Source: Candidatus Thorarchaeota archaeon (GTDB taxonomy: Archaea; Asgardarchaeota; Thorarchaeia; Thorarchaeales; Thorarchaeaceae). Taken from it: a stretch of 64,000 bases of DNA. Made by a program: the position numbers and the translations under genes. Positions 1-64,000 of this stretch are shown here, in pieces. The notes under the pieces are model-generated. The model did not search any database. It was given only the letters and a program-made list of their open reading frames with translations, and was not told the DNA's origin. Position 1 is the first letter of the stretch. Every line of letters starts with the position of its first letter. Where the stretch lies: assembly GCA_963726195.1 (NCBI GenBank), contig CAVSBO010000015.1, forward strand, positions 32,001 to 96,000, read 5' to 3'.

Positions 1-246
1 CCTTATCTTAGCGCACAAGTCTGGCTCCTCTTGACACAGCAATTCCATGTCTCTTACGCCAACTTCCGCCCAGTATCTATCGAGTGCTTCTCTTGTCTCC
101 AGGCCGGTCGGTTCAATACACGGAGTCAGGCTACGCTGGATCCCATCCACGATTTCATCTAATGTCTGATTTCTGAGTCGCACTCGAGCCCAAAAATCGC
201 ATTTCTCACCTCTGCAGGGCCCTTTGACCATCACGCACCAGACCAT
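1..246 (-). CDS. Hypothetical Cys-rich protein, runs off the left edge (partial)
   Basis: Manual translation from ATG at 246: MVWCVMVKGPCRGEKCDFWARVRLRNQTLDEIVDG...LLCQEEPDLCAKIR, open to position 1; not in the ORF track because there is no stop. Confidence 0.55.
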   Translation of the reverse strand, partial: MVWCVMVKGPCRGEKCDFWARVRLRNQTLDEIVDGIQRSLTPCIEPTGLETREALDRYWAEVGVRDMELLCQEEPDLCAKIR

Positions 247-459
247 ATGATCAGCTCAAGTCCGAATCCGGGCAAGCCTTGCGTTTCTTAAGGCTTGTTT
301 CATGTGTTTGGTCAGGATGTGCTAGCATTGGATTCTTCCGATGTTGCATTCGCGGCTTGGCGGTTTATGACTGTGTAGAATACGCTTTTGCAGCTCTAGC
401 TGAGTCAAACCCGGTTTCTCAGGATGCGGGCTGCGCGGAGAGCTGGCACCCACGCCATG

Positions 460-876
460 TCACTCGGGTTCTTTCCATTCGCCGTGACTCTTGAGATACT
501 CAGCCTTCTCTGCAGCAGGATGAAGCTCGGCCACAGCGCCCATGTACTTGCCATTCAGGTCAAGAAGCGGATAGATATACTCATACAGAATGTTGCCACG
601 AAAGTTGACCCAACCTTGATACTTCTTTAGTTCTCCACTCTTCATTTGTCCGATCATCTTCAAGACGCCGGGCTCGGCTCTCTCGGGATGACAACGAAGA
701 ATGGAGCTGTCGAATCTGCTTTGTGCATCCTGTCCAAAGAGCTCACCTGCGGTCCGATTGAACATGACGATGCGTTCCTTGTCATCTATTACCACGACTG
801 CGACGTTCAGGGATTCCATGGCTGTGCGCAAGATATCGGGCTTAGCTTTCATTTGAGGCCACCAGTCTTGCACCAT
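460..876 (-). CDS. Stand-alone PAS domain protein (PAS_10/DUF438-associated type)
   Basis: PAS pattern 'ESLNVAVVVIDDKERIVMFNRTAGELFG', 'CHP' motif, 'PLLDLNGKYMGAV'; true start may be a downstream ATG. Confidence 0.8.
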   Translation of the reverse strand: MVQDWWPQMKAKPDILRTAMESLNVAVVVIDDKERIVMFNRTAGELFGQDAQSRFDSSILRCHPERAEPGVLKMIGQMKSGELKKYQGWVNFRGNILYEYIYPLLDLNGKYMGAVAELHPAAEKAEYLKSHGEWKEPE

Positions 877-972
877 CCGCGATATGTCGGGTTATTGTCC
901 TTTCCGATGACAACCTATTGGTGTTCTCCATCTAGGCCTGCATTCGCACTTGGAGTCGGTTGTGTTTTTTGC

Positions 973-2006
973 TCACTGACTGCGGCTTGTAATATGATAG
1001 TTCTTTCCGGCCTTAACTAACGCATTGACATTCTGGACTGGCGTTTCGATAGCCAAGTCACAGCCTGAGCTCAGGACAAAGCCATCAACAACCCCACCAA
1101 CAGCTTCGATGCATTTCCTGCTCGCGGCTGCCACTTCCTCTTGCGAGCCATTCAACAGCAACGTTGTGTCCACATTCCCAATGATTGTACATCTGCCATG
1201 TGAGATCTTGTACGCATTCGTTAGACTGGTGACAGAGTCCAAGCTGAGAGCGTCTGCTCCAGTCTCACACATTGCATCCAGAATCTTTGTAGTGTTTCCG
1301 CAGATGTGAAGCGTGGCTTTTGCACCTCTTGACTTGATGAAAGAAACTAGGCTCTTCACGTTTGGGGCGCAGAACTTGGCGAACCACTCGGGAGATATGA
1401 CGCTTGAGCTCCCCGTGGGCTCGAGTATTACGATATTATGAGATTCGGCACTCAGGAGTTCATCCACGTATGGTTCAATGACTCTGCGGCATTCCTTGGC
1501 AACAAGCGCAGTCTCCTCAGGGTTTTCCATTGCTAGTTCAAGCAGATTTTCTGCACCCATTAGTTGACCGGCCAGTGTGAACGGGCCAATTACGTAACTG
1601 CTTACGAGGTGGGTTTTTCCAACTTGACGGATTAGCTGCTTGGTGGTCTCTACGAACACACTCAACCTGCAGGTCTTGATGGATGGTAGTTCCAGATTGG
1701 AGAATACGGCGGCCTCTCTGATCGGGTACAAAGCCAAATAGGGAAAGGCCTTGTCTTGGAAATTGACGGGAGCTCCCAATGCCTCGGCCTCTGCAGTCAG
1801 GTCCATGCACGTCATGACGCCATCGTAGTCCACTTCTTGAGAGTCATTAACTGTGAATGTGCTTGCTTGTTTGCGTCTCTCAGAAGCTCAATCACAGAGT
1901 AGCCCGAGACCGTGGAGGAGAAGAGTCCCGCGAGAGGTATGACGGGCACGCGTTCTGGTTGCCTACGTTCTATACTCTGTAGAACCACATCCAGAGGTCT
2001 TGTCAT
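973..2006 (-). CDS. Uroporphyrinogen decarboxylase family, MtaA/CmuA-like methylcobamide:thiol methyltransferase (one frameshift near 1833)
   Basis: ORFs 1812..2006 (ERVPVIP N-terminus) and 973..1833 join; 'DLTAEAEALG', Zn motif 'LHICG' and 'LSSGCD', 'IGNVD'. Confidence 0.8.
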
Positions 2007-2266
2007 TTACGAGCACTTCTGCGCAGGAGTCGAATGCCCGTCATTAATCCTTGGTGATATCGACTGGTCGTCTGAATCTCATCCCTCTTTTCTGATTTGC
2101 GCATTCATCTGGCCACGAGAAAGACCTCCGCTCCTAGAGAACGCATTCGATGGCAAGCATGAGTACTCTTGGTCTCTCCTCAATCGGTATGTGACTGTAG
2201 CAAGGCAGTCACACATGATTAAATGCACTTTTGGTCAGCCCGTTATCTATAGGTTGGGTGTTAGAT

Positions 2267-2513
2267 ATGATGATTGACAATAACCTAGGGGCGGAACCGG
2301 ACGCCGTTCGACTCACAAAGAGCCAGACAATCGTACTGGATCTTCTCCGAAAGAACGGAATGAATGGTGCAACTCCTAAGCAGCTCTTGGACAAAGTCTC
2401 TTTTGCGCCAAGAACTGTCAGATACGCCCTGAGAAAGCTTCTGAAGAAGAAACTGATTAGGCGTGTGCCCTGCTTGCAGGACATGAGAACAGTGGATATA
2501 CGTGCCAGCATAG
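2267..2513 (+). CDS. Small winged-helix transcription regulator
   Basis: 'TPKQLLDKVSFAPRTVRYALRKLLKKKLIRRVPCLQDMR'; removing one A near 2488 gives the typical end DMRQWIYVPA*. Confidence 0.75.
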
Positions 2514-2593
2514 ACGGCCCCTGTAAAGACTGAAGTCTTCTTGCCCTCTGTGCTCTGGCAACAAACTCGAATGACATGTTTTTCAGAAGAGTG

Positions 2594-4015
2594 TCAATAC
2601 CCTTTTCGCAGTTCCATTCTCTCTGAGGTTCTGCTATCACTCCCAGCAAAGAGAATCTTGCCATGCGCTTTCACCAGTTCAGAGTAGACATCTATCGGAT
2701 TGTCAATTCTGCCCAGTTCGTGGGAGTTGTAGGCACAGATTGCTATCATTGGAATGTCAAGAGTCGTATGCAATGCTTGCTCGTACTCGAGGAGCTCCTT
2801 GGTTAGTCGATGCTGAATGAAACAGCTCATTTCACCTGTGACTCTTAGCCCCTTGAATCCCATGGCCATTGCTTCTCTATAGTAGTTGCCCCAAGAATCC
2901 ATCACATCTGGGATAGAGAATCTTCCATCCTTGATGTAGACGCTTGTGTAGTTCAGAATGTCTAGGGCACCTGTCTTCTCGTATTCCTCAACGTTGACAC
3001 CGAAGCTTCTCATGCCCTCTCTTATCTCGCTTGGAGTCTCCTCCGAACAGACGTACTTGGCTGCTTCTCCTCTCTCTAGACCGTACCTCATGTAGGCAAA
3101 GAGGGCTTCGCGTTTCACCTCGGGAGAGTTGTAGACCAGTATTGCATGATCCCTTGGCTTGAGACCCTTGAGAACCCGGGTCAGCTTGTCAGACGCCGAA
3201 AAGTGCATATCCCTCCAGTCGGTCGCCGTACGGAATTGATCCTCAAAGCCCCTCTGCATGAGAGTCACGAGGCTACTATCATCTGTCCAGAGCGTATTGT
3301 TTTCTGCCAATCCTTCGTCCGGAGAAGTTGTAATCATGGATTCCCTGCCGTCGAAGATGACGTATCGACTCGGAATCTCATCATGATATTTCAAGCTGAA
3401 TGAGTCTCTCGGTATGGAGCTCTCTAACACTCTCGGAACAGTGCCCTCATCACTGGGGCAGTTCGTCAGAATGCGAAACTTGACTCCCTTGGTACCGGCT
3501 TTCCTGAGTGCGTCAGCATAATTGAACATGAAGCGGATGATAGAATCACTGGAGTCTGCTAGGTCAATGCTCTTCCTTGCGTTCGCAGCTAGGATGGCTG
3601 TTCTTCTTGTAATCGCTTCTTTCTCTGATATCAAGATGAAGTGTGAGCCATTCTCTCTGAAATCTTCACTCTTGACTTCGGGTCTAAAGTTGCGGAGGAG
3701 TCTGTCCTTTTTGGTACTCAGTTCTGAGACCTCTTTATCGAGTTCCTCTTTCCTGTGTTCAATCAGGAGAGAGAGTGCATCTTCCAAAGGCAATGCCCTA
3801 ACCTTTACGGGTCTGCCCAGCACTCTGTCAATGAGTCCCGTCCTCTCCAGTTTGGGGAGCGTCCTATAGACCTCTTCTCGACGGATACCAGCCAACTTTG
3901 AGATCTTGCTCGCTGATGTTGGTCCCAATCTGACAACGGCCAAGTATACCTTGGCTTCATACGGCGTGAGGCCAAAGTCAGACAACATCTTGGCACCGTC
4001 TTCCAAGTGCGACAT
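2594..4015 (-). CDS. TrmB-family regulator with a C-terminal MEDS sensory domain
   Basis: N-terminal 'FGLTPYEAKVYLAV..SKISKLAGIRREEVYRTLPKLE..GL'; middle effector-binding domain 'YVIFDGRESMI'; MEDS 'HAILVY..GLERGE..LRVTGEM..LLEYE..ICAYN'. Confidence 0.85.
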   Translation of the reverse strand: MSHLEDGAKMLSDFGLTPYEAKVYLAVVRLGPTSASKISKLAGIRREEVYRTLPKLERTGLIDRVLGRPVKVRALPLEDALSLLIEHRKEELDKEVSELSTKKDRLLRNFRPEVKSEDFRENGSHFILISEKEAITRRTAILAANARKSIDLADSSDSIIRFMFNYADALRKAGTKGVKFRILTNCPSDEGTVPRVLESSIPRDSFSLKYHDEIPSRYVIFDGRESMITTSPDEGLAENNTLWTDDSSLVTLMQRGFEDQFRTATDWRDMHFSASDKLTRVLKGLKPRDHAILVYNSPEVKREALFAYMRYGLERGEAAKYVCSEETPSEIREGMRSFGVNVEEYEKTGALDILNYTSVYIKDGRFSIPDVMDSWGNYYREAMAMGFKGLRVTGEMSCFIQHRLTKELLEYEQALHTTLDIPMIAICAYNSHELGRIDNPIDVYSELVKAHGKILFAGSDSRTSERMELRKGY

Positions 4016-4204
4016 GGCTGTGAGTCTCCTCCCACAGAGATTGTCACTGCGAAGATGCGCCGCCAGCGTATTTGAGACTATTGTACCAAGTTGTTTTGTA
4101 CGGTTGTCTCTACGCGACTCGTGCGGGGCGCCTAAGGAGAGGCAAGTAGCAAACTGCTAATGCTTATTTCGGGGATGTGACCCGGCAAACCATGAGGAAG
4201 GAAC

Positions 4205-5968
4205 TTGGCAAGGGAACCGAGGTATCTCACGCTGTTCATCCTTTCAGTGATCATCGTATCGTCGACCTACATGGTTTGGTCTGCTGAGCGGGGATTGGGT
4301 GAAGTCACAGTTGAGAACATGCAGATAACGCGAACAAATGGCCGGGTGGTTGATTTCTCGGTCTACAAACCACGCATCATTACATACGGCAAGCCCCTGC
4401 CAGTCGTTCTTACGATTCATGGTATCTCTGCATCAAGGGGAGAGATGCTGCCCATTAACATTGAATTGGCCCGCAGGAACTTCACGGTTGTTTCCGTGGA
4501 CTTGGCTGGACACGGAGTCTCATCCGAGAACGTTCAGCTTCGCGACGTTCTTGGAAATCGTCACGGACGCTTACGAAGCCGTCCACTATGTCCAGGCTAA
4601 CGACGCTGATTCTAGCAAGTCGACTTGGGGTGTTATTGGTCACTCACTGGGCGCTGGTGTTGCGATGCTCATGCAGGACATGCCAGTCCAGCCCAATGCC
4701 ACGGTAATCATAGGCGGAGGCATGGGCGAGAACTTTGGCGGTCTCTCTATGCCCTTGAACCAGACCAGCCCACGCAACCTGATGATAGTATGTGGACTCT
4801 ACGATGAGCTCGTTTCGCCGGAGCTTGCGTATTCGACTCTAAGAACCGCAACGGGACTCTCCAGCGTTTCAGAGGGCACGACTTACGGTGACTTCTCGAA
4901 TGGGAGCGCAAGAAGCTCGTGCTCAGCACCACAGACCATCTTTTCGAGGTTTCTGATGCCACCATAGTAATGCAGTCAGTGGACTGGCTTGGCCGGTCCC
5001 TACAAGGAGTATCTCAACTTGTTCAACACACGCTTCCTCCTTCAAATCAAATCTACCAGTATGCGGGAATAGGCGGCTTGGTCCAAGCTTCAGCGCTGCT
5101 GCTCTCCGTCTTTCCGTTGTACCTGATTGCGTACTCCAGATTGCCAGCTCGGCTGAGACCGCGTGCTGTCACCGATGAACGTCCTCCCGTAGGGTATTCG
5201 AGAGCTTTGAGATTCAGTCTCCTGTTGGGCTCCGTAACCGCCGTGCTGTTCTTGTTGCTGGTATTCACAGGTCTCATAATGGAGTTTGCAGGGATTGTCA
5301 TAGTCCCTGTGTCTTTCGGCACAGCGTTCACGTTTTTGTCTTTGGTTACGTTCCCGATCTCCGTTTACTTTGTTCGAAGAACCTTCGGGCCGTCACAGAT
5401 GCAGCCTCAAGTTGCGCCTAGCCCAGCGTCTAGAATGAAGCGGACACTTGACAATCTTGCGAGGTCACTGATACCCATTATTCCCATAGTCGTATGGCTG
5501 TGCGTGTGGTCTTACCTCTCATCATCACTTGCTGGTGGCAAAATCGGTGCCACACCCCAGACCATCGGCGGCGCTGTGCTGGTCAGGGCACTCTCCACAG
5601 TTGTCCTCACTTTCACACTCTACCCTCTATTCTATGCAGACGTTCTTTGGCTTGACAGAGTCGTTGGCATCGTCTCCGGATGGGCTTCATTTATCTCGCT
5701 GTCCAAGAAGTCCGTGGCAATAGTCGTCTGCAAGCTGGCGGGGTTTGGAATCGTGATAGCAGCACTGTACTTGCCATTTCTGGCTGGAATTCAATTCGGT
5801 TTCGTGATGTTTGTTGCCTTGTTGATGCTCCCCTTTGCCTTAATCTTTGGCCTAACTGCTCTGATGACCCTGTGGGCGGGAGGGCTGTCGAAGAGCTATA
5901 TGTCTGTAGCCCTGCTCAATGCATTTCTTCTCGCAGTAATCATTGCGAGCACATTCGAAATCATCTAG
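4205..5968 (+). CDS. Membrane-bound alpha/beta hydrolase (N-terminal TM, GHSLG nucleophile, multi-TM C-terminus); two frameshifts near 4530 and 4910
   Basis: Three overlapping ORFs give continuous motifs: 'TIHG', 'SVDLAGHGVS', 'GHSLG', 'GLYDELV', 'TTDHLFE', then about 8 hydrophobic helices. Confidence 0.75.
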
Positions 5969-6016
5969 CATGGTGTAAGAGACTGAGGAACAACAGCGTC
6001 CTCAGTCGTCGTCCCA

Positions 6017-7273
6017 TTATGTCCCTTCAGCATATGCTTTCGCATATGCGGTCTGTTCCGTTGTCAACTTGTCGATCTTGATGCCCATTGTCTCAAGCTT
6101 TGCCATGGCCGTCTGTTTGTCAAGATCATCTGGAAACGTGTAAACCGCAGGCTTCAACGTCTTGCCGTGCGCGGACAACCACAGCATCGCATTCAGTTGG
6201 GCTGCAAACGAAAGATCCATCACCTCCGATGGGTGGCCCTCAGCCGCAACAAGGTTGACTAGCCGTCCCTCGCCTAAAAGGTACAAACGTCTGCCGTCCT
6301 TAAGCACGTATTCATCAAGTGATGGGCGGACTCTCTTCTTTCCCGTACTGAGTGCATCAAGGTCATTGCAGTTAATCTCCACGTTGTAATGGCCGGCATT
6401 ACCGAGAATCGCCCCATCTTTCATGACCTTCATGTGTTCGCTATTCACTATGTCCTTCATGCCAGTTGACGTTATGAACAGGTCTCCTTCTTTTGCTGCC
6501 TGTTTCATTGGCATGACCCTGTACCCGTCCATGCGTGCTTGAAGCGCCCTGACAGGATCAACTTCTGTTACTATAACATCAGCACCGAGACCTCTCGCCC
6601 TTGTCGCAAGTCCGTGCCCACAGAAACCGTAGCCGGCTATGACCACGGTCTTTCCTGCAATTAGTATTGCAGAAGCTCGCAAGACTCCATCGAACGTGCT
6701 TTGCCCTGTACCGTACACATTGTCAAACATATGCTTGGTGGCCGCATCATTGACTGCCATGATAGGGTACTTCAGAGCACCATCCTGTGCCATGGCCCTT
6801 ACTCTAATCACTCCGGTTGTTGTTTCCTCTGACCCTCCGTAAAGGTTGGTAATCAAGTCCTCATGCTTACGATGCAGTGTGAATATAAGATCCGCACCGT
6901 CATCGAGAGTCAGGTTTGGGTGATACTCCAACGTCTTCTCTATGCACCAGTAGTACTCCTCTTTGTTCAAGCCATTCCACGCAAACACGGGCACATTGTT
7001 GGCCGCCAGAGCGGCTGCGACCTTGTCATTCGTTGAAAGAGGATTGCAACCGCACCACGCAACTTCTGCTCCTGCTGCTCTCAGAGTTTCCACAAGCACA
7101 GCTGTCTCCTTGGTTACATGCAGGCAACCAGACACCCTCATGCCTTTGAGCGTCTTTTTCTCTGAATGCTGTTTTCTCAGATGCATCAGCACCGGCATGT
7201 GCTTCTCCGCGTAATCGATTAGCATCCTGCCTTCTTGGGCAAGTGCAATGTCCTTTACCTTGTAGTCTGTCAT
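6017..7273 (-). CDS. ahcY: Adenosylhomocysteinase
   Basis: 'GCLHVTKET', 'CNPLST', 'DDGAD', 'EETTTG', 'KHMFDNVYGT', 'GRLVNL', 'GHPSEVMDLSF'. Confidence 0.98.
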   Translation of the reverse strand: MTDYKVKDIALAQEGRMLIDYAEKHMPVLMHLRKQHSEKKTLKGMRVSGCLHVTKETAVLVETLRAAGAEVAWCGCNPLSTNDKVAAALAANNVPVFAWNGLNKEEYYWCIEKTLEYHPNLTLDDGADLIFTLHRKHEDLITNLYGGSEETTTGVIRVRAMAQDGALKYPIMAVNDAATKHMFDNVYGTGQSTFDGVLRASAILIAGKTVVIAGYGFCGHGLATRARGLGADVIVTEVDPVRALQARMDGYRVMPMKQAAKEGDLFITSTGMKDIVNSEHMKVMKDGAILGNAGHYNVEINCNDLDALSTGKKRVRPSLDEYVLKDGRRLYLLGEGRLVNLVAAEGHPSEVMDLSFAAQLNAMLWLSAHGKTLKPAVYTFPDDLDKQTAMAKLETMGIKIDKLTTEQTAYAKAYAEGT

Positions 7274-7414
7274 GTTGCAGTCGATTCCATAGAAGCCGTC
7301 TGCCTTATGAATCCTCCATTAGGAAGATACAGTTTGGCGGCTCAGTTTCTAGAACCAACCCCTCCAATGCGGCTCCAATATCAAGTCCCTTCGTTGTCAG
7401 TATGCGGCGGCATG

Positions 7415-7984
7415 TCAGCTTCCAGATTGACCAAGCCATACACTACTCCACAGCGCATGTCTATTCTTCACGGCGATTGTCATCAGTGATACAAGCATTA
7501 TCAGACTCACGAGCACATTTGCAGCGAAGAAACCCTGCTGCAGATCTCCTCCTTCAGCGAAGAAAAGCACAAGAATGCCGGGCAAGGCTGTCGGATTGAC
7601 CCACGGCCACAAAAGCTGATTGTAGGGATGCATAGGGACATCCAATAGAAGGTGACCGAGTAAGCCCAACAGACATGAAATCCCGAGGGTCCTATTCATT
7701 GTACACGCGTCGTTGAGCTTTGCTCGTTCGATTCCAAAGAGCCGGGCGATCACAGGAGGATAAACAAAGTGTGTTATCCCGAGCGCGATGAGAAGCCCAA
7801 CAGTGACCGCACCAATCAGACTGTGCAGAATCCAATGGTCGTAAACCCCATTGCCAAGCATCCATAAGACTGGAACCTCAATGTCCGGTACAAACGATCC
7901 AATGACCAGACCGGGCATGGAGAGCCCTTTACCAAGCGCATGAAGTGCATACGGAATGGGGTAGTGGAACGGAGTGAGTGGCAT
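7415..7984 (-). CDS. DUF4184-like membrane-bound putative metal-dependent hydrolase
   Basis: 'MPLTPFH', 'GSFVPDIE', 'LHSLIG', 'GHLLLD..MH' motifs with TM helices. Confidence 0.7.
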   Translation of the reverse strand: MPLTPFHYPIPYALHALGKGLSMPGLVIGSFVPDIEVPVLWMLGNGVYDHWILHSLIGAVTVGLLIALGITHFVYPPVIARLFGIERAKLNDACTMNRTLGISCLLGLLGHLLLDVPMHPYNQLLWPWVNPTALPGILVLFFAEGGDLQQGFFAANVLVSLIMLVSLMTIAVKNRHALWSSVWLGQSGS

Positions 7985-8047
7985 CGATGTTCACGAGCTG
8001 CCGCGCGATACAACCGACCGATCAAGTACTCTGATATGAGGACCTGA

Positions 8048-8887
8048 CTACTTCACCACGACTCGGGTGCACGTTACACTCTGACCTTTGAGCAGAGCGA
8101 TAAGGCTCCCCTGTTTCATCATTGAAAGCAAAGTGACTTCCAGACCTGCTTTGACCAGGTCTTTGGCCTGTGCAATCGACGCCAGTTTTCCCTTGATTGC
8201 GCCACTTGCATCAACAGTTGTCGAAGAGCCGATTCGCGTCAAGACTTTGTCGATATCGTTGAGGTTGACCTCGTCAATGATAGATGCTTTGGGATCCGTC
8301 TTGGGATTGCCTGTGTAGATTCCTCCTACGTCCATCGCGAAGATTAGACGTTTGGCTTCAAGCTCACGAGCCATCAGCACTGCGAGTTGATCGCCGCTTC
8401 CTACACTGAATCCCATCGCTGTGTCATATAGCATGTCACCACCGAGTAACGGCACCATTCCTAGGGATAGGTATCCTTTCAGGGGGTCTAGGAAATACTT
8501 GACAATGCGCATCTTCTCTGCCACAACCATCGAGGACGGATGAAACAGATTAACGGGCAATCCGGCCTGTTGGAATTCGCTCTCAACCATTTGACGGAAC
8601 TCATTCACAATGCGTTGCGTGTTGGACAGAGGAATGAGTTGTTCGGGTCCCTTGAAACCCTTGTGGAGATTGTGTTCGAGAATCGGTGGATGACCGTATG
8701 ACCCGACCCCTTGCACTACAACCAAGGACTTGATGAGTCCACCATCAATGCATGTCTTGAGTTCCCGTGTGACAGACCTGATTACTGATTTGCGTGCTTC
8801 ATAGGGCTTCGACTTGTCTGTAAGGAGCGATCCGCCCAGCTTAATCACTGTAAGGTCCTTTTCCATTGCCCCGACACCGCCTGACAT
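8048..8887 (-). CDS. ipk: Isopentenyl phosphate kinase (amino-acid kinase family)
   Basis: 'IKLGGSLLTDK', 'GSYGHP' (IPK His), 'GD...GFSVGSGD', 'DVGGIY', 'DASGAIKGKL'; alternative start 8866. Confidence 0.85.
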   Translation of the reverse strand: MSGGVGAMEKDLTVIKLGGSLLTDKSKPYEARKSVIRSVTRELKTCIDGGLIKSLVVVQGVGSYGHPPILEHNLHKGFKGPEQLIPLSNTQRIVNEFRQMVESEFQQAGLPVNLFHPSSMVVAEKMRIVKYFLDPLKGYLSLGMVPLLGGDMLYDTAMGFSVGSGDQLAVLMARELEAKRLIFAMDVGGIYTGNPKTDPKASIIDEVNLNDIDKVLTRIGSSTTVDASGAIKGKLASIAQAKDLVKAGLEVTLLSMMKQGSLIALLKGQSVTCTRVVVK

Positions 8888-8888
8888 C

Positions 8889-9678
8889 CTAGATACTTAG
8901 CAATGCGAACGGCCACCATGTCGGCATAAAGTAGATGAACAGAAAGACCATGACAATCACCGCAAATGGCACTGTCCAGTTGTCTACGTTCTTGGGTGAG
9001 AGCGCTTCGATTATTGTGGCCACCAAGCTGATTACGAGAATTGGCAGAAACAGGTGAACGAGATTATACGTTGCGATTTCTAGGGAGAAGATGACAATCA
9101 GGACATAGCTGAACAGAAAGGAGCCAAAGAACATGCCAGCAGACCCGACTAGTGTCTTCTCTGCGCCGCCGACACCGAACTTCCTGTTGCCGCCATACTT
9201 ACGGCCGATGACATCAGCAAGTCCGTCACCTCCAGCTGAGGCAGCCAAAGATGACGAGCCCTAGGGGAGTCACAGGATAATAGAACCAAAAGAACGTCAC
9301 TATGACTATCATTATCGCGTAGTAGAGAGTTCCTCTAAGTAGCTCTCTTGGATCTCCAGAGCGCGACATCGATGCAACAAAGGACTCATTCTTCACCTTT
9401 CCAGCTCCTATTGCAGCGAATAGAAGCACAAACAAGATGGGCACAATCATTGCGAAGTAGCGACTGTAGGTATCGCCAGGGTATAGATACCAAGTCAACG
9501 CGAATACGGGTGCCGCAAAGATGTGTACGACCTTACGTGTCACGTTAGCCGATAGCTTGCCACTCTTACGAATGGCTCCGTTTATTTGCACGACCATCAT
9601 GACTGCTATTATAGACAACACCATTGCAATTAGGTTCCAGAGCAGTACTGAGCTAGGACCCAAGGGATTCAGAAACAA
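8889..9678 (-). CDS. CTP-dependent prenyl-alcohol kinase (phytol/farnesol/dolichol kinase family); frameshift near 9235
   Basis: 'TRKVVHIF', 'SMSRSGDPRELLRGTLYY', 'GDGLADVIGRKYG', 'KTLVGS', 'VDN'. Confidence 0.8.
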
Positions 9679-9883
9679 CTACTTTTTTCCTCCTCTCGCA
9701 TAATGTGCTACTTGGCTTGGCCGAGCCACCCTATAAATAGTGTTGAAATCCGGGCGCGGAATGTGTGTCGCAACTCTCCGAACGGTCTTCCGGTCCGTCT
9801 GTTCAGTGAGCAGGCTAGCTGTCCGCTATTGTTTCAATACTCTTTTAGCCCCCAGACTGTGAGTGATTTTTGGTGTCAGAACG

Positions 9884-10417
9884 ATGGGCTTGTACAAGTT
9901 CGATGGCAAGATGCCCAAGGTTCATCCCGGTGCGTATGTCTCTTCTCGTGCATCTGTAATTGGAGACGTCGAAATCGGGGACGGAACAAGCGTCTGGGAA
10001 TTCGCAGTGATTCGTGCTGACATGAACAAGATTCGCATTGGGAAGAACACGTCTATCCAAGACAATTGCACAGTGCACTGCACATTCATGAATCCGACCA
10101 CGATAGGTGATTTGGTCACTGCAGGTCACAACTCAGTGATTCATGCGTGTGAGATAGGTAATCAGGTCGTTGTGGGTATCGGTGCGATAGTTCTCAACGG
10201 TGCCAAGATTGGAGATGGAAGTGTCATAGGTGCAGGAGCAGTTGTCACGGAGAACACTCAAATCCCTCCAAACTCTCTAGTGCTGGGAATACCTGGAAAG
10301 GTCATCAAGGAGGTATCCCCAGAGATGCACGAGTCCTTCAAGACAAATGCAGAAATGTACGTCGAGCTTGGAAAGAAACACAAACAGGAATCGGAGCGTT
10401 CCAAGCAGACTAAATAG
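9884..10417 (+). CDS. Gamma-class carbonic anhydrase family hexapeptide-repeat protein
   Basis: 'IRAD..IRIG..TSIQDNCTVH', 'GHNSVIH' metal-binding His residues, 'GIPGKVIK'. Confidence 0.92.
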   Translation: MGLYKFDGKMPKVHPGAYVSSRASVIGDVEIGDGTSVWEFAVIRADMNKIRIGKNTSIQDNCTVHCTFMNPTTIGDLVTAGHNSVIHACEIGNQVVVGIGAIVLNGAKIGDGSVIGAGAVVTENTQIPPNSLVLGIPGKVIKEVSPEMHESFKTNAEMYVELGKKHKQESERSKQTK

Positions 10418-10772
10418 GGCTTGCTTCGACCAAGAACAGTCATCGGCTTAGTTTGCCTCCATCTCCTCTGTTTTGGGCAGTATCGGTCTGTACAGAGTCA
10501 CATCTTGTGACTCTCAGCAGTGACCCCGAAACGTGGCTTCGCATTATATACTAAACCTGAGTCGTGTTGCTCGTGAAATAACATGGCACACGAAAGCAAT
10601 TCCCGGAACATAGCTGTAACGAAGAACAGAAAGATTGCAAATGCACAGTCCACTGCTGCACTGGCGTACGCCTTCGCAACTGTTGTGAGGTGAACAACAT
10701 GGTTGAGACCAAGAACGCTCGTAGGACGATTGCTCTTAAGCCAAGGTCCTCGACGGAGGCAATTGTCTTCGT

Positions 10773-12602
10773 CTACTTCTCCAGATAAGAAAAAACCAGC
10801 CTCGTGCAGTTCAACGACCACACGAGGCTACGCGAGTGAAGAGCTGAGATGATCCCTTTCTTCTTCATCTCGTTCATTCGGAGTTCTCGTCTTAGTACCT
10901 TGCCCACTTGCGTGAGAGGTAGTGATTGCACAATCTCGACTTCCTTGGGTCTCTTGTAGCCTGCGAGTTTCTCTCTGGCCCACTCAAGTATTTCCTCAGG
11001 TGTTGCCTTCTCTCCGGGCTTCAGGACTACATAGGCCTTGACGTATTCGTTGCCCATGTCTTCCTTGCTCTTGGGGATACCAACGACGGCTGCCATTGCG
11101 ATTTTTGGATTCTCGTAGAGTGTGTCCTCAATCTCGCGTGGATAGGCCTTGAGCCCGCCCACGTTGATCATCTCTTTCTTCCTGTCACTGATTATTGTGA
11201 AGCCTTCCTCATCCATGTGTCCTATATCACCAGTTAGGAAGAAGCGCTTTCCGTCGATGGTCCTAAAGACTTCCTCAGTCTCCTTAGGTTTGTTCCAATA
11301 GCCCATCATCACCTGTGGACCGCAAATCGCTATCTCACCGGTTTGACCGATGGGCAGTTCCTTCTTTCCGGTCTCCATGTCGACAATCTTGCAGATTGTA
11401 TCCGAAATAGGCAGGCCGATAGAACCGAACTTACGGTCCTTCTTGTTCGTGGGATTGATGTGAGTGACCGGTGATGTTTCGGTGAGACCGTATCCCTCGA
11501 ACATGATTGCTCCGGTGACAGCCTCGAATCGCTTTGCAAGTTCGGGAGGAAGCGGCGCTGCGCCTGAAGAACATACTTTGATCGATTTGAGGTTGAACTT
11601 CTTGACATCGGGATGGTTAATGACACCCGCATAAAGCGCCGGCACACAGCAGAAAATCGTGCCCTTGTAGTCCTGCAGGTCCTTGAGCAAAGCCGTCATC
11701 GGAGGCTTCCCTGCTCTCGGGTCGGGGATACAAACCAGCTTCGCGACAAGATATGTGCACATGAGCATGGTCAAGGTGAGACCGTAGCTGTGGTACCATG
11801 GAAGGGCCCCGACAAACACCTCTTTTCCCGCTTCCATCTTCGGAGGTGTATCCTTGATGTCATCCGGCGAAAGGGTCACCCATTCGTAGATTTGAAGGAC
11901 ATTCGAAACGAGGTTGCTGTGCTTCAAAGCAGCGCCCTTTGGTGTACCTGTGGTACCGCCCGTGTACAGAATCAGCGCAATCTCGTCCGGGTTGAAGGAA
12001 ATCTTGGGTGGCTTTGGTTCGTACTTCTTTATTATGTCGTCGTAGAAGAACGTGATTCCGGGCTCGTACCTCGGGCTTTTCGGTATCTTGCCGAGTGCAG
12101 CTCCCAGCTTCGCTTTTGACCCCGGCAGGAAACTCTTTACACTGCATACAACGACAGTATCAACGCCGGTTCCTTTGATGGCCTCGTAGCAGGTCGGTGT
12201 GAAGGTCTCGTGATCAAGCACGAAGACAACCTTGGACCCCGAGTCTTTTAGCTGGAAATTCAGTTCTCCTGCCTTGTACGCAGGATTGCATGTCACAGTC
12301 GTGGCTCCCGACTTCAGTGCTCCAAAGAAGACGGCTGGAAAATGCGGCACATTAGGCAGGAATATGGCAACTCTTGTGTCCTTCTTGACACCCCTAGTGA
12401 CTAGGAAGTTGGCAATTCTGTCAGCATGGTCGCGTATCTCTGCATAAGACTTCGAGGCGCCTTCAAACAGAGTAAACGGGTTCTTACCATGCTCGTCTGC
12501 TGCTCTGTCAAGCATGGCAAACAAGGGTTCCTTAGGATAGTCTAGATTCTTCCGAACATCCTTTGGCCACTTGTGTTTGTACCAGATGTATTCCTTATCC
12601 AA
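10773..12602 (-). CDS. Long-chain acyl-CoA ligase (FadD-like)
   Basis: 'YTGGTTGTPKG', 'EGYGLTETSP', 'TGDIG', 'DRKKEMI..GG', 'GKVLRR'; the last ~25 aa may be readthrough caused by an indel. Confidence 0.92.
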   Translation of the reverse strand: MDKEYIWYKHKWPKDVRKNLDYPKEPLFAMLDRAADEHGKNPFTLFEGASKSYAEIRDHADRIANFLVTRGVKKDTRVAIFLPNVPHFPAVFFGALKSGATTVTCNPAYKAGELNFQLKDSGSKVVFVLDHETFTPTCYEAIKGTGVDTVVVCSVKSFLPGSKAKLGAALGKIPKSPRYEPGITFFYDDIIKKYEPKPPKISFNPDEIALILYTGGTTGTPKGAALKHSNLVSNVLQIYEWVTLSPDDIKDTPPKMEAGKEVFVGALPWYHSYGLTLTMLMCTYLVAKLVCIPDPRAGKPPMTALLKDLQDYKGTIFCCVPALYAGVINHPDVKKFNLKSIKVCSSGAAPLPPELAKRFEAVTGAIMFEGYGLTETSPVTHINPTNKKDRKFGSIGLPISDTICKIVDMETGKKELPIGQTGEIAICGPQVMMGYWNKPKETEEVFRTIDGKRFFLTGDIGHMDEEGFTIISDRKKEMINVGGLKAYPREIEDTLYENPKIAMAAVVGIPKSKEDMGNEYVKAYVVLKPGEKATPEEILEWAREKLAGYKRPKEVEIVQSLPLTQVGKVLRRELRMNEMKKKGIISALHSRSLVWSLNCTRLVFSYLEK

Positions 12603-12688
12603 TCCTATCCGCTCACTACTCTCTTTTCATAATTCTTGAGTTCGATTGATAATCAAGAATAGGCGGCTGATAGAATCCGTGACTGATA

Positions 12689-12707
12689 TCTCTTCTGTCA
12701 GAAGAGA
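12689..12707. promoter_or_regulatory. 9-1-9 palindrome TCTCTTCTG-T-CAGAAGAGA in the ligase/dehydratase divergent intergenic region; candidate operator
   Basis: Perfect inverted repeat; a second IR, ATTCTTGA-N13-TCAAGAAT, lies at 12632..12660. Confidence 0.4.
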
Positions 12708-12847
12708 GACGGGTATTTAGCCTCGACAGCGCCTCTTGAGTCGGGTTCAGGTGCATCATTGCGAGCACAACAATTAAGAAACTGCGCAATGAATCTCTGT
12801 TGCATTCAATCGCTCGACACAAGAGCAAATGAGCGAAGGTTATCAGT

Positions 12848-14056
12848 TTGAGTTATGAACAAGCGACTGTACAATCGAATAGCCAGGGTTTGAAGCTAGG
12901 CACGACCGAGAAGCTCACTCTCGGGTACATCTATCCGCATGCGCCTCTGGAAATCATCATGGCCCACGGCCTGATTCCGTCGTTGGTCCGTGCCAGACCG
13001 GGCGTTGTCGGTGCATTCGAGGCGAGCTTACAAACATTCGCGTGTTCCTACACTCGGAACTTATTCAGTCAACGTGTGAATGACGAGCTTCCTCCCCTGG
13101 CAGCACTATTGTTCCCGGGCAATACCTGCGACTCGCTCCTCAATGTCGGTGATATCTGGCGTATTCGTTATCCTGATGACTTGGTTTTTCGTCTCACATA
13201 CCCTGCGGCCAATCAAGGCGATGCAGGAGTGCGCTTCCTTGCAGATGAAATCAGAAACCTCAGCAGTTCGATAGAGAAGGCTTTCGGACTTCCCTTCTCC
13301 CCCTCTGGATTCGAAGAGGCTGCAAGTATGACTCGGCAGTTCCGAGAAGCATTTCAATTCCTTTACGCAGCAAGGGCCATACTTCCTCAAGTTCTTCCGT
13401 ATTCGAAACTCGTTGCTCTAGTTCATGCATTTCTAATGTCTCCTGACCAGAAGTCAGTAAGTGAAACATTACGTGCTGCTTTGCAGGTTCAACGCGCACT
13501 CACAAAAGCGAAATTGTTGGAGTCGGCTAAGAAGACTCAGGGGCAGCTATTGAAGCGACATCTTTCAAAGACATCTTTTCCACACGACACGAACACACCC
13601 CGACTGGCTGTAGCCGGGGGAATGATTGACCCCGGAGCCTTGGTAGCACTCCTATCTTCTGCAGGCATTTCAGAAAATATGTTAGCCATCGATCTTCTCA
13701 CTTTCGGTTTCAAGACAGCATTCACGTCGCCTTGCCATTTGGAGGGAGACCCATTCGAGAGCGTTGCGAAGTCTATCCTGTCATCTCCTCTGGAACCGAC
13801 ACAAGAAGGTCTCCAAACGCGTCTTGCCCTTTTGAGAGAGATTCTGACAAACCTAGCCATCGATGGCCTAGTCATTTGCGAACAATCATTTTGTGATCCG
13901 GATGAGTTTGAGGCGCCAAGTCTTGAGGCGGAGGCACTGAAATCTGGGGTTTCTGTGCTCCATCTTCCTATCGACCCCGAGCTTTCCGACCGCGAGCGGC
14001 TTGGCGTTCGCCTCCAGAGTTTCCTTGAGACTATCAAATCCAAGAGTCAGAGGTGA
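12848..14056 (+). CDS. 2-hydroxyacyl-CoA dehydratase family subunit (HgdB/BcrC-like)
   Basis: 'PLEIIMAHGLIP', 'LQTFACSY', 'NTCDS', 'FCDPDEFE', 'RLQSFLE'. Confidence 0.82.
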   Translation: MSYEQATVQSNSQGLKLGTTEKLTLGYIYPHAPLEIIMAHGLIPSLVRARPGVVGAFEASLQTFACSYTRNLFSQRVNDELPPLAALLFPGNTCDSLLNVGDIWRIRYPDDLVFRLTYPAANQGDAGVRFLADEIRNLSSSIEKAFGLPFSPSGFEEAASMTRQFREAFQFLYAARAILPQVLPYSKLVALVHAFLMSPDQKSVSETLRAALQVQRALTKAKLLESAKKTQGQLLKRHLSKTSFPHDTNTPRLAVAGGMIDPGALVALLSSAGISENMLAIDLLTFGFKTAFTSPCHLEGDPFESVAKSILSSPLEPTQEGLQTRLALLREILTNLAIDGLVICEQSFCDPDEFEAPSLEAEALKSGVSVLHLPIDPELSDRERLGVRLQSFLETIKSKSQR

Positions 14057-15285
14057 CCGTAGTGGAACAAGAAGAAAGAAGAGCCGAAGAAAAGGTCTAC
14101 AGACAACTACGCACGAATTCGCTCCTGCAGCAGGTCATGTTTCGCTATATGCTTGAGGGTCATGCTGCCAGTGAAGAGGGAAAGCTTGCTTGGGTCACAT
14201 CCGGCTTTCCAGTAGAGATACCCGTGGCAATGGGTGTGGGCGTCAACTATCCAGAACAGTACGGAGCTGTGATTGGATCCCAAAAGGTTGGTCCAGAGAT
14301 TTGCGGTTTCGCGGAAGAGTTGGGTTACTCGCAGGAATTATGCTCGTATGCTCGTTCCAGCATAGGCGCAGCACGCTATCCTGAGAAGAGCCCGCTAGAG
14401 GGACTGCCAAAGCCTCAGGCTTTGCTGGCATGCAACAACATCTGCGGCACAGTCTTGAGATGGTATGATGCCATATCTGAGATGACAGGAGCGCCCGTCT
14501 TTCTCTTCGACACTCCTCCCATACAGGGTGAACAGACGCCTCACCACAGGGAATACGTACGCCAGAGCGTGATGAGGCTTATCGACTTTCTATCAACTAC
14601 TTTCCACGCCAGCTTTTCAGAGGAGCGCCTGCGAGAAGTAGGGGCTCTCTCAGGCAAAGGCATTGACCTGTGGACACGCTCATTGAAGGCCTGCCGAAAC
14701 AGACCAAGCCCGTTGAACTGTGCCGACAGATTCCTCGCAATGGCTCCCATTGTGTCACTGCGGGGCACAGATTTGGCAATCGAGTTCTACCAAGCTCTTC
14801 TCGAAGAGGTGGAGGAACGGGTTGCACAAGGTCTGGGTGCAATACGGGAAGAAAAGATACGATTGCTATGGGACGACATTCCTCCTTGGTTCACTATCTT
14901 TCGGTTCTTCAATGGGCTTGCTGCCAGAGGGGTGGTCTTTCCTGCAGACACGTACACTCATGCTTGGTCGGGTTCACTCAGTGGAGCAGATTTGCTGGAC
15001 AGCGTTGTCTCTGTGTATTCCAATGTCTACCTCAACAAAGGCTTGGAAGCCAAAGTCGACAAGATGTGCGAACTCATTAAGGAATACTCCCTTGACGGCT
15101 TCATCATGTTCTCTGTGCGGTCCTGCAAGCGGTACTCCCTTGGGCAGCTAGTAACCAAGGAACTTGTCATGGAACGTACAGGCGTACCGGGCGTCGTTAT
15201 TGAGGGCGACATGGTCGACAGTCGTCTCTTCAATGATGCCCAGATTCAGACTAGGATTGACGCACTACTTGAGATGTTTGTCTAG
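14053..15285 (+). CDS. 2-hydroxyacyl-CoA dehydratase family subunit (HgdA/BcrB-like)
   Basis: 'YPEQYG', 'CSYAR', 'NNICG', 'RSCK', 'EGDMVD', 'TRIDALLE'; 4-bp overlap with the upstream gene. Confidence 0.87.
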   Translation: MTVVEQEERRAEEKVYRQLRTNSLLQQVMFRYMLEGHAASEEGKLAWVTSGFPVEIPVAMGVGVNYPEQYGAVIGSQKVGPEICGFAEELGYSQELCSYARSSIGAARYPEKSPLEGLPKPQALLACNNICGTVLRWYDAISEMTGAPVFLFDTPPIQGEQTPHHREYVRQSVMRLIDFLSTTFHASFSEERLREVGALSGKGIDLWTRSLKACRNRPSPLNCADRFLAMAPIVSLRGTDLAIEFYQALLEEVEERVAQGLGAIREEKIRLLWDDIPPWFTIFRFFNGLAARGVVFPADTYTHAWSGSLSGADLLDSVVSVYSNVYLNKGLEAKVDKMCELIKEYSLDGFIMFSVRSCKRYSLGQLVTKELVMERTGVPGVVIEGDMVDSRLFNDAQIQTRIDALLEMFV

Positions 15286-15296
15286 GTGACAGCGAT

Positions 15297-16076
15297 TTGA
15301 CAAGACATTCATCCATGGGAGTCGGTCTCGACGTTGGGTCAACGACTACCAAAGGTGTGCTAGTCAACTCGTCGACTATGGTCCTCGCTAGTGCACTCAT
15401 ACCCACCGGCTCATCAGCGTCCGTTGCCGCGAGACGAGTGATGGAGGATCTCACACGGGCCTCTGGAAAGGATTTGGCGGGACTGCCCATAGTCAGCACC
15501 GGATATGGAAGAACGTCTGTTGAGTTCGTTCATGACGCCGTGACCGAGATAACTTGCCATAGTATAGGTGTTCACTCGCTGAATCCTGACATTCGCCTCC
15601 TAATCGACGTAGGCGGTCAGGACTCGAAGGTGATTAGGATAGGGCCCAACGGACGACCAACAGACTTTGAGATGAATGACAAATGCAGCGCGGGCACAGG
15701 CAGATTCCTTGAGGTGATGGCCAGAGTTCTCGAGGTGTCTATCGATGACCTAGGTCCACTCGCCCTTCAATCGAATTCACCTTGCGCAATCAGCAGCACA
15801 TGCACAGTGTTTGCTGAGAGCGAGGTCGTGGGCAAGATCGGAACGGGTGTTGCACCTGCTGACATCGCTGCTGGCGTACACTCAGCTATGGCTGCAAAGG
15901 TAGGCGCTCTTGCGAAAAGAGTAGGGCTCGTGACTCCCATCGGTGTGACAGGCGGCGTAGCTCTCAATCCTGCCTTTCGTCACTATCTATCAAAGCAGCT
16001 CAACAGCCCTCTTTGGATGCCAGAAAAGCCTCAGCTGACTGGCGCTCTTGGTGCAGCAATTTTGGCCATCAAGTAA
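15297..16076 (+). CDS. ATP-dependent dehydratase activase (HgdC-like ASKHA [4Fe-4S] ATPase)
   Basis: 'GLDVGSTTTK', 'TGYGR', 'EITCH', 'DVGGQDSK', 'MNDKCSAGTGRFLE', 'STCTVFAESE'. Confidence 0.93.
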   Translation: MTRHSSMGVGLDVGSTTTKGVLVNSSTMVLASALIPTGSSASVAARRVMEDLTRASGKDLAGLPIVSTGYGRTSVEFVHDAVTEITCHSIGVHSLNPDIRLLIDVGGQDSKVIRIGPNGRPTDFEMNDKCSAGTGRFLEVMARVLEVSIDDLGPLALQSNSPCAISSTCTVFAESEVVGKIGTGVAPADIAAGVHSAMAAKVGALAKRVGLVTPIGVTGGVALNPAFRHYLSKQLNSPLWMPEKPQLTGALGAAILAIK

Positions 16077-16086
16077 GTCCAGAGTC

Positions 16087-16644
16087 CTATGCTTGGTCCG
16101 CGAGAGCCTTCTCACCCGCCTTGATACCTAACTCAAGGGCCAAGTGATTGATTTTCACGAACTTGGGCCAGCGCTCCTCCATCTGATGCTTGAGACCCTC
16201 AATAGAGATAGCTTTCGTGATTGCCGCGAATGCTCCCATCATTACCACATTTGTTGTCTGCTTGCTTCTGACTTCCTCATCAGCAATTCGTGTCGCGGGC
16301 AGGCTGTACACCTTGACGCCTTGTGGCAGTTCGCCCTCTACAGTCACTAAATCACTGTCGATTATGAGCACACCATTCTCCTTCAAACCGTGAACATATT
16401 CCAGATATGCAGCCCTGCTCATCGCAATGAAGACATCAGGAGCTGTCACTTTCGGGTAATCGATTTCCTCGTCACTGATGACTATCTCGCTCTTGCTCGC
16501 CCCACCGCGCGCTTCTGGACCATAGGATTGGGTCTGGACTACATACTTCTTGTCAAAGAGAGCCGAAGACTCCCCGATTATCACTGCCATCGTGACAATT
16601 CCCTGACCGCCGAATCCTCCGATCCTTATCTCGTAGCGGCTCAT
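16087..16644 (-). CDS. korC: 2-oxoacid:ferredoxin oxidoreductase gamma subunit
   Basis: 'GFGGQG', 'QSYGPEARGGAS'. Confidence 0.9.
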   Translation of the reverse strand: MSRYEIRIGGFGGQGIVTMAVIIGESSALFDKKYVVQTQSYGPEARGGASKSEIVISDEEIDYPKVTAPDVFIAMSRAAYLEYVHGLKENGVLIIDSDLVTVEGELPQGVKVYSLPATRIADEEVRSKQTTNVVMMGAFAAITKAISIEGLKHQMEERWPKFVKINHLALELGIKAGEKALADQA

Positions 16645-16649
16645 ACAAA

Positions 16650-17492
16650 TCACTTCCTGACCTTGGCGTGCATCTGTTTCAGGACGTCCGTGTACTCAGG
16701 CTTCTCAATGTCGACGAACTCCCCGCATACTATTCTCTTGTCATACTCAATTTCAGCTTCGTGTGGCGGCAGACCGTTTTGGATGTCCGTGACTTCAAGA
16801 AGGTGCTTATGCATGTCTACGCCTTCACCCAGCTTGTTCATTCTGCCATACGCAGTGGGACATGCGCCGACAATCTCGATGAAAGAGAAGCCCTGTTTTT
16901 TGATTCCCTTCTCGATTGACTTTATCGCACGACGAACTTGAACCGCGGTCCAACGTGCGACAAACGTTGCTCCTGATGATGCAGCCAGCTTAACGAGATT
17001 GAAAGGATGCTCCATGTTCCCGATTGGCGGAGGGCTTGTTTGGGTCAGCTTCTCATGTTCCGTCGTCGGACCGAATTGCCCGCCTGTCATCCCGTAATTC
17101 CAGTTGTTTATGCAGACCACGGTCATGTCTATGTTGCGCCTACAGGCATGGATGAGGTGGTTTCCTCCAATGGCGGCCAAATCGCCGTCGCCAGCAACTA
17201 CGATAACCTCCAACTCGGGGTTCGCGATTTTCACGCCAGTTGCGAAGGGAATAGCTCTTCCGTGCGTCGTGTGAAACGTTCCAGTCTTGAAGTATCCAGA
17301 TGTGCGACCGCTGCAACCGATTCCGGAGACGACCACGACTTTGGAGAAGTCAATGCCAATATTGTCGATAGCCCGTGTAATCATACCAGTAGTTATGCCA
17401 ATCGAGCATCCGGGGCAATAAATCCACGGGAGCCTGTCTTCTCTTATGTACTTGGACATCGGATGCATGAGTACAGCTGGTGTCGTCGTCAC
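16650..17492 (-). CDS. korB: 2-oxoacid:ferredoxin oxidoreductase beta subunit
   Basis: 'CPGC', 'SGIGCS', 'HGRA', TPP motif 'GDGD..IGGNH..N..YGMTGGQ'. Confidence 0.93.
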   Translation of the reverse strand: MTTTPAVLMHPMSKYIREDRLPWIYCPGCSIGITTGMITRAIDNIGIDFSKVVVVSGIGCSGRTSGYFKTGTFHTTHGRAIPFATGVKIANPELEVIVVAGDGDLAAIGGNHLIHACRRNIDMTVVCINNWNYGMTGGQFGPTTEHEKLTQTSPPPIGNMEHPFNLVKLAASSGATFVARWTAVQVRRAIKSIEKGIKKQGFSFIEIVGACPTAYGRMNKLGEGVDMHKHLLEVTDIQNGLPPHEAEIEYDKRIVCGEFVDIEKPEYTDVLKQMHAKVRK

Positions 17493-18625
17493 AGGGAGTC
17501 TGCCTCCTTGATTTTCTCGAGAATCTCATCAGGCAGTTGTGGTGTGCCAGCTGGCTTGGTCATTAGATGAATGGGTGTGGGTGCAGCAAATGCCCTGACC
17601 ATGTAATAGACCTGTCCCATGTTCTGTTCCGGGACTATGATGTGCTTGACCTGTGAACCAAGTTCAGAGATGATTCTCTCGGGGAATGGCCACACAGTCT
17701 TCAGCCTCAGCATTCCAACCTTGATACCCTCAGCACGTGCATCTTTGATTGCTTTCCTGGCGCTTCTTGAAGGCGTGCCATACGCCACGATGGCAATGTC
17801 GGCGTCGTCAAGCATGAACCTCTCAACTTCGACTATGTCGTCCACGTGACGCAGTATCTTTTCACTGAGTCGCGTAATCAACTCGATTTGTACTTCGTCG
17901 CTGTCGGAAGGGTATCCTCTCTCGTCATGTGTTAGGCCGGTTGCATAGAACTGATACTTGGTACCAAGCAATGCCATGGGCGGAACAAGGTCCTCATCTG
18001 GCTTGAACGGAAGATACTCGGACGGGTCGACAGTGGGCATCTTTCTGCCCACAAGTTTCAGATCCTTTTCGTCGGGAATGACGAGTTTCTCTCTCATGTG
18101 CCCGACCACTTCGTCAGCCAATATGAAGACCGGTACCCTATACTTCTCGGACAGGTTGAATGCTCTGACCGTCAGGTCGAACATCTCTTGGACTGAGGCA
18201 GGTGTGAGGGCGATTATCTGATAATCACCATGACTGCCCCACTTGGCCTGCAATACGTCGCCTTGCTGTCCGCGGGTGGGCTGACCAGTGCTTGGACCGC
18301 CTCTCATTATGTTCACAATGACAACCGGGGTTTCTGTCATGACTGCGAGACCGACCGCCTCCATCATGAGACTGGCACCGGGACCGGATGTTGCAGTCAT
18401 CGCCTTTGTTCCGGCCCACGAGGCACCCAGCGCGCTCGTTATCGAAGCAATCTCGTCTTCGTACTGAACAAAAGCGCCACCAACTTCAGGCATTCTGACA
18501 GCCATCCACTCGGCGATTTCCGTTGCTGGTGTTATTGGATAGCCGCCAAAGTATCTGCATCCTGCGCTAATCGCGCCTTCCGCGCAGGCAATGTCTCCCA
18601 TTGAGAACATTTCACGCCGAGGCAA
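17489..18625 (-). CDS. korA: 2-oxoacid:ferredoxin oxidoreductase alpha subunit
   Basis: 'YPITPATE', 'EDEIA', 'TATSGPG', 'RGGPSTG'. Confidence 0.93.
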   Translation of the reverse strand: MPRREMFSMGDIACAEGAISAGCRYFGGYPITPATEIAEWMAVRMPEVGGAFVQYEDEIASITSALGASWAGTKAMTATSGPGASLMMEAVGLAVMTETPVVIVNIMRGGPSTGQPTRGQQGDVLQAKWGSHGDYQIIALTPASVQEMFDLTVRAFNLSEKYRVPVFILADEVVGHMREKLVIPDEKDLKLVGRKMPTVDPSEYLPFKPDEDLVPPMALLGTKYQFYATGLTHDERGYPSDSDEVQIELITRLSEKILRHVDDIVEVERFMLDDADIAIVAYGTPSRSARKAIKDARAEGIKVGMLRLKTVWPFPERIISELGSQVKHIIVPEQNMGQVYYMVRAFAAPTPIHLMTKPAGTPQLPDEILEKIKEADSL

Positions 18626-18982
18626 TCAGCCGGTTCCCCCTACCTTTGCAGCATCTCTCTCGAGTTCTGGGATTTTGGTGCCTTCCTGTACTCCATGGCT
18701 GTTGAACACCTCTTCGGCTTCGTCTCTGTCTGCTAGGAATATCGCCATGTCGGGACAAATGAGTTCGCAAAACTGGCAATTTGTACAGCTATCGATGTCA
18801 CATGCCGTGACCGGGTGGTACCCCTTCCGGTTGTACTTATCAGTCAGGCAGAGGACGGTCTTGGGACAGAAACTGATGCACAACTGGCACTGATCGCCTT
18901 TACACCTCTCCTCCAACATAACGAGAACCTTCTCTCGCATCCTGACCGGCTTTGGTGTAATTGGTTTTCTCACGGAAGTCAT
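18626..18982 (-). CDS. korD: 2-oxoacid:ferredoxin oxidoreductase delta subunit (2[4Fe-4S])
   Basis: 'CKGDQCQLCISFCP', 'CTNCQFCELICPDMAI'; first gene of the operon. Confidence 0.88.
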   Translation of the reverse strand: MTSVRKPITPKPVRMREKVLVMLEERCKGDQCQLCISFCPKTVLCLTDKYNRKGYHPVTACDIDSCTNCQFCELICPDMAIFLADRDEAEEVFNSHGVQEGTKIPELERDAAKVGGTG

Positions 18983-19136
18983 TGAGTACTCACCGACTCC
19001 GTCTCGCTCAGACTGGTCGTCAAGTCGCGGCTATATGAGCCTTACCTTGATGATTCCAGCGAACGGCCCCAGAAAGACCACAGTTAAGAGTCAGCATGAA
19101 GAGGGGTGTGGCAACATCATGGTGCGGTGTTAGGAT

Positions 19137-19601
19137 TTGCCCGACGAAGAGCCTGATGAGGAAGAGCTGGCCAAGTCGCTCAAGGGCAGGACTCTTCGTG
19201 TATACTGGTATATGCTGCGGCACCCCGAGCCTATGACCGCGAGAGAAATCCAGAGAGGTGCCGCCCTCTCCAGCCCATCTCTTTCAATGCATCACCTAGA
19301 GCATCTAAGGCAGCTTGGTCTTGTTGACAAGGACATTCATGGGCAGTACACAGTCAGGCGTGACATCAGAGTTGGCGTTCTCAAGATGTTCGTGGGAAGG
19401 GGCCGCCTGATGGTCCCCCGGTTTCTCTTCTACGCTACTTTCTACACTTCGGTCACAGCTGCTCTCGCTACGATGCTGCTTGCCTACATCGAATGGTATT
19501 CAGGCATTCTGCTCGGTCTTCTCATATCAGCTTGCGCGGTCCTTTGGTACGAGTCTTTCAGAATATGGAGGGAACAGCCATTTCCAGAAGAAGAGGACTG
19601 A
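19137..19601 (+). CDS. Winged-helix regulator with two C-terminal TM helices
   Basis: 'TAREIQRGAALSSPSLSMHHLEHLRQLGLVDK' followed by two hydrophobic segments. Confidence 0.75.
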   Translation: MPDEEPDEEELAKSLKGRTLRVYWYMLRHPEPMTAREIQRGAALSSPSLSMHHLEHLRQLGLVDKDIHGQYTVRRDIRVGVLKMFVGRGRLMVPRFLFYATFYTSVTAALATMLLAYIEWYSGILLGLLISACAVLWYESFRIWREQPFPEEED

Positions 19602-19660
19602 GTTCTAACAATAGAACTAACTGCAGCAGAGCATGGGCTCACACGTCTAGGTCATGGCTT

Positions 19661-20575
19661 ATGGAGCAATCGTTCCGGAGTCCGGTAGCGGGCACCCGCG
19701 CTCACTATGGATGCATGATGATGCTGGCGCTACTTCTGTTGGTTTCGATTTCATCGTTCCATGCCTGCCTGACAAACGCCTCGCCTTCCTTTCTGCCAAT
19801 CGGACACACGCCTTCTAGTAATGATCTCCGTGTCATGCTGACTTACCATTCGAGATGGAACCCTGCTCCGATGCCAGTTCAATCAGATGATGCAATTTCG
19901 GGTGACCACATAATCCTGAATGCCACGTGGCTGCCTCTGGGATTAATCATCAAAACGGAGATTGAGGTGAACGCGACGGCAATTCCAAAGACAATCTCGA
20001 ATGAGAGCAACTCTACTGCAGCATGGATCGACACCAGAAGCCTTGGCAACAATGCCACCTGTGTCATAACTGTGTCCGGGTGGCTGTCCAATGGAACTCT
20101 TGCGAAACAGAAGTTCACGAACGTATTCTTGGGCAACTTCTTCGTGCCTCACGTGAGGGTCACCTCACCGAATGGAGGCGAGCAATGGACAGGAACCCAC
20201 AACATAACGTGGTTTGGGTGGGACAACAACTCTGACGAGCAGCTCACTTACGAAGTCCTTCTCTCATCCGATTCAGGAGCGACCTTTGAACTTCTTGCCA
20301 AAGGACTGAATGATACTTGGTTCACGTGGTACACTCAGGGCTTCCTCAATCTATCGACATACATGATCGAGGTGAGAGTATCCGACGGCATCTACACCAG
20401 CCACGACACCTCTGATGGGCCCTTCACCGCAGGGGATATTCCGGTCGAGACAACTTCGTCCACCACAACAACAGTTGACCACAATCTCATTGTTGAGATA
20501 TTCATCGCAGCGGCCATAATATCAAGTGCCATCATGTCTCTTGTTGTATACTACGCGGCTAAGAGATGGTACTGA
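19661..20575 (+). CDS. Secreted/surface protein with a beta-sandwich domain, Thr-rich linker and C-terminal TM anchor
   Basis: Signal-like hydrophobic stretch, many N-x-S/T sequons, 'VTSPNGGEQW..NITW', 'TTSSTTTT', TM plus KRWY end. Confidence 0.7.
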   Translation: MEQSFRSPVAGTRAHYGCMMMLALLLLVSISSFHACLTNASPSFLPIGHTPSSNDLRVMLTYHSRWNPAPMPVQSDDAISGDHIILNATWLPLGLIIKTEIEVNATAIPKTISNESNSTAAWIDTRSLGNNATCVITVSGWLSNGTLAKQKFTNVFLGNFFVPHVRVTSPNGGEQWTGTHNITWFGWDNNSDEQLTYEVLLSSDSGATFELLAKGLNDTWFTWYTQGFLNLSTYMIEVRVSDGIYTSHDTSDGPFTAGDIPVETTSSTTTTVDHNLIVEIFIAAAIISSAIMSLVVYYAAKRWY

Positions 20576-20606
20576 GGAGCCGTCGTGCGGTCGGAAGCGC
20601 AGACGA

Positions 20607-21502
20607 CTAGAGGATGCGGTCGAGAAGTGCTTGAGTGCTGACAACATGCTTGTGGAGTCCGAGATCCTGAGGCTCAAACCCCATTGACAGTCCCAATAGC
20701 TGAGTATAGTAAATCACGGGCAGGTGATACTTGTTCTCTCCTCAGCTCCTTGTTCAGCTCAGCTTGACAGACCTCGAACTGAAGATGGCAGAACGAACAG
20801 ACATCGACAATGCAATCCGCGCCCGCCTCCATCATATTATCGAGTTTCTCTCGTGCAATATCTATGCTGACAGGAACATTGGAGCCGCGTACTCCACCTC
20901 CAGCGCCACAGCACAGGAACTTGTCCTTGTACTTAACGCTCTCGGCTCCTGTGACTTCGACTAGCTCGTCAAGAAATGTCTGTTTCTGAATTTGGTGCCA
21001 AGGTCTCAGACTTGCTTGGCCTCAGAAGGTGACATCCATAGTGTACGCCGACCTTCAAGCCTTTGAGGGGACGCGTAACTCTCTTTCGCAGAGGGTCAAT
21101 CCCCATGCTGTAGATAACCTCGATGAGGTGTTTTGCGTCGACATTTCCCTCGTACTTGAGTCCAACACTCTTGAGGATCTGCTGAACCTCCTTGAGTCGC
21201 TCAGGTTTCTCATGGACTATGTTTAGTGCTTCTTTGAAGGTTCCATAACATCCGTTACAGCCCGTGATGATATCATGGCCTGCTTTCTCTGCCAATGCAA
21301 GATTGCGTGAAGCGAGGGCGAGCCAAGTCCGTTCGCTGAATGATCTTATCACGCCGGGTGCAGGACAACAGCTTGCTCCCTCCAACTCCTCGAAATCTAT
21401 GCCGAGCGCTGGAAGAACAACTCTGATGCTCTTCTCCACATTTGGATAGCGATTTGGCATCACGCATCCAAGGAATAATGAATACGTTTGAGGCGCCGTC
21501 AT
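20607..21502 (-). CDS. hdrB: Heterodisulfide reductase subunit B, copy 1 (frameshifts near 20985 and 20735)
   Basis: 'FLGC', 'SCCPAPG', 'GCNGCY', 'HYGCHLLRP'; manual reading continues 'CCGAGGGVRG..CSFCHLQF' then 'YYTQLLGLSMG..LLDRIL*' to 20607. Confidence 0.88.
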
Positions 21503-21504
21503 CC

Positions 21505-22050
21505 CTACTTAGCCCCTGTTCCCTCTCCTTCTACAAGGGCCTTGAATCCCGTTAGCCTCATTATCTCCTTGACCTGTGCAAGTGCCTCTTCGCTTGAGTG
21601 CGTTGTAGGAGGTATCTCTGGGATACCCAGTTCCCTTCGCATTTCCCGGTTTGCATCGTCCAAGGGCACTGCATGTCCTGTCTGGAGCAGCTTCTGGGCA
21701 GACTTTCGATGCTGAGGAAGCATGAAGCCCTCCTTGACAGCCATATTCCTCATAATGATGATTGCATCTGTGATCTTGATTTGTCTCGGACACCGCTCTA
21801 AGCACGTAAGACATGTGGCACATAACCAAAGGTCTGGAGAACTCAGAACGTCCTCTCTGAGACCGAGCAAGGCTTTGCGAATAAGCTCACGCGTTCTGAA
21901 AGCTGTACGACGACCCGAGGGGCAGACACTTGAGCAAGTTCCACAGGATAGGCAAGTCCGTATCCTGTCTGCACCAGCCTTTTCGATCTTCTCTATGAAT
22001 GTCGGGTCCATGTCGCCGGATGAAATGGTCTCCCGAACGATTTCGCCCAT
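21505..22050 (-). CDS. hdrC: Heterodisulfide reductase subunit C, copy 1
   Basis: 'CLSCGTCSSVCPSG', 'WLCATCLTCLERCPR', 'TGHAVP'. Confidence 0.92.
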   Translation of the reverse strand: MGEIVRETISSGDMDPTFIEKIEKAGADRIRTCLSCGTCSSVCPSGRRTAFRTRELIRKALLGLREDVLSSPDLWLCATCLTCLERCPRQIKITDAIIIMRNMAVKEGFMLPQHRKSAQKLLQTGHAVPLDDANREMRRELGIPEIPPTTHSSEEALAQVKEIMRLTGFKALVEGEGTGAK

Positions 22051-22108
22051 TGTAAGACCTCTGAACCTGGAGCGGCGGCGGATGTTTCGAGCCTGACGAT
22101 ATAAGCGT

Positions 22109-22162
22109 TGACATAAGCGAGGCAAAACAGAACTATGTCAGCCGCCTCGGCTAGACTAGCCG
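22109..22162. promoter_or_regulatory. Two inverted repeats in the divergent hdrCB/hdrCB promoter region
   Basis: TGACATA-N18-TATGTCA (22109..22140) and perfect CGGCTAG-A-CTAGCCG (22148..22162). Confidence 0.35.
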
Positions 22163-22282
22163 CTACCCGTTCGATTCAATCTTTTCGTCTCTGCCCCATA
22201 ACGAATGCATAATAAGAATAGCCGTGAAGCAACGGATAAAAGGCCGAAGCATTTGCTGGTCCGAACGCTCAGGTGCACAAAC

Positions 22283-22852
22283 TTGACGATTGCTGAAGAA
22301 AAACCTCCGGTTGACGTTGACGAGGTGGACCTTGAATTCATCGAAATGATCAAGAAGGCCGGAGGACCGAATATCCAAAGCTGCTACCAATGCGGCACCT
22401 GCTCTGGATCTTGCCCCGCAGGAGCCCGCACGAACTATCTTGTGAGAGGAATCATAAGGAAGGCTCTGCTTGGCCTGAAGAACGAGGTCATCACTGCTCC
22501 TGAGCTTTGGTACTGCACCACCTGCTACATGTGCACGGATCGTTGTCCGCAAGATGTGAAGCCGACCGATGTCATCAAGGCAATCAGAAACGTGGCAGTC
22601 GCAGAGGGGCACATGCTCAAGTCACATCAGGACACTGCCAAGAAAGTGATGGAATCCGGACACGCTGTACCTCTCGACAAGGATACGTGGTCCGAACTGA
22701 GAAAGAAGTCTGGCCTCGAACCCCTGCCTCCCAATGGATCCTCAAGCCCGAAGGTAGCAGAAGAGATTCGTAAGATAGCGAAGAAGAGTGGGTTTGACAA
22801 GCTCATTGGCTACACTGATTCACCACCCGCTGCGGAAAAGAAGGAGAAGTGA
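22283..22852 (+). CDS. hdrC: Heterodisulfide reductase subunit C, copy 2
   Basis: 'CYQCGTCSGSCP', 'WYCTTCYMCTDRCPQ', 'SGHAVP'; TTG start after AGGTG. Confidence 0.92.
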   Translation: MTIAEEKPPVDVDEVDLEFIEMIKKAGGPNIQSCYQCGTCSGSCPAGARTNYLVRGIIRKALLGLKNEVITAPELWYCTTCYMCTDRCPQDVKPTDVIKAIRNVAVAEGHMLKSHQDTAKKVMESGHAVPLDKDTWSELRKKSGLEPLPPNGSSSPKVAEEIRKIAKKSGFDKLIGYTDSPPAAEKKEK

Positions 22853-23787
22853 ACGGCTTGTCGAAGCGACCTGCATACTATCACTTTCTGGGCTGTATAA
22901 TACCACATCGCTATCCGAGTATCGAGAAAGCAACGAAGCTTGTCTTCGAGGACCTAGGCATAGACTTGCTTGACATGGTCGGGGCGAGCTGTTGTCCTGC
23001 TCCGGGCGTGTTTGGTTCGTTTGACAGGGTCACGTGGGCTACCATTGCTGCTCGAAATCTGACTATTGCAGAGCAGGGTGGTCACCCCATTACAACTGGG
23101 TGCAACGGTTGCTTCGCCAGCTTGTGGGATTCAAACCATGAGCTGAAAGAAGACGACGAACTCAGAGCTGCAGTTAACCGGAACTTGGCAGAAATCGGGC
23201 GCGAGTTCAAAGGCACGACTGAGGTTACACACTACCTCGATGTACTCCATGATGTTGTAGGTACCCAGAGGGTCAAGGAGCACATCACTCACCCACTCAC
23301 TGGTGTGAGAATGGCACTTCACCCGGGTTGTCACTGGATGAGGCCGAAGCTGGTGAAGAAGAAGGATGATAGCGAGCGTCCTCACATATTCAGGGAAATC
23401 TGCGAAACAACTGGGGCTAAGTACGTTCACTATAAGGACGAGCTGATTTGTTGTGGCGCGGGCGGCGCGGTAAGGACGGCCGACCTCAAGATTGCCCTCG
23501 ACTTCACGAAGCAGAAGTTTGACAGTATTCTTGCTGCGGGAGGTGCTGATGTCATTGTGACACCGTGCCCATTCTGTTTGCTTCAGCTTGATTCAGGCCA
23601 AGTGGAAATCCAGAAGCTCTTCGGAGTTGAGTACAAGTTCGACATTATGCACGTATCAGAGCTTCTAGCGCTTGCTTTCGGCCACGAACCTGAGGAATTC
23701 GGGCTGGCAAACCATCTTCAGTATTCGCAGAGAAAGACCGAACCTAACTGGCAGCGGCTCAAGCTCAAGGCAAAGGCAACTGCCTAG
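22849..23787 (+). CDS. hdrB: Heterodisulfide reductase subunit B, copy 2
   Basis: 'SCCPAPGVF', 'GCNGCF', 'HPGCH', 'CCGAGG', 'CPFCLLQLD'. Confidence 0.94.
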   Translation: MNGLSKRPAYYHFLGCIIPHRYPSIEKATKLVFEDLGIDLLDMVGASCCPAPGVFGSFDRVTWATIAARNLTIAEQGGHPITTGCNGCFASLWDSNHELKEDDELRAAVNRNLAEIGREFKGTTEVTHYLDVLHDVVGTQRVKEHITHPLTGVRMALHPGCHWMRPKLVKKKDDSERPHIFREICETTGAKYVHYKDELICCGAGGAVRTADLKIALDFTKQKFDSILAAGGADVIVTPCPFCLLQLDSGQVEIQKLFGVEYKFDIMHVSELLALAFGHEPEEFGLANHLQYSQRKTEPNWQRLKLKAKATA

Positions 23788-23835
23788 AACATATAAGAAG
23801 GCCCGCTTCATTGTTAGAAGCGAGGTCCAAGTGCT

Positions 23836-24735
23836 TTGAAGAACTGGCTGGACGACATGGACTACCTCAGTCTTGGAAAGAGGGTGAGGCTCCATCGACT
23901 AATGTACGAGCACGGTCTTGGTAACGGACATATGCTGATAATGCCAATCGACCAAGGCCTTGAGCACGGCCCGATAGACTTTCTCCCGAATCCTCCTTCA
24001 GAAGACCCTGATTTTCAGTTCAGGCTCGCTGTTGAGGGTGGGCTGTCAGGCATTGCGCTTCACTTAGGTCTGGCGGAGAAGTATGCAGCGAAGTATGCTG
24101 GCAGGGTCCCGATTATCCTGAAGCTCAACGGTAGGACGAGCATTCCGGGAGAGGCTTACCCTGTTTCACCCATGACGGCCTCGGTTGAGGATGCGGTGAG
24201 AATCGGCGCAGATGCTGTGGGCTACACGCTTTTTGTGGGCAGTCCGAGGCAGGTCGAAGACTTCAACCAGTTCAGGAAAGTGAAGGCCGATGCTGACCGT
24301 TATGGCATGCCAATCATCATGTGGGCATACCCTAGGGGAACAGCAGTAGATTCGAAAGGCGGACGCGACTCTCTGTATGCTGTCGATTATGCAGCTCGTG
24401 TAGCAAGCGAGCTCGGAGCAGACCTCGTGAAGATCAACGTTCCCGCGGATAATACAAAGACGAAGTCTCTGGAGCCAAAGCCCTACGATTCAATGAACCT
24501 GAGCTATGAGGAACGCGTGAGGAAGGTCATACATACGGCTGGCAAGACTCTCGTGCTGTTCTCAGGTGGGGGTAAGATTGATGACGACCAAATCCTCCGC
24601 AAGGCACGGGTATGCTTGGAGGAAGGAGCTGCGGGTCTGATTTTTGGCCGGAATCTGTGGCAGCGGGAGTGGGTTGATGCGCTCAGGATCGTGAAAGATC
24701 TGAAAGACATGATCCTAAGTCTTGGCACGACATGA
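23836..24735 (+). CDS. Class I (DhnA-type) fructose-bisphosphate aldolase family
   Basis: 'PIDQGLEHGP', 'LKLNG', 'WAYPRG', Schiff-base Lys in 'GADLVK', 'FSGG', 'IFGRN'. Confidence 0.9.
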   Translation: MKNWLDDMDYLSLGKRVRLHRLMYEHGLGNGHMLIMPIDQGLEHGPIDFLPNPPSEDPDFQFRLAVEGGLSGIALHLGLAEKYAAKYAGRVPIILKLNGRTSIPGEAYPVSPMTASVEDAVRIGADAVGYTLFVGSPRQVEDFNQFRKVKADADRYGMPIIMWAYPRGTAVDSKGGRDSLYAVDYAARVASELGADLVKINVPADNTKTKSLEPKPYDSMNLSYEERVRKVIHTAGKTLVLFSGGGKIDDDQILRKARVCLEEGAAGLIFGRNLWQREWVDALRIVKDLKDMILSLGTT

Positions 24736-24808
24736 GCGAAATCTCCGCTAGAGCAAACATTTTATCGTCCTGCCATAAGGCCGCCACACATCACCCCCAA
24801 GAGGACAC

Positions 24809-27800
24809 ATGATGGCAGAGACCTCGACAAAACCTGTGGTTATCATCGGCGCGGGAATCGCTGGTATCCGTGCTGCATTAGACCTCGCCGGAATGGGCGT
24901 GAAGGTGTACATGGTTGAGAGGCAGCCATCCATCGGTGGACACATGGCCCAGTTGGACAAGACTTTCCCTACCTTGGATTGCTCGATGTGCATAATGGGG
25001 CCATGGATGGTAGATTCTTCCAGAAACCCGAACATCGAGATTCTGGCCTATTCTGAGGTCACAGAGGTTTCAGGCCAGCGGGGCGACTTCACGGTAAAGG
25101 TCCTGAAGCATACTCGCCGTGTGGATCCTGGCAAGTGTACAGGTTGCGGCGATTGTCAAAGGGTATGCCCGATTGAGGTTCCCAACGAGTACGACCTCGG
25201 CCTGAAGATGAGAAAGGCTGTGTACATACCATTCCCGCAGGCTGTACCCAACATTGCGACAATCGACATCGAGAACTGCATTCAGTGCATGACTTGTGCC
25301 AATGGTTGCAAGGCCCAAGCAATCGATTTTGAACGCCCAGATGAGACAGTTGAGATCAATGCCGGCTCAATCATTGTTGCGACTGGTTACAGACTTCTTG
25401 ACGCATCAACTGTGCCGGAGCTAGGCTACGGCCGTTATCCGAATGTTGTCACTAGTCTTGAGTATGAGAGAATGGTTTCCGCGAGCGGACCGACAGGGGG
25501 AGTAATTATGCGACCCTCCGACGGTCGAGAACCCCACCGAATTGCATTCGTTCAGTGTGTTGGCTCACGTGATGTAAACCATTGCGCCTACTGCTCAAGG
25601 ATATGTTGCACTTATGCCACGAAAGAGGCAATCATAACGAAGGAGCACATGCCCGAGATCCACATTGACGTCTTGTACAACGATATGCGTGCCTTTGGTA
25701 AGGGCTTCGAAGAATTCCTTGTGCGGGGCGAGAAGGAATACGGCATCAACTATGTGAAGGGTCTGCCAAGCGAGATTGTTGAGGACCGCGAAAGCCGAGA
25801 CCTGCTCGTCAGACATAGCGATACAAAAGGACGTGAGATTCTACAGGATCGGTACGATTTGGCCATCCTCTGCCCAGCGATGGTCCATAATGAGAATCAG
25901 GATCTGTTTCAGAAACTTGGTGTTCAGGTTGATAGCTACGGCTACTTGGAGGGCATGGCGGGTCATATTGAGAGTGTTCAGACCGGTGTCCCGGGAATTC
26001 ATATGTGTGGGACCGTGAATGGGCCCAAGGACATTCCTGACTCGGTCGCTCAGGGAAGCGCCGCTGCCGCACTAGCAGCCCTTGACATAGTCGTCCCCAA
26101 GCCACCTGAGGTCGAGGCAGCGAGAGAGACCGTCATCGAACTCGCAACAGGGGAACCTCGGATTGGTGTCTTTGTCTGTTCTTGCGGTGTCAATATTGCT
26201 GGAACAGTAGACGTTGCAGAAGTCACTCGCTATGCGGGCACACTGCCTAACGTGGTTCATGCTCAGAATCTGCTTTATTCATGCTCATCGGATGCTCAAG
26301 TGGTCATCAAGGATGCCATCAAGGAACACGAGCTCAATCGTGTTGTTGTGGCGTCATGCACGCCGAGAACTCACGAGCCCCTGTTCAGAGCGACCACCGA
26401 AGAAGCTGGACTCAACAAGTATCTCTTCGAAATGGCTAACATACGCGAGCATTGTTCGTGGATACACCAAGGCGCCAAAGACGAAGCAACAGGGAAAGCC
26501 ATGGATTTGGTCCGAATGGCTGTAGCCAAGTCCAGACTCCTTGAGCCTGAGGAAGAGGCAGTCACGAAAGTTGAGCCTGCAGTTCTCGTAATCGGAGCTG
26601 GCCTAGCCGGGATGTCGGCTGCAGAACTGATAGCTGACAAGGGGTTCAAGACATATCTTGTCGAAAAAGAAAGCCGGGTCGGTGGCCTGTTGAGCCAGCT
26701 GCACACAGTCAATTTTGATTTCACACCTGCCCTAGACGTTGTCGAACAACACGAACGAATGGTCAAGGGCAACTCTAACATCGAGCTCATGTTGAATTCA
26801 GAGGTTACAAATGCCAAAGGATCGATTGGCGATTTTCAAGTAACGGTGATGACTAGCAAGAAGCAGAAGAGGGAACTAAAGGTCGGGGTCGTCGTCGTCG
26901 CAACAGGAGCAACCCAGCTGGAGGAGAAGGGTCTCTATGGCCTCCAGAAGTTTCCTGAGGTCATGACCGAACTTGAACTGAATCAGCGGCTCGCGCAAGA
27001 CGACGCTTTCCAGGACGGAGAGACCTTTGCTGTGATCCACTGTGTCGGTTCCCGTGAAGATGAGTCTCTTGAAGGGTCACGAACATGGTGTTCAGGAATA
27101 TGCTGCACCGTTGCCCTTGAGCACACGCTTGAGCTTCTTGACAAGTATCCGAATTCGCGGGTATTCCATCTTTACAGGGACCTTAGGGTCTCGTACACAG
27201 CGGAGGACAGGTACCGAGAAGCTCGGAAGAAAGGTGTTGTTTTCATCAGATTCGACAAGGATTCGCCCCCAGAAGTAAAGAAGGGAAAGAACATGCCCCT
27301 CAGGGTGGAGGTCACTGACCAGATACTCGGGGCGAAGCTGGGGCTTGATGTCGATCACGTAGTGTTAGCAACAGCAATGGTGCCGCGGGAAACCAACAAG
27401 CAGATCTCAGAGCTGTTCAAGGTTCCACTTAACATGTCCGGGTTCTTCATGGAAGCACACCCGAAGCTGAGACCTGTGGACTTCCAAACTGATGGTGTCT
27501 ATGTGGCCGGCACTGCGACAGCGCCTAAGACAATCGATGAGTCCATTGTTCAAGGAAGAGGTGCTGCTGCTCGCGCACTTGTACCCCTTGTCACGGGTGT
27601 TCGGAAGGCTGAGGCGATAGTTTCCGTAGTGGATCCCGAGGTCTGCGTTGGCTGCGGCACATGCGAAATCAACTGTGCTTACAATGCAATAGAGGTTGTT
27701 CCTGGTCAGGGCGGCCACGATTATGCAGTATCGAATCCTGTCCTTTGCGCCGGGTGTGGAAAGTGTGCTGCTGGGTGCCCCTCAGGTGCTATCACAATGA

Positions 27801-28273
27801 AGCACTTCACTGATGACCAGATACTCTCTCAGATTCGCGCTGCACTCCAAGACATGCCGGCGAATCAGTCGCGGATTCTGACAATAGTGTGCAACTGGTG
27901 CAGCTATGCAGGGGCAGACAATGCAGGTGTGTCGAGGTTTCAACAGCCGACCAATGTCCGCGACATACGTGTCATGTGCACTGGACGTGTGAGTGTCACG
28001 CACATCCTTGAAGCATTCAGGCTTGGGGCAGACATGGTTTGGATTTCCGGTTGTCACACGGGCGACTGCCATTATGTGGACGGTAATATCACCTTTGAGA
28101 GAAGATTCGCGATTGCGAAGAAGATACTTGAGAAGGCGGGGCTTGAGACCGAGCGGCTCCAGTTCACGCACATTAGTGCAAGTGAGGGCTCAATCTGGGC
28201 CGACACGGTGCGAAAGCTATCTGAACTCGCTGACAAGTTGGGACCAAGTCCACTGAGACCGAGGAGAAGATGA
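24809..28273 (+). CDS. hdrA: Large HdrA-like protein (two FAD modules) fused to C-terminal MvhD
   Basis: Two GAGxAG motifs, 'KTFPTLDCSMC', internal 'VFVCSCGVNI', two 'CVGSR..CS..CC', ferredoxin motifs, MvhD 'CNWCSY..RVMCTGRV..GCHTGDCHY'. Confidence 0.93.
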   Translation: MMAETSTKPVVIIGAGIAGIRAALDLAGMGVKVYMVERQPSIGGHMAQLDKTFPTLDCSMCIMGPWMVDSSRNPNIEILAYSEVTEVSGQRGDFTVKVLKHTRRVDPGKCTGCGDCQRVCPIEVPNEYDLGLKMRKAVYIPFPQAVPNIATIDIENCIQCMTCANGCKAQAIDFERPDETVEINAGSIIVATGYRLLDASTVPELGYGRYPNVVTSLEYERMVSASGPTGGVIMRPSDGREPHRIAFVQCVGSRDVNHCAYCSRICCTYATKEAIITKEHMPEIHIDVLYNDMRAFGKGFEEFLVRGEKEYGINYVKGLPSEIVEDRESRDLLVRHSDTKGREILQDRYDLAILCPAMVHNENQDLFQKLGVQVDSYGYLEGMAGHIESVQTGVPGIHMCGTVNGPKDIPDSVAQGSAAAALAALDIVVPKPPEVEAARETVIELATGEPRIGVFVCSCGVNIAGTVDVAEVTRYAGTLPNVVHAQNLLYSCSSDAQVVIKDAIKEHELNRVVVASCTPRTHEPLFRATTEEAGLNKYLFEMANIREHCSWIHQGAKDEATGKAMDLVRMAVAKSRLLEPEEEAVTKVEPAVLVIGAGLAGMSAAELIADKGFKTYLVEKESRVGGLLSQLHTVNFDFTPALDVVEQHERMVKGNSNIELMLNSEVTNAKGSIGDFQVTVMTSKKQKRELKVGVVVVATGATQLEEKGLYGLQKFPEVMTELELNQRLAQDDAFQDGETFAVIHCVGSREDESLEGSRTWCSGICCTVALEHTLELLDKYPNSRVFHLYRDLRVSYTAEDRYREARKKGVVFIRFDKDSPPEVKKGKNMPLRVEVTDQILGAKLGLDVDHVVLATAMVPRETNKQISELFKVPLNMSGFFMEAHPKLRPVDFQTDGVYVAGTATAPKTIDESIVQGRGAAARALVPLVTGVRKAEAIVSVVDPEVCVGCGTCEINCAYNAIEVVPGQGGHDYAVSNPVLCAGCGKCAAGCPSGAITMKHFTDDQILSQIRAALQDMPANQSRILTIVCNWCSYAGADNAGVSRFQQPTNVRDIRVMCTGRVSVTHILEAFRLGADMVWISGCHTGDCHYVDGNITFERRFAIAKKILEKAGLETERLQFTHISASEGSIWADTVRKLSELADKLGPSPLRPRRR

Positions 28274-28277
28274 GTAA

Positions 28278-28796
28278 ATGGCAGAGAACTGGGGTCAGCT
28301 GAAGTCCTTCGAAGGCAAGAGGTTTGAGACGCTTGATGCCGAATTCACAAAGGAAGTTTCAAAGCTGATCGGCGGGCAGGACCTGACAGCGTGTTTTCAG
28401 TGCGCAAAGTGCAGTGCAGGATGCCCTGTTTCTGACAAAGTGAACATCCAAGTCCACGAATTGATGCGGATGCTTTTGTTCGGTCTCAAGGAGGTCCTTG
28501 ACACAGACATGGTCTGGCTTTGCAGTACTTGTTATCAATGCCAGCAGCGTTGCCCTCAGGGAATCGAGATAACCGACATAATCTTCGGCCTCAAGAACAT
28601 GGCCTTTCGCAAGGGCATCACACCGTCCGGCTACGTGGCATCGCGGAAGGCGTTGTACGATAATGGAAAGCTGTACGAGCCAACAGACTGGGAACGCGAC
28701 GACTTGGCTCTGCCTCCTGTTCCCCGTCTTGATGTGACCGAAACTCGCAAGGTGCTTGACAAGACGGGTCTGATGAAACTGAGGGAGGGAAAGTGA
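28278..28796 (+). CDS. hdrC: Heterodisulfide reductase subunit C, copy 3
   Basis: 'CFQCAKCSAGCP', 'WLCSTCYQCQQRCPQ'. Confidence 0.9.
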   Translation: MAENWGQLKSFEGKRFETLDAEFTKEVSKLIGGQDLTACFQCAKCSAGCPVSDKVNIQVHELMRMLLFGLKEVLDTDMVWLCSTCYQCQQRCPQGIEITDIIFGLKNMAFRKGITPSGYVASRKALYDNGKLYEPTDWERDDLALPPVPRLDVTETRKVLDKTGLMKLREGK

Positions 28797-29671
28797 TGAC
28801 CCAAACTTACGAGGTATTCTTGGGTTGTGCAATTCCTTCAAGATTCAACAACTACGAAGCCTCGATGCGCGCAATCGCAAAAGAGCTCGATATTGAGCTT
28901 TTGGACTTCGAAGGCGCCTCTTGCTGTGGCACAGTCGTTCTGAAGTCTATCGACGAATCGAGCTGGCTGGCGGTCTCAGGAAGGAACATTGCCCTTGCAG
29001 AAAAGCGCGGCCATAACATAGTCACTCCATGCAACGGCTGCTTCGGATCCCTCAAGGATTGTGCTCACGTTCTCCACACTAACGAAGCTGCTCGCAAGGC
29101 GACTAACAAGACTCTGTCTGCTCTGGGGCTGCAGTTCACTGGCAATGCCACAATCCGGCATTTGGTTGAGGTTCTCTACGAAATGAAGGACGAAATCAAG
29201 GGCAAGATTGTCCGACCACTAGATGGGCTAACGGTAGCATTCCACCCCGGTTGTCATCTGCTCCGACCCTCGAAAGTGGCCGGTTTCGATGACCCTGAGC
29301 TTCCACGCAAGATCGATGAGCTAATCGAACTAACAGGAGCCAAGAGTGTTCATTGGAGCCTGAAGCTCAGATGCTGTGGTTCACCGTTGCTCATCGCCAG
29401 CGAGAGTGTTGCCTCACGGATACTGAAGGAAAAGATGTTCTCAGCCAAGGCTGCTGGTGCTAACTGCCTCGTGACCAATTGTCCCGCATGCCATACACAA
29501 TTTGATGTTCAAGTCCTTGGCATGAAGGATGATGAAGGCGAATCGCTTGAGATGCCGGCACTGTTCGTGACACAGGTGCTCGGGGCCGCTATGGGCATTG
29601 ACGCAGACGCCCTTGGGCTGAGACTGAACAGAGTGCCACTCGACCCAATAGCCAGCATTCTCGGATTGTGA
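28793..29671 (+). CDS. hdrB: Heterodisulfide reductase subunit B, copy 3
   Basis: 'FLGC', 'SCCG', 'PCNGCF', 'HPGCHLLRP', 'CCGSP', 'CPACHTQFD'. Confidence 0.9.
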   Translation: MMTQTYEVFLGCAIPSRFNNYEASMRAIAKELDIELLDFEGASCCGTVVLKSIDESSWLAVSGRNIALAEKRGHNIVTPCNGCFGSLKDCAHVLHTNEAARKATNKTLSALGLQFTGNATIRHLVEVLYEMKDEIKGKIVRPLDGLTVAFHPGCHLLRPSKVAGFDDPELPRKIDELIELTGAKSVHWSLKLRCCGSPLLIASESVASRILKEKMFSAKAAGANCLVTNCPACHTQFDVQVLGMKDDEGESLEMPALFVTQVLGAAMGIDADALGLRLNRVPLDPIASILGL

Positions 29672-29685
29672 ACCGTGCTGTCGTT

Positions 29686-30258
29686 CTACTTCGAAACAGT
29701 CCTGTCTTGTCCGTAGAATATCTCGCCAAGCCGCTTCATCGCATCGCGGACGCATTCTTTCTTGCCACTTACTTGCAGGTGACGATCGCCGTCCAGTGAT
29801 ATGCGGACTCGGCAATCCTCAGCCAGTTCCGAAACAATCTCCACCGGTATCTCGTCTGGCAGCCGTATCCGAAAGAAAGCGACGTCCTTCTCTCTCGGGA
29901 GGTCAGAAATCGGAGTCTTAGGCTCTGGAGGAATCTTCCCGCCTTTCCCTTGGACTGCATCATTGAAACGCCTTTCCCAGGTACGCCGAACTCCCGCACC
30001 ACCATCTTGCTCGGCCCACATCATCAGGGTCTCCTTCAGGCGGAGCATCCTCGTCTCCATTTCAGACCTCAGTTCCACATCTTGCTGGTCGACACTGGCA
30101 ATCTCACGTTCGAATGCCCGAAGATACTCAATGACCATCTTGCTGTTTCGCAAATCTGCATAGGTAAGATCTGGTATGAAGACGCCTCGGTTCTTCAGGT
30201 CGCCAAGCAAGTCATTGAGAACCATCCACCCCGCCAACATACCCTCCGCCGATACCAA
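29686..30258 (-). CDS. DUF2096-like archaeal conserved protein
   Basis: 'WMVLNDLLGDLKNRG..P', 'FFRIRLP'; directly downstream of hdrA, a context I recall for this family. Confidence 0.6.
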   Translation of the reverse strand: MVSAEGMLAGWMVLNDLLGDLKNRGVFIPDLTYADLRNSKMVIEYLRAFEREIASVDQQDVELRSEMETRMLRLKETLMMWAEQDGGAGVRRTWERRFNDAVQGKGGKIPPEPKTPISDLPREKDVAFFRIRLPDEIPVEIVSELAEDCRVRISLDGDRHLQVSGKKECVRDAMKRLGEIFYGQDRTVSK

Positions 30259-30262
30259 GGAA

Positions 30263-33200
30263 TCACTCTCTCAGCATGGCCTCGACTTCTTCCATATAGC
30301 TCTTCTCGCGCCACCAGCGTAGGTCTCGAGCACCTGTGGGGCAAATTGCAGCACATGCACCACATCCGTGGCATTTCACGTCGTCCGTCACGCTCTTCTT
30401 TACTCCCGGCGAGACCTCCATCATCGTAATGGCATCGTATGGACAGATTTCAGAGAAGTGGCACAGGTCACAGCCCACACACAGGTCTTGGTCCACTTCC
30501 GCAGTGAGCAGCTCAATCTGTACTGTACCCAGATTGAGTGGAATGCATGCCTCACTAGCTGCCGCCCGACCTTGGTTGATCGAGTCCGCCACGTTCTTGG
30601 CGTACGTCGTGCCGAGGAACACTCCGGGTACTGTCGTCTCGACTGGTCTGAACTTCATGTGCATCTCCCGGAGGAATCCGTCTTGACCACGGTTGATGCC
30701 CATGGCCTTTACCAGGTCAGCTACGTCATGCGGAGCTTCGAGGCCGACTGCCAGAACGACCAAGTTCGACCTTATCTTCAGTGTCTGTTGCGAAAGTGTA
30801 TCATAGATCGTGACTATGGCTTCGTTCGAATCCGGGGCCTTATCGACCGCTAGTGGTCTCTCTCGTACCCATCGGATGTATGTGATTCCATTCTGTCTGT
30901 TCTCGCGCCACATCTCTTCCATGCCGCTCGCGAATGGACGTATGTGCTCCTTGAATGCAGAGAAGATTCTCACATCCGGAAACATCTCTTTGAGCTCATG
31001 TTGCATTGCCACGAGGGCCGAGCAGCAGACTCGAGAGCAGTACCTGTTCCCCTCGCTAGGGTTCTGCCTCGAACCCACACAGTGAATGAACACAGGATTC
31101 TTTGGCGGGGTATTGAGTTCCCCGTCTCTGAGCCTCTTTTCCAATTCGAGTGTGGTGATGACTGCTGGAACAACTCCGAATCCGTACTCACCCTTTTTCG
31201 GTTCATATGTGTCAGTTCCGACAGTGAGAAGTATCGAGCCAACTTTCACAGTCTTTTTCTCATGTGTGGCGACGTTCTCGAGTATCACGTCGTAGTTTCC
31301 ATAGGTGCCCTCGCGACCGACTGGTCTTGAGTTCAACAGCACTTGAATTTTCTTCTCCTGACTGACACGCGCCTTCAGATTGTCAACAATGTCCTTCGCC
31401 GATTCCATCATGGGAAAGATATGATGCAACTCGTTAAGTCGTCCACCAAGCTTGTCCGTCTTCTCAACAAGGACGACGTTGAAGCCTTTCCTAGAAATGT
31501 CAAGGGCCGCAGTCATGCCAGATACTCCTCCGCCTACGACCATGGCTGTGCAAACAACCTCAACAGACTTCATTGGAACGGCTTCGTTATTCACAGCCTT
31601 GGCCACTGCACTTCGAATCATATCCTGCGCCTTTTCCTGACGCTCCTCCGTCGTGGCCCTTGCATTCACCAAGGCCAGCAGTTCCCTCAGGCCTACAGGA
31701 CCGACAAAGTAGTACCTTGAGAGACCTGCTCTTTCAAGTGCGTTCCTGAAAGTCTCTTGATGCTGAAGCGGAGAGCACGAACCTACCACAACGCGATTAA
31801 GCTTGTACTCCTTAATTGCATCGACAATCTTCTGCTGCCCCGGGTCACTGCACATGAATATGTAATCTGTCGCAAAGGCGACATTGGGAAGGTCGCGTGA
31901 CCACTCGGCAAGACCCGGAGAACTAATCATATTGCCTATGATACCACCACAGTGGCAGATGAATACGCCAACTCTGGGCTCAACCCCTTCCTCAAGTGGG
32001 GGTATCACCTCAATTGGTGGCACTTCTGGAATTGGCAGAATCGAATGGGCCGCCATGGCGGCACCCTTCCCTTCGTTGACAGTGTCAGTACCATCTCTCG
32101 GGCCGTGATCACAGCCCGCGATGAAGATGCCCGGCTTGTCGGTTTCAAGTGCAGCCGTGTTCGGATGCTTCTCCTTCAGCCAGCCAGTGTCGCTGATGTC
32201 AATCTTGAGGAGATTGGCCAGCTCCTCGACACCATCACTTGGTCTAAAGCTCGCATTGAGGACTACGAGTGAGATGTCCTTCAGTTCGATAATCTTACCG
32301 GACTCTGTGTCCTCGAGCTTCACGAACAGGTCATGCGTATCGAGGTCTTCAGAGATCTCCGCAACTCTGCCTCGAATGAACTTGATGCCTTGGTTCTTTT
32401 GGCTGTCCCACAGGAACTCTTCGAGTGCCTTTCCGGCTGTTCGCATGTCCATGTAGGTGTATATGATCTCGCAGTGCTCTGCAGGGTAGTGCATCCGGGT
32501 AACTTGTGCCAGCTTGAGACCAAACGAACAGCAGACCCTGTTGCAGTGCTGGCTGTATCCGCTGATGTTCTCTCTGACATCCCTGCTTCCAACACAATTG
32601 ACGAAGAGTACCTTCTCCGGTTCTCTGCCATCTGATGGCCGAACCATGTGGGAGTCAGTGGGGCCGGTCGGGTGGCTCATTCGGTCGTATTCGAGGCTCG
32701 TGACAACATTCGGGAACACACCATAGCCGTACTCGCTGTAGTCGTATGGCTTGTACTCCTGAAATCCCGTGGCAACAATGATTGATCCTACTTTGACCGT
32801 GTAGAGCTTGTCTTCATCGTCATACTTGATGCAGTCTTGGGGACAAACTCCAGCACAGGTACCACAACCAATGCACGACTTCTTGTCTATGCGAGCAATA
32901 AGCGGGACCTGCTGCCTGAAGTTGAAGTAGATCGCCTTGCGCAGGCTCAAACCAAAGTCATACTCATTTGGAACCTCCACCGGACAGTTCTGAGTGCACA
33001 ACCCACATCCTGTGCACTTCTTTTCATCAACGTAGCGGGCCTGCTTTCGTATGGTCACAGTGAAATTGCCCTTAGTTCCTGACACTTTCTCTACCGTGGA
33101 CAAGGCGTAAGTTGTGATGTTCGGGTGCTTTCCTACGTAAGAAGTCAAGGGAGTCATGACACAGGCAGAGCACTCGAGCATTGGAAATATCTTGTAGACG

Positions 33201-33373
33201 GCCACATAGTTGCCGCCAATGTTCACGTTCTTCTCTACGAGGTGAACATGGTGCCCGCCTTTTGCGAGGTCGAGCGATGCGTTGATGCCGGCCATCCCTG
33301 CACCTATTACTAAGACATCTGTTATCTTGGGTGCTGCTTTAGGTGCTACCTTCTTGGTCGTCTTTGTGACCAT
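30263..33373 (-). CDS. hdrA: Second large HdrA-like protein (two FAD modules, no MvhD), divergent
   Basis: 'GAGMAG', 'KIFPMLECSAC', 'CVGSR..CNRVCC', internal 'VFICHCGG', 'GGGVSG', 'CSRVCC', C-terminal 2[4Fe-4S]. Confidence 0.9.
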   Translation of the reverse strand: MVTKTTKKVAPKAAPKITDVLVIGAGMAGINASLDLAKGGHHVHLVEKNVNIGGNYVAVYKIFPMLECSACVMTPLTSYVGKHPNITTYALSTVEKVSGTKGNFTVTIRKQARYVDEKKCTGCGLCTQNCPVEVPNEYDFGLSLRKAIYFNFRQQVPLIARIDKKSCIGCGTCAGVCPQDCIKYDDEDKLYTVKVGSIIVATGFQEYKPYDYSEYGYGVFPNVVTSLEYDRMSHPTGPTDSHMVRPSDGREPEKVLFVNCVGSRDVRENISGYSQHCNRVCCSFGLKLAQVTRMHYPAEHCEIIYTYMDMRTAGKALEEFLWDSQKNQGIKFIRGRVAEISEDLDTHDLFVKLEDTESGKIIELKDISLVVLNASFRPSDGVEELANLLKIDISDTGWLKEKHPNTAALETDKPGIFIAGCDHGPRDGTDTVNEGKGAAMAAHSILPIPEVPPIEVIPPLEEGVEPRVGVFICHCGGIIGNMISSPGLAEWSRDLPNVAFATDYIFMCSDPGQQKIVDAIKEYKLNRVVVGSCSPLQHQETFRNALERAGLSRYYFVGPVGLRELLALVNARATTEERQEKAQDMIRSAVAKAVNNEAVPMKSVEVVCTAMVVGGGVSGMTAALDISRKGFNVVLVEKTDKLGGRLNELHHIFPMMESAKDIVDNLKARVSQEKKIQVLLNSRPVGREGTYGNYDVILENVATHEKKTVKVGSILLTVGTDTYEPKKGEYGFGVVPAVITTLELEKRLRDGELNTPPKNPVFIHCVGSRQNPSEGNRYCSRVCCSALVAMQHELKEMFPDVRIFSAFKEHIRPFASGMEEMWRENRQNGITYIRWVRERPLAVDKAPDSNEAIVTIYDTLSQQTLKIRSNLVVLAVGLEAPHDVADLVKAMGINRGQDGFLREMHMKFRPVETTVPGVFLGTTYAKNVADSINQGRAAASEACIPLNLGTVQIELLTAEVDQDLCVGCDLCHFSEICPYDAITMMEVSPGVKKSVTDDVKCHGCGACAAICPTGARDLRWWREKSYMEEVEAMLRE

Positions 33374-33583
33374 CAGTAAAGATCTCCGGGCTGCGGTTCT
33401 ATCAAGGGCGACACCCTGAGAGTCGATATAATCTTTCTGTCAGAGGCCAAGCATTGAGGGCATCTCACCTCGTTGCTTAATCCACATCCATCTGGCGAGA
33501 TGGAAGCTCACGGGGGTTCTACGTTTGCGAACAGCCCGTCTAATGAGAGCCCAAGATGTATCTATGGGCAAAGCACATAGCGT

Positions 33584-34969
33584 CTACTCTCTGGAAGTTT
33601 CTCGTAGTCGCTCTGCCTTTTCCTTGTGCATCTTTTCCATTGCTTCTCTTACAGCATTTAGTCTCTCTCCATGAAGAGGGTAGTACTTCAAGCAGGCTAG
33701 TGCTAATGCCATGGCTATGAGCGGGATTGTCGTCATGGCTAGTCTGAATATCAGACTGATTTCCGGGGTTGGAGGCATACCGCCTTGGTATCCCGTCAGA
33801 CCGAAAACCACTGCTGCCGTCAACCCACTCAGGACAAACCCAAACCTGCCAAGGAAGCCGTTCATTCCGAAGTAGACTCCCTCTCTCCTGATTCCCGAGT
33901 AGACCTCATCTTCGTCAATGATCTCACTCACCATGACCTCGGGGAGCATCATGTATCCGGAGAGGCCAATGCCAGCAAGTAACATCACGGGCAACACTTG
34001 GGTAAGACCCGAAACAAACAGAAATGGTTGGAGCGAAATAGCGAAGACAGTCATGGTCACGATGAAGCATTTTCTGGTTCCATATTTCCTGTAAGCTCTA
34101 GCCCATACCGCAAGACAGGGCAGCGCGGAAACGAACATGCCCAGCAGGAGGATTGTCACGTCCCCTGGTGATATACCCATGATGTTAGTTGCAAAGAACT
34201 GGAGCATGCTGTCCATCCATAGGAAGGCATACTGGATCATCAGGTTGGCCACAGCGAAAATGAGGAATGTTCTATTCCTTAGCGTGGTCTTGAGGGTTTG
34301 GCCAAGTGATGGATTCGCTTCCAAGCTCACTCCTTTCTTTCTTTATTCCAGATTACAGAGATTATGAAAGGTAAGGACCCGACTGCACCCAAGAACAATC
34401 CAACCAGTCTATACGCATCATATACTGTCATTGCCTTCGAGAGATTTTCAATCATCATTGGCATGGAGAAAGCCAGTATGAGAACCTAATGCAGCGAACA
34501 GCTGTCGGGCAAGCTGAGCCTGCGATCTATCCTTAGGAGTTTCGTAGAGTTCCGGAAACATGGAAACGTAAGGAACGCTGACCAGCGTGTAGAAGCCGTC
34601 GAAGGCGATTATGGTGAGAAGGAAATAGATGAAAATCGGGATATTGAATGGTTCCGATAACGGAAGATTCGTCGCCGGGGGAGTCCAGACCAATAGGTAA
34701 GTGACAAAGAGAAAGATTGCGCCAATGAGTATGTAAGGTCTTCTTCTTCCCCACCTAGAACGAGTTCGGTCCGAGAGAACGCCGAAAAGTGGATCATTGA
34801 TTGCATTCCACACGCCGTAAATCGCTATGGCTATTCCGTAGAGGACTCCATCGAGTCCGATGTATTTCTTATCGACATAGAAGGTCAAAGCGAACGTCGC
34901 GAAAGCATTGTAGAGCAAAGACGCTCCCAAGTTTCCCGAAGCATAGCTTATCTTCGCTCCCAAACCCAT
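33584..34969 (-). CDS. MFS transporter, glycoside-pentoside-hexuronide (MelB/MFS_2) family; frameshifts near 34480 and 34350
   Basis: 'WNAINDPLFGVLSDRTRSRWGRRRPY', 'IIDEDE..G.RREGVYFG', 'YPL'. Confidence 0.88.
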
Positions 34970-35197
34970 GTTCGCAGCTCCCTATCTGCCCGTTGACTGT
35001 CAGGTCTTGTTGCCTTCGTTCTGCACTACGGCTCACGGGCATTTATCCGGATTACTTTAACTTGCTCCTCATCTGGATTACGTCTGAAGTCGTCGGTCTG
35101 TGTAGCTGAATGAGCATCCTGACTAGAGGTTACATACTCGAGCTAATACACAGAAGATAAATCCACGATTGCATTCCGTTCGGGTTAAGGTATTTGG

Positions 35198-35530
35198 ATG
35201 TCCCAAGAGAAGATACTGGCTCACCTCAAGGAAATTGCCAAGCGATTCGATGACCCAAAGATACAGAAGAGATTCGTGGGCTACAATAAGACGCTCCAGT
35301 TTGTGTTTCCCGACATCAAAGCGAGCATGTACCTGAAGATTGGCGACGGGAAAGTTCTTGCAGTCGGAGAAGGAGTAGTGCCAGCGGAACTGCAGGTGAC
35401 AATGGACTCTACGGTCTTTCTTGGCATAATGGCAAAGACAGAAAGCCCGATGGCTGCGTATTCTGCAGGCAAGCTCAAGACAAAAGGCGAGGTCCCCGAT
35501 CTGCTGAAGTTGCAGAAGCTCCTGCTGTAG
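35198..35530 (+). CDS. SCP2 sterol/lipid-binding domain protein (copy 1)
   Basis: 'ELQVTMDSTVFLGIM...SPMAAYSAGKLKTKG...LLKL' SCP2 signature. Confidence 0.85.
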   Translation: MSQEKILAHLKEIAKRFDDPKIQKRFVGYNKTLQFVFPDIKASMYLKIGDGKVLAVGEGVVPAELQVTMDSTVFLGIMAKTESPMAAYSAGKLKTKGEVPDLLKLQKLLL

Positions 35531-35685
35531 GTTTAGACATCCACTTCTCAGGTTAGTATCGTTTCATCGGTCCTTGTTTATAGTATGTGAGCTGAGATTT
35601 GTTGCTTGTGACGGCATTCCTAACTTGACGAGATTGCATGAATGTTTTAAAGGGGCGCTCATTCCGGTTCAACACGCGAGCCCCG

Positions 35686-36705
35686 GTGATAGACTTGAGA
35701 GTACTCATAACTGCGCCATTTTCCGAATCAGGACTGAAGACAATCAGAGATGCCGGTGTGACGGTTGTGCACCAGAGCTGGCTCGAGACCGGCAAGCTCT
35801 ACCTAGGCGACTCTTTCATCAAGCCGATTAAAGAAGCCGGTGCTGAAATCATCGTGGTGGAGGGCGATGAAGTCAAGGAAGAGGTGATTGCCGGCACTTC
35901 TCTCAGGCTAATAGGGTCTGCCAGGAATGATCCAAACAACATTTCCATCCCGGCTGCGACCGCAAAGAAGATTCCTGTAATCAGTGCGCCGGGCAGGAAC
36001 ACGAATGCGGTCGCGGAGCTTACAATAGGACTGATGTTGAGCGTTGCCCGCAAGATTGTATCATGTGAACGTTTTCTGAAGAGCGACTTCTTTGTGAACG
36101 ATTTCAGCGATTTCGCACGTATGTACAAGACATTGACGGGCTTCGAGCTGAACGGGCGAACCGTGGGCATCATCGGTCTTGGTTCGATTGGGTTTGAGGT
36201 CGCGAAGCGGCTCCAAGCGTTTGGCGCCCGGCTTCTTGTCTTTGACCCGTATGTAGACAATGCAAGAGTTCGTCAAGTAGGAGCTGAGGTGGTGAAGCTT
36301 GATGAGCTTCTGAAACGCTCTGATATCGTAACGGTGCATTGTCCGCCAACGCCCGAAACAAAGGGAATGATTGGAGCTAAGCAGTTCGCACAGATGAAAA
36401 AGACAGCCATATTCATCAATACGGCAAGGGCGATAATCACCGATGAAGCGGCACTTCTTGATGCTCTTAAGTCCGGGACGATTGCCGGCGCAGGTCTTGA
36501 TGTCTTTTCGATGGAGCCCATTGACTCCGACAATGTATTCCTGGGCCTTGACAACGTCGTTGTGACGCCACACATGGGAGGCAACACAATCGACACTCTA
36601 GAACGTCAATCAGCAATGATTGCAGCCGACATTGTCGCCTTCGTCAAGGGCAAGAATCCGCAGCACGTACTGAACCCTGAGGTGTTCGATAGGAGGGCCA
36701 AGTAG
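35686..36705 (+). CDS. D-isomer-specific 2-hydroxyacid dehydrogenase family (SerA-like fold, no ACT domain)
   Basis: 'PGRNTNAVAE', 'GIIGLGSIG', 'INTAR', 'LDVF..EP', 'TPHMGG'; TATA-like TTTTAAA at 35645. Confidence 0.9.
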   Translation: MIDLRVLITAPFSESGLKTIRDAGVTVVHQSWLETGKLYLGDSFIKPIKEAGAEIIVVEGDEVKEEVIAGTSLRLIGSARNDPNNISIPAATAKKIPVISAPGRNTNAVAELTIGLMLSVARKIVSCERFLKSDFFVNDFSDFARMYKTLTGFELNGRTVGIIGLGSIGFEVAKRLQAFGARLLVFDPYVDNARVRQVGAEVVKLDELLKRSDIVTVHCPPTPETKGMIGAKQFAQMKKTAIFINTARAIITDEAALLDALKSGTIAGAGLDVFSMEPIDSDNVFLGLDNVVVTPHMGGNTIDTLERQSAMIAADIVAFVKGKNPQHVLNPEVFDRRAK

Positions 36706-38214
36706 ATGGTAGTAGCAGCTATTGATGCCGGGACGACAGGTGTAAGATGCATGATCGTGAGTCGTCATGGCGAAGCCCTTGGAATAGGCCGAAGACCGTG
36801 GGGCTACACTACTCCTGCCAGTCTTGAAATAGCAAAGGAGTTCAGCCCCCAAGAGTTCTGGAAGCTTACATGCACCGTTACTCGTGAGGCTCTGAAGGTC
36901 TCGGGCATCCCCAAATCGGAGATTGAGGCTGTCGCCACCACAAGCCAGCGCCATGGAGTCGTGATGCTTGACAAAGACGGACATGAGCTCTACGGAGGCC
37001 CGAATATGGATGCTCGTGGGGCCATGAGCCAGTATGTAATTGAGGACGCGCTCGGAGAAAAGTTCCATGAAATTTCGGGATGCTGGCCTCCAATGGTCTT
37101 TTCCCCTGCGCGGCTTGCTTGGTTCGAAGAAGAAGAGCCCGAGATTCGTCAAGCCGTTGCACATCTTCTTCCAATTAACGACTGGATTACATACCGACTA
37201 TCCGGTTCGTATGCGGCCGACCCTTCCTCTGCGAGTGGTACAGGCTTCCTAGATGTGAAGTCACGTGCTTGGAGTTCTGAGATAACGGATGCACTTGAAA
37301 CCGACAAGTCAATCCTGCCAGAGATACACGAGGCGGGCACTGTCGTCGGGGAGGTCACCAAACAAGCAGAGAAGGATTGTGGGCTCCCAGCGGGTCTCAA
37401 TGTTGTTCAAGGTGGGACTGACACTCACTGTGCCCTGCTCGCGACAGAGACGGGTGTCAACGAAGTCACTGCAATAGCAGGCAGTACTGCGCCGTCGATG
37501 CTGGTTACAGACTGTGCGATATGTGTGCCTGATCAAAAGCTCTGGACAAGCTGCCATATGATTCCTGGCCAGTGGACTGTGGAGAGCAACTCCATGCTGA
37601 CTGGTGCGCTCCTCGATTGGGTCGTGCACCTGCTTTGTGAACGTGCCGAAAACCCGGAGAAGTGCATCAGCCAAATATACGGGAAGCTCTCGGAAATCAT
37701 AGCCCCGGTTCCTCCGGGCAGCCATGAGACCTATGCTGGCCTAGGACCGAGCATCATGGACTGCAGAAAGATGACAGAGGTTCCTCAAGCAAGGATCTTC
37801 TTCCCGCAGCCTGCTCTTCCAAGCGTTGTCTCTCTGGATACAGCGAGTTTGATTAATGCAGTTCTTGAGAATATCACTTACTCAATACGTGGGAACTGCG
37901 ACCAGCTGGCCGAGTTCGCGGAGGTAAAGGCATTGAAGGCGATAGGCGGCCTGACTCGTGCTCCTGCTTGGACAAAGATGCTTGCCAACGTAGTGAACAA
38001 ACCAGTACATATCACGCTTCAATCCGAAGGTAGTCTCCTTGGCGCAGCAATCTGTGCGGCGCGTGGCGCTGGCTGGTATCCCAGCCTACAAGCTGCGGCT
38101 CATGCAATGGTACGGTGGAAACCAGTTGTCGAACCTGACGAGAGAGCGAATGCCTACAAGACGTGCTACTCTAAATGGACAGAGATTTGGTGCGGTTTTC
38201 GAGGTGAACAGTAG
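36706..38214 (+). CDS. FGGY-family carbohydrate kinase (LsrK/xylulokinase-like)
   Basis: 'IDAGTTGVR', 'TSQRHG', 'D.R', 'DPSSASGTG', 'GGTDT', 'IAGST', 'LGAAICA'. Confidence 0.88.
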   Translation: MVVAAIDAGTTGVRCMIVSRHGEALGIGRRPWGYTTPASLEIAKEFSPQEFWKLTCTVTREALKVSGIPKSEIEAVATTSQRHGVVMLDKDGHELYGGPNMDARGAMSQYVIEDALGEKFHEISGCWPPMVFSPARLAWFEEEEPEIRQAVAHLLPINDWITYRLSGSYAADPSSASGTGFLDVKSRAWSSEITDALETDKSILPEIHEAGTVVGEVTKQAEKDCGLPAGLNVVQGGTDTHCALLATETGVNEVTAIAGSTAPSMLVTDCAICVPDQKLWTSCHMIPGQWTVESNSMLTGALLDWVVHLLCERAENPEKCISQIYGKLSEIIAPVPPGSHETYAGLGPSIMDCRKMTEVPQARIFFPQPALPSVVSLDTASLINAVLENITYSIRGNCDQLAEFAEVKALKAIGGLTRAPAWTKMLANVVNKPVHITLQSEGSLLGAAICAARGAGWYPSLQAAAHAMVRWKPVVEPDERANAYKTCYSKWTEIWCGFRGEQ

Positions 38215-38849
38215 TGTACGAGAAAGTGAAGAAAGAGATACAGGGTATCTGTAAGGAATTGCTGAAGGAAGGTCTTGTTGCCGGCACGGCGGGCAATGTG
38301 AGTGCAAGGGTCGATGATCATGTTGCGATAACATACAGTCAGAAGCATTACGACCAAATGCTCCCTGAGGATGTTATGATTCTGGACATGGAGGGGAATG
38401 TAGTCGAGGGTAAGATGAATCCCAGTTCGGAAACGCCAACGCACTTGGAGATTTACCATCAGAGAAAAGACGTCAATGCTGTGATACACACTCACAGCAT
38501 GTATGCCACGGCGATGGCTATCTTGCACAAGCCTCTCCCGCCCGTCATTGACGAAGTGACGGCAAGGCTTGGCGGTGAGATACGAGTTTCCACTTACGCA
38601 CAGCCCGGCTCAACCGCGCTAGGCAAAGCAGTGGTTGAAGGGCTTGAGATGAGAAGTGCTGTACTGATTGCCAATCACGGAGCTCTGTGCTGCGACAGAA
38701 CACTGAGGGATGCTTTCGACGACGCAGTCCTCCTTGAGAGAGCATGTAAGATATACATGCATGCGATTGCCCTCGGAGAACCGGTGCCTATCCCAGAAGA
38801 TGTGCTTGAGAGCGAAGGGGACATTTGGAGAATAGTGAAGGGAGTATAG
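38214..38849 (+). CDS. Class II aldolase/adducin family (fuculose-1-phosphate aldolase-like)
   Basis: 'GNVSAR', 'PSSE...H', 'HTHS', 'NHG'. Confidence 0.92.
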   Translation: MYEKVKKEIQGICKELLKEGLVAGTAGNVSARVDDHVAITYSQKHYDQMLPEDVMILDMEGNVVEGKMNPSSETPTHLEIYHQRKDVNAVIHTHSMYATAMAILHKPLPPVIDEVTARLGGEIRVSTYAQPGSTALGKAVVEGLEMRSAVLIANHGALCCDRTLRDAFDDAVLLERACKIYMHAIALGEPVPIPEDVLESEGDIWRIVKGV

Positions 38850-38860
38850 GAGACCTGCAA

Positions 38861-40637
38861 GTGAAGGCCTATGCCGGCAAGATACTCGTCGCAGACCTAA
38901 CAAAGGGAAAGACGAGTTCTATTGATACTGATTCTGCTCTCGCTGCCAAGTTCCTTGGTGGTGGCGGCTATGCCTGTGCGATGCTGTACGGCATAATGAC
39001 CACTCCTCCTGATCCGCTTGGCCCAGAAAACTTTCTGCTATTCATGACAGGTCCACTGACTGGTACGACGGCTCCTTGCAGTGGTCGTCATGTTGTTTGT
39101 GCGAGGTCTCCTTTGACAGGATTCTGGGGCGAGTCAAACTCAGGTGGCCACTTCGGAGCCAATCTCAAGTTTTCGGGCTTCGATGGGATACTAATCAAGG
39201 GGCGAGCCAAGAAGCCCACCCTCCTTTTCATTGACGACGGTTCCCCGAGTCTGATTCCCGGGGAGCATGTCTGGGGTATGACTACCGACGCTGCTCAGGA
39301 CAGAATCAAGCGCGACCTTGGAAGGGTGCAAGTCGCCTGCATCGGCCCTGCAGGAGAGAACAAGGTTCGATTTGCTAGCATAATGAACGACGAGAGATCA
39401 GCAGCTGAGATGCGGCCTTGGAGCAGTCATGGGTTCAAAGATGCTCAAGGCGATTGCAGTTCGAGGCAAGAATGAGGCCCCGCTAGCAGATCCCAGCGGT
39501 TTCAAGACGTTGGCTCAGAAAGCATTTCAGACTCTCGGTGAGCTTATGGCACCACTGAGAGAGTCGGGCACTGCAGTGTACGTAGACATAGGCATGGACT
39601 TCAATGATATGCCCATCAGGTATTTTCAGGAGACATCCTTCGACGTCTCATCACTCAATGCGAAGGCCATGGCATCGATCCTGACAGGGAGGATTGCATG
39701 TCACTCATGTCCTATTGGTTGTGGTCGCAGGATTTCGATTCCTGAGATGGGTCTCGAGAACGTTGCTGGACCTGAATACCAGACAATCGCGGCTTTCGGA
39801 ACGAACGTCATGAATGCCGACATAAAGCAAGTAGCCAGAATGAATAGGTTGTGCAATCAACTTGGCATGGACACAGTATCATGCGGCAGTACTCTGGCTC
39901 TCGCAATGCACCTGCGCGAAACCGGTGCCCTCGACATAAATCTGGATTGGGGCGATACAGAAAAGATGGCGGATATGATTCAAGCCATCGCCACGCGCGA
40001 AGGGCAAGGGAATTTGCTTGCGGAAGGGTCCAAGAGACTTGGCGATTCTCTTGGTTCCAGTGACGAAGTCATACATGTGAAGGGAATGGAGGTTCCGAAT
40101 CACGATCCTCGTGCATTCTCTGGGATGGCGACAATCTATGCCATAGCATCTCGCGGCGCCACACACCTTGAGGGAGATATGTACAGCGTTGACATGGGTG
40201 CTGACGTAAGGGAGCTCGGAATAAATAGTGGAGACCGGCTCGAGAATGAGGGCAAAGGAGTCATCGCCGCAAAGGCTCAGGACTATAGGGCCTTTTTCGA
40301 TTCACTTGTGATGTGCCATTTTGCAATACTGCCGCTCCAAACGGTTGTTGACCTGGTCAGCTTGGCCACAGGGCGCACGATGAATATCACCGATATGCTG
40401 ACCTTCGGCGCACGCAGTGTGACTATGAAACGATTGTACAATCTGAAGTGCGGTTTGACTCCGCAGGATGACAGACTGCCTACCCAGCTTCTCAAGCCTT
40501 TGCCTGACAGTGCAACTGACGACTTTGCGCCGGATATCGGGCTCCAGCTGCGTGACTACTACAAATACCGAAGGTGGGATGAAAGAACGGGCAGGCCCAG
40601 CATCGAATCACTCAAGGAACTGGGACTGGAGTCTTAG
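38861..40637 (+). CDS. aor: Tungsten aldehyde:ferredoxin oxidoreductase family; frameshift near 39405
   Basis: 'SPLTG..GESNSGG', 'IGPAGEN', 'MGSK.LKAI', 'CHSCPIGC', 'GPEYQT', 'GMDTVS', 'HDPR', 'RGATH', 'YYKYRRWD'. Confidence 0.9.
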
Positions 40638-40981
40638 GCACTCAGCAGACGCTGAAGCTTCAGCAAATCCCTGACTGGCCCCTTTGGTTTAATCCGGCCC
40701 TCCATAGCTGCAATCGAGCCCGAGATTGTTCCATTAAGAACTCCCAGTATGGTCATACTGTCTGTCACTACTGTCATGTCCGGATTCTCCGGAGTCCCTT
40801 CTGTGGCGGACCCGTGTCCGTCTTGGAAGACCATCGTCACGTCGAGTCCTATGTCACTGAAGCTCATGAGCAGAGTTTTGTTGTACCCCTTGAAGTGCTT
40901 CATCATCTTGGGATCTTCTGTCTTGGCAGCCATCTTGCGCATTGCTTGCATAATATCTTCCTTAGTTGCCACAGTGTTCAC
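40634..40981 (-). CDS. SCP2 sterol/lipid-binding domain protein (copy 2)
   Basis: 'PDMTVVTDS..ILGVLNG...AAMEGRIKPKG..DLLKLQ'; paralogue of copy 1 (shared DPK..K.F.GYNKTL...F.DI). Confidence 0.85.
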   Translation of the reverse strand: MNTVATKEDIMQAMRKMAAKTEDPKMMKHFKGYNKTLLMSFSDIGLDVTMVFQDGHGSATEGTPENPDMTVVTDSMTILGVLNGTISGSIAAMEGRIKPKGPVRDLLKLQRLLSA

Positions 40982-41162
40982 GCCTCTGGTCTATGATGTT
41001 GGCATTTCCAGTTTGACCAATGCTTAGAATTGTAATGCCTATACAAAAGCTTGCCGAGCCATTTCTTGCTCGCGCGTGATGGCAATCGGACATGCGCAAT
41101 GGCATGTCCGTATCAGACACCTTATTTCGTGTCCCAAGACGGCTTCAAAACGGCGTAACACC

Positions 41163-42089
41163 GTGCAGATAGCTCAGGATCTTCTACTCAGATTCGGTTT
41201 GTTCTATCTCCTGATACTAGTAGGATACTTGATGAGCAGGGTGTCACAGAAAGTATTCACATTCGGCAAGCTCCTCAACTCTCTTCTGATTAACTTGTTT
41301 CTACCTTTTCTCGTGCTCTATACGCTTCTGAATGCATCCGGTCAGGCCCTCGTGGAACTCTCTGCTATCATCGGGATAGCAGTATTTGTCCACGTTCTCG
41401 GCGCGGCCCTAATGCTCGTGAGACTCAGGAAGTCGAAACTCGAGCGAAGGGCACAAGGGGCTCTGCTGCTTTCTGCTGCGTACCCCAACAGCATCTTCTT
41501 GCCGATTCCACTTGTCCTGATTTTCATAGGACCGCAGGGTATTCCGATTGTAGCACTGTTTTCCGTTGTCCAAGTAACGCTTCTAGCTTTTCTGGGCCCG
41601 ATTGTGGGCTCAGCGTATGGCGGCAAGAAGTCCGACTGGAAGTCTGCCGCCCGGAAAGTCCTCCTGTTTCCACCTCTGCTGGCAGTATTCCTTGCGCTTG
41701 CGCTGATGACCTTAGGTGTAGTTTTGCCAACCATCGTGACGTCGGGTCTCTCTCTGAGCGGCACACTGACGACGTATCTGGCACTACTTGAGGTAGGCAT
41801 TAGCGTCGGACATCGCTTCACCTTGGTCGATGCAAGGACCGCGTTAGATGCGATAGTCGTTCGCCAGCTTGTTGTACCTGCGATTGTTTTCGTTCTTCTG
41901 CTATTCATGGGCCTATCCCAAGTCACTTCGAAGGTTCTTATCTTAGAAGCCATGATGCCAGCGGCGGTAACAACAGTCGTCTACACGGCAGGTCTGAACC
42001 TAGACTCTGAGCTGACGGCGACGGTTGTTACGGTCGGTACGTTGTTGCTTCTCCCGACAATTCCTATTCTGTGGTTAATAATCGGGTAG
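41163..42089 (+). CDS. AEC (auxin efflux carrier) family transporter
   Basis: 'YPNSIFLPIPL', 'FPPLLA', 'RQLVVP', 'EAMMPAA'; about 10 TM helices. Confidence 0.85.
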   Translation: MQIAQDLLLRFGLFYLLILVGYLMSRVSQKVFTFGKLLNSLLINLFLPFLVLYTLLNASGQALVELSAIIGIAVFVHVLGAALMLVRLRKSKLERRAQGALLLSAAYPNSIFLPIPLVLIFIGPQGIPIVALFSVVQVTLLAFLGPIVGSAYGGKKSDWKSAARKVLLFPPLLAVFLALALMTLGVVLPTIVTSGLSLSGTLTTYLALLEVGISVGHRFTLVDARTALDAIVVRQLVVPAIVFVLLLFMGLSQVTSKVLILEAMMPAAVTTVVYTAGLNLDSELTATVVTVGTLLLLPTIPILWLIIG

Positions 42090-42184
42090 GCGGTCTTAGC
42101 GCCCGCTTGTGAAATACTTCATAGACTACTCCATCCGAACGCATATATGACGCAGTTCATAGTCACTTGCAAGCAGTGAGTTGA

Positions 42185-42508
42185 ATGAGCGGACGCGGTT
42201 CTGAAAAGGAGCGAGACCCCAGCAAGATCAAGAGGTCGCTCGATGATGCAGTGCACAAGCTTGACCAAGAGCCTAGTTCCAGCGAGAGCTGGGGTGAAAC
42301 CCTGTCTCAGAATCGAGAGGAGTGGGAGGAACTCAAGAGGAAAATCAAGGAACGACAGAGAGCGCTGAAGGCTCTGGTGCGTGAGAAGAGGGCAGGCACG
42401 ATCGGCACAGAGGAATTTGATAGGAACTACAAAGCCCTACAAGATGAACTCACGGAACTCGAGTTTGAAGTTTACAACATGCGACTAGGAACAGACCTGC
42501 ATGTTTGA
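42185..42508 (+). CDS. Hypothetical coiled-coil protein
   Basis: Charged helical ORF in an otherwise empty gap; 'GTIGTEEFDRNYKALQDEL'. Confidence 0.65.
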   Translation: MSGRGSEKERDPSKIKRSLDDAVHKLDQEPSSSESWGETLSQNREEWEELKRKIKERQRALKALVREKRAGTIGTEEFDRNYKALQDELTELEFEVYNMRLGTDLHV

Positions 42509-42532
42509 TTCTCCCATGCTAATCATCGTCGA

Positions 42533-43621
42533 CTATTCATGCTTCGCGCGCTGAATAAGTACTACAGTTTCGATTATCGCCACAGTCGCCAACAAACCTG
42601 AAATCATAATCAGTACAAGGTTGATAACGTTGCTTGAGTCAGCGGAGGTCTTGTGCTCAAGGGCAGAGACCAAGACCCCAAGGTTGTATGACATCATTGC
42701 CACGTAATCTGCGAGGCCTGAGAACGACACAGTATTCCACCAAAGCAGTGTGCCTCCATTGTCTTGGACAAGTTGTACTGCATACTCTCCGCCGGTCTCT
42801 AGCCGAGAGACATCAGATCCGAGGATTAGTTGGATGGAACCGTTCTTGAGTGCATCTCCGACTCTTTTGAGTTCATCAGGGGAGATAAATACGTTCTCAA
42901 CCTGTAGCACAGCGTCGCATTTGATCCAGAATGCTTCCGCTACGTAGGCCTCCTCTGCAGCGACCGCAATCGCTCTCATGCTATGGAAATGGTACTTCGC
43001 GTCCTGTATGGCGACAACGCTTTCGAAAGACTGAACGCTAGCTACGAATTGCCTGAAGTTTGCATCCCAGACACTGGACATTGCAGAGTTGAGAATCCCG
43101 AGAGCTGCACGCGTTGCGTTCGCTATCGCAATTGCGTTTCGCGGCAATAGCCAGTATCCATGTGGGTTGGCGTTTTCTTCTTGGGTTGTTTGGTTGCCTA
43201 TCCCTGCGCCGGGCATGGGCGACAGTAATGCCCCGTAGTCTTCGTATCGTCCCATCGCGCTGCTATCCTTCAAGCTCACGAATGGTTTGCCTGTCTCGTT
43301 GATTAACTCAGATTCCCACGCGAAGTGACCCGTAAGAACGAGCAGGTCCGCAGCGTTAGCAGTATTCACAACATCCAAGGTTAGCTGAGATTCATGGGGA
43401 TCTATTCCTTCAGGGAACAGGGTGGATGCATTAACATATCCTCCTCCAATCCGCTGCGCAATTCCCGTGAGAGGAGAAATGGCCCCTGCAATCTTCAGAA
43501 CAGACGAACTAGTAACGGAAGGCAAAGCAGTTGCTGTCGCTGGACAAAGTGTCAGAAACAAAACGGAAACGACAACAATCATGGCTCTATCCGCGGCCAC
43601 TATTCCCATCTCGGACTTCAT
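42533..43621 (-). CDS. Zn/Mn ABC transporter substrate-binding protein (ZnuA/TroA family) with C-terminal TM anchor
   Basis: 'DPHE', 'ADLLVLTG', 'NPHGYWLLPRNA', 'MMSYNL', signal peptide. Confidence 0.85.
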   Translation of the reverse strand: MKSEMGIVAADRAMIVVVSVLFLTLCPATATALPSVTSSSVLKIAGAISPLTGIAQRIGGGYVNASTLFPEGIDPHESQLTLDVVNTANAADLLVLTGHFAWESELINETGKPFVSLKDSSAMGRYEDYGALLSPMPGAGIGNQTTQEENANPHGYWLLPRNAIAIANATRAALGILNSAMSSVWDANFRQFVASVQSFESVVAIQDAKYHFHSMRAIAVAAEEAYVAEAFWIKCDAVLQVENVFISPDELKRVGDALKNGSIQLILGSDVSRLETGGEYAVQLVQDNGGTLLWWNTVSFSGLADYVAMMSYNLGVLVSALEHKTSADSSNVINLVLIMISGLLATVAIIETVVLIQRAKHE

Positions 43622-43624
43622 GTG

Positions 43625-43652
43625 ATATTAACATTTCATGAAATGCTAATAT
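43625..43652. promoter_or_regulatory. 28-bp palindrome ATATTA-N16-TAATAT; candidate NikR-type operator
   Basis: ATATTAACATTTCATGAAATGCTAATAT has 13 of 14 pairs complementary; starts 4 bp from the binding-protein start codon, in the divergent gap before the NikR-like gene. Confidence 0.75.
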
Positions 43653-43734
43653 TCTTAAGGATTCCGGCCAGTGATGAAATACGCTCTCACGTTGCAGTGA
43701 ATCGTTTCTGTCAAACATAATGCTGGCTGTCAAG

Positions 43735-44130
43735 ATGGCGATAGTAGCTGTGTCAATGTCTGATTCTGAATTGAACGAGCTTGAGAACATGCAAACCGAC
43801 GGTGGCTTTTCCAGTAGGTCAGAAGTCGTGAGACACGCACTTCAGTCTCTGATTGCAGAGCAGAGAACGCTTGAACAGGCTTCAGGTGACATTACGGCTG
43901 TCCTCACGGTCGTGTATTCAGAAAAGGGAAAAAACGACCAGTGTGATCAGGTCCAACACGATTACAGTCAAATGATAACCGCGGTCATGCATGCTCACGC
44001 GACCGATGGCGGTTGCGTCGAAGTGATGTTGGTCAAAGGTGGGGCAAGCGATGTGAGGGAGTTTCTGAAGAGGCTTAGAGCCCAAAAGCACGTGATTCGT
44101 GTTCAGGTTAACCTTGTTGGAGCGCAATGA
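43735..44130 (+). CDS. nikR: NikR-like ribbon-helix-helix metal-responsive regulator
   Basis: 'IVAVSM..GGFSSRSEVVRHAL'; metal ligands 'QHDY..MHAH.....CVEV'. Confidence 0.82.
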   Translation: MAIVAVSMSDSELNELENMQTDGGFSSRSEVVRHALQSLIAEQRTLEQASGDITAVLTVVYSEKGKNDQCDQVQHDYSQMITAVMHAHATDGGCVEVMLVKGGASDVREFLKRLRAQKHVIRVQVNLVGAQ

Positions 44131-44131
44131 C

Positions 44132-44934
44132 ATGGAACCGAAATACCTCTTTGATGCCGCGAATCTCTCAGTCAGATATCCGAATGGAGAGGTAGCATTA
44201 CATGATGTCACTTTCAGAGTGAAAGCTCCATCGTTTACTGCTATCATCGGTCCGAATGGGTCAGGAAAGAGCACATTGCTCAAGACCGCACTAGGCATGC
44301 TCAAGCCTCTCACGGGATATGTAAAGGTCCTAGGTTATGATTCAGTCCGTGACAAGGTGAAGATTCGAAGACTCGTACGATACGTGCCGCAAAGAGACAG
44401 AATCGGGCTCACTGTGCCAATGAAGGTCAAGGACATTGTGCTCATGGGCCGATTGCTGAAAAAGCTCCCCCTAGGCTTGCTTCCAGTAATGACATCGAAG
44501 TTGCCAAGACTGCATTGAAACAGGTCGACATGCTCGACATGTGGAACCATCCTTTTCCAGAACTTTCCGGCGGTCAACGCCAAAGAGTTCTCGTTGCGAG
44601 GGCATTAGCCGGAAAGGGCGAAATACTCATGCTTGATGAACCTCTTACTGGCACCGACATAGAGAGCCAGGATTTGATTGTCAAGGCCCTAAGTGATTAC
44701 CACCAGAACAACGACGTTAGCATTGTAATCGTCACTCACGACCTCAACCCAGTTCACACGCTAGTTGAGAATGTCGTCCTTCTCAAGGGAACCGTTGAAG
44801 GAATCGGTGAGCCATGCAGCATTATGGATCCTGAGATTGTTGCTCGCGTCTACGGGCCAACTGCTAGGATTGTGGAATACGGTGGACACAAGTACTGTGT
44901 GATGAAGGACCTGGGGTTTGATCATCATGATTGA
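44132..44934 (+). CDS. Metal ABC transporter ATPase (ZnuC-like); frameshift near 44470
   Basis: 'GPNGSGKST', 'YVPQ', 'LSGGQRQRV', 'LDEP..G.D', 'VTHDL'. Confidence 0.88.
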
Positions 44935-45865
44935 CATCATTCAACTCATCCTATCAACGCCGTTCTTGCAGCGCGCACTTGTTGGTGCAATACTCATTGC
45001 AATCGTGTCTTCTACCAGCGGTACATTTCTCGTGTTCCGAGGTCTCTCGTTCATGACGTCCGGTGTTGCCCATGCCGCCCTAGGGGGTGCAGCTCTCGGG
45101 TTGTTCTTGCAGTACTCGGGACTGGTCCCTTGGTTCGATCCAATACTCGGGGCACTTGTCTTCAGCGTCTTTGTGGCGCTGGTAACAGGGTACGCTGGTG
45201 AGTCAGGATTGACGGAGAAGATGGAGGTCGCAGTCGGCGTATCATTTGCGTTGTCGATGAGCATTGCGGTATTCCTGATGTACTACATTCCGCCAGCACA
45301 GGTTCCGCAAATATGGGGCTATCTCATAGGCGACATCCTACTGCTTAACACCTTCGATATTGTCATGCTTGCAGGAACAGCTTTGCTTCTTCTCCTTGTC
45401 ACGATGATGTTCAACAAGGAGTTCGTCTATGTCAGCGTTGACATGGAGGGTTCTCTCGCGCACGGGTTGAACGCACGTCTGTATCACTACTTGATGCTCG
45501 TGATGTCAGCACTTGCCATCGCTCTTGCCACCAAGGCGGTCGGAGCGATTCTTGTGTACGCCATTATGGTCGCCCCTGCCGCGGCATCCAATGAGGTTGT
45601 TCATTCCGTCCGAGGTGTTGTCATAGCGGTCTTCTGCATTGCAGTTTTTTCAGAGATGGTTGGGCTTGCAGCGTCATTTGCAGTCAGAGCGTCACCAAGC
45701 GCGATTGCGGGCATCATTGCAGCATTATCATATGTCGTAGCGATACAAATCAAGAGAACTCGTGAGAGAGTAAAGCACCTAGACGTGCCATCAAGCCCGG
45801 AGGATTCGAAGAAGGTCAATGTAGAGGAGGCATTTGTCCAGCCAGATGTCAATCATTCCCATTGA
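44927..45865 (+). CDS. Metal ABC transporter permease (ZnuB-like)
   Basis: 'FLQRAL', 'AHAALGG', 'YLIGDIL', 'VGAILV..IMVAPAA'. Confidence 0.9.
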   Translation: MIDIIQLILSTPFLQRALVGAILIAIVSSTSGTFLVFRGLSFMTSGVAHAALGGAALGLFLQYSGLVPWFDPILGALVFSVFVALVTGYAGESGLTEKMEVAVGVSFALSMSIAVFLMYYIPPAQVPQIWGYLIGDILLLNTFDIVMLAGTALLLLLVTMMFNKEFVYVSVDMEGSLAHGLNARLYHYLMLVMSALAIALATKAVGAILVYAIMVAPAAASNEVVHSVRGVVIAVFCIAVFSEMVGLAASFAVRASPSAIAGIIAALSYVVAIQIKRTRERVKHLDVPSSPEDSKKVNVEEAFVQPDVNHSH

Positions 45866-45960
45866 CAGGAGCAAGTGCCTGCACAATATCTCCGGTACAC
45901 TATGCAGTTTCTTGGCGGTATGTTTAAGTAAGATACGGGGGCTCCCCGCCGGCAAGGTCG

Positions 45961-46365
45961 GTGAGAACGGCTGTGAGCGATGAGGTTCCAGAGCGCCGCG
46001 AGGTTGTACGATCCACCATAATCTCGGTGATGCTTGCTGTGGTTTTTCTTATTCTCGCCATTGCTTTCTGGGCTTGGTCAGCTCCCGGACTTGTAAGTCC
46101 GGTTTCTCTCCTGAATTCCGTCAATCCATACATAACCGTGGTCCTTGAGATTCTGGCGATGTTCGGTTTCTTTGTTTTCGTAACAGTAACCGTGGTGAAT
46201 CTCCGGCTTGGTCTCACGGAGATACGTGCGGGATGGACTGAGATAATCGCGATGATTGTCTTGGTGACGGTAGTCTCCTGGGCGATGTTTGGTGCAAGTG
46301 TAAGCGGAGCTAGCATGATTCTCTCGCTGGCCTTTGTAGTCTATCTGTACTTGCTCCAAGATTGA
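45961..46365 (+). CDS. Hypothetical membrane protein (about 4 TM)
   Basis: Hydrophobic ORF filling the gap before psmA. Confidence 0.65.
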   Translation: MRTAVSDEVPERREVVRSTIISVMLAVVFLILAIAFWAWSAPGLVSPVSLLNSVNPYITVVLEILAMFGFFVFVTVTVVNLRLGLTEIRAGWTEIIAMIVLVTVVSWAMFGASVSGASMILSLAFVVYLYLLQD

Positions 46366-46590
46366 GCGCAACAGCAGGCGGCGCGCGAACAGAAGCATGG
46401 CCTCTAACTTGGAAACACCATAAGGTTTATGTGGTAAGTCCAAGGTAAGCCCGATTAGTCCAGTGGCAGAACTCGAGAACGCTAGCCGCATTGAACGCGT
46501 CTGAACTGGCTGGCCTCATCGGCTGGCTCTAATGGTTCTGAGCTCGTGACCTCGCGATATTGTTGCGAGCACTACTTGGAGGATATTGTC

Positions 46591-47324
46591 ATGTTTGGTA
46601 TCAGCGGCGCAGGCTACGATATGAGCACTAGCATATTCAGCCCTGACGGCCGTATATTCGCCGCAGAATATGCAAAGAAGGCTGTGGAGCAAGGAGCGAC
46701 ATCGATAGGCATTCTCGTCAACGACGGAGTGGTTCTTCTGGCCGAGAAGAAGATGATGCCGCTGCAGGAATCAGAAAGTGTAGAGAAGATATCCAAGGTC
46801 GACGACCATGTGGGCGTTGCAACGTCCGGCTTCATGGCTGATGCTCGGAGACTGCTTGAGGAAGCGAGAATCAAGGCACAGTCTTACTGGGTCACGTATG
46901 ATGAGCCTATTCCTGCCGAGGCACTAGCCGAACACATATGCGATATCAAATCACAGTTCACACTCGATGCCAGGGGTCGTCCATTTGGAGTAGCGATGAT
47001 CATCGCATCAGTCGATCCGGATGGCCAACCTCATCTGTTCGTTACCGACCCAGTAGGGACCTACTTTGGCTTTCTCGCTGCAGTAATCGGCCGCGGGAGC
47101 ACTCGAGCGGGAGAATACCTTGAGAAGCAGTACAAGCGTAAGTTGAAGCTGCCCAGGCAACTACTCTGGCAGTTGATGCTCTTCGCCAAGCCAGTGATAC
47201 AGAACTAACTTCCGAGAATGTTGAGATAGCCAGAATAGCTGTTAGTGACGGCAAGTTCTATAGACTTACTCGGTCAGAGATTGACGGTCTCCTTACGCCC
47301 GCGAAACCAGAGAAGAAGTCCTAA
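46591..47324 (+). CDS. psmA: Proteasome alpha subunit; frameshift near 47150
   Basis: 'YD...IFSPDGR...EYA', 'SG..ADAR', 'RPFGV', 'TDP.G', 'IGRG'; alternate frame continues 'LAVDALRQA..ENVEIA..FYRLT..EID' to TAA at 47324. Confidence 0.93.
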
Positions 47325-47339
47325 GGAGATGGCAGAAAG

Positions 47340-48065
47340 TTGATGGGTTCGGGCACCAAGGCGGGCGACAAGTGGGTAAAGCTTGATTCCGTAATCATAG
47401 GCTGGCAGAAGGGTCATCTTCGGTTTGAGATACTCGTGGATCCGGAATTGGCTTTCAGGTACAGACGGGGTGAAGACGTGCCCCTTGAGGACATCCTGAA
47501 GTCCTATGATATCTATGAGGATGCCAAGCGAGGGGGTCACGCTTCAATGGATCTCGTGAAAGACACATTCGGGACGACCGAGATATTCGAAATCGCTCCC
47601 GAGATAATCAAGCACGGACAATTCAAACTCACGGCGGAGCAACGAACGCAGCTTGTGCAAGAGAAAACCGAAACGATCATTGCTAGCATCGCGAAACGCG
47701 CTATTAACCCACAAACAGGGCACCCACATCCCCCAGAAAGGATTCGTCAAGCAATGCAGGAGGCCAAGGTCAGGGTTGACCCGTTCATCAAGGTTGATGA
47801 GCAAATCCCCAATGTTGTCAAGGCACTACTTGTAATCATTCCGATTTCCTTTGAGAGTGTCAAGATCAGGATTACGATACCTGCGGCCTATACAGGAAAG
47901 GGGTACAGCATGGTGGCCAATGTCGGTGTGGTCAAGTCGGATGCCTGGGAGCGTGATGGCTCGTGGTCTGGACTTGTCGAGATACCCGCATCGGAGAGAC
48001 AGACGCTCTACGATGAACTGAATAAGATGTCGAAGGGACAGATTCGGATTGAGGTGGAGAGGTAG
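47340..48065 (+). CDS. Ribosome maturation factor SBDS/Sdo1
   Basis: 'RFEILVDP', 'FGTT', 'LTAEQR', 'INPQTGHPHPPERI', 'DGSW'. Confidence 0.95.
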   Translation: MMGSGTKAGDKWVKLDSVIIGWQKGHLRFEILVDPELAFRYRRGEDVPLEDILKSYDIYEDAKRGGHASMDLVKDTFGTTEIFEIAPEIIKHGQFKLTAEQRTQLVQEKTETIIASIAKRAINPQTGHPHPPERIRQAMQEAKVRVDPFIKVDEQIPNVVKALLVIIPISFESVKIRITIPAAYTGKGYSMVANVGVVKSDAWERDGSWSGLVEIPASERQTLYDELNKMSKGQIRIEVER

Positions 48066-48132
48066 TTCTCAATCCCAACCAAGCAATCAAGATCATCTAC
48101 ATAAAAGTGAAGAATGAGGGAATAGGAATACA

Positions 48133-48885
48133 TTGGCAGGCATATTCTTTCAGAAAAGGGAGATAGTGGTCCCAGGCCAACTGTTGGCCGAAGGAAGATA
48201 TCGCGCCACGACAGGGACTTACTCCGAAGCCGATGGTAAGATATACTCGGCATTGGTTGGCCTCGCAGAGCTCCGGGGAAACACGGTGAAAGTCGTTCCA
48301 CTCGAGGGAGTCTACATTCCGCGAGAGGGAGACTTCGTCATTGGGACTATAACGCAAGTAGCAGGTAACAACTGGAAGCTTGACATTGGTGGTCCCTACG
48401 AGGCGTCGCTCCATGCCAACAATGCGCTTCGACGTCCATATGACGAGGACATTTCGCACTACATGGACATAGGCGACGTGATATCTGCAGAGGTCATAAC
48501 ATTCGACAGGAACAGCGGACCATTTCTCTCCATGAAGGGCAGGGGTTTCAGGAAGCTAACCGAAGGGATGATTCTTGAAGTTAGCCCTGCAAAGATACCT
48601 CGAATTATCGGAAGAAGAGGTTCAATGATAAACATGATAAAGGATTTGTTGCACATCCAGACTGCAGTTGGGCAGAACGGTCGGATATGGATTCGGGCTT
48701 CAGACATCCCGACCCTACGTCTCGCGGTGAAGGCCTTCAAGATGATTGAGGAACAGGCCCACACGTCGAAACTGACTGACAGGATCAATATCATGCTTCA
48801 GGAAGAGACGGCCAAGCTGAAAGGAACTCAGGGTGCACAACTCGGAAATGAAACTGATGATAGTGAAAAGGAGGATTCGAACTAA
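48133..48885 (+). CDS. rrp4: Exosome RNA-binding subunit Rrp4
   Basis: 'VVPGQLL', 'YIPREGDFVIG', KH 'PRIIGRRGSMI', 'GQNGRIW'. Confidence 0.95.
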   Translation: MAGIFFQKREIVVPGQLLAEGRYRATTGTYSEADGKIYSALVGLAELRGNTVKVVPLEGVYIPREGDFVIGTITQVAGNNWKLDIGGPYEASLHANNALRRPYDEDISHYMDIGDVISAEVITFDRNSGPFLSMKGRGFRKLTEGMILEVSPAKIPRIIGRRGSMINMIKDLLHIQTAVGQNGRIWIRASDIPTLRLAVKAFKMIEEQAHTSKLTDRINIMLQEETAKLKGTQGAQLGNETDDSEKEDSN

Positions 48886-48887
48886 AG

Positions 48888-49724
48888 ATGAGTCCAGAAA
48901 CAAGACCAGACTTTCTTATCACACCCGAAGGTCTGAGGTTAGATGGTCGTAGATTCGATGAGCTGAGGCCGATTGAGCTTCAGTGTGGTGTGCTGAAAAC
49001 CGCAGACGGGTCTGCTTCGATACGACAGGGCAAGACATACATCTTGGCAGCTGTCTATGGTCCGCGAGAGCTCCATCCTCGCCATCTCACCCTAGGTGAC
49101 AGGGCATTCCTAAGATGCGTCTACAGGATGGCGACGTTTTCGGTACCTGACAGAAAGAAGGCTGCCCCCTCACGGCGAGAGCGTGAAATCTCTATGGTCG
49201 TGTCGAATGCACTGGAACCAGCCATATTCTTAGAGGAGTTTCCAAAGACGGTCATCGATGTCTTCTTGCAGGTAATCCAAGCAGACGGGGGAACTCGATG
49301 TGCTTCAATCACTGCAGCTTCTCTCGCTTTGGCGGATGCAGGTATCCCAATGCGCAGCCTCGTTCCTGCAGTTGCCGTTGGCAAGGCCGATGGCAAGCTG
49401 ATTGTAGACCTAGGCGATGAAGAGGACAAGTATGGTCAGGGTGATGTACCAATAGCGATTCTTCCACGTACTGAAGAGTTGACACTTCTTCAACAGGACG
49501 GCTACTTCACACGCGAGGAGTTCCTAGAGGCCATGCAAATGGGCATCACCGCATGCAAGTACATCCACGAACTCCAGAAGGACGCTCTTAAGCGAGCATA
49601 TGCGAAAAGGGCACCTGAAGGGTCGGAAGAGGAAGAGGACGAAGATGAGGGCGGATCGGAATACGAGGACAACCTTGAGGCCGATATCGGCGACTCCGAC
49701 TACGACGAGGAGGATGAGCGATAA
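48888..49724 (+). CDS. rrp41: Exosome exoribonuclease Rrp41 with an acidic C-terminal tail
   Basis: 'RLDGRRFDELRP', 'VYGPRE', 'YRMATFS', 'DGGTR', 'DL..EED..G..D.P'. Confidence 0.96.
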   Translation: MSPETRPDFLITPEGLRLDGRRFDELRPIELQCGVLKTADGSASIRQGKTYILAAVYGPRELHPRHLTLGDRAFLRCVYRMATFSVPDRKKAAPSRREREISMVVSNALEPAIFLEEFPKTVIDVFLQVIQADGGTRCASITAASLALADAGIPMRSLVPAVAVGKADGKLIVDLGDEEDKYGQGDVPIAILPRTEELTLLQQDGYFTREEFLEAMQMGITACKYIHELQKDALKRAYAKRAPEGSEEEEDEDEGGSEYEDNLEADIGDSDYDEEDER

Positions 49725-50588
49725 ATGGGAGACTTCAGTGCCGAAGTAATCAGCCATATTGACCGCAACTATATCATGGAGCTTCTCAAGAAGGGTGAGA
49801 GAATTGACGGGAGAACCTTTGACCAGTACAGACCCATTGACATCCAAGTTGATGTAGTTCCTGCAAAGGCTGACGGTTCAGCGATTGTAAAGCTTGGCGA
49901 TACGAGTGTCATTGCCGGCGTTAAGGTACTAGTCGGCGAGCCATTCCCGGATACACCCGATGAGGGCGTAACCATGATTTCTGCAGAGATGGCACCAATC
50001 GCATCTCCGCTCTTTGAGGTTGGGCCTCCGAAGGAGGATGCCATAGAGCTGGCCAGAGTGGTTGACCGTGGTGTCCGAGAGTCTGAGACAGTAGATGCCA
50101 AGGCGTTGTGCATTGAGTCTGGCAAGAAGGTCTACATGGTCTTTGTGGATATCTACCCGCTCGAGCACGATGGCAATCTAATCGATGCCTCATCCATTGC
50201 CTCCAACGTGGCGGTGATGACGACGAGGTTTCCAGAAATGAAGTTCGAAGACAAGGAGGTCGTACCAACAGGTAGGCTGATTCCGATTCCAATCAAGAAC
50301 TTGGCAGTGGAGTGTACCATTGTCAAGATTGGTAAGAATCTGATAGTCGACCCCGTCCTGAAGGAAGAGTTTGTTCAGGACTGCAGGCTGACTATATCAG
50401 TAGATCAGAATGATAACCTGACGGCCATGCAGAAGGGCGGAGGCTCTGGCCCGATATCTCTGAAGGAAATTGAATCGGCCATTGACATTGCACTTCGAAG
50501 ATCGAAGGACATCAGGAAAATCACCGAGGAAGCAGTCAAGTCAAAGAAGCCACCAGAGGAACCAGCGAAGTCAAAGAAGTCGCGTTAA
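49725..50588 (+). CDS. rrp42: Exosome subunit Rrp42
   Basis: 'RIDGR', 'PFPDTPDEG', 'ELARVVDRGVRES', 'DGNLIDA', 'QKGG'. Confidence 0.96.
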   Translation: MGDFSAEVISHIDRNYIMELLKKGERIDGRTFDQYRPIDIQVDVVPAKADGSAIVKLGDTSVIAGVKVLVGEPFPDTPDEGVTMISAEMAPIASPLFEVGPPKEDAIELARVVDRGVRESETVDAKALCIESGKKVYMVFVDIYPLEHDGNLIDASSIASNVAVMTTRFPEMKFEDKEVVPTGRLIPIPIKNLAVECTIVKIGKNLIVDPVLKEEFVQDCRLTISVDQNDNLTAMQKGGGSGPISLKEIESAIDIALRRSKDIRKITEEAVKSKKPPEEPAKSKKSR

Positions 50589-50591
50589 GTG

Positions 50592-50629
50592 TTATATGAG
50601 TGCTTCTACGACCTGGAGCACTCATGTAA
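50592..50629 (+). terminator. Strong stem-loop just after the rrp42 stop (terminator, processing or stability element)
   Basis: TTATATGAGTGCTTC-N8-GGAGCACTCATGTAA: 15-bp stem whose only two non-Watson-Crick pairs are U.G on the + strand. Confidence 0.5.
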
Positions 50630-50747
50630 TGCTTTGATAGATAGATATGCTAATAAGACGAACCAACCCGCGAGAGTCAAACCCTGCCTTCCCCGTATGG
50701 GGAATCGTTTCTGGGTAATGCTCGCATGCATCTAGGAGAGCAGTAAG

Positions 50748-51053
50748 ATGCCACGAACCAAGAAAGTGCATAGCACAGGCAGATTCGGTGCAAGATACGG
50801 TGCTAAACTTCGTCGCAGAGTCCTCGACATCGATAACAAGCGACATGAACCACATCGTTGTCCATCGTGCGCGACACGTGCTGCTCTGAAACGAGAGGCT
50901 GCCGGCCTGTGGAGATGCAGCAAGTGCGGTCTGCTTTTCGCCGGGGGCGCCTATGTTCCGTATACTGAAGCAGGGAAGGCTGCGCTTCGTGCAGTCTCAC
51001 AGAGGGTATCAGGTGACTTTCTCGCTCTTCAAAGCGAAGAGAAGGCCGAGTAG
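50748..51053 (+). CDS. rpl37ae: 50S ribosomal protein L37Ae (eL43)
   Basis: 'GRFGARYG..LR', 'CPSC', 'GLWRCSKC', 'AGGAY'. Confidence 0.97.
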   Translation: MPRTKKVHSTGRFGARYGAKLRRRVLDIDNKRHEPHRCPSCATRAALKREAAGLWRCSKCGLLFAGGAYVPYTEAGKAALRAVSQRVSGDFLALQSEEKAE

Positions 51054-51090
51054 TCATTCCGTGATGCCCAGTTAGCCCGGGGGGCTTCGA

Positions 51091-51663
51091 GTGCCCTCAG
51101 TACTCATAACAACGTCGCGGAGGACGTCAAATCGTGTGCGTTCCTTCACCCGCGATCTGATGTCAGTCTTTCCGAATAGTGAAAGGTTCAATCGTGGCGG
51201 TATGAGTCTTGAGGAACTTATCGCTAGGACCAAGCAATCCGGAGCAAAAGCTGTGCTCATAGTGTCGATTTCGAAAGGGAATCCTCACGAACTCAGCATC
51301 ATCTCGGCTACAGGGGATACAATGCTCTCGGCTTTGATAGACAGCGTACAGTTGCGTAGAGAGATACATCCGTCACAGGCTCCTCGCATCAATGACATTC
51401 TTGAAATCGAAGTTGGTGATTCGCCCAGCGCACAGGCTCGGCAGATTTCAGAGATGATGTCTTCCTTGATGGAAGTACCTTTGAAGGCGTCTGGAAGCGT
51501 GGCGCCGCTGGGAGAGCAGGGTGTCAATCTGGCAATCATGAGATTTGTAGACATTTCTCAGGGCAGACTTATTTGGACTTACCATCATGCGTATGATGGA
51601 ATCGAGATTGGCCCACGAATTCGCGTCTTTTCTGTGAGGAGGATTACGCCCAATGAGTATTAG
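51091..51663 (+). CDS. Brix-domain ribosome biogenesis protein (Imp4-like)
   Basis: 'LITTSRRTSNRVRSF', 'NRGGMSL', 'GNP', 'GPRI'; canonical superoperon position. Confidence 0.85.
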   Translation: MPSVLITTSRRTSNRVRSFTRDLMSVFPNSERFNRGGMSLEELIARTKQSGAKAVLIVSISKGNPHELSIISATGDTMLSALIDSVQLRREIHPSQAPRINDILEIEVGDSPSAQARQISEMMSSLMEVPLKASGSVAPLGEQGVNLAIMRFVDISQGRLIWTYHHAYDGIEIGPRIRVFSVRRITPNEY

Positions 51664-51922
51664 GATGCTCGGCGGTCATGCAGTTCTCGAAATCGATCTA
51701 GAATCGAGTCAGATGGCAGAGACCATCAGGTCGGCCCTAGAACCAGAGACTGACTCAGTCCCTTCTGAACGCTCAGCAACTCAGGTGCGTGCAGAGGGCA
51801 CGAGGCTCATCATTGAAATCACTGCCGAGGATCTAACTGCTCTGCGGGCCGCGATGAATTCATACTTGGCATGGATATCCGGTTCCAAGAGGGCGCTGGA
51901 ATCTGTTGATCAGGAGTCCTGA
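51653..51922 (+). CDS. pcc1: KEOPS complex subunit Pcc1
   Basis: 'ALEPE', 'AEDLTALRAAMNSYLAWI'. Confidence 0.88.
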   Translation: MSIRMLGGHAVLEIDLESSQMAETIRSALEPETDSVPSERSATQVRAEGTRLIIEITAEDLTALRAAMNSYLAWISGSKRALESVDQES

Positions 51923-52028
51923 TTGCTGCGAAAGAGGGCAGCGTGAAGCTCACAGGGGAAAACGCTTAAGTTCCGAGCCCAGCCTCGCATCGGAGATAGA
52001 CTAGTATTTCTCATGGAGTGGTCATATT

Positions 52029-52392
52029 ATGGCACAGAGGGTTCCTCCGAATCTTGAGCCAAGACTGGGTGAATACAGAAAGATGCTGGATGAATACGAA
52101 AGTTACTCGGCAACAGCAACTTTGTGGGAGAATCAAGTTAGCGAGCTGAGGTAGGACACTGGAAGAGCTGGGCAAACAGCCTGATGATGTTGTCACTTAC
52201 AAGGTAGTGGGCCAAGTAATGTTCAGGGTGGAAAAATCGAAGATTATGGAAGAAATGCAGGCCGAGAAAGAAGAGAAGGAAAGAAGTCTCGCCACTTTGA
52301 AGAGGAAGATTGAAACCAAAGCCACGAAGATCAAGGAGAAACACGATGAGCTGCAGGTGGAGCTGAGCAAACAGAATCTAAGGCTTCCGTGA
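52029..52392 (+). CDS. pfdB: Prefoldin beta subunit; frameshift near 52150
   Basis: MAQRVPPNLE...ENQVSEL / RTLEELGKQPDDVVTYKVVGQVMF...coiled coil; follows pcc1. Confidence 0.85.
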
Positions 52393-52706
52393 GAGAGATG
52401 AATCCGGTCGTTTCCATTGGACTGCCGAGTCTTACGGACTCGGATGTTGAGAAGCTGGCAGAAGAATGCGAGTCCGAGATTAGCAGGTTCATCCTCGGAA
52501 AAGCCCCAAGAAAAAGCATCTCCGACATGTCTGTCGTCTGCAGGATGGAGTTGTCTCCTGACCGAAGCCAGCTTGACACTGACATCCAAGTAGACATCTC
52601 GCAGAGTTATGACACGGGACAATCACTGGACCATCTGGTCGATGAGGCAACCAAGCGAGCCTACGCTTGGCTTGAGAGGCGATTGATGGAGATGAAGGGA
52701 GCTTGA
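52389..52706 (+). CDS. DUF3194-like protein
   Basis: 'IGLPSLTDSDVEKLAEECE..I..FI'; position between pfdB and the DHH gene. Confidence 0.6.
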   Translation: MREMNPVVSIGLPSLTDSDVEKLAEECESEISRFILGKAPRKSISDMSVVCRMELSPDRSQLDTDIQVDISQSYDTGQSLDHLVDEATKRAYAWLERRLMEMKGA

Positions 52707-53710
52707 GCATAAGAGCACTTCTTGAGGAATCGTCAAGCCTGCTCATTCTTGGTCATCAAAACGCAGACCCTGATGCTGTCTGTTCCATGGCCGCCATCGC
52801 TGAGATGTACAGGTTCGTCAACAAAGACGGGACAGTTAGTCTGGTTTGCGATGATGTCAGCCGTCTTGCTACACAGGTGCTTCAGACCTTCGCGCCCGGG
52901 ATAACAGTGTCGCGGGCTGTGGAGGGAGAGTATGAGCTTATCATAATTGTTGATGCAAACAACAGATTCCAGCTTGGTGAAGCCCTCAAGTCATTCAGGA
53001 ATGACCCATCCAAGACTATTCTAATCGATCACCACGAACCAAGCTCTGAAGCTAACGAGATAGCAGAGCATCTGGTGGTCAAGAGCGACAAGTCATCTGC
53101 CTGTGAAATCATCATCGATCTATTCGATGACCTAGGCTTGTCCTTCACTGAGACCACAGCTAACCTCTTGCTTGCAGGGATTCTATTCGATACCAGGCGC
53201 TTCTTCTACACCACCGCCACCACATTGTCAACCGCAATCAGACTTGTCAAAGCCGGAGCGAACTACCAAGCATGCGTTAATGCTCTCGTGACGAAACCCG
53301 ACCGGTCGGAGAAGATTGCAAGGCTGAAGGCCGCTGCGCGTTCGGAGACATACATTCTAGATGACTGGATAATTGTGACATCTAGAGTGAGCGCGTTTGA
53401 AGCAAGCGCCTGTCGTGCTCTGATTGAATTGGGCGCAGACGTAGCAATCGTAGGGGGAACTCCCTCAAAGGATATAGTCAGGATAAGCTCTCGTAGCACG
53501 ACCGAATTCTATCAACAAACACACATCAGCCTAGGGACGGATGTCATGGAACCTCTGGGTGAAATAATCGGCGGCGCGGGTGGCGGGCATCCAAATGCGG
53601 CAGGAGCCAACGGCAAGAGGAACTGTGACAGAGCGCTTGCTAGGTCCGTGGAGCTCATCAGGGAGGGAATGAACAGAGGCAAGGTTCCCGTGAAGGAACC
53701 AGCGCCCTGA
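52703..53710 (+). CDS. DHH family phosphoesterase
   Basis: 'HQNADPDA', 'IIVDA', 'IDHH', 'GILFDT', 'GGGHPNAAG'. Confidence 0.92.
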   Translation: MSIRALLEESSSLLILGHQNADPDAVCSMAAIAEMYRFVNKDGTVSLVCDDVSRLATQVLQTFAPGITVSRAVEGEYELIIIVDANNRFQLGEALKSFRNDPSKTILIDHHEPSSEANEIAEHLVVKSDKSSACEIIIDLFDDLGLSFTETTANLLLAGILFDTRRFFYTTATTLSTAIRLVKAGANYQACVNALVTKPDRSEKIARLKAAARSETYILDDWIIVTSRVSAFEASACRALIELGADVAIVGGTPSKDIVRISSRSTTEFYQQTHISLGTDVMEPLGEIIGGAGGGHPNAAGANGKRNCDRALARSVELIREGMNRGKVPVKEPAP

Positions 53711-53719
53711 GGAGTCTGC

Positions 53720-54563
53720 ATGTCAATGGTTCTTTTGGAGTTTGTCGACTTCAGCTTCAAATACCTCGGGGCAGACTCTTTGGCTCTGAAACATATCAAT
53801 CTAAGAGTCGATCGGGGAGAATACGTAGTTGTAACTGGCCCGTCAGGCTGTGGAAAGACGACGCTATGCAGAGCGATTAACGGATTAGTTCCACACTTTC
53901 ATCGCGGCTACATCGGCGGGCACGTGTTTGTTGATGCGAAAGACACGAGAGAGAATGAGGTCTCTCAGCTGGCATCAGTGGCAGGTTCTCGTTTTCCAAG
54001 ATCCAGTCAATCAGCTCGTCACCCTGAACGTTGAGAGAGAACTCGCCTTTGGGCCTGAGAATCTGGGCGTAGAACCGGATGAAATCAGGCGGACAGTTGA
54101 AGAGCTGATATCTCGTCTACATCTTGAAGGTCTCCGTCAAAAGCACCCTCATGAGATGTCGGGGGGCGAGCAGCAGAGGGTGGCGTTGGCCGCAGTCCTT
54201 GCACTAAAGCCCAAGATTCTCGTGGCCGATGAGCCGACATCGAATCTGGATCCCAAGAGTGCTGAACTCATACTCGGTCTAATCGCTGAACTGAACAAGC
54301 AGGGAATGACTATCGTACTTGTAGAGCATAGACTAGACCTTGTGTCAAAGGATGCAACTCGGATTATCCTAATGGACAACGGGTCGATTGTCGCTGATGG
54401 CCCTCCTCGAGACGTTCTAATCACGGACCTCTGCCAGCAGATTGGTATCGGGATTCCGAAGGCTACTCAGGTGTACAAGCGGCTGCTATCCCGAGGCATT
54501 CTGCTGCCTTGGGTCCCTCTGACAGGTGAAGAGCTCGCGACTGCCGTGGAGGAGGCCAGATAG
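53720..54563 (+). CDS. ECF transporter ATPase A1; frameshift near 53985
   Basis: 'GPSGCGKTT', 'VFQDP..Q', 'FGPENLG', 'MSGGEQQRV', 'DEPTSNLD', 'EHRL'. Confidence 0.9.
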
Positions 54564-54565
54564 CA

Positions 54566-55396
54566 GTGATAATGCTTGATGACGTTTACTTCAGCTACGA
54601 AGGAATCTACACTGCACTTAGAGGGGTCTCCCTGCAGATTGACGATGGAGAAAGAGTTGCAATCATGGGAGCAAATGGCGCGGGCAAGACCACTCTAATG
54701 AAGCATTTGAACGGCTTGCTTCGCCCACAGAAAGGCCGCGTCTTTCTGGATGGCAGAGATACGAGCAAGCTTTCCGTAGCGGAGATGGCAAGAGTCGTAG
54801 GGCTTGTCTTTCAGTCACCAGATTATCAGCTCTTCTTGGATTCCGTTCACAGTGAGATAGCATTCGGCCTTAGGAACCTTCGCTTCACCGACGAGGAGGT
54901 CGAACAGCGTTGTTCGAAGACAATGGAGCGTCTTGGACTCACCGGACTGTCTGAACGCTCTCCATTTGATTTGTCCGGTGGCGAAAGGAAACGTGTAGCA
55001 TTGGCGTCAGTCCTAGCGGTTGAGCCGCGGGTCCTTGCCCTTGATGAGCCAACAATAGGACAGGACGCGCGGCAGAAGGAACGACTAGCTGAGCTTCTCA
55101 TGGACCTCAACAAAGCAGGACGTACTGTCATTGTTGTCACGCACGACATTGAGTTCATTGTTGAGTATTTTCCCAGAACAGTTGCGATGGCAAATGGCAA
55201 GATAGTTGCGGATGGTCCAACCAATTCAGTGCTGAGTAATGAAAGAGCAATCGAAATGTGCTCTCTCACGTACCCTCAAATGACGCAGGCTGCGCGGGCA
55301 ATGAGACATGTCTTTCCTCGGGTGTCAGACCGTCTAACTTCATTGACAGAAGTGGAGGACACTATTGTGGGTCTATTGGGAGGAGGGCGGCAATGA
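54566..55396 (+). CDS. ECF transporter ATPase A2
   Basis: 'GANGAGKTT', 'VFQSPDYQLF', 'LSGGERKRV', 'DEPTIGQD'. Confidence 0.92.
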   Translation: MIMLDDVYFSYEGIYTALRGVSLQIDDGERVAIMGANGAGKTTLMKHLNGLLRPQKGRVFLDGRDTSKLSVAEMARVVGLVFQSPDYQLFLDSVHSEIAFGLRNLRFTDEEVEQRCSKTMERLGLTGLSERSPFDLSGGERKRVALASVLAVEPRVLALDEPTIGQDARQKERLAELLMDLNKAGRTVIVVTHDIEFIVEYFPRTVAMANGKIVADGPTNSVLSNERAIEMCSLTYPQMTQAARAMRHVFPRVSDRLTSLTEVEDTIVGLLGGGRQ

Positions 55397-56172
55397 GTCT
55401 GCTCGGTTTTCTAGAGGTCTTCGAATACACCCGCAGAGATTCCATGGTACACAGTCTTGACCCGAGGTCCAAGTTGTTTCTCTCGATTGTCTGTGCTTTG
55501 ATTTCCGTCCTTTTCGCAGATATCCTGCCTCTCCTGATTGTTCTCTTCTGCCTGCTGCCTTTGATTGCATTGGCCAAGTCGATGAGGCGATGGGCAAGGA
55601 GCATGAAAGGTCTCTCAATACTTCTCGTCATGGTTATCGTCTTCAACACTCTGCTGTCTCCGGTGAGTAACCCCTTCTCACGTTCAATTGCATTGACAAT
55701 TCGCTTGATGGCATTGATGACGTCAATATCGATCTTCTTCTTGACAGTACATCCCGATCAGCTCTCACAAGCACTTATCCAGATGCATGTGAAATTCGAG
55801 TTTGCGTTCGCGATGAGCATGGCCATGAGATATGTCCCTACATTGGCTCAAGAAGCATATGCGATAATGGACTCACAAAAGGCTCGTGGAGTGGAACTTG
55901 ACAAAGGCAACCTCATCAAACGAATACGGAACATCATACCAATTATCGTTCCCATGATTATAGTCTCAATGCGGAGAGCATTGTCAATAGCGGAAAGCAT
56001 GGAATCTAGAGGATTCGGTGCATCCAAGAAGCGCACATACATGGACAGACTCAGGTTCAGAAAGCGAGACTGGGCTGTAGTGCTGACATCTCTGTTGGCG
56101 CTCTTCTTGTTGATGTACGTGAAGCTGTACATTCCTCTGCCCGATTGGCTCCTATGGTCTCTCCCGTTCTAA
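55393..56172 (+). CDS. ecfT: ECF transporter transmembrane component T
   Basis: 'HSLDPRSK', 'RYVP', 'QKARG', 'MESRGF'. Confidence 0.92.
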   Translation: MSLLGFLEVFEYTRRDSMVHSLDPRSKLFLSIVCALISVLFADILPLLIVLFCLLPLIALAKSMRRWARSMKGLSILLVMVIVFNTLLSPVSNPFSRSIALTIRLMALMTSISIFFLTVHPDQLSQALIQMHVKFEFAFAMSMAMRYVPTLAQEAYAIMDSQKARGVELDKGNLIKRIRNIIPIIVPMIIVSMRRALSIAESMESRGFGASKKRTYMDRLRFRKRDWAVVLTSLLALFLLMYVKLYIPLPDWLLWSLPF

Positions 56173-56254
56173 TTGGCGATGATATCTCTGGTAGAGGAGC
56201 AACTCGTCCATGCTCAGAGAATTTATCTTGAGGTTGCGCCAGTAATCTTAGCTA

Positions 56255-56839
56255 ATGACAGGGGACAAGAAACTGAAACTGCCTTCGAGGGACAAGTATT
56301 CAGTAGGGGATTTGTTGGACGATTTGAAGTTAATCGAGCCCATTCCTTCAAGTCTGTACAAGATTGGTTCTGAGGTCGTTTACTACGAGTGGACATGCTG
56401 CAAGGACAAGCAAGGCGACGAGAGTTCAGTTACCAATGGACTCTCCCAGCTACTCAGTTTCATGCAAGGCGGATATGAGGAGAGACTGGTCAAGGGGGAT
56501 TTATGGAGGACAACCGACACTCCAAAGGCTGCAATTCTCCAGTTTCAGAAGGATATACCAAACGAGCTCATGAATTACACGCTTGAACGGCCAGCAGACT
56601 TTATCCAAGGCGTTCTACAATCGGCATACACGCAGCAGCTCCACGATTTGAAGGACTACGAACGGCTCGAAGAAGGTGTTCGCACAGAGATCAAGGCCTC
56701 CCCGGATGATGCTGATTTGTACAATAAGCTGAGGCTGCTACTCTGGGTCCTAGGTCGCTACAAGGAATCCAGCCAAGCATTCAGGGTAGCCAAGAAGCTT
56801 GGATGGAATCCGGAGACCAGCAAACTGGTCGGGCTGTGA
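56255..56839 (+). CDS. Hypothetical protein with a C-terminal TPR-like repeat
   Basis: 'PDDADLYNKLRLLLWVLGRYKESSQAFRVAKKL'. Confidence 0.65.
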   Translation: MTGDKKLKLPSRDKYSVGDLLDDLKLIEPIPSSLYKIGSEVVYYEWTCCKDKQGDESSVTNGLSQLLSFMQGGYEERLVKGDLWRTTDTPKAAILQFQKDIPNELMNYTLERPADFIQGVLQSAYTQQLHDLKDYERLEEGVRTEIKASPDDADLYNKLRLLLWVLGRYKESSQAFRVAKKLGWNPETSKLVGL

Positions 56840-56943
56840 GCAATTCCGAACAGGATGTGCTATACTGTCCCACACGAGAATCAACAAATCGCCTTCGCAC
56901 TCACCAAGTAACGGCAGAAGCGAAACGGCCAAATGATACCTCG

Positions 56944-57347
56944 ATGTCGTACACTCTCATGATGAGTCTCTTCGGGCGATTCGTGATTATCGCAATCGTT
57001 GTTGTGACTATCGTGGACTTTGTCGGGTACTATGCGATAAACGACGACCCAACAAGACTGACAATACCGTTCATTGTTAGTTGGACAAAGTTGGACACAG
57101 GAGCCTTCGCCCGCCCAAGAACGGCATTGGGCTCAAGCTCCTTGAGGCCGAGTTCGTGTCGTGCTAGCCTCGATCGTGTCTCTCACCACTTGGGCTTATA
57201 AGCTCCCACAAATCAATGTCCAAGTTTGTCCAAGTTCTCGGCAGCTGCCGCATACCCTTCGTTATCATGATGATTCTTGGAACGATAATTCCATTGGCAA
57301 TCAACTTCTGGTATTGGCTGGTCTTCAAGCAAAAGAGCACGCAATGA
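56944..57347 (+). CDS. Probable small membrane protein broken by several frameshifts
   Basis: Hydrophobic segments in successive frames (FVIIAIVVVTIVDF / VVLASIVSLTTW / FVIMMILGTIIPLAINFWYWLVF). Confidence 0.35.
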
Positions 57348-57491
57348 TGATTGATGCGAGGCGTGGAGTTCATCGACATCGCAGTTTCGATAAGAGACTA
57401 AGGTTTCAATCGGGAACCTGACCCAACGTGCCGCGGGGCAGTCCCGATGATATGGGTGTAGCTCACATCCAGACAGCGATGATTCGATGTC

Positions 57492-57986
57492 TCAATGCTT
57501 GATTCCGTAGTACGTCATCATGTCAACCTGTTTGCCGGCCAACTTCAAGTACATCCATAGCTGCATCTTGTGCATGGCCATGTGCGTGGTAAGCTCCTGC
57601 AAGTAATCGGCCCATCTCCTTGGTGGACCCTGTTCGTAGAATGGCTTCACCTTGGGATCAAGTATTTCCTTGTCCGTTAGTCGCTTGACATACTTGCTGA
57701 CCGAGTCTACACCTTGGTCGAAGACCTTCAGGATGTCTGGAAGCGAATCACGATTCAGTTTCTTTTCCATGACTTGAGCTTGTTCGGGCTTGGTAATCTC
57801 CCCGGAGAGAATGGCCAAGTCCATTTGCGGAGTCTGTGCAAGGTGGTTCGAAAGCTGTACAAGTGTTCGCATTCCTTGCTTTGCCTGAAACTTCGGGTCA
57901 ATGCCCTGTGTAGTTTCGATGACTACTCTTACCTGCTTGGCTTCGTGTGTGAAGCCGTCAAGCAGCACGCTAGCAATAGTAACCAT
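57492..57986 (-). CDS. DinB/YfiT family protein
   Basis: 'MRTLVQLSNHL', 'HMAMHKMQLWMYLKLAG' His triad. Confidence 0.85.
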   Translation of the reverse strand: MVTIASVLLDGFTHEAKQVRVVIETTQGIDPKFQAKQGMRTLVQLSNHLAQTPQMDLAILSGEITKPEQAQVMEKKLNRDSLPDILKVFDQGVDSVSKYVKRLTDKEILDPKVKPFYEQGPPRRWADYLQELTTHMAMHKMQLWMYLKLAGKQVDMMTYYGIKH

Positions 57987-58102
57987 ATTCACGTCCTCAG
58001 TTCTAGGAATCTGGGCTTCCTTCGAGATAGAGGTTTCGACTCCTAGACGAGTGCAAGAATATGGTGAAAGAAGCAGAATTAGACTATTCGATGGTGGCTC
58101 TT

Positions 58103-58420
58103 TCAACGCTTTAGATCTGAGAGTTCTACTGCAGAACCCTGAGTACAGTAGTACTTCCAACGAAGGCTCATAGTTTTAGCTATTGAGCACTTCGAGCATA
58201 GGCATCCCTTCTGATTATGGATTCCTTCTGATTTTCCTAGTGTACAGTATACCGCATTGATTTCTCCAGTTTCAGTGTTTGTTGGACACTTGCTGCATTG
58301 GCAAAGATGAATCACATTCTGTGCACTTCTCTTCTGGTCTGCCTCAGACATATTGCCCATCATCATGCTGTACTTTTCTTCGAAGGAAGCCTTGGGCCAT
58401 CTTTCATCTGGAGTTGCCAT
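58103..58420 (-). CDS. DUF2769-like Cys-rich protein
   Basis: 'CQCSKCPT', 'YCTLGKS', 'GCLCSKC', 'YYCTQG'. Confidence 0.75.
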   Translation of the reverse strand: MATPDERWPKASFEEKYSMMMGNMSEADQKRSAQNVIHLCQCSKCPTNTETGEINAVYCTLGKSEGIHNQKGCLCSKCSIAKTMSLRWKYYCTQGSAVELSDLKR

Positions 58421-58452
58421 TCACATCACCAGCATTTCACTCAGTGTATCGA

Positions 58453-58551
58453 GTTCGAGAGCTGTACGAGCGTTCGTATTCCTTGCTTTGCCTGAAACTT
58501 CGATTGATCCGCGTCCTCAGTTCAAGGAATCTGGGCTTCCTTCGAGATAGA
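58453..58551. repeat. Degenerate direct duplicate of the dinB 5' region with an internal deletion
   Basis: 58453..58502 matches 57846..57895 (46/50); 58512..58551 matches 57992..58031 (39/40). Confidence 0.9.
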
Positions 58552-58697
58552 TAGACGTTTCGGCTAACGTGGAATTCGAATCTCGTATTCACAGTGTGGC
58601 AGCCGGATGGTTTCTCATAAGTTGTGAAAGCTTAGCGCTTGGCTGCCACCATACTTCTTTATGTTGTCCTCGTGCATAAGGTACTCAGTGCGAGGAC

Positions 58698-60726
58698 GTG
58701 GTTTTCTTGCAAACTGATGTCTCGAAGGCAATGACGATCAAGCTGTCATCGGAACTTCCTCCCGACCCTGTCTTTGACCCGAAGCACAGGAGAGCTCCGG
58801 ACAGGGGTTTCGATTTGGACCCTCAGGAGACCGTCATAGCTATCAAGAACGCACTGAGGTACGTGCCTCAGAACCTGCATGCTAAGCTGGCACCCGAATT
58901 CCTGAACGAGCTGATTACTCGCGGAAGAGTCTATGCTTACCGCTATCGTCCGCCGGGCGCCATCAGAGCGAAGCCCGTCGATGAGTACAAGGGCGTTCTC
59001 GAGGCCAGAGCATTGCAGCTGATGATGGACAACAACGTCAGCTTCGAAGTTGCCCTCTACCCGTATGAACTGGTGACCTACGGCGAGAGCGGCCAAGTCT
59101 GTCAGAACTGGATGCAATTCCAATTAATCAAGAAGTACTTGGAAACAATGACTGAGGACCAGACCTTGGTCGTCAGCTCTGGACATCCCGTCGGCCTGTT
59201 TCCGTTCTCACAAGAATGCTCCTCGGGCCATCCTAACGAATGGTCTGATGGTGGGTATGTTCGACACTCCGGAAGGATTTCATCGGGCTGCGGTTCTTGG
59301 GGTTGCGAATTACGCGCAAATGACAGCAGGGGGCTGGATGTATATTGGCCCGCAGGGGATCGTCCACGGCACCTACATCACGCTGCTGAACGCTGGCCGA
59401 CTCTATCTCGGTATTCCACAGAATCAGGACATACGCGGTAGGGTCTACCTCTCTTCGGGTCTAGGCGGTATGAGTGGGGCTCAAGGAAAGGCAGTCGAGA
59501 TTGCAGGTGGAATCGGTGTCATTGCTGAAGTTGACAAGAGCCGCATAGACACAAGAAAGGAGCAGGGCTGGCTGAGCAAGTGGTCTGCCGACTTGAAGGA
59601 AGTCTTCAACTGGGTTGACCAGTATCGCAAGAAGAAGGAGCCGATATCCATCGGTTACTATGGCAATGTCGTGGATCTCTGGCAGTACGTAGTAGACCAC
59701 AAGATCCCAATCGACTTGGCATCCGATCAGACCTCCTGCCACGATGCTTATGGTGGTGGATACACTCCACAAGGTGTTACTTTCGAAGAAGGCAGAGAGT
59801 TACTCAAGAGCGACCGTGAACGGTTCAAGCAGCTGGTCGACGCATCACTTCGCAAGCAATTCGAGTTCATTCTTACGATGACAAAGCGGGGCACTCATTT
59901 CTGGGACTACGGTAACAGCTTCATGAAAGCAGTCTTTGATGCAGGTGTCATGGCGATTGCTAGGAACGGTAAGGATACCATGGAGGGCTTCATCTTTCCG
60001 TCGTATGTAGAAGACATCATGGGTCCAATCTGTTTCGACTATGGTTATGGTCCGTTCCGTTGGGTCTGCTTGAGCGGGAAGCACGAGGATTTGATAGCAA
60101 CCGACAAGGCAGCGATGAAGCGCATTGACCCGAATCGGCGCGGGCAGGACCGTGACAATCACACTTGGATTCGCGATGCGGAGAAGAACAACTTGGTCGT
60201 CGGCTCGCAGGCGAGGATTCTCTATTCAGACGCTGGCGGCAGAGTGAAGATAGCACTGGAGTTCAACAGGATGGTGCGAGAAGGCAAGATTGGACCTGTA
60301 ATGCTTGGCCGCGATCACCACGATACTGGTGGAACAGATTCGCCATTCAGAGAGACGTCGAACATACGAGACGGAAGCAACGTCATGAGCGACATGGCTC
60401 ATCAATGCTGGGCGGGAAACGCTGCACGCGGGATGACGCTGTGTGTTCTGTCAAATGGTGGAGGAGTAGGAACGGGAAAAGCCATCAACGGTGGCTTTGG
60501 ACTGGTTCTCGACGGCACGCCAAGAGTGGATGAAATCATCAAGTCTGCAGTGGATTGGGACGTAATGGGCGGCGTTGCTCGCAGGGCTTGGGCACAGAAT
60601 GATCATGCTATCGAGACTGCGGTTGCATGGAATGACAGTATGAAAGGCAGAGGCCATGTCACGCTCCCATTCATGCCGCAAGAAGGCCTCGTAGAAAAGC
60701 TCGTGAAGAAAGCCCTCGAGAAATGA
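58698..60726 (+). CDS. hutU: Urocanate hydratase, long (~675 aa) form; frameshift near 59205
   Basis: 'NALRY', 'PYELVTYG', 'QMTAGGWMYIGPQGIVHGT', 'GLGGMSGAQ', 'SDQTSCH', 'GPFRWVC', 'GRDHHD'. Confidence 0.95.
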
Positions 60727-60742
60727 GAGAGCTTGGTGTCAG

Positions 60743-61826
60743 CTACAGTGGAGCTGCATTTTGCCTCCTACGCATCCTGCCAACAACAGCTTTGGTTCCA
60801 GTCCAAACAAAGAGCGAAGGCCCAACCATCAGTATCATCAAGTAGAGCACGCCTCCCACAACCGAGTCGATGATGGGTGCCGCGCACATGATTATTATCA
60901 ATACCACAAGTGCGCCAAAGCAGTACTCAATGCCCCTCCACGTAATCATTCGGAAAGGCGAGGCGGGCTCCATGCCGGTTTCGTCTCTCGCGGGGTCTGT
61001 CAGGATTAGCATCACAACAAACGCATACAGACTTAAGGTCAGAAGGATCGTCGTCAGGCTTGGAATGGCTTCGGGCCGAAGAAGCGGGAATGTCACGACG
61101 TAGAAGAGCAAAACGTACAGAGTGACTATGGAGAATCCTGTTCTGCCAAGTCTTAGAGAGTGAATCGACATCTGCCCTCTATACCTATGCCTGATCAATC
61201 TCACAAGAAGGACGATTATTATCAGACTAACAAGCGCAGTCAGACCTGCCCGCTAGTACATTCAGGAGTGAGTTGGCCGAGAGAAAGGCTGCCCCACCTA
61301 CGAAAACGATTCCAAACAGAATCGAAGTATGCTTGCTTCTCTTCAAGAACCCAATGTGGCTTGGAAGCACAATCCGCGTAACATCTCGTCCTTCGCCAAT
61401 GGATACTGCAATAATCTGGAAGACGAGTACTGGTACAATGAATGACATGACTGGGTGCCAGAAGAAGACAATGACAGGTACCTCCGCCACAGCGAACCCG
61501 AGCACAGTACCCCATGCTGGTGCCTGTCCGAAATAGCCCGCCCATACTACTTTCGTGATCCAAGACTCGTATAGGCCAAAGAGCACCCCTAGGAGGTACA
61601 GGTCAGAAATCGAGGTACGTCTGAGTCTGAATGCGATGTTGAGGAAAAACAGTGTGTGAGACCAGTAAAGAGGCAGCGTCACGAGCCAAGACCAAACACT
61701 AAGGAACCAAAGTACGGAGGAACCAGAAAACGCCTCTGCAAACACCATGGAAAGGATCCCCACGAGTACTAACGCAAGCGGCCTAGAGCCAGTGGCTACG
61801 TCTTTGTCAATCACGTGGTATGCCAA
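60743..61826 (-). CDS. Hypothetical multi-pass membrane protein; frameshift near 61250
   Basis: Two adjacent hydrophobic ORFs (61227..61826 and 60743..61204); 'FAEAFSGS', 'GLYESWITKV', 'FWHP'. Confidence 0.65.
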
Positions 61827-62027
61827 TGTGCAAGCTTCCGATATCTCTTCTTCTGACTACGTGGTGACAGCTTTGCGGTGTGGAGCAGATAATGAAGCTC
61901 AGGAGCAAATCGTGGGAAAGCACCGAGACCGGTGGTTCGGTTGATTGACTACGGTACGGGCGTGGCGCCTGTCTCACTGATTAAGTTAAGTACCGGGAAT
62001 TATCATTCACGATGGAACTGAATCGAG

Positions 62028-63569
62028 GTGAAACCTGTGACTGTAATCGTCGATGGCACAAGTCTCACAATCGATGATGTCATCCGTGTCGCAAGGCACA
62101 CAGAGCAGACCAAGCTTGCGGATTCTGCCCGTGATGGGATTCTCAACAGCCGCGGCGTCGTTGATGCGGCCGTAAAGTCAGGTCGCACGGTATACGGCGT
62201 TAACACTGGTTTTGGTGATCTTGCCCAAGTAACCATACCGAAGAAAGACCTCTCCCGTTTGCAGCTGAACCTGATAAGGAGTCACAGCGCAGGCGTAGGC
62301 CAACCCTTCTCCTCTGATGTAGTGCGGGCAATGATGCTTCTCAGAGCCAATGCATTGGCGAAAGGCTACTCCGGTGTACGCCCCGAAGTCATAGAGACCT
62401 TGCTTGAGATGGTCAACCGCGGAGTCACACCTGTGGTACCTCAACAGGGATCTGTTGGTTCGAGTGGTGACCTTGCGCCGCTTGCACACATGGTCCTAGT
62501 TCTGATAGGAGAGGGAGAGGCTTACTACGAAGCCGCGAAGCTCGATGGAGCGTCTGCGATGAGAAAAGCGAAACTGAAGCCCATTGTTCTGGAGGAGAAG
62601 GAGGGAGTCTCTCTCATCAATGGCACTCAGCCCATGACTGCGGTAGGTGCCTTGACAGTTCACGATGCGATGGACCTTGTTAGAGATGCCTCAATTGCTG
62701 CTGCATTGAGTCTGGAAGCTCTCAGAGGAACAAGAAAGGCCTTTGATGAACGGATACATTCGGTGCGACCTCACAAAGGCCAGATTGCAGTTGCAGCGGC
62801 CATGAGAACAATTCTTAGCGACAGTGAAATCAACAGGTCCCATGCAAACTCTGGGAAGGTTCAAGATGCTTACTCGCTCAGGTGCATTCCTCAGGTTCTC
62901 GGTGCGTCACTGGACACGATCAGATATGTGAGTAACGTCATCCAAGTGGAGATTAACTCTGCAACCGACAACCCCCTCGTATTCTCTGATACGGGGGAAG
63001 TCATCTCAGGCGGCAATTTCCATGGAGAACCCATAGCACTGGCAATGGATTTCTTGGGTATAGCACTGTCCGAAATCGCCAACATATCCGAAAGAAGGGT
63101 GAACCGGCTGGTCGACCCAAAGCTGAGCGGTCTCCCTCCATTCCTCACACGAGATAGCGGGATTCAATCAGGCATGATGATCGCTCAATACACAGCAGCC
63201 GCACTTGTCTCCGAGAACAAGGTGTTGGCACATCCTGCAAGTGTGGACTCGATACCTACGAGTGCTGATCAGGAAGACCATGTGAGCATGGGGACAATAG
63301 CTGCCAGGAAGGCTTCCCTGATACTGGAGAATGTCCAGAATGTTATTGCGATAGAATACATGTGTGCTACCCAGGGCGTGGACTTGCTCTCACCGCTGAA
63401 ACCCTCAGAGCCTCTTCAGAAGGCGACGGCAGTGATTAGGAATTCTGTAAGGACTCTCGAGGATGACAGATCACTGCAACCCGACATAGCAAAGATAAGA
63501 GAACTGATGAAATCGGGAGCCATCGTGAATGAGGTGGAGAAGATTACCGGTCATCTCTATGAGGAATGA
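62028..63569 (+). CDS. hutH: Histidine ammonia-lyase
   Basis: 'YGVNTGFG', 'NLIRSHSAG' (SH specificity pair), 'GSVGSSGDLAPL', 'QDAYSLRC', 'GGNFHG', 'QEDHVSM'. Confidence 0.96.
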   Translation: MKPVTVIVDGTSLTIDDVIRVARHTEQTKLADSARDGILNSRGVVDAAVKSGRTVYGVNTGFGDLAQVTIPKKDLSRLQLNLIRSHSAGVGQPFSSDVVRAMMLLRANALAKGYSGVRPEVIETLLEMVNRGVTPVVPQQGSVGSSGDLAPLAHMVLVLIGEGEAYYEAAKLDGASAMRKAKLKPIVLEEKEGVSLINGTQPMTAVGALTVHDAMDLVRDASIAAALSLEALRGTRKAFDERIHSVRPHKGQIAVAAAMRTILSDSEINRSHANSGKVQDAYSLRCIPQVLGASLDTIRYVSNVIQVEINSATDNPLVFSDTGEVISGGNFHGEPIALAMDFLGIALSEIANISERRVNRLVDPKLSGLPPFLTRDSGIQSGMMIAQYTAAALVSENKVLAHPASVDSIPTSADQEDHVSMGTIAARKASLILENVQNVIAIEYMCATQGVDLLSPLKPSEPLQKATAVIRNSVRTLEDDRSLQPDIAKIRELMKSGAIVNEVEKITGHLYEE

Positions 63570-63629
63570 GAATTCTCCACAAATGCGGTGCGAAGTGGTG
63601 TCCATAGGAACCGGGGGAATCTCCTTGTC

Positions 63630-64000
63630 CTAGGGTCCCAGTCTCGTGTGAATCACTTGACCATTTGCAATTACAGTGTGAACGAGATTCACTCCGAACC
63701 TATACGCCAAGTACTCGGGATTTGGGCAATCAAGGATGATGATGTCTGCCCTCTTGCCCTCTTCGATGCTTCCGATGCTGTGCCCGCGGCTCAATGCATG
63801 GGCGGCATTGATTGTCACCGCACTGATTGCTTCACGCGGATGCATCCTCATTTTGTGACAGGCCAGTGCAATCGTGAAGAAGAGCGATTCATTCGCACAG
63901 TTCGGATTGAAGTCGGTGGCTAACGCGATAGGGAGACCCATTTCAATCATCTTGCGTGCGTTCGCAAATTCGCTGTTCATGCTGAAGGAGGTCGCGGGCA
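63630..64000 (-). CDS. hutI: Imidazolonepropionase, C-terminal part (runs off the right edge)
   Basis: 'ALATDFNP', 'TINAAHAL', 'GSIEEGKRAD', 'YRFGVN'; adjacent to hutH. Confidence 0.88.
   Translation of the reverse strand, partial: PATSFSMNSEFANARKMIEMGLPIALATDFNPNCANESLFFTIALACHKMRMHPREAISAVTINAAHALSRGHSIGSIEEGKRADIIILDCPNPEYLAYRFGVNLVHTVIANGQVIHTRLGP

Follow-up and report, generated by a model that had tools for sequence, protein, structure and literature searches.

We identified a conserved, uncharacterised gene set for an SCP2-fold protein, a dehydrogenase, a sugar-type kinase, an aldolase and a tungsten aldehyde:ferredoxin oxidoreductase (AOR) in a Thorarchaeota genome, that is, in an Asgard archaeon. 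With somewhat less than even confidence, we read it as a catabolic module that clips a three-carbon phosphate unit off the polyol terminus of a substrate that would otherwise be hydrophobic. Our literature search found no paper describing the SCP2-kinase-dehydrogenase-aldolase-AOR gene set. In the window, the whole 64,000-nucleotide stretch of DNA analysed, the plus strand carries SCP2a, a stand-alone SCP2-fold protein of 110 aa (35198-35530; Pfam SCP2, E 6.5e-10), an NAD-type dehydrogenase of the D-2-hydroxyacid dehydrogenase family (35638-36705; 2-Hacid_dh_C, E 6.8e-61), an FGGY-family kinase nearest to LsrK and XylB (36706-38214; FGGY_N and FGGY_C), a class II, FucA-type aldolase (38214-38849; Aldolase_II, E 5.5e-56) and the tungsten-type AOR (38861-40637; AFOR_N and AFOR_C). 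A second stand-alone SCP2 paralogue of 115 aa, SCP2b, lies on the minus strand (40634-40981; SCP2, E 5.6e-08). The dehydrogenase stop codon TAG (36703-36705) directly abuts the kinase ATG at 36706, base 38214 is common to the kinase TAG and the aldolase GTG, and an 11-nt gap precedes the AOR GTG at 38861. The convergent AOR and SCP2b genes overlap by 4 nt at their stops, and SCP2a is spaced from the dehydrogenase by 107 nt containing a TTTATA-like box. Pfam searches and the junctions as read from the sequence agreed with a preliminary description of this DNA in gene positions, enzyme families, tight coupling, SCP2 paralogy and the absence of an isomerase from the stretch, and its observations as a whole were confirmed in part.

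The linkage of SCP2 to the enzymes, noted at first in the window, held up across genomes. In 25 of 28 Thorarchaeota-type loci, an SCP2 gene lay upstream and accompanied the dehydrogenase, kinase and aldolase, and 10 of the 28 had two SCP2 genes; SCP2 also accompanied the module in 9 of 15 other archaeal loci. It was kept where the gene order was rearranged to AOR-SCP2-aldolase-kinase-dehydrogenase, in Hodarchaeota (L080 and L093) and in Thor TM1M.79 (L082), and in an Anaerolineae bacterium with the order dehydrogenase-SCP2-kinase-aldolase (L106), whose locus also carries a gene of the lipid-binding SRPBCC fold. Furthermore, one-protein versions of about 1,200-1,500 residues (examples, 1,257-1,297 aa) were found in which an FGGY kinase, the dehydrogenase, SCP2 and a class II aldolase follow each other in this order, with proline-rich linkers flanking SCP2 on both sides. 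At least 48 metagenome loci carried such an open frame, 1,150 aa or longer. An SCP2 profile, made from the SCP2 genes in the retrieved cluster loci (archaeal with a single exception), matched 44 of these 48, one of which had two SCP2 domains. The conserved linkage and the fusion of SCP2 between dehydrogenase and aldolase indicate that SCP2 is part of the system; the alternative in the preliminary description, that the SCP2 genes are incidental, does not sit with a linkage that spans gene orders and domains of life and extends into bacterial fusions. Transfer of the aldehyde from SCP2 to AOR, also proposed there, is unsupported: SCP2 accompanies the kinase, dehydrogenase and aldolase even in places without a neighbouring AOR (L033, L043, L052 and most fusions).

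SCP2a and SCP2b are 38% identical (E 5e-22), and the SCP2 tree was poorly resolved. An AF2 model of SCP2a (pLDDT 83) matched, by Foldseek, the SCP2 domains of alkylsulfatases, AF1534, UbiJ and human SCP2, and all relatives of SCP2a, whether found by sequence or by fold, bind hydrophobic ligands. The best fold matches were enzymes that include an SCP2 domain. The alkylsulfatases SdsA1 and Pisa1, MFE-2, SCPx and UbiJ/UbiT resemble the module in that the SCP2 fold is joined to enzymes of hydrophobic substrates or has its gene next to theirs, but a link to a sugar-type kinase or a class II aldolase occurs in none of these systems. The genome's four remaining SCP2 genes adjoin an SDR, an FAD oxidase, an NMO/Fe-ADH pair and a 3-hydroxyacyl-CoA dehydrogenase.

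The AOR gene spans two frames owing to a +1 frameshift, with one extra base near 39407, while its orthologues are uninterrupted; the two frames meet at residue 184 of the orthologue. The nearest match to this intact orthologue is P. furiosus AOR (1aor, 371 bits), which places the enzyme, by sequence, with the broad-range 1aor type and not with the FOR or GAPOR types. In some lineages, Nfn-like genes or a group 3b hydrogenase adjoin the module. Upstream of SCP2a, an MFS_2 (GPH-family) transporter on the minus strand (33584-34969; Pfam MFS_2 in both pieces) is assembled in three frames, namely the open reading frames 34448-34969 and 33584-34330 plus a shifted middle piece, with two compensating indels between about 34330 and about 34480; tblastn with an intact same-genus orthologue met three in-frame stops across it. 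Since 5 of the 12 AOR-family genes of this assembly, and likewise a FucI-like gene, are split across frames, the breaks in AOR and MFS_2 are more likely assembly errors than decay. The nearest solved relatives of MFS_2 are MFSD2A (84 bits) and MelB (64 bits). The GPH transporter that had been counted with the cluster is indeed adjacent in this genus (the window and G002), but it is broken in the assembly and adjoins the module nowhere else, and is thus not a conserved member. A Mem_trans/auxin-efflux-carrier (AEC) family transporter (41076-42089, plus strand; Pfam Mem_trans, TIGR00946) lies downstream in 14 of the 28 Thor-type loci, and is a possible exporter of the acid product. Such a carrier fits the export of a lipid less well than that of a small organic acid, which runs against the reading we favour. 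It is followed, in most Thor-type loci by tblastn, by a syntenic small charged protein of 107 aa (42185-42508, plus strand).

The dehydrogenase carries the substrate loop SARNDPNN, and the subfamily consensus is CRGxPxNVD, kept in archaea, bacteria and fusions; the loop is non-canonical, as had been noted, and the variant is retained across the whole subfamily. The catalytic Arg, Glu and His are also retained, with an extra conserved Arg within the loop. The D-2-hydroxyacid dehydrogenase family is known from carboxylate substrates rather than from polyol phosphates, which counts against the module as we read it. The dehydrogenase reached no equivalog cut-off in NCBIfam (PGDH, 264 against the 454 needed). 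The kinase scored 277 bits with LsrK, 227 with XylB, 128 with GlpK, 109 with FucK and 42 with RhaB, each below its own cut-off, and it is closest to kinases of terminal CHOH-CH2OH groups. These dehydrogenase features, together with the closest relatives of the kinase, make it likelier that phosphorylation precedes oxidation, the reverse of the order first suggested. The same order is followed by GlpK-GlpD on glycerol and by Brucella EryA-EryB on erythritol, in which a terminal CHOH-CH2OH is phosphorylated by an FGGY kinase and the polyol phosphate is then oxidised next to the phosphate. Unlike in the module, the dehydrogenases of these routes are flavoproteins outside the 2-hydroxyacid dehydrogenase family, and the routes are not known to involve aldolase cleavage, AOR or SCP2.

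Based on these families, we infer a tentative route for the catabolic module. The FGGY kinase would phosphorylate the terminal CH2OH, and the NAD-type dehydrogenase would convert the adjacent CHOH to a ketone, giving an end that resembles a ketose-1-phosphate. The FucA-type zinc aldolase, which retains the three zinc His ligands and the catalytic Glu and whose phosphate loop reads ITYSQ in this genus versus ITPS(S/G/A) elsewhere, would then cut between C3 and C4 to release DHAP and an aldehyde. AOR would oxidise the aldehyde to an acid with reduction of ferredoxin, and the AEC-family carrier would perhaps export the acid. SCP2, present in two copies here, may hold the greasy part of the substrate and offer its polar end to the enzymes. 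The general logic of the preliminary description, in which a kinase and a class II aldolase yield DHAP and an aldehyde that AOR oxidises, fits the families, and its interpretation is partly supported overall.

A serious rival, although we consider it rather unlikely, is a pathway like those for L-fucose or D-arabinose, with a small soluble substrate (a sugar, deoxy-sugar or polyol). Here phosphorylation of a ketose or polyol would be followed by cleavage to DHAP and either lactaldehyde, glycolaldehyde or acetaldehyde, AOR would make the acid, the dehydrogenase would turn D-lactate or glycolate into the 2-oxoacid or make the ketose, and SCP2 would serve in another role, such as scaffolding. The nearest solved structures to the aldolase are indeed DrdA (6btd) and FucA, and glyoxylate reductase is the second-best NCBIfam model for the dehydrogenase, with glyoxylate reductases directly after PGDH among its solved-structure matches. 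A FucI/AraA-like isomerase adjoins the cluster in three related Thor loci (L031, L043 and L052), and solute importers of the CUT2 ABC or ECF type accompany the SCP2-less bacterial versions; both observations keep this conservative reading alive. SCP2-bearing versions, by contrast, are without solute importers, which speaks for the module as we read it. The SCP2-less relatives in Bacillota and Caldilineaceae resemble ordinary sugar operons, with a SorC regulator, Zn-ADH, a sugar-isomerase-like TIM barrel, CUT2 ABC genes, FucO-like Fe-ADH and RpiB. The kinases of the SCP2-less bacterial loci are only 32-39% identical to that of the window, suggesting that their substrates may differ. Against this rival, most loci are without an isomerase, no NCBIfam equivalog cut-off was reached, the retention of SCP2 in varied orders and in fusions is left unexplained, and the joining of kinase, dehydrogenase and aldolase in one protein points to steps in direct succession, not to a dehydrogenase that comes in after a separate AOR. 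The E. coli L-fucose and L-rhamnose routes (FucI-FucK-FucA with AldA or FucO; RhaA-RhaB-RhaD) share with the module an FGGY kinase and a class II zinc aldolase that yield DHAP and an aldehyde destined for oxidation or reduction. By contrast, the module mostly lacks an isomerase, its kinase is nearer to LsrK and XylB than to FucK or RhaB, tungsten AOR replaces AldA, and the variant D-2-hydroxyacid dehydrogenase homologue and SCP2 are integral.

It is improbable that the module salvages a SAM-derived or signalling by-product (a 5-deoxypentose, methylthiopentose derivatives or AI-2, DPD) through an LsrK-like kinase, a keto-reducing dehydrogenase and a DrdA-like aldolase to DHAP and acetaldehyde or (methylthio)acetaldehyde, which AOR would oxidise. 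LsrK is the closest characterised relative of the kinase and its best PDB match (5ya0), DrdA is the best solved relative of the aldolase, and the fused genes have heterogeneous neighbours without a conserved transporter or regulator, as expected for an internal metabolite. Bacillus yoaDC, possibly homologous to the module, has a merely guessed link to sulfur metabolism (PMC2885750). However, the LsrK score lies far from its cut-off of 528 bits, margins over FucA and XylB are small, LsrG and LsrF of Lsr AI-2 processing are missing from the cluster, LuxS was not found in this genome (88.9% complete), and such hydrophilic metabolites leave SCP2 unexplained. The DHAP shunt of 5-deoxyribose salvage (DrdK-DrdI-DrdA; PMC6079011) likewise yields DHAP and a small aldehyde, but the cluster has no MtnA-type isomerase and a kinase of another family than MtnK/DrdK, and adds the dehydrogenase, AOR and SCP2.

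A sugar-acid route is very improbable. The dehydrogenase would act on the 2-hydroxy/2-oxo acid end of an aldonate, the kinase would phosphorylate the other end, as in gluconokinase or LyxK, and the aldolase-fold enzyme would cleave or decarboxylate the product, as in OtnC. FGGY kinases are known to pair with a 2-ketoaldonate reductase, and the carboxylate-binding Arg of the family is retained. Nevertheless, the OtnC model gives the aldolase 113 bits, less than the models for FucA and for ribulose-1-phosphate aldolase, the catalytic Glu of FucA is retained, no aldehyde would be left for AOR, and SCP2 would have no explanation. Bacteriohopanetetrol, the specific substrate first put forward, cleaved to DHAP and a C32 aldehyde and then oxidised to C32 hopanoic acid, is hardly credible: a terminal tetrol suits the chemistry and SCP2 relatives bind polycyclic and isoprenoid lipids, but no locus points to hopanoids (neither the mixed neighbours of fused genes nor two phosphonate-type binding proteins adjoining L087), the genome gives only weak partial cyclase-repeat matches in frames of about 300 aa, and a C32 acid is an improbable cargo for an AEC carrier.

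Taken together, that many bacteria carry the same set as one fused protein argues that this archaeal gene set represents a real pathway.

The nearest public relative of the genome carrying the window is Thorarchaeota OWC5. Pfam matched each family named in the preliminary description, namely the MFS_2 (GPH-family) transporter on the minus strand (33584-34969), the first stand-alone SCP2 protein (SCP2a, 35198-35530, plus strand), the dehydrogenase, the FGGY kinase, the class II aldolase, the tungsten-type aldehyde:ferredoxin oxidoreductase (AOR, 38861-40637, plus strand) and the second SCP2 protein (SCP2b, 40634-40981, minus strand). Downstream of SCP2b lie a Mem_trans/AEC transporter (41076-42089, plus strand) and then a small charged protein (42185-42508, plus strand). 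The junctions also stood as first described: the kinase begins directly after the dehydrogenase stop, one base of the kinase stop doubles as part of the GTG start of the aldolase, and 11 bases separate the aldolase from the GTG of AOR. AOR and SCP2b converge, with 4 nt of overlap at their stops. The two SCP2 proteins proved to be paralogues with 38% identity, and no isomerase was found in the window, in line with the initial reading. The gap between SCP2a and the dehydrogenase is 107 nt in the window and often below 20 nt in relatives; because it contains a TTTATA-like (TATA-like) box at 35570-35590, SCP2a may here have a transcript of its own, separate from that of the enzymes.

We studied whether SCP2 stays linked to the module (35198-40981) across genomes. 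Kinase orthologues with 58-86% identity were identified in 10 of the 25 genomes of the family. The linkage was counted at 80 loci from species-representative genomes, with SCP2 scored within 6 kb of the kinase. SCP2 was found near the kinase at 25 of 28 Thor-type loci, the remaining three being cut by contig ends or having too little upstream sequence, as well as at 9 of 15 other archaeal loci and 1 of 37 bacterial loci. Synteny inside one family is weak evidence, since a HdrA gene on the flank and the small gene downstream are equally syntenic. SCP2 was also retained in rearranged modules: the order is AOR, SCP2, aldolase, kinase, dehydrogenase in Hodarchaeota (L080, L093) and in Thor TM1M.79 (L082), and dehydrogenase, SCP2, kinase, aldolase in an Anaerolineae bacterium. 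Moreover, a search for longer relatives of the kinase identified proteins of 1,257-1,297 residues with FGGY, dehydrogenase, SCP2 and aldolase domains in this order; the same search with SCP2a alone as the query gave no match. A metagenome scan yielded at least 80 loci, at least 48 of which contained 1,150 or more codons in one continuous frame, and 44 of those 48 gave a match to a profile derived from SCP2 genes at the fetched cluster loci, all archaeal except one. The linkers on both sides of the fused SCP2 are proline-rich (12-14% vs 6% overall), and one long-frame fusion locus has two SCP2 domains, echoing the two SCP2 genes of the window. Asgard archaea share this set of enzymes with several bacterial phyla, and a single four-domain protein often carries it. 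SCP2, kept across gene orders and fused with the three enzymes, is a component of the kinase-dehydrogenase-aldolase system. The expected linkage is thus conserved, and the conservative view that the SCP2 genes are incidental falls. SCP2 accompanies the three enzymes even without AOR (L033, L043, L052 and most fusions), indicating that it is not tied to AOR and leaving the proposal that SCP2 hands the aldehyde to AOR unsupported.

Among the fusions, L167 (10001-14413) encodes a kinase-dehydrogenase-SCP2-aldolase protein with two tandem SCP2 domains. Long dehydrogenase or kinase ORFs at high-GC loci were also considered as fusions and were ruled out as upstream read-through with no added domain.

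Both SCP2 proteins scored above the PF02036 cut-off of 21.3 bits (SCP2a 39.7, SCP2b 33.5). The AF2 model of SCP2a showed a standard alpha/beta SCP2 fold (pLDDT 83) and aligned with SCP2 domains in Foldseek at TM 0.65-0.78, the best matches being the alkyl-binding domains of alkylsulfatases, A. fulgidus AF1534, UbiJ and animal SCP2. The genome contains six stand-alone SCP2 genes, and the four outside the module adjoin an SDR, an FAD oxidase, an NMO/Fe-ADH pair and a 3-hydroxyacyl-CoA dehydrogenase. A TnpB/OrfB_IS605 (Cas12f-like) gene was seen beside another SCP2 paralogue and a FAD-linked oxidase on contig C3 of this genome (537648-539000; L108:7367-8719).

The dehydrogenase carries both Pfam domains of D-isomer-specific 2-hydroxyacid dehydrogenases and keeps the catalytic Arg/Glu/His (NTAR, EP and PH conserved). 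In place of the canonical GxGxDN(I/V)D substrate loop, archaeal, bacterial and fused members all have (C/S/T)R(G/N/D)xPxN(V/I)D, so the deviating loop noticed earlier is a variant common to the whole subfamily. An NCBIfam search with the dehydrogenase reached no equivalog cut-off, with scores of 264 vs 454 for TIGR01327 (phosphoglycerate dehydrogenase) and 236 vs 455 for NF009714 (glyoxylate reductase). The VFDP that follows the glycine-rich motif suggests, by the known motif rule, NAD rather than NADP as the cofactor. The kinase has FGGY_N and FGGY_C domains (Pfam) and missed all the equivalog cut-offs compared (LsrK 277/528, xylulokinase 227/380, fuculokinase 109/471, rhamnulokinase 42/528). 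Its scores ranked LsrK first, then XylB and GlpK, with FucK and RhaB far lower; on this ranking the kinase resembles terminal CHOH-CH2OH kinases more than ketose 1-kinases.

The aldolase keeps the three zinc His ligands and the FucA-type catalytic Glu (HxH, NHG, PS(S/V)E), not the epimerase Asp. It scored under the equivalog cut-offs for FucA (162 vs 264), ribulose-1-phosphate aldolase (159 vs 300) and OtnC (113 vs 250), and its nearest solved relatives were DrdA (6btd; PMC6079011) and FucA, with small margins between them. Measured against the reference phosphate-binding loop of FucA-type aldolases, ITP(S/T)G, the loop is ITYSQ in the window (residues 37-41, 38322-38336) and in a second genome of the same genus, and ITPS(S/G/A) in nearly all relatives. 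The intact orthologue of AOR was nearest to the broad-range P. furiosus AOR, and not to FOR, WOR5 or GAPOR.

Both AFOR_N and AFOR_C are present in the AOR of the window, yet they lie in two frames in this assembly, owing to one surplus base near 39407 that splits ...NDERSAA from RCGLGAVMGSK...; the orthologues are uninterrupted across the break site. The MFS_2 gene runs through three frames via two compensating indels at about 34330-34480, and its same-genus orthologue is intact. Genuine decay of these genes is the less likely explanation. Five of the 12 AOR-family genes in this genome are split between frames, at differing positions, a FucI-like isomerase gene on another contig lies in three frames (C4:245805-247036), and overlapping same-strand open frames, a crude proxy, number 174 per Mb here vs 104 per Mb in related loci. 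These observations point to an assembly problem, and the AOR and MFS_2 breaks are likely assembly errors. They suggest that indel errors are frequent in this assembly, possibly from a long-read consensus, and that its gene calls need caution. The AOR paralogues concerned are located on contigs C3, C5 and C15. A programmed frameshift in AOR was rejected, because no slippery site is present, the orthologues read without a break and the splits in four other AOR paralogues lie elsewhere in the gene.

The MFS_2 gene adjoins the module in this genus only and is broken in this assembly, which argues against the GPH transporter as part of the module; the intact orthologue scored 84 bits with MFSD2A and 64 bits with MelB, a margin too weak to carry any argument. 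Downstream of the cluster, Thor loci usually have the AEC carrier, present at 14 of 28, and the small protein. A FucI/AraA-like isomerase was found beside the cluster at three Thor loci only, the copy of the window's genome being on another contig. At L017 (3668-7727), and at the same position in L020, SCP2a is immediately preceded by a four-subunit operon for a group 3b (sulfhydrogenase-type) NiFe hydrogenase; in L017 these four genes had been considered as a sugar ABC transporter, which was rejected. In Hermod-/Promethearchaeota-type loci, NfnB/SudA-like and NfnA/SudB-like genes bracket the module (L067:7951-9381, L026:13059-14525, L068:7650-8504), which is consistent with a pathway in which ferredoxin and NAD are both reduced. 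At L019 (1472-4490), Pfam identified an ABC-2 exporter (ATPase and permease), a further gene and a winged-helix/HTH regulator between SCP2a and the dehydrogenase. The ORF sizes at L021 match this insertion, and L032, L040, L041, L046 and L069 probably carry it too, judging from their gap of the same size, about 3 kb.

The SCP2-less bacterial relatives have sugar-operon-like surroundings, with a SorC regulator, a Zn-ADH and a sugar-isomerase-like TIM barrel, and further with CUT2 ABC or ECF importer genes, a FucO-like Fe-ADH and RpiB; AOR occurs at two Bacillota among these loci. The neighbours of the fused genes are heterogeneous (143 families across 107 ORFs), and AOR directly adjoins the fused gene at five or more loci. 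Pfam scans pooled over the surroundings of unfused bacterial loci and over those of fused genes revealed no consistent partner, except for CUT2 ABC genes at some loci and AOR beside some fusions. The scan of the unfused bacterial neighbourhoods included two SQS_PSY and two FadL-type matches. Squalene-synthase genes beside L087 were ruled out, as the genes encode phosphonate-type binding proteins. The sole bacterial locus with a free-standing SCP2, L106, has an SRPBCC gene (Polyketide_cyc2, a lipid-binding fold) before the dehydrogenase (7958-8485). In two Bacillota, DUF1152 and amidohydrolase genes come after the module (L088:11812-16100, L071:12240-14572), followed in L088 by an arginase-family gene and a xanthine-dehydrogenase FAD subunit, and ECF transporter genes lie within the module of L088 and within that of a third Bacillota locus, L077. 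This hints at a heterocycle-linked substrate at those Bacillota loci.

That the kinase, dehydrogenase and aldolase are fused suggests that their reactions follow one another. We propose that the kinase would phosphorylate the terminal CH2OH of a substrate of the form R-CHOH-CHOH-CHOH-CH2OH, that the adjacent carbon would be oxidised with NAD, that cleavage would release DHAP and an aldehyde, and that AOR would oxidise the aldehyde. The kinase affinities, the missing isomerase at most loci and an additional conserved Arg in the substrate loop of the dehydrogenase, R96 in the window, are consistent with this order, as are the precedents of glycerol and erythritol catabolism. The integral SCP2 and the lack of importers in the SCP2-bearing versions lead us to infer that R would be hydrophobic and gripped by SCP2. 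We hold this reading as a whole tentatively, at rather less than an even chance. Less probable still is its extension in which SCP2 would serve as a non-covalent, swinging-domain-like carrier that lifts a membrane amphiphile and presents its terminal polyol to the kinase, dehydrogenase and aldolase, so that the polyol heads of lipids or aromatics would supply anaerobes with DHAP, an acid being left over; candidate substrates are bacteriohopanepolyols, alkyl polyols and ribityl-bearing aromatics. Bacteriohopanetetrol, singled out in the preliminary description, is chemically possible, but it found no specific support at any locus examined. A soluble sugar or polyol as the substrate, which we consider somewhat unlikely, would account for the enzymes and the occasional isomerase but leaves SCP2 unexplained. 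By-product salvage is improbable, and a sugar-acid route slightly more so, both being weaker than the hydrophobic-substrate and soluble-sugar readings.

The module shares a kinase, a class II aldolase and aldehyde oxidation with the fucose/rhamnose branch; however, it stays under every equivalog threshold, usually has no isomerase, and adds a variant dehydrogenase and SCP2. The Lsr partners LsrF and LsrG were not found in the cluster, nor was LuxS in a search of the genome. We found no paper describing this gene combination in a literature search. Two systems may be look-alikes: for Mycobacterium Rv0727c-Rv0729 no characterisation was found in the literature, and for Bacillus YoaDC the role has only been guessed at and no characterisation was found.

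A lipid-carrier fold inside a sugar-type cleavage pathway is unusual, and the fused bacterial proteins offer a simple route to its biochemistry. Even a plain sugar as the substrate would leave the module with a dehydrogenase subfamily without an assignment and an SCP2 partner without an explanation. Were the substrate bacteriohopanetetrol, sedimentary C32 hopanoic acid would have an enzymatic, oxygen-free origin. If the substrate is amphiphilic, anaerobes would have in this module a new feeding strategy, based on the polar ends of lipids or cofactors, and the SCP2 fold would gain a role in a catalytic pathway in Asgard archaea.
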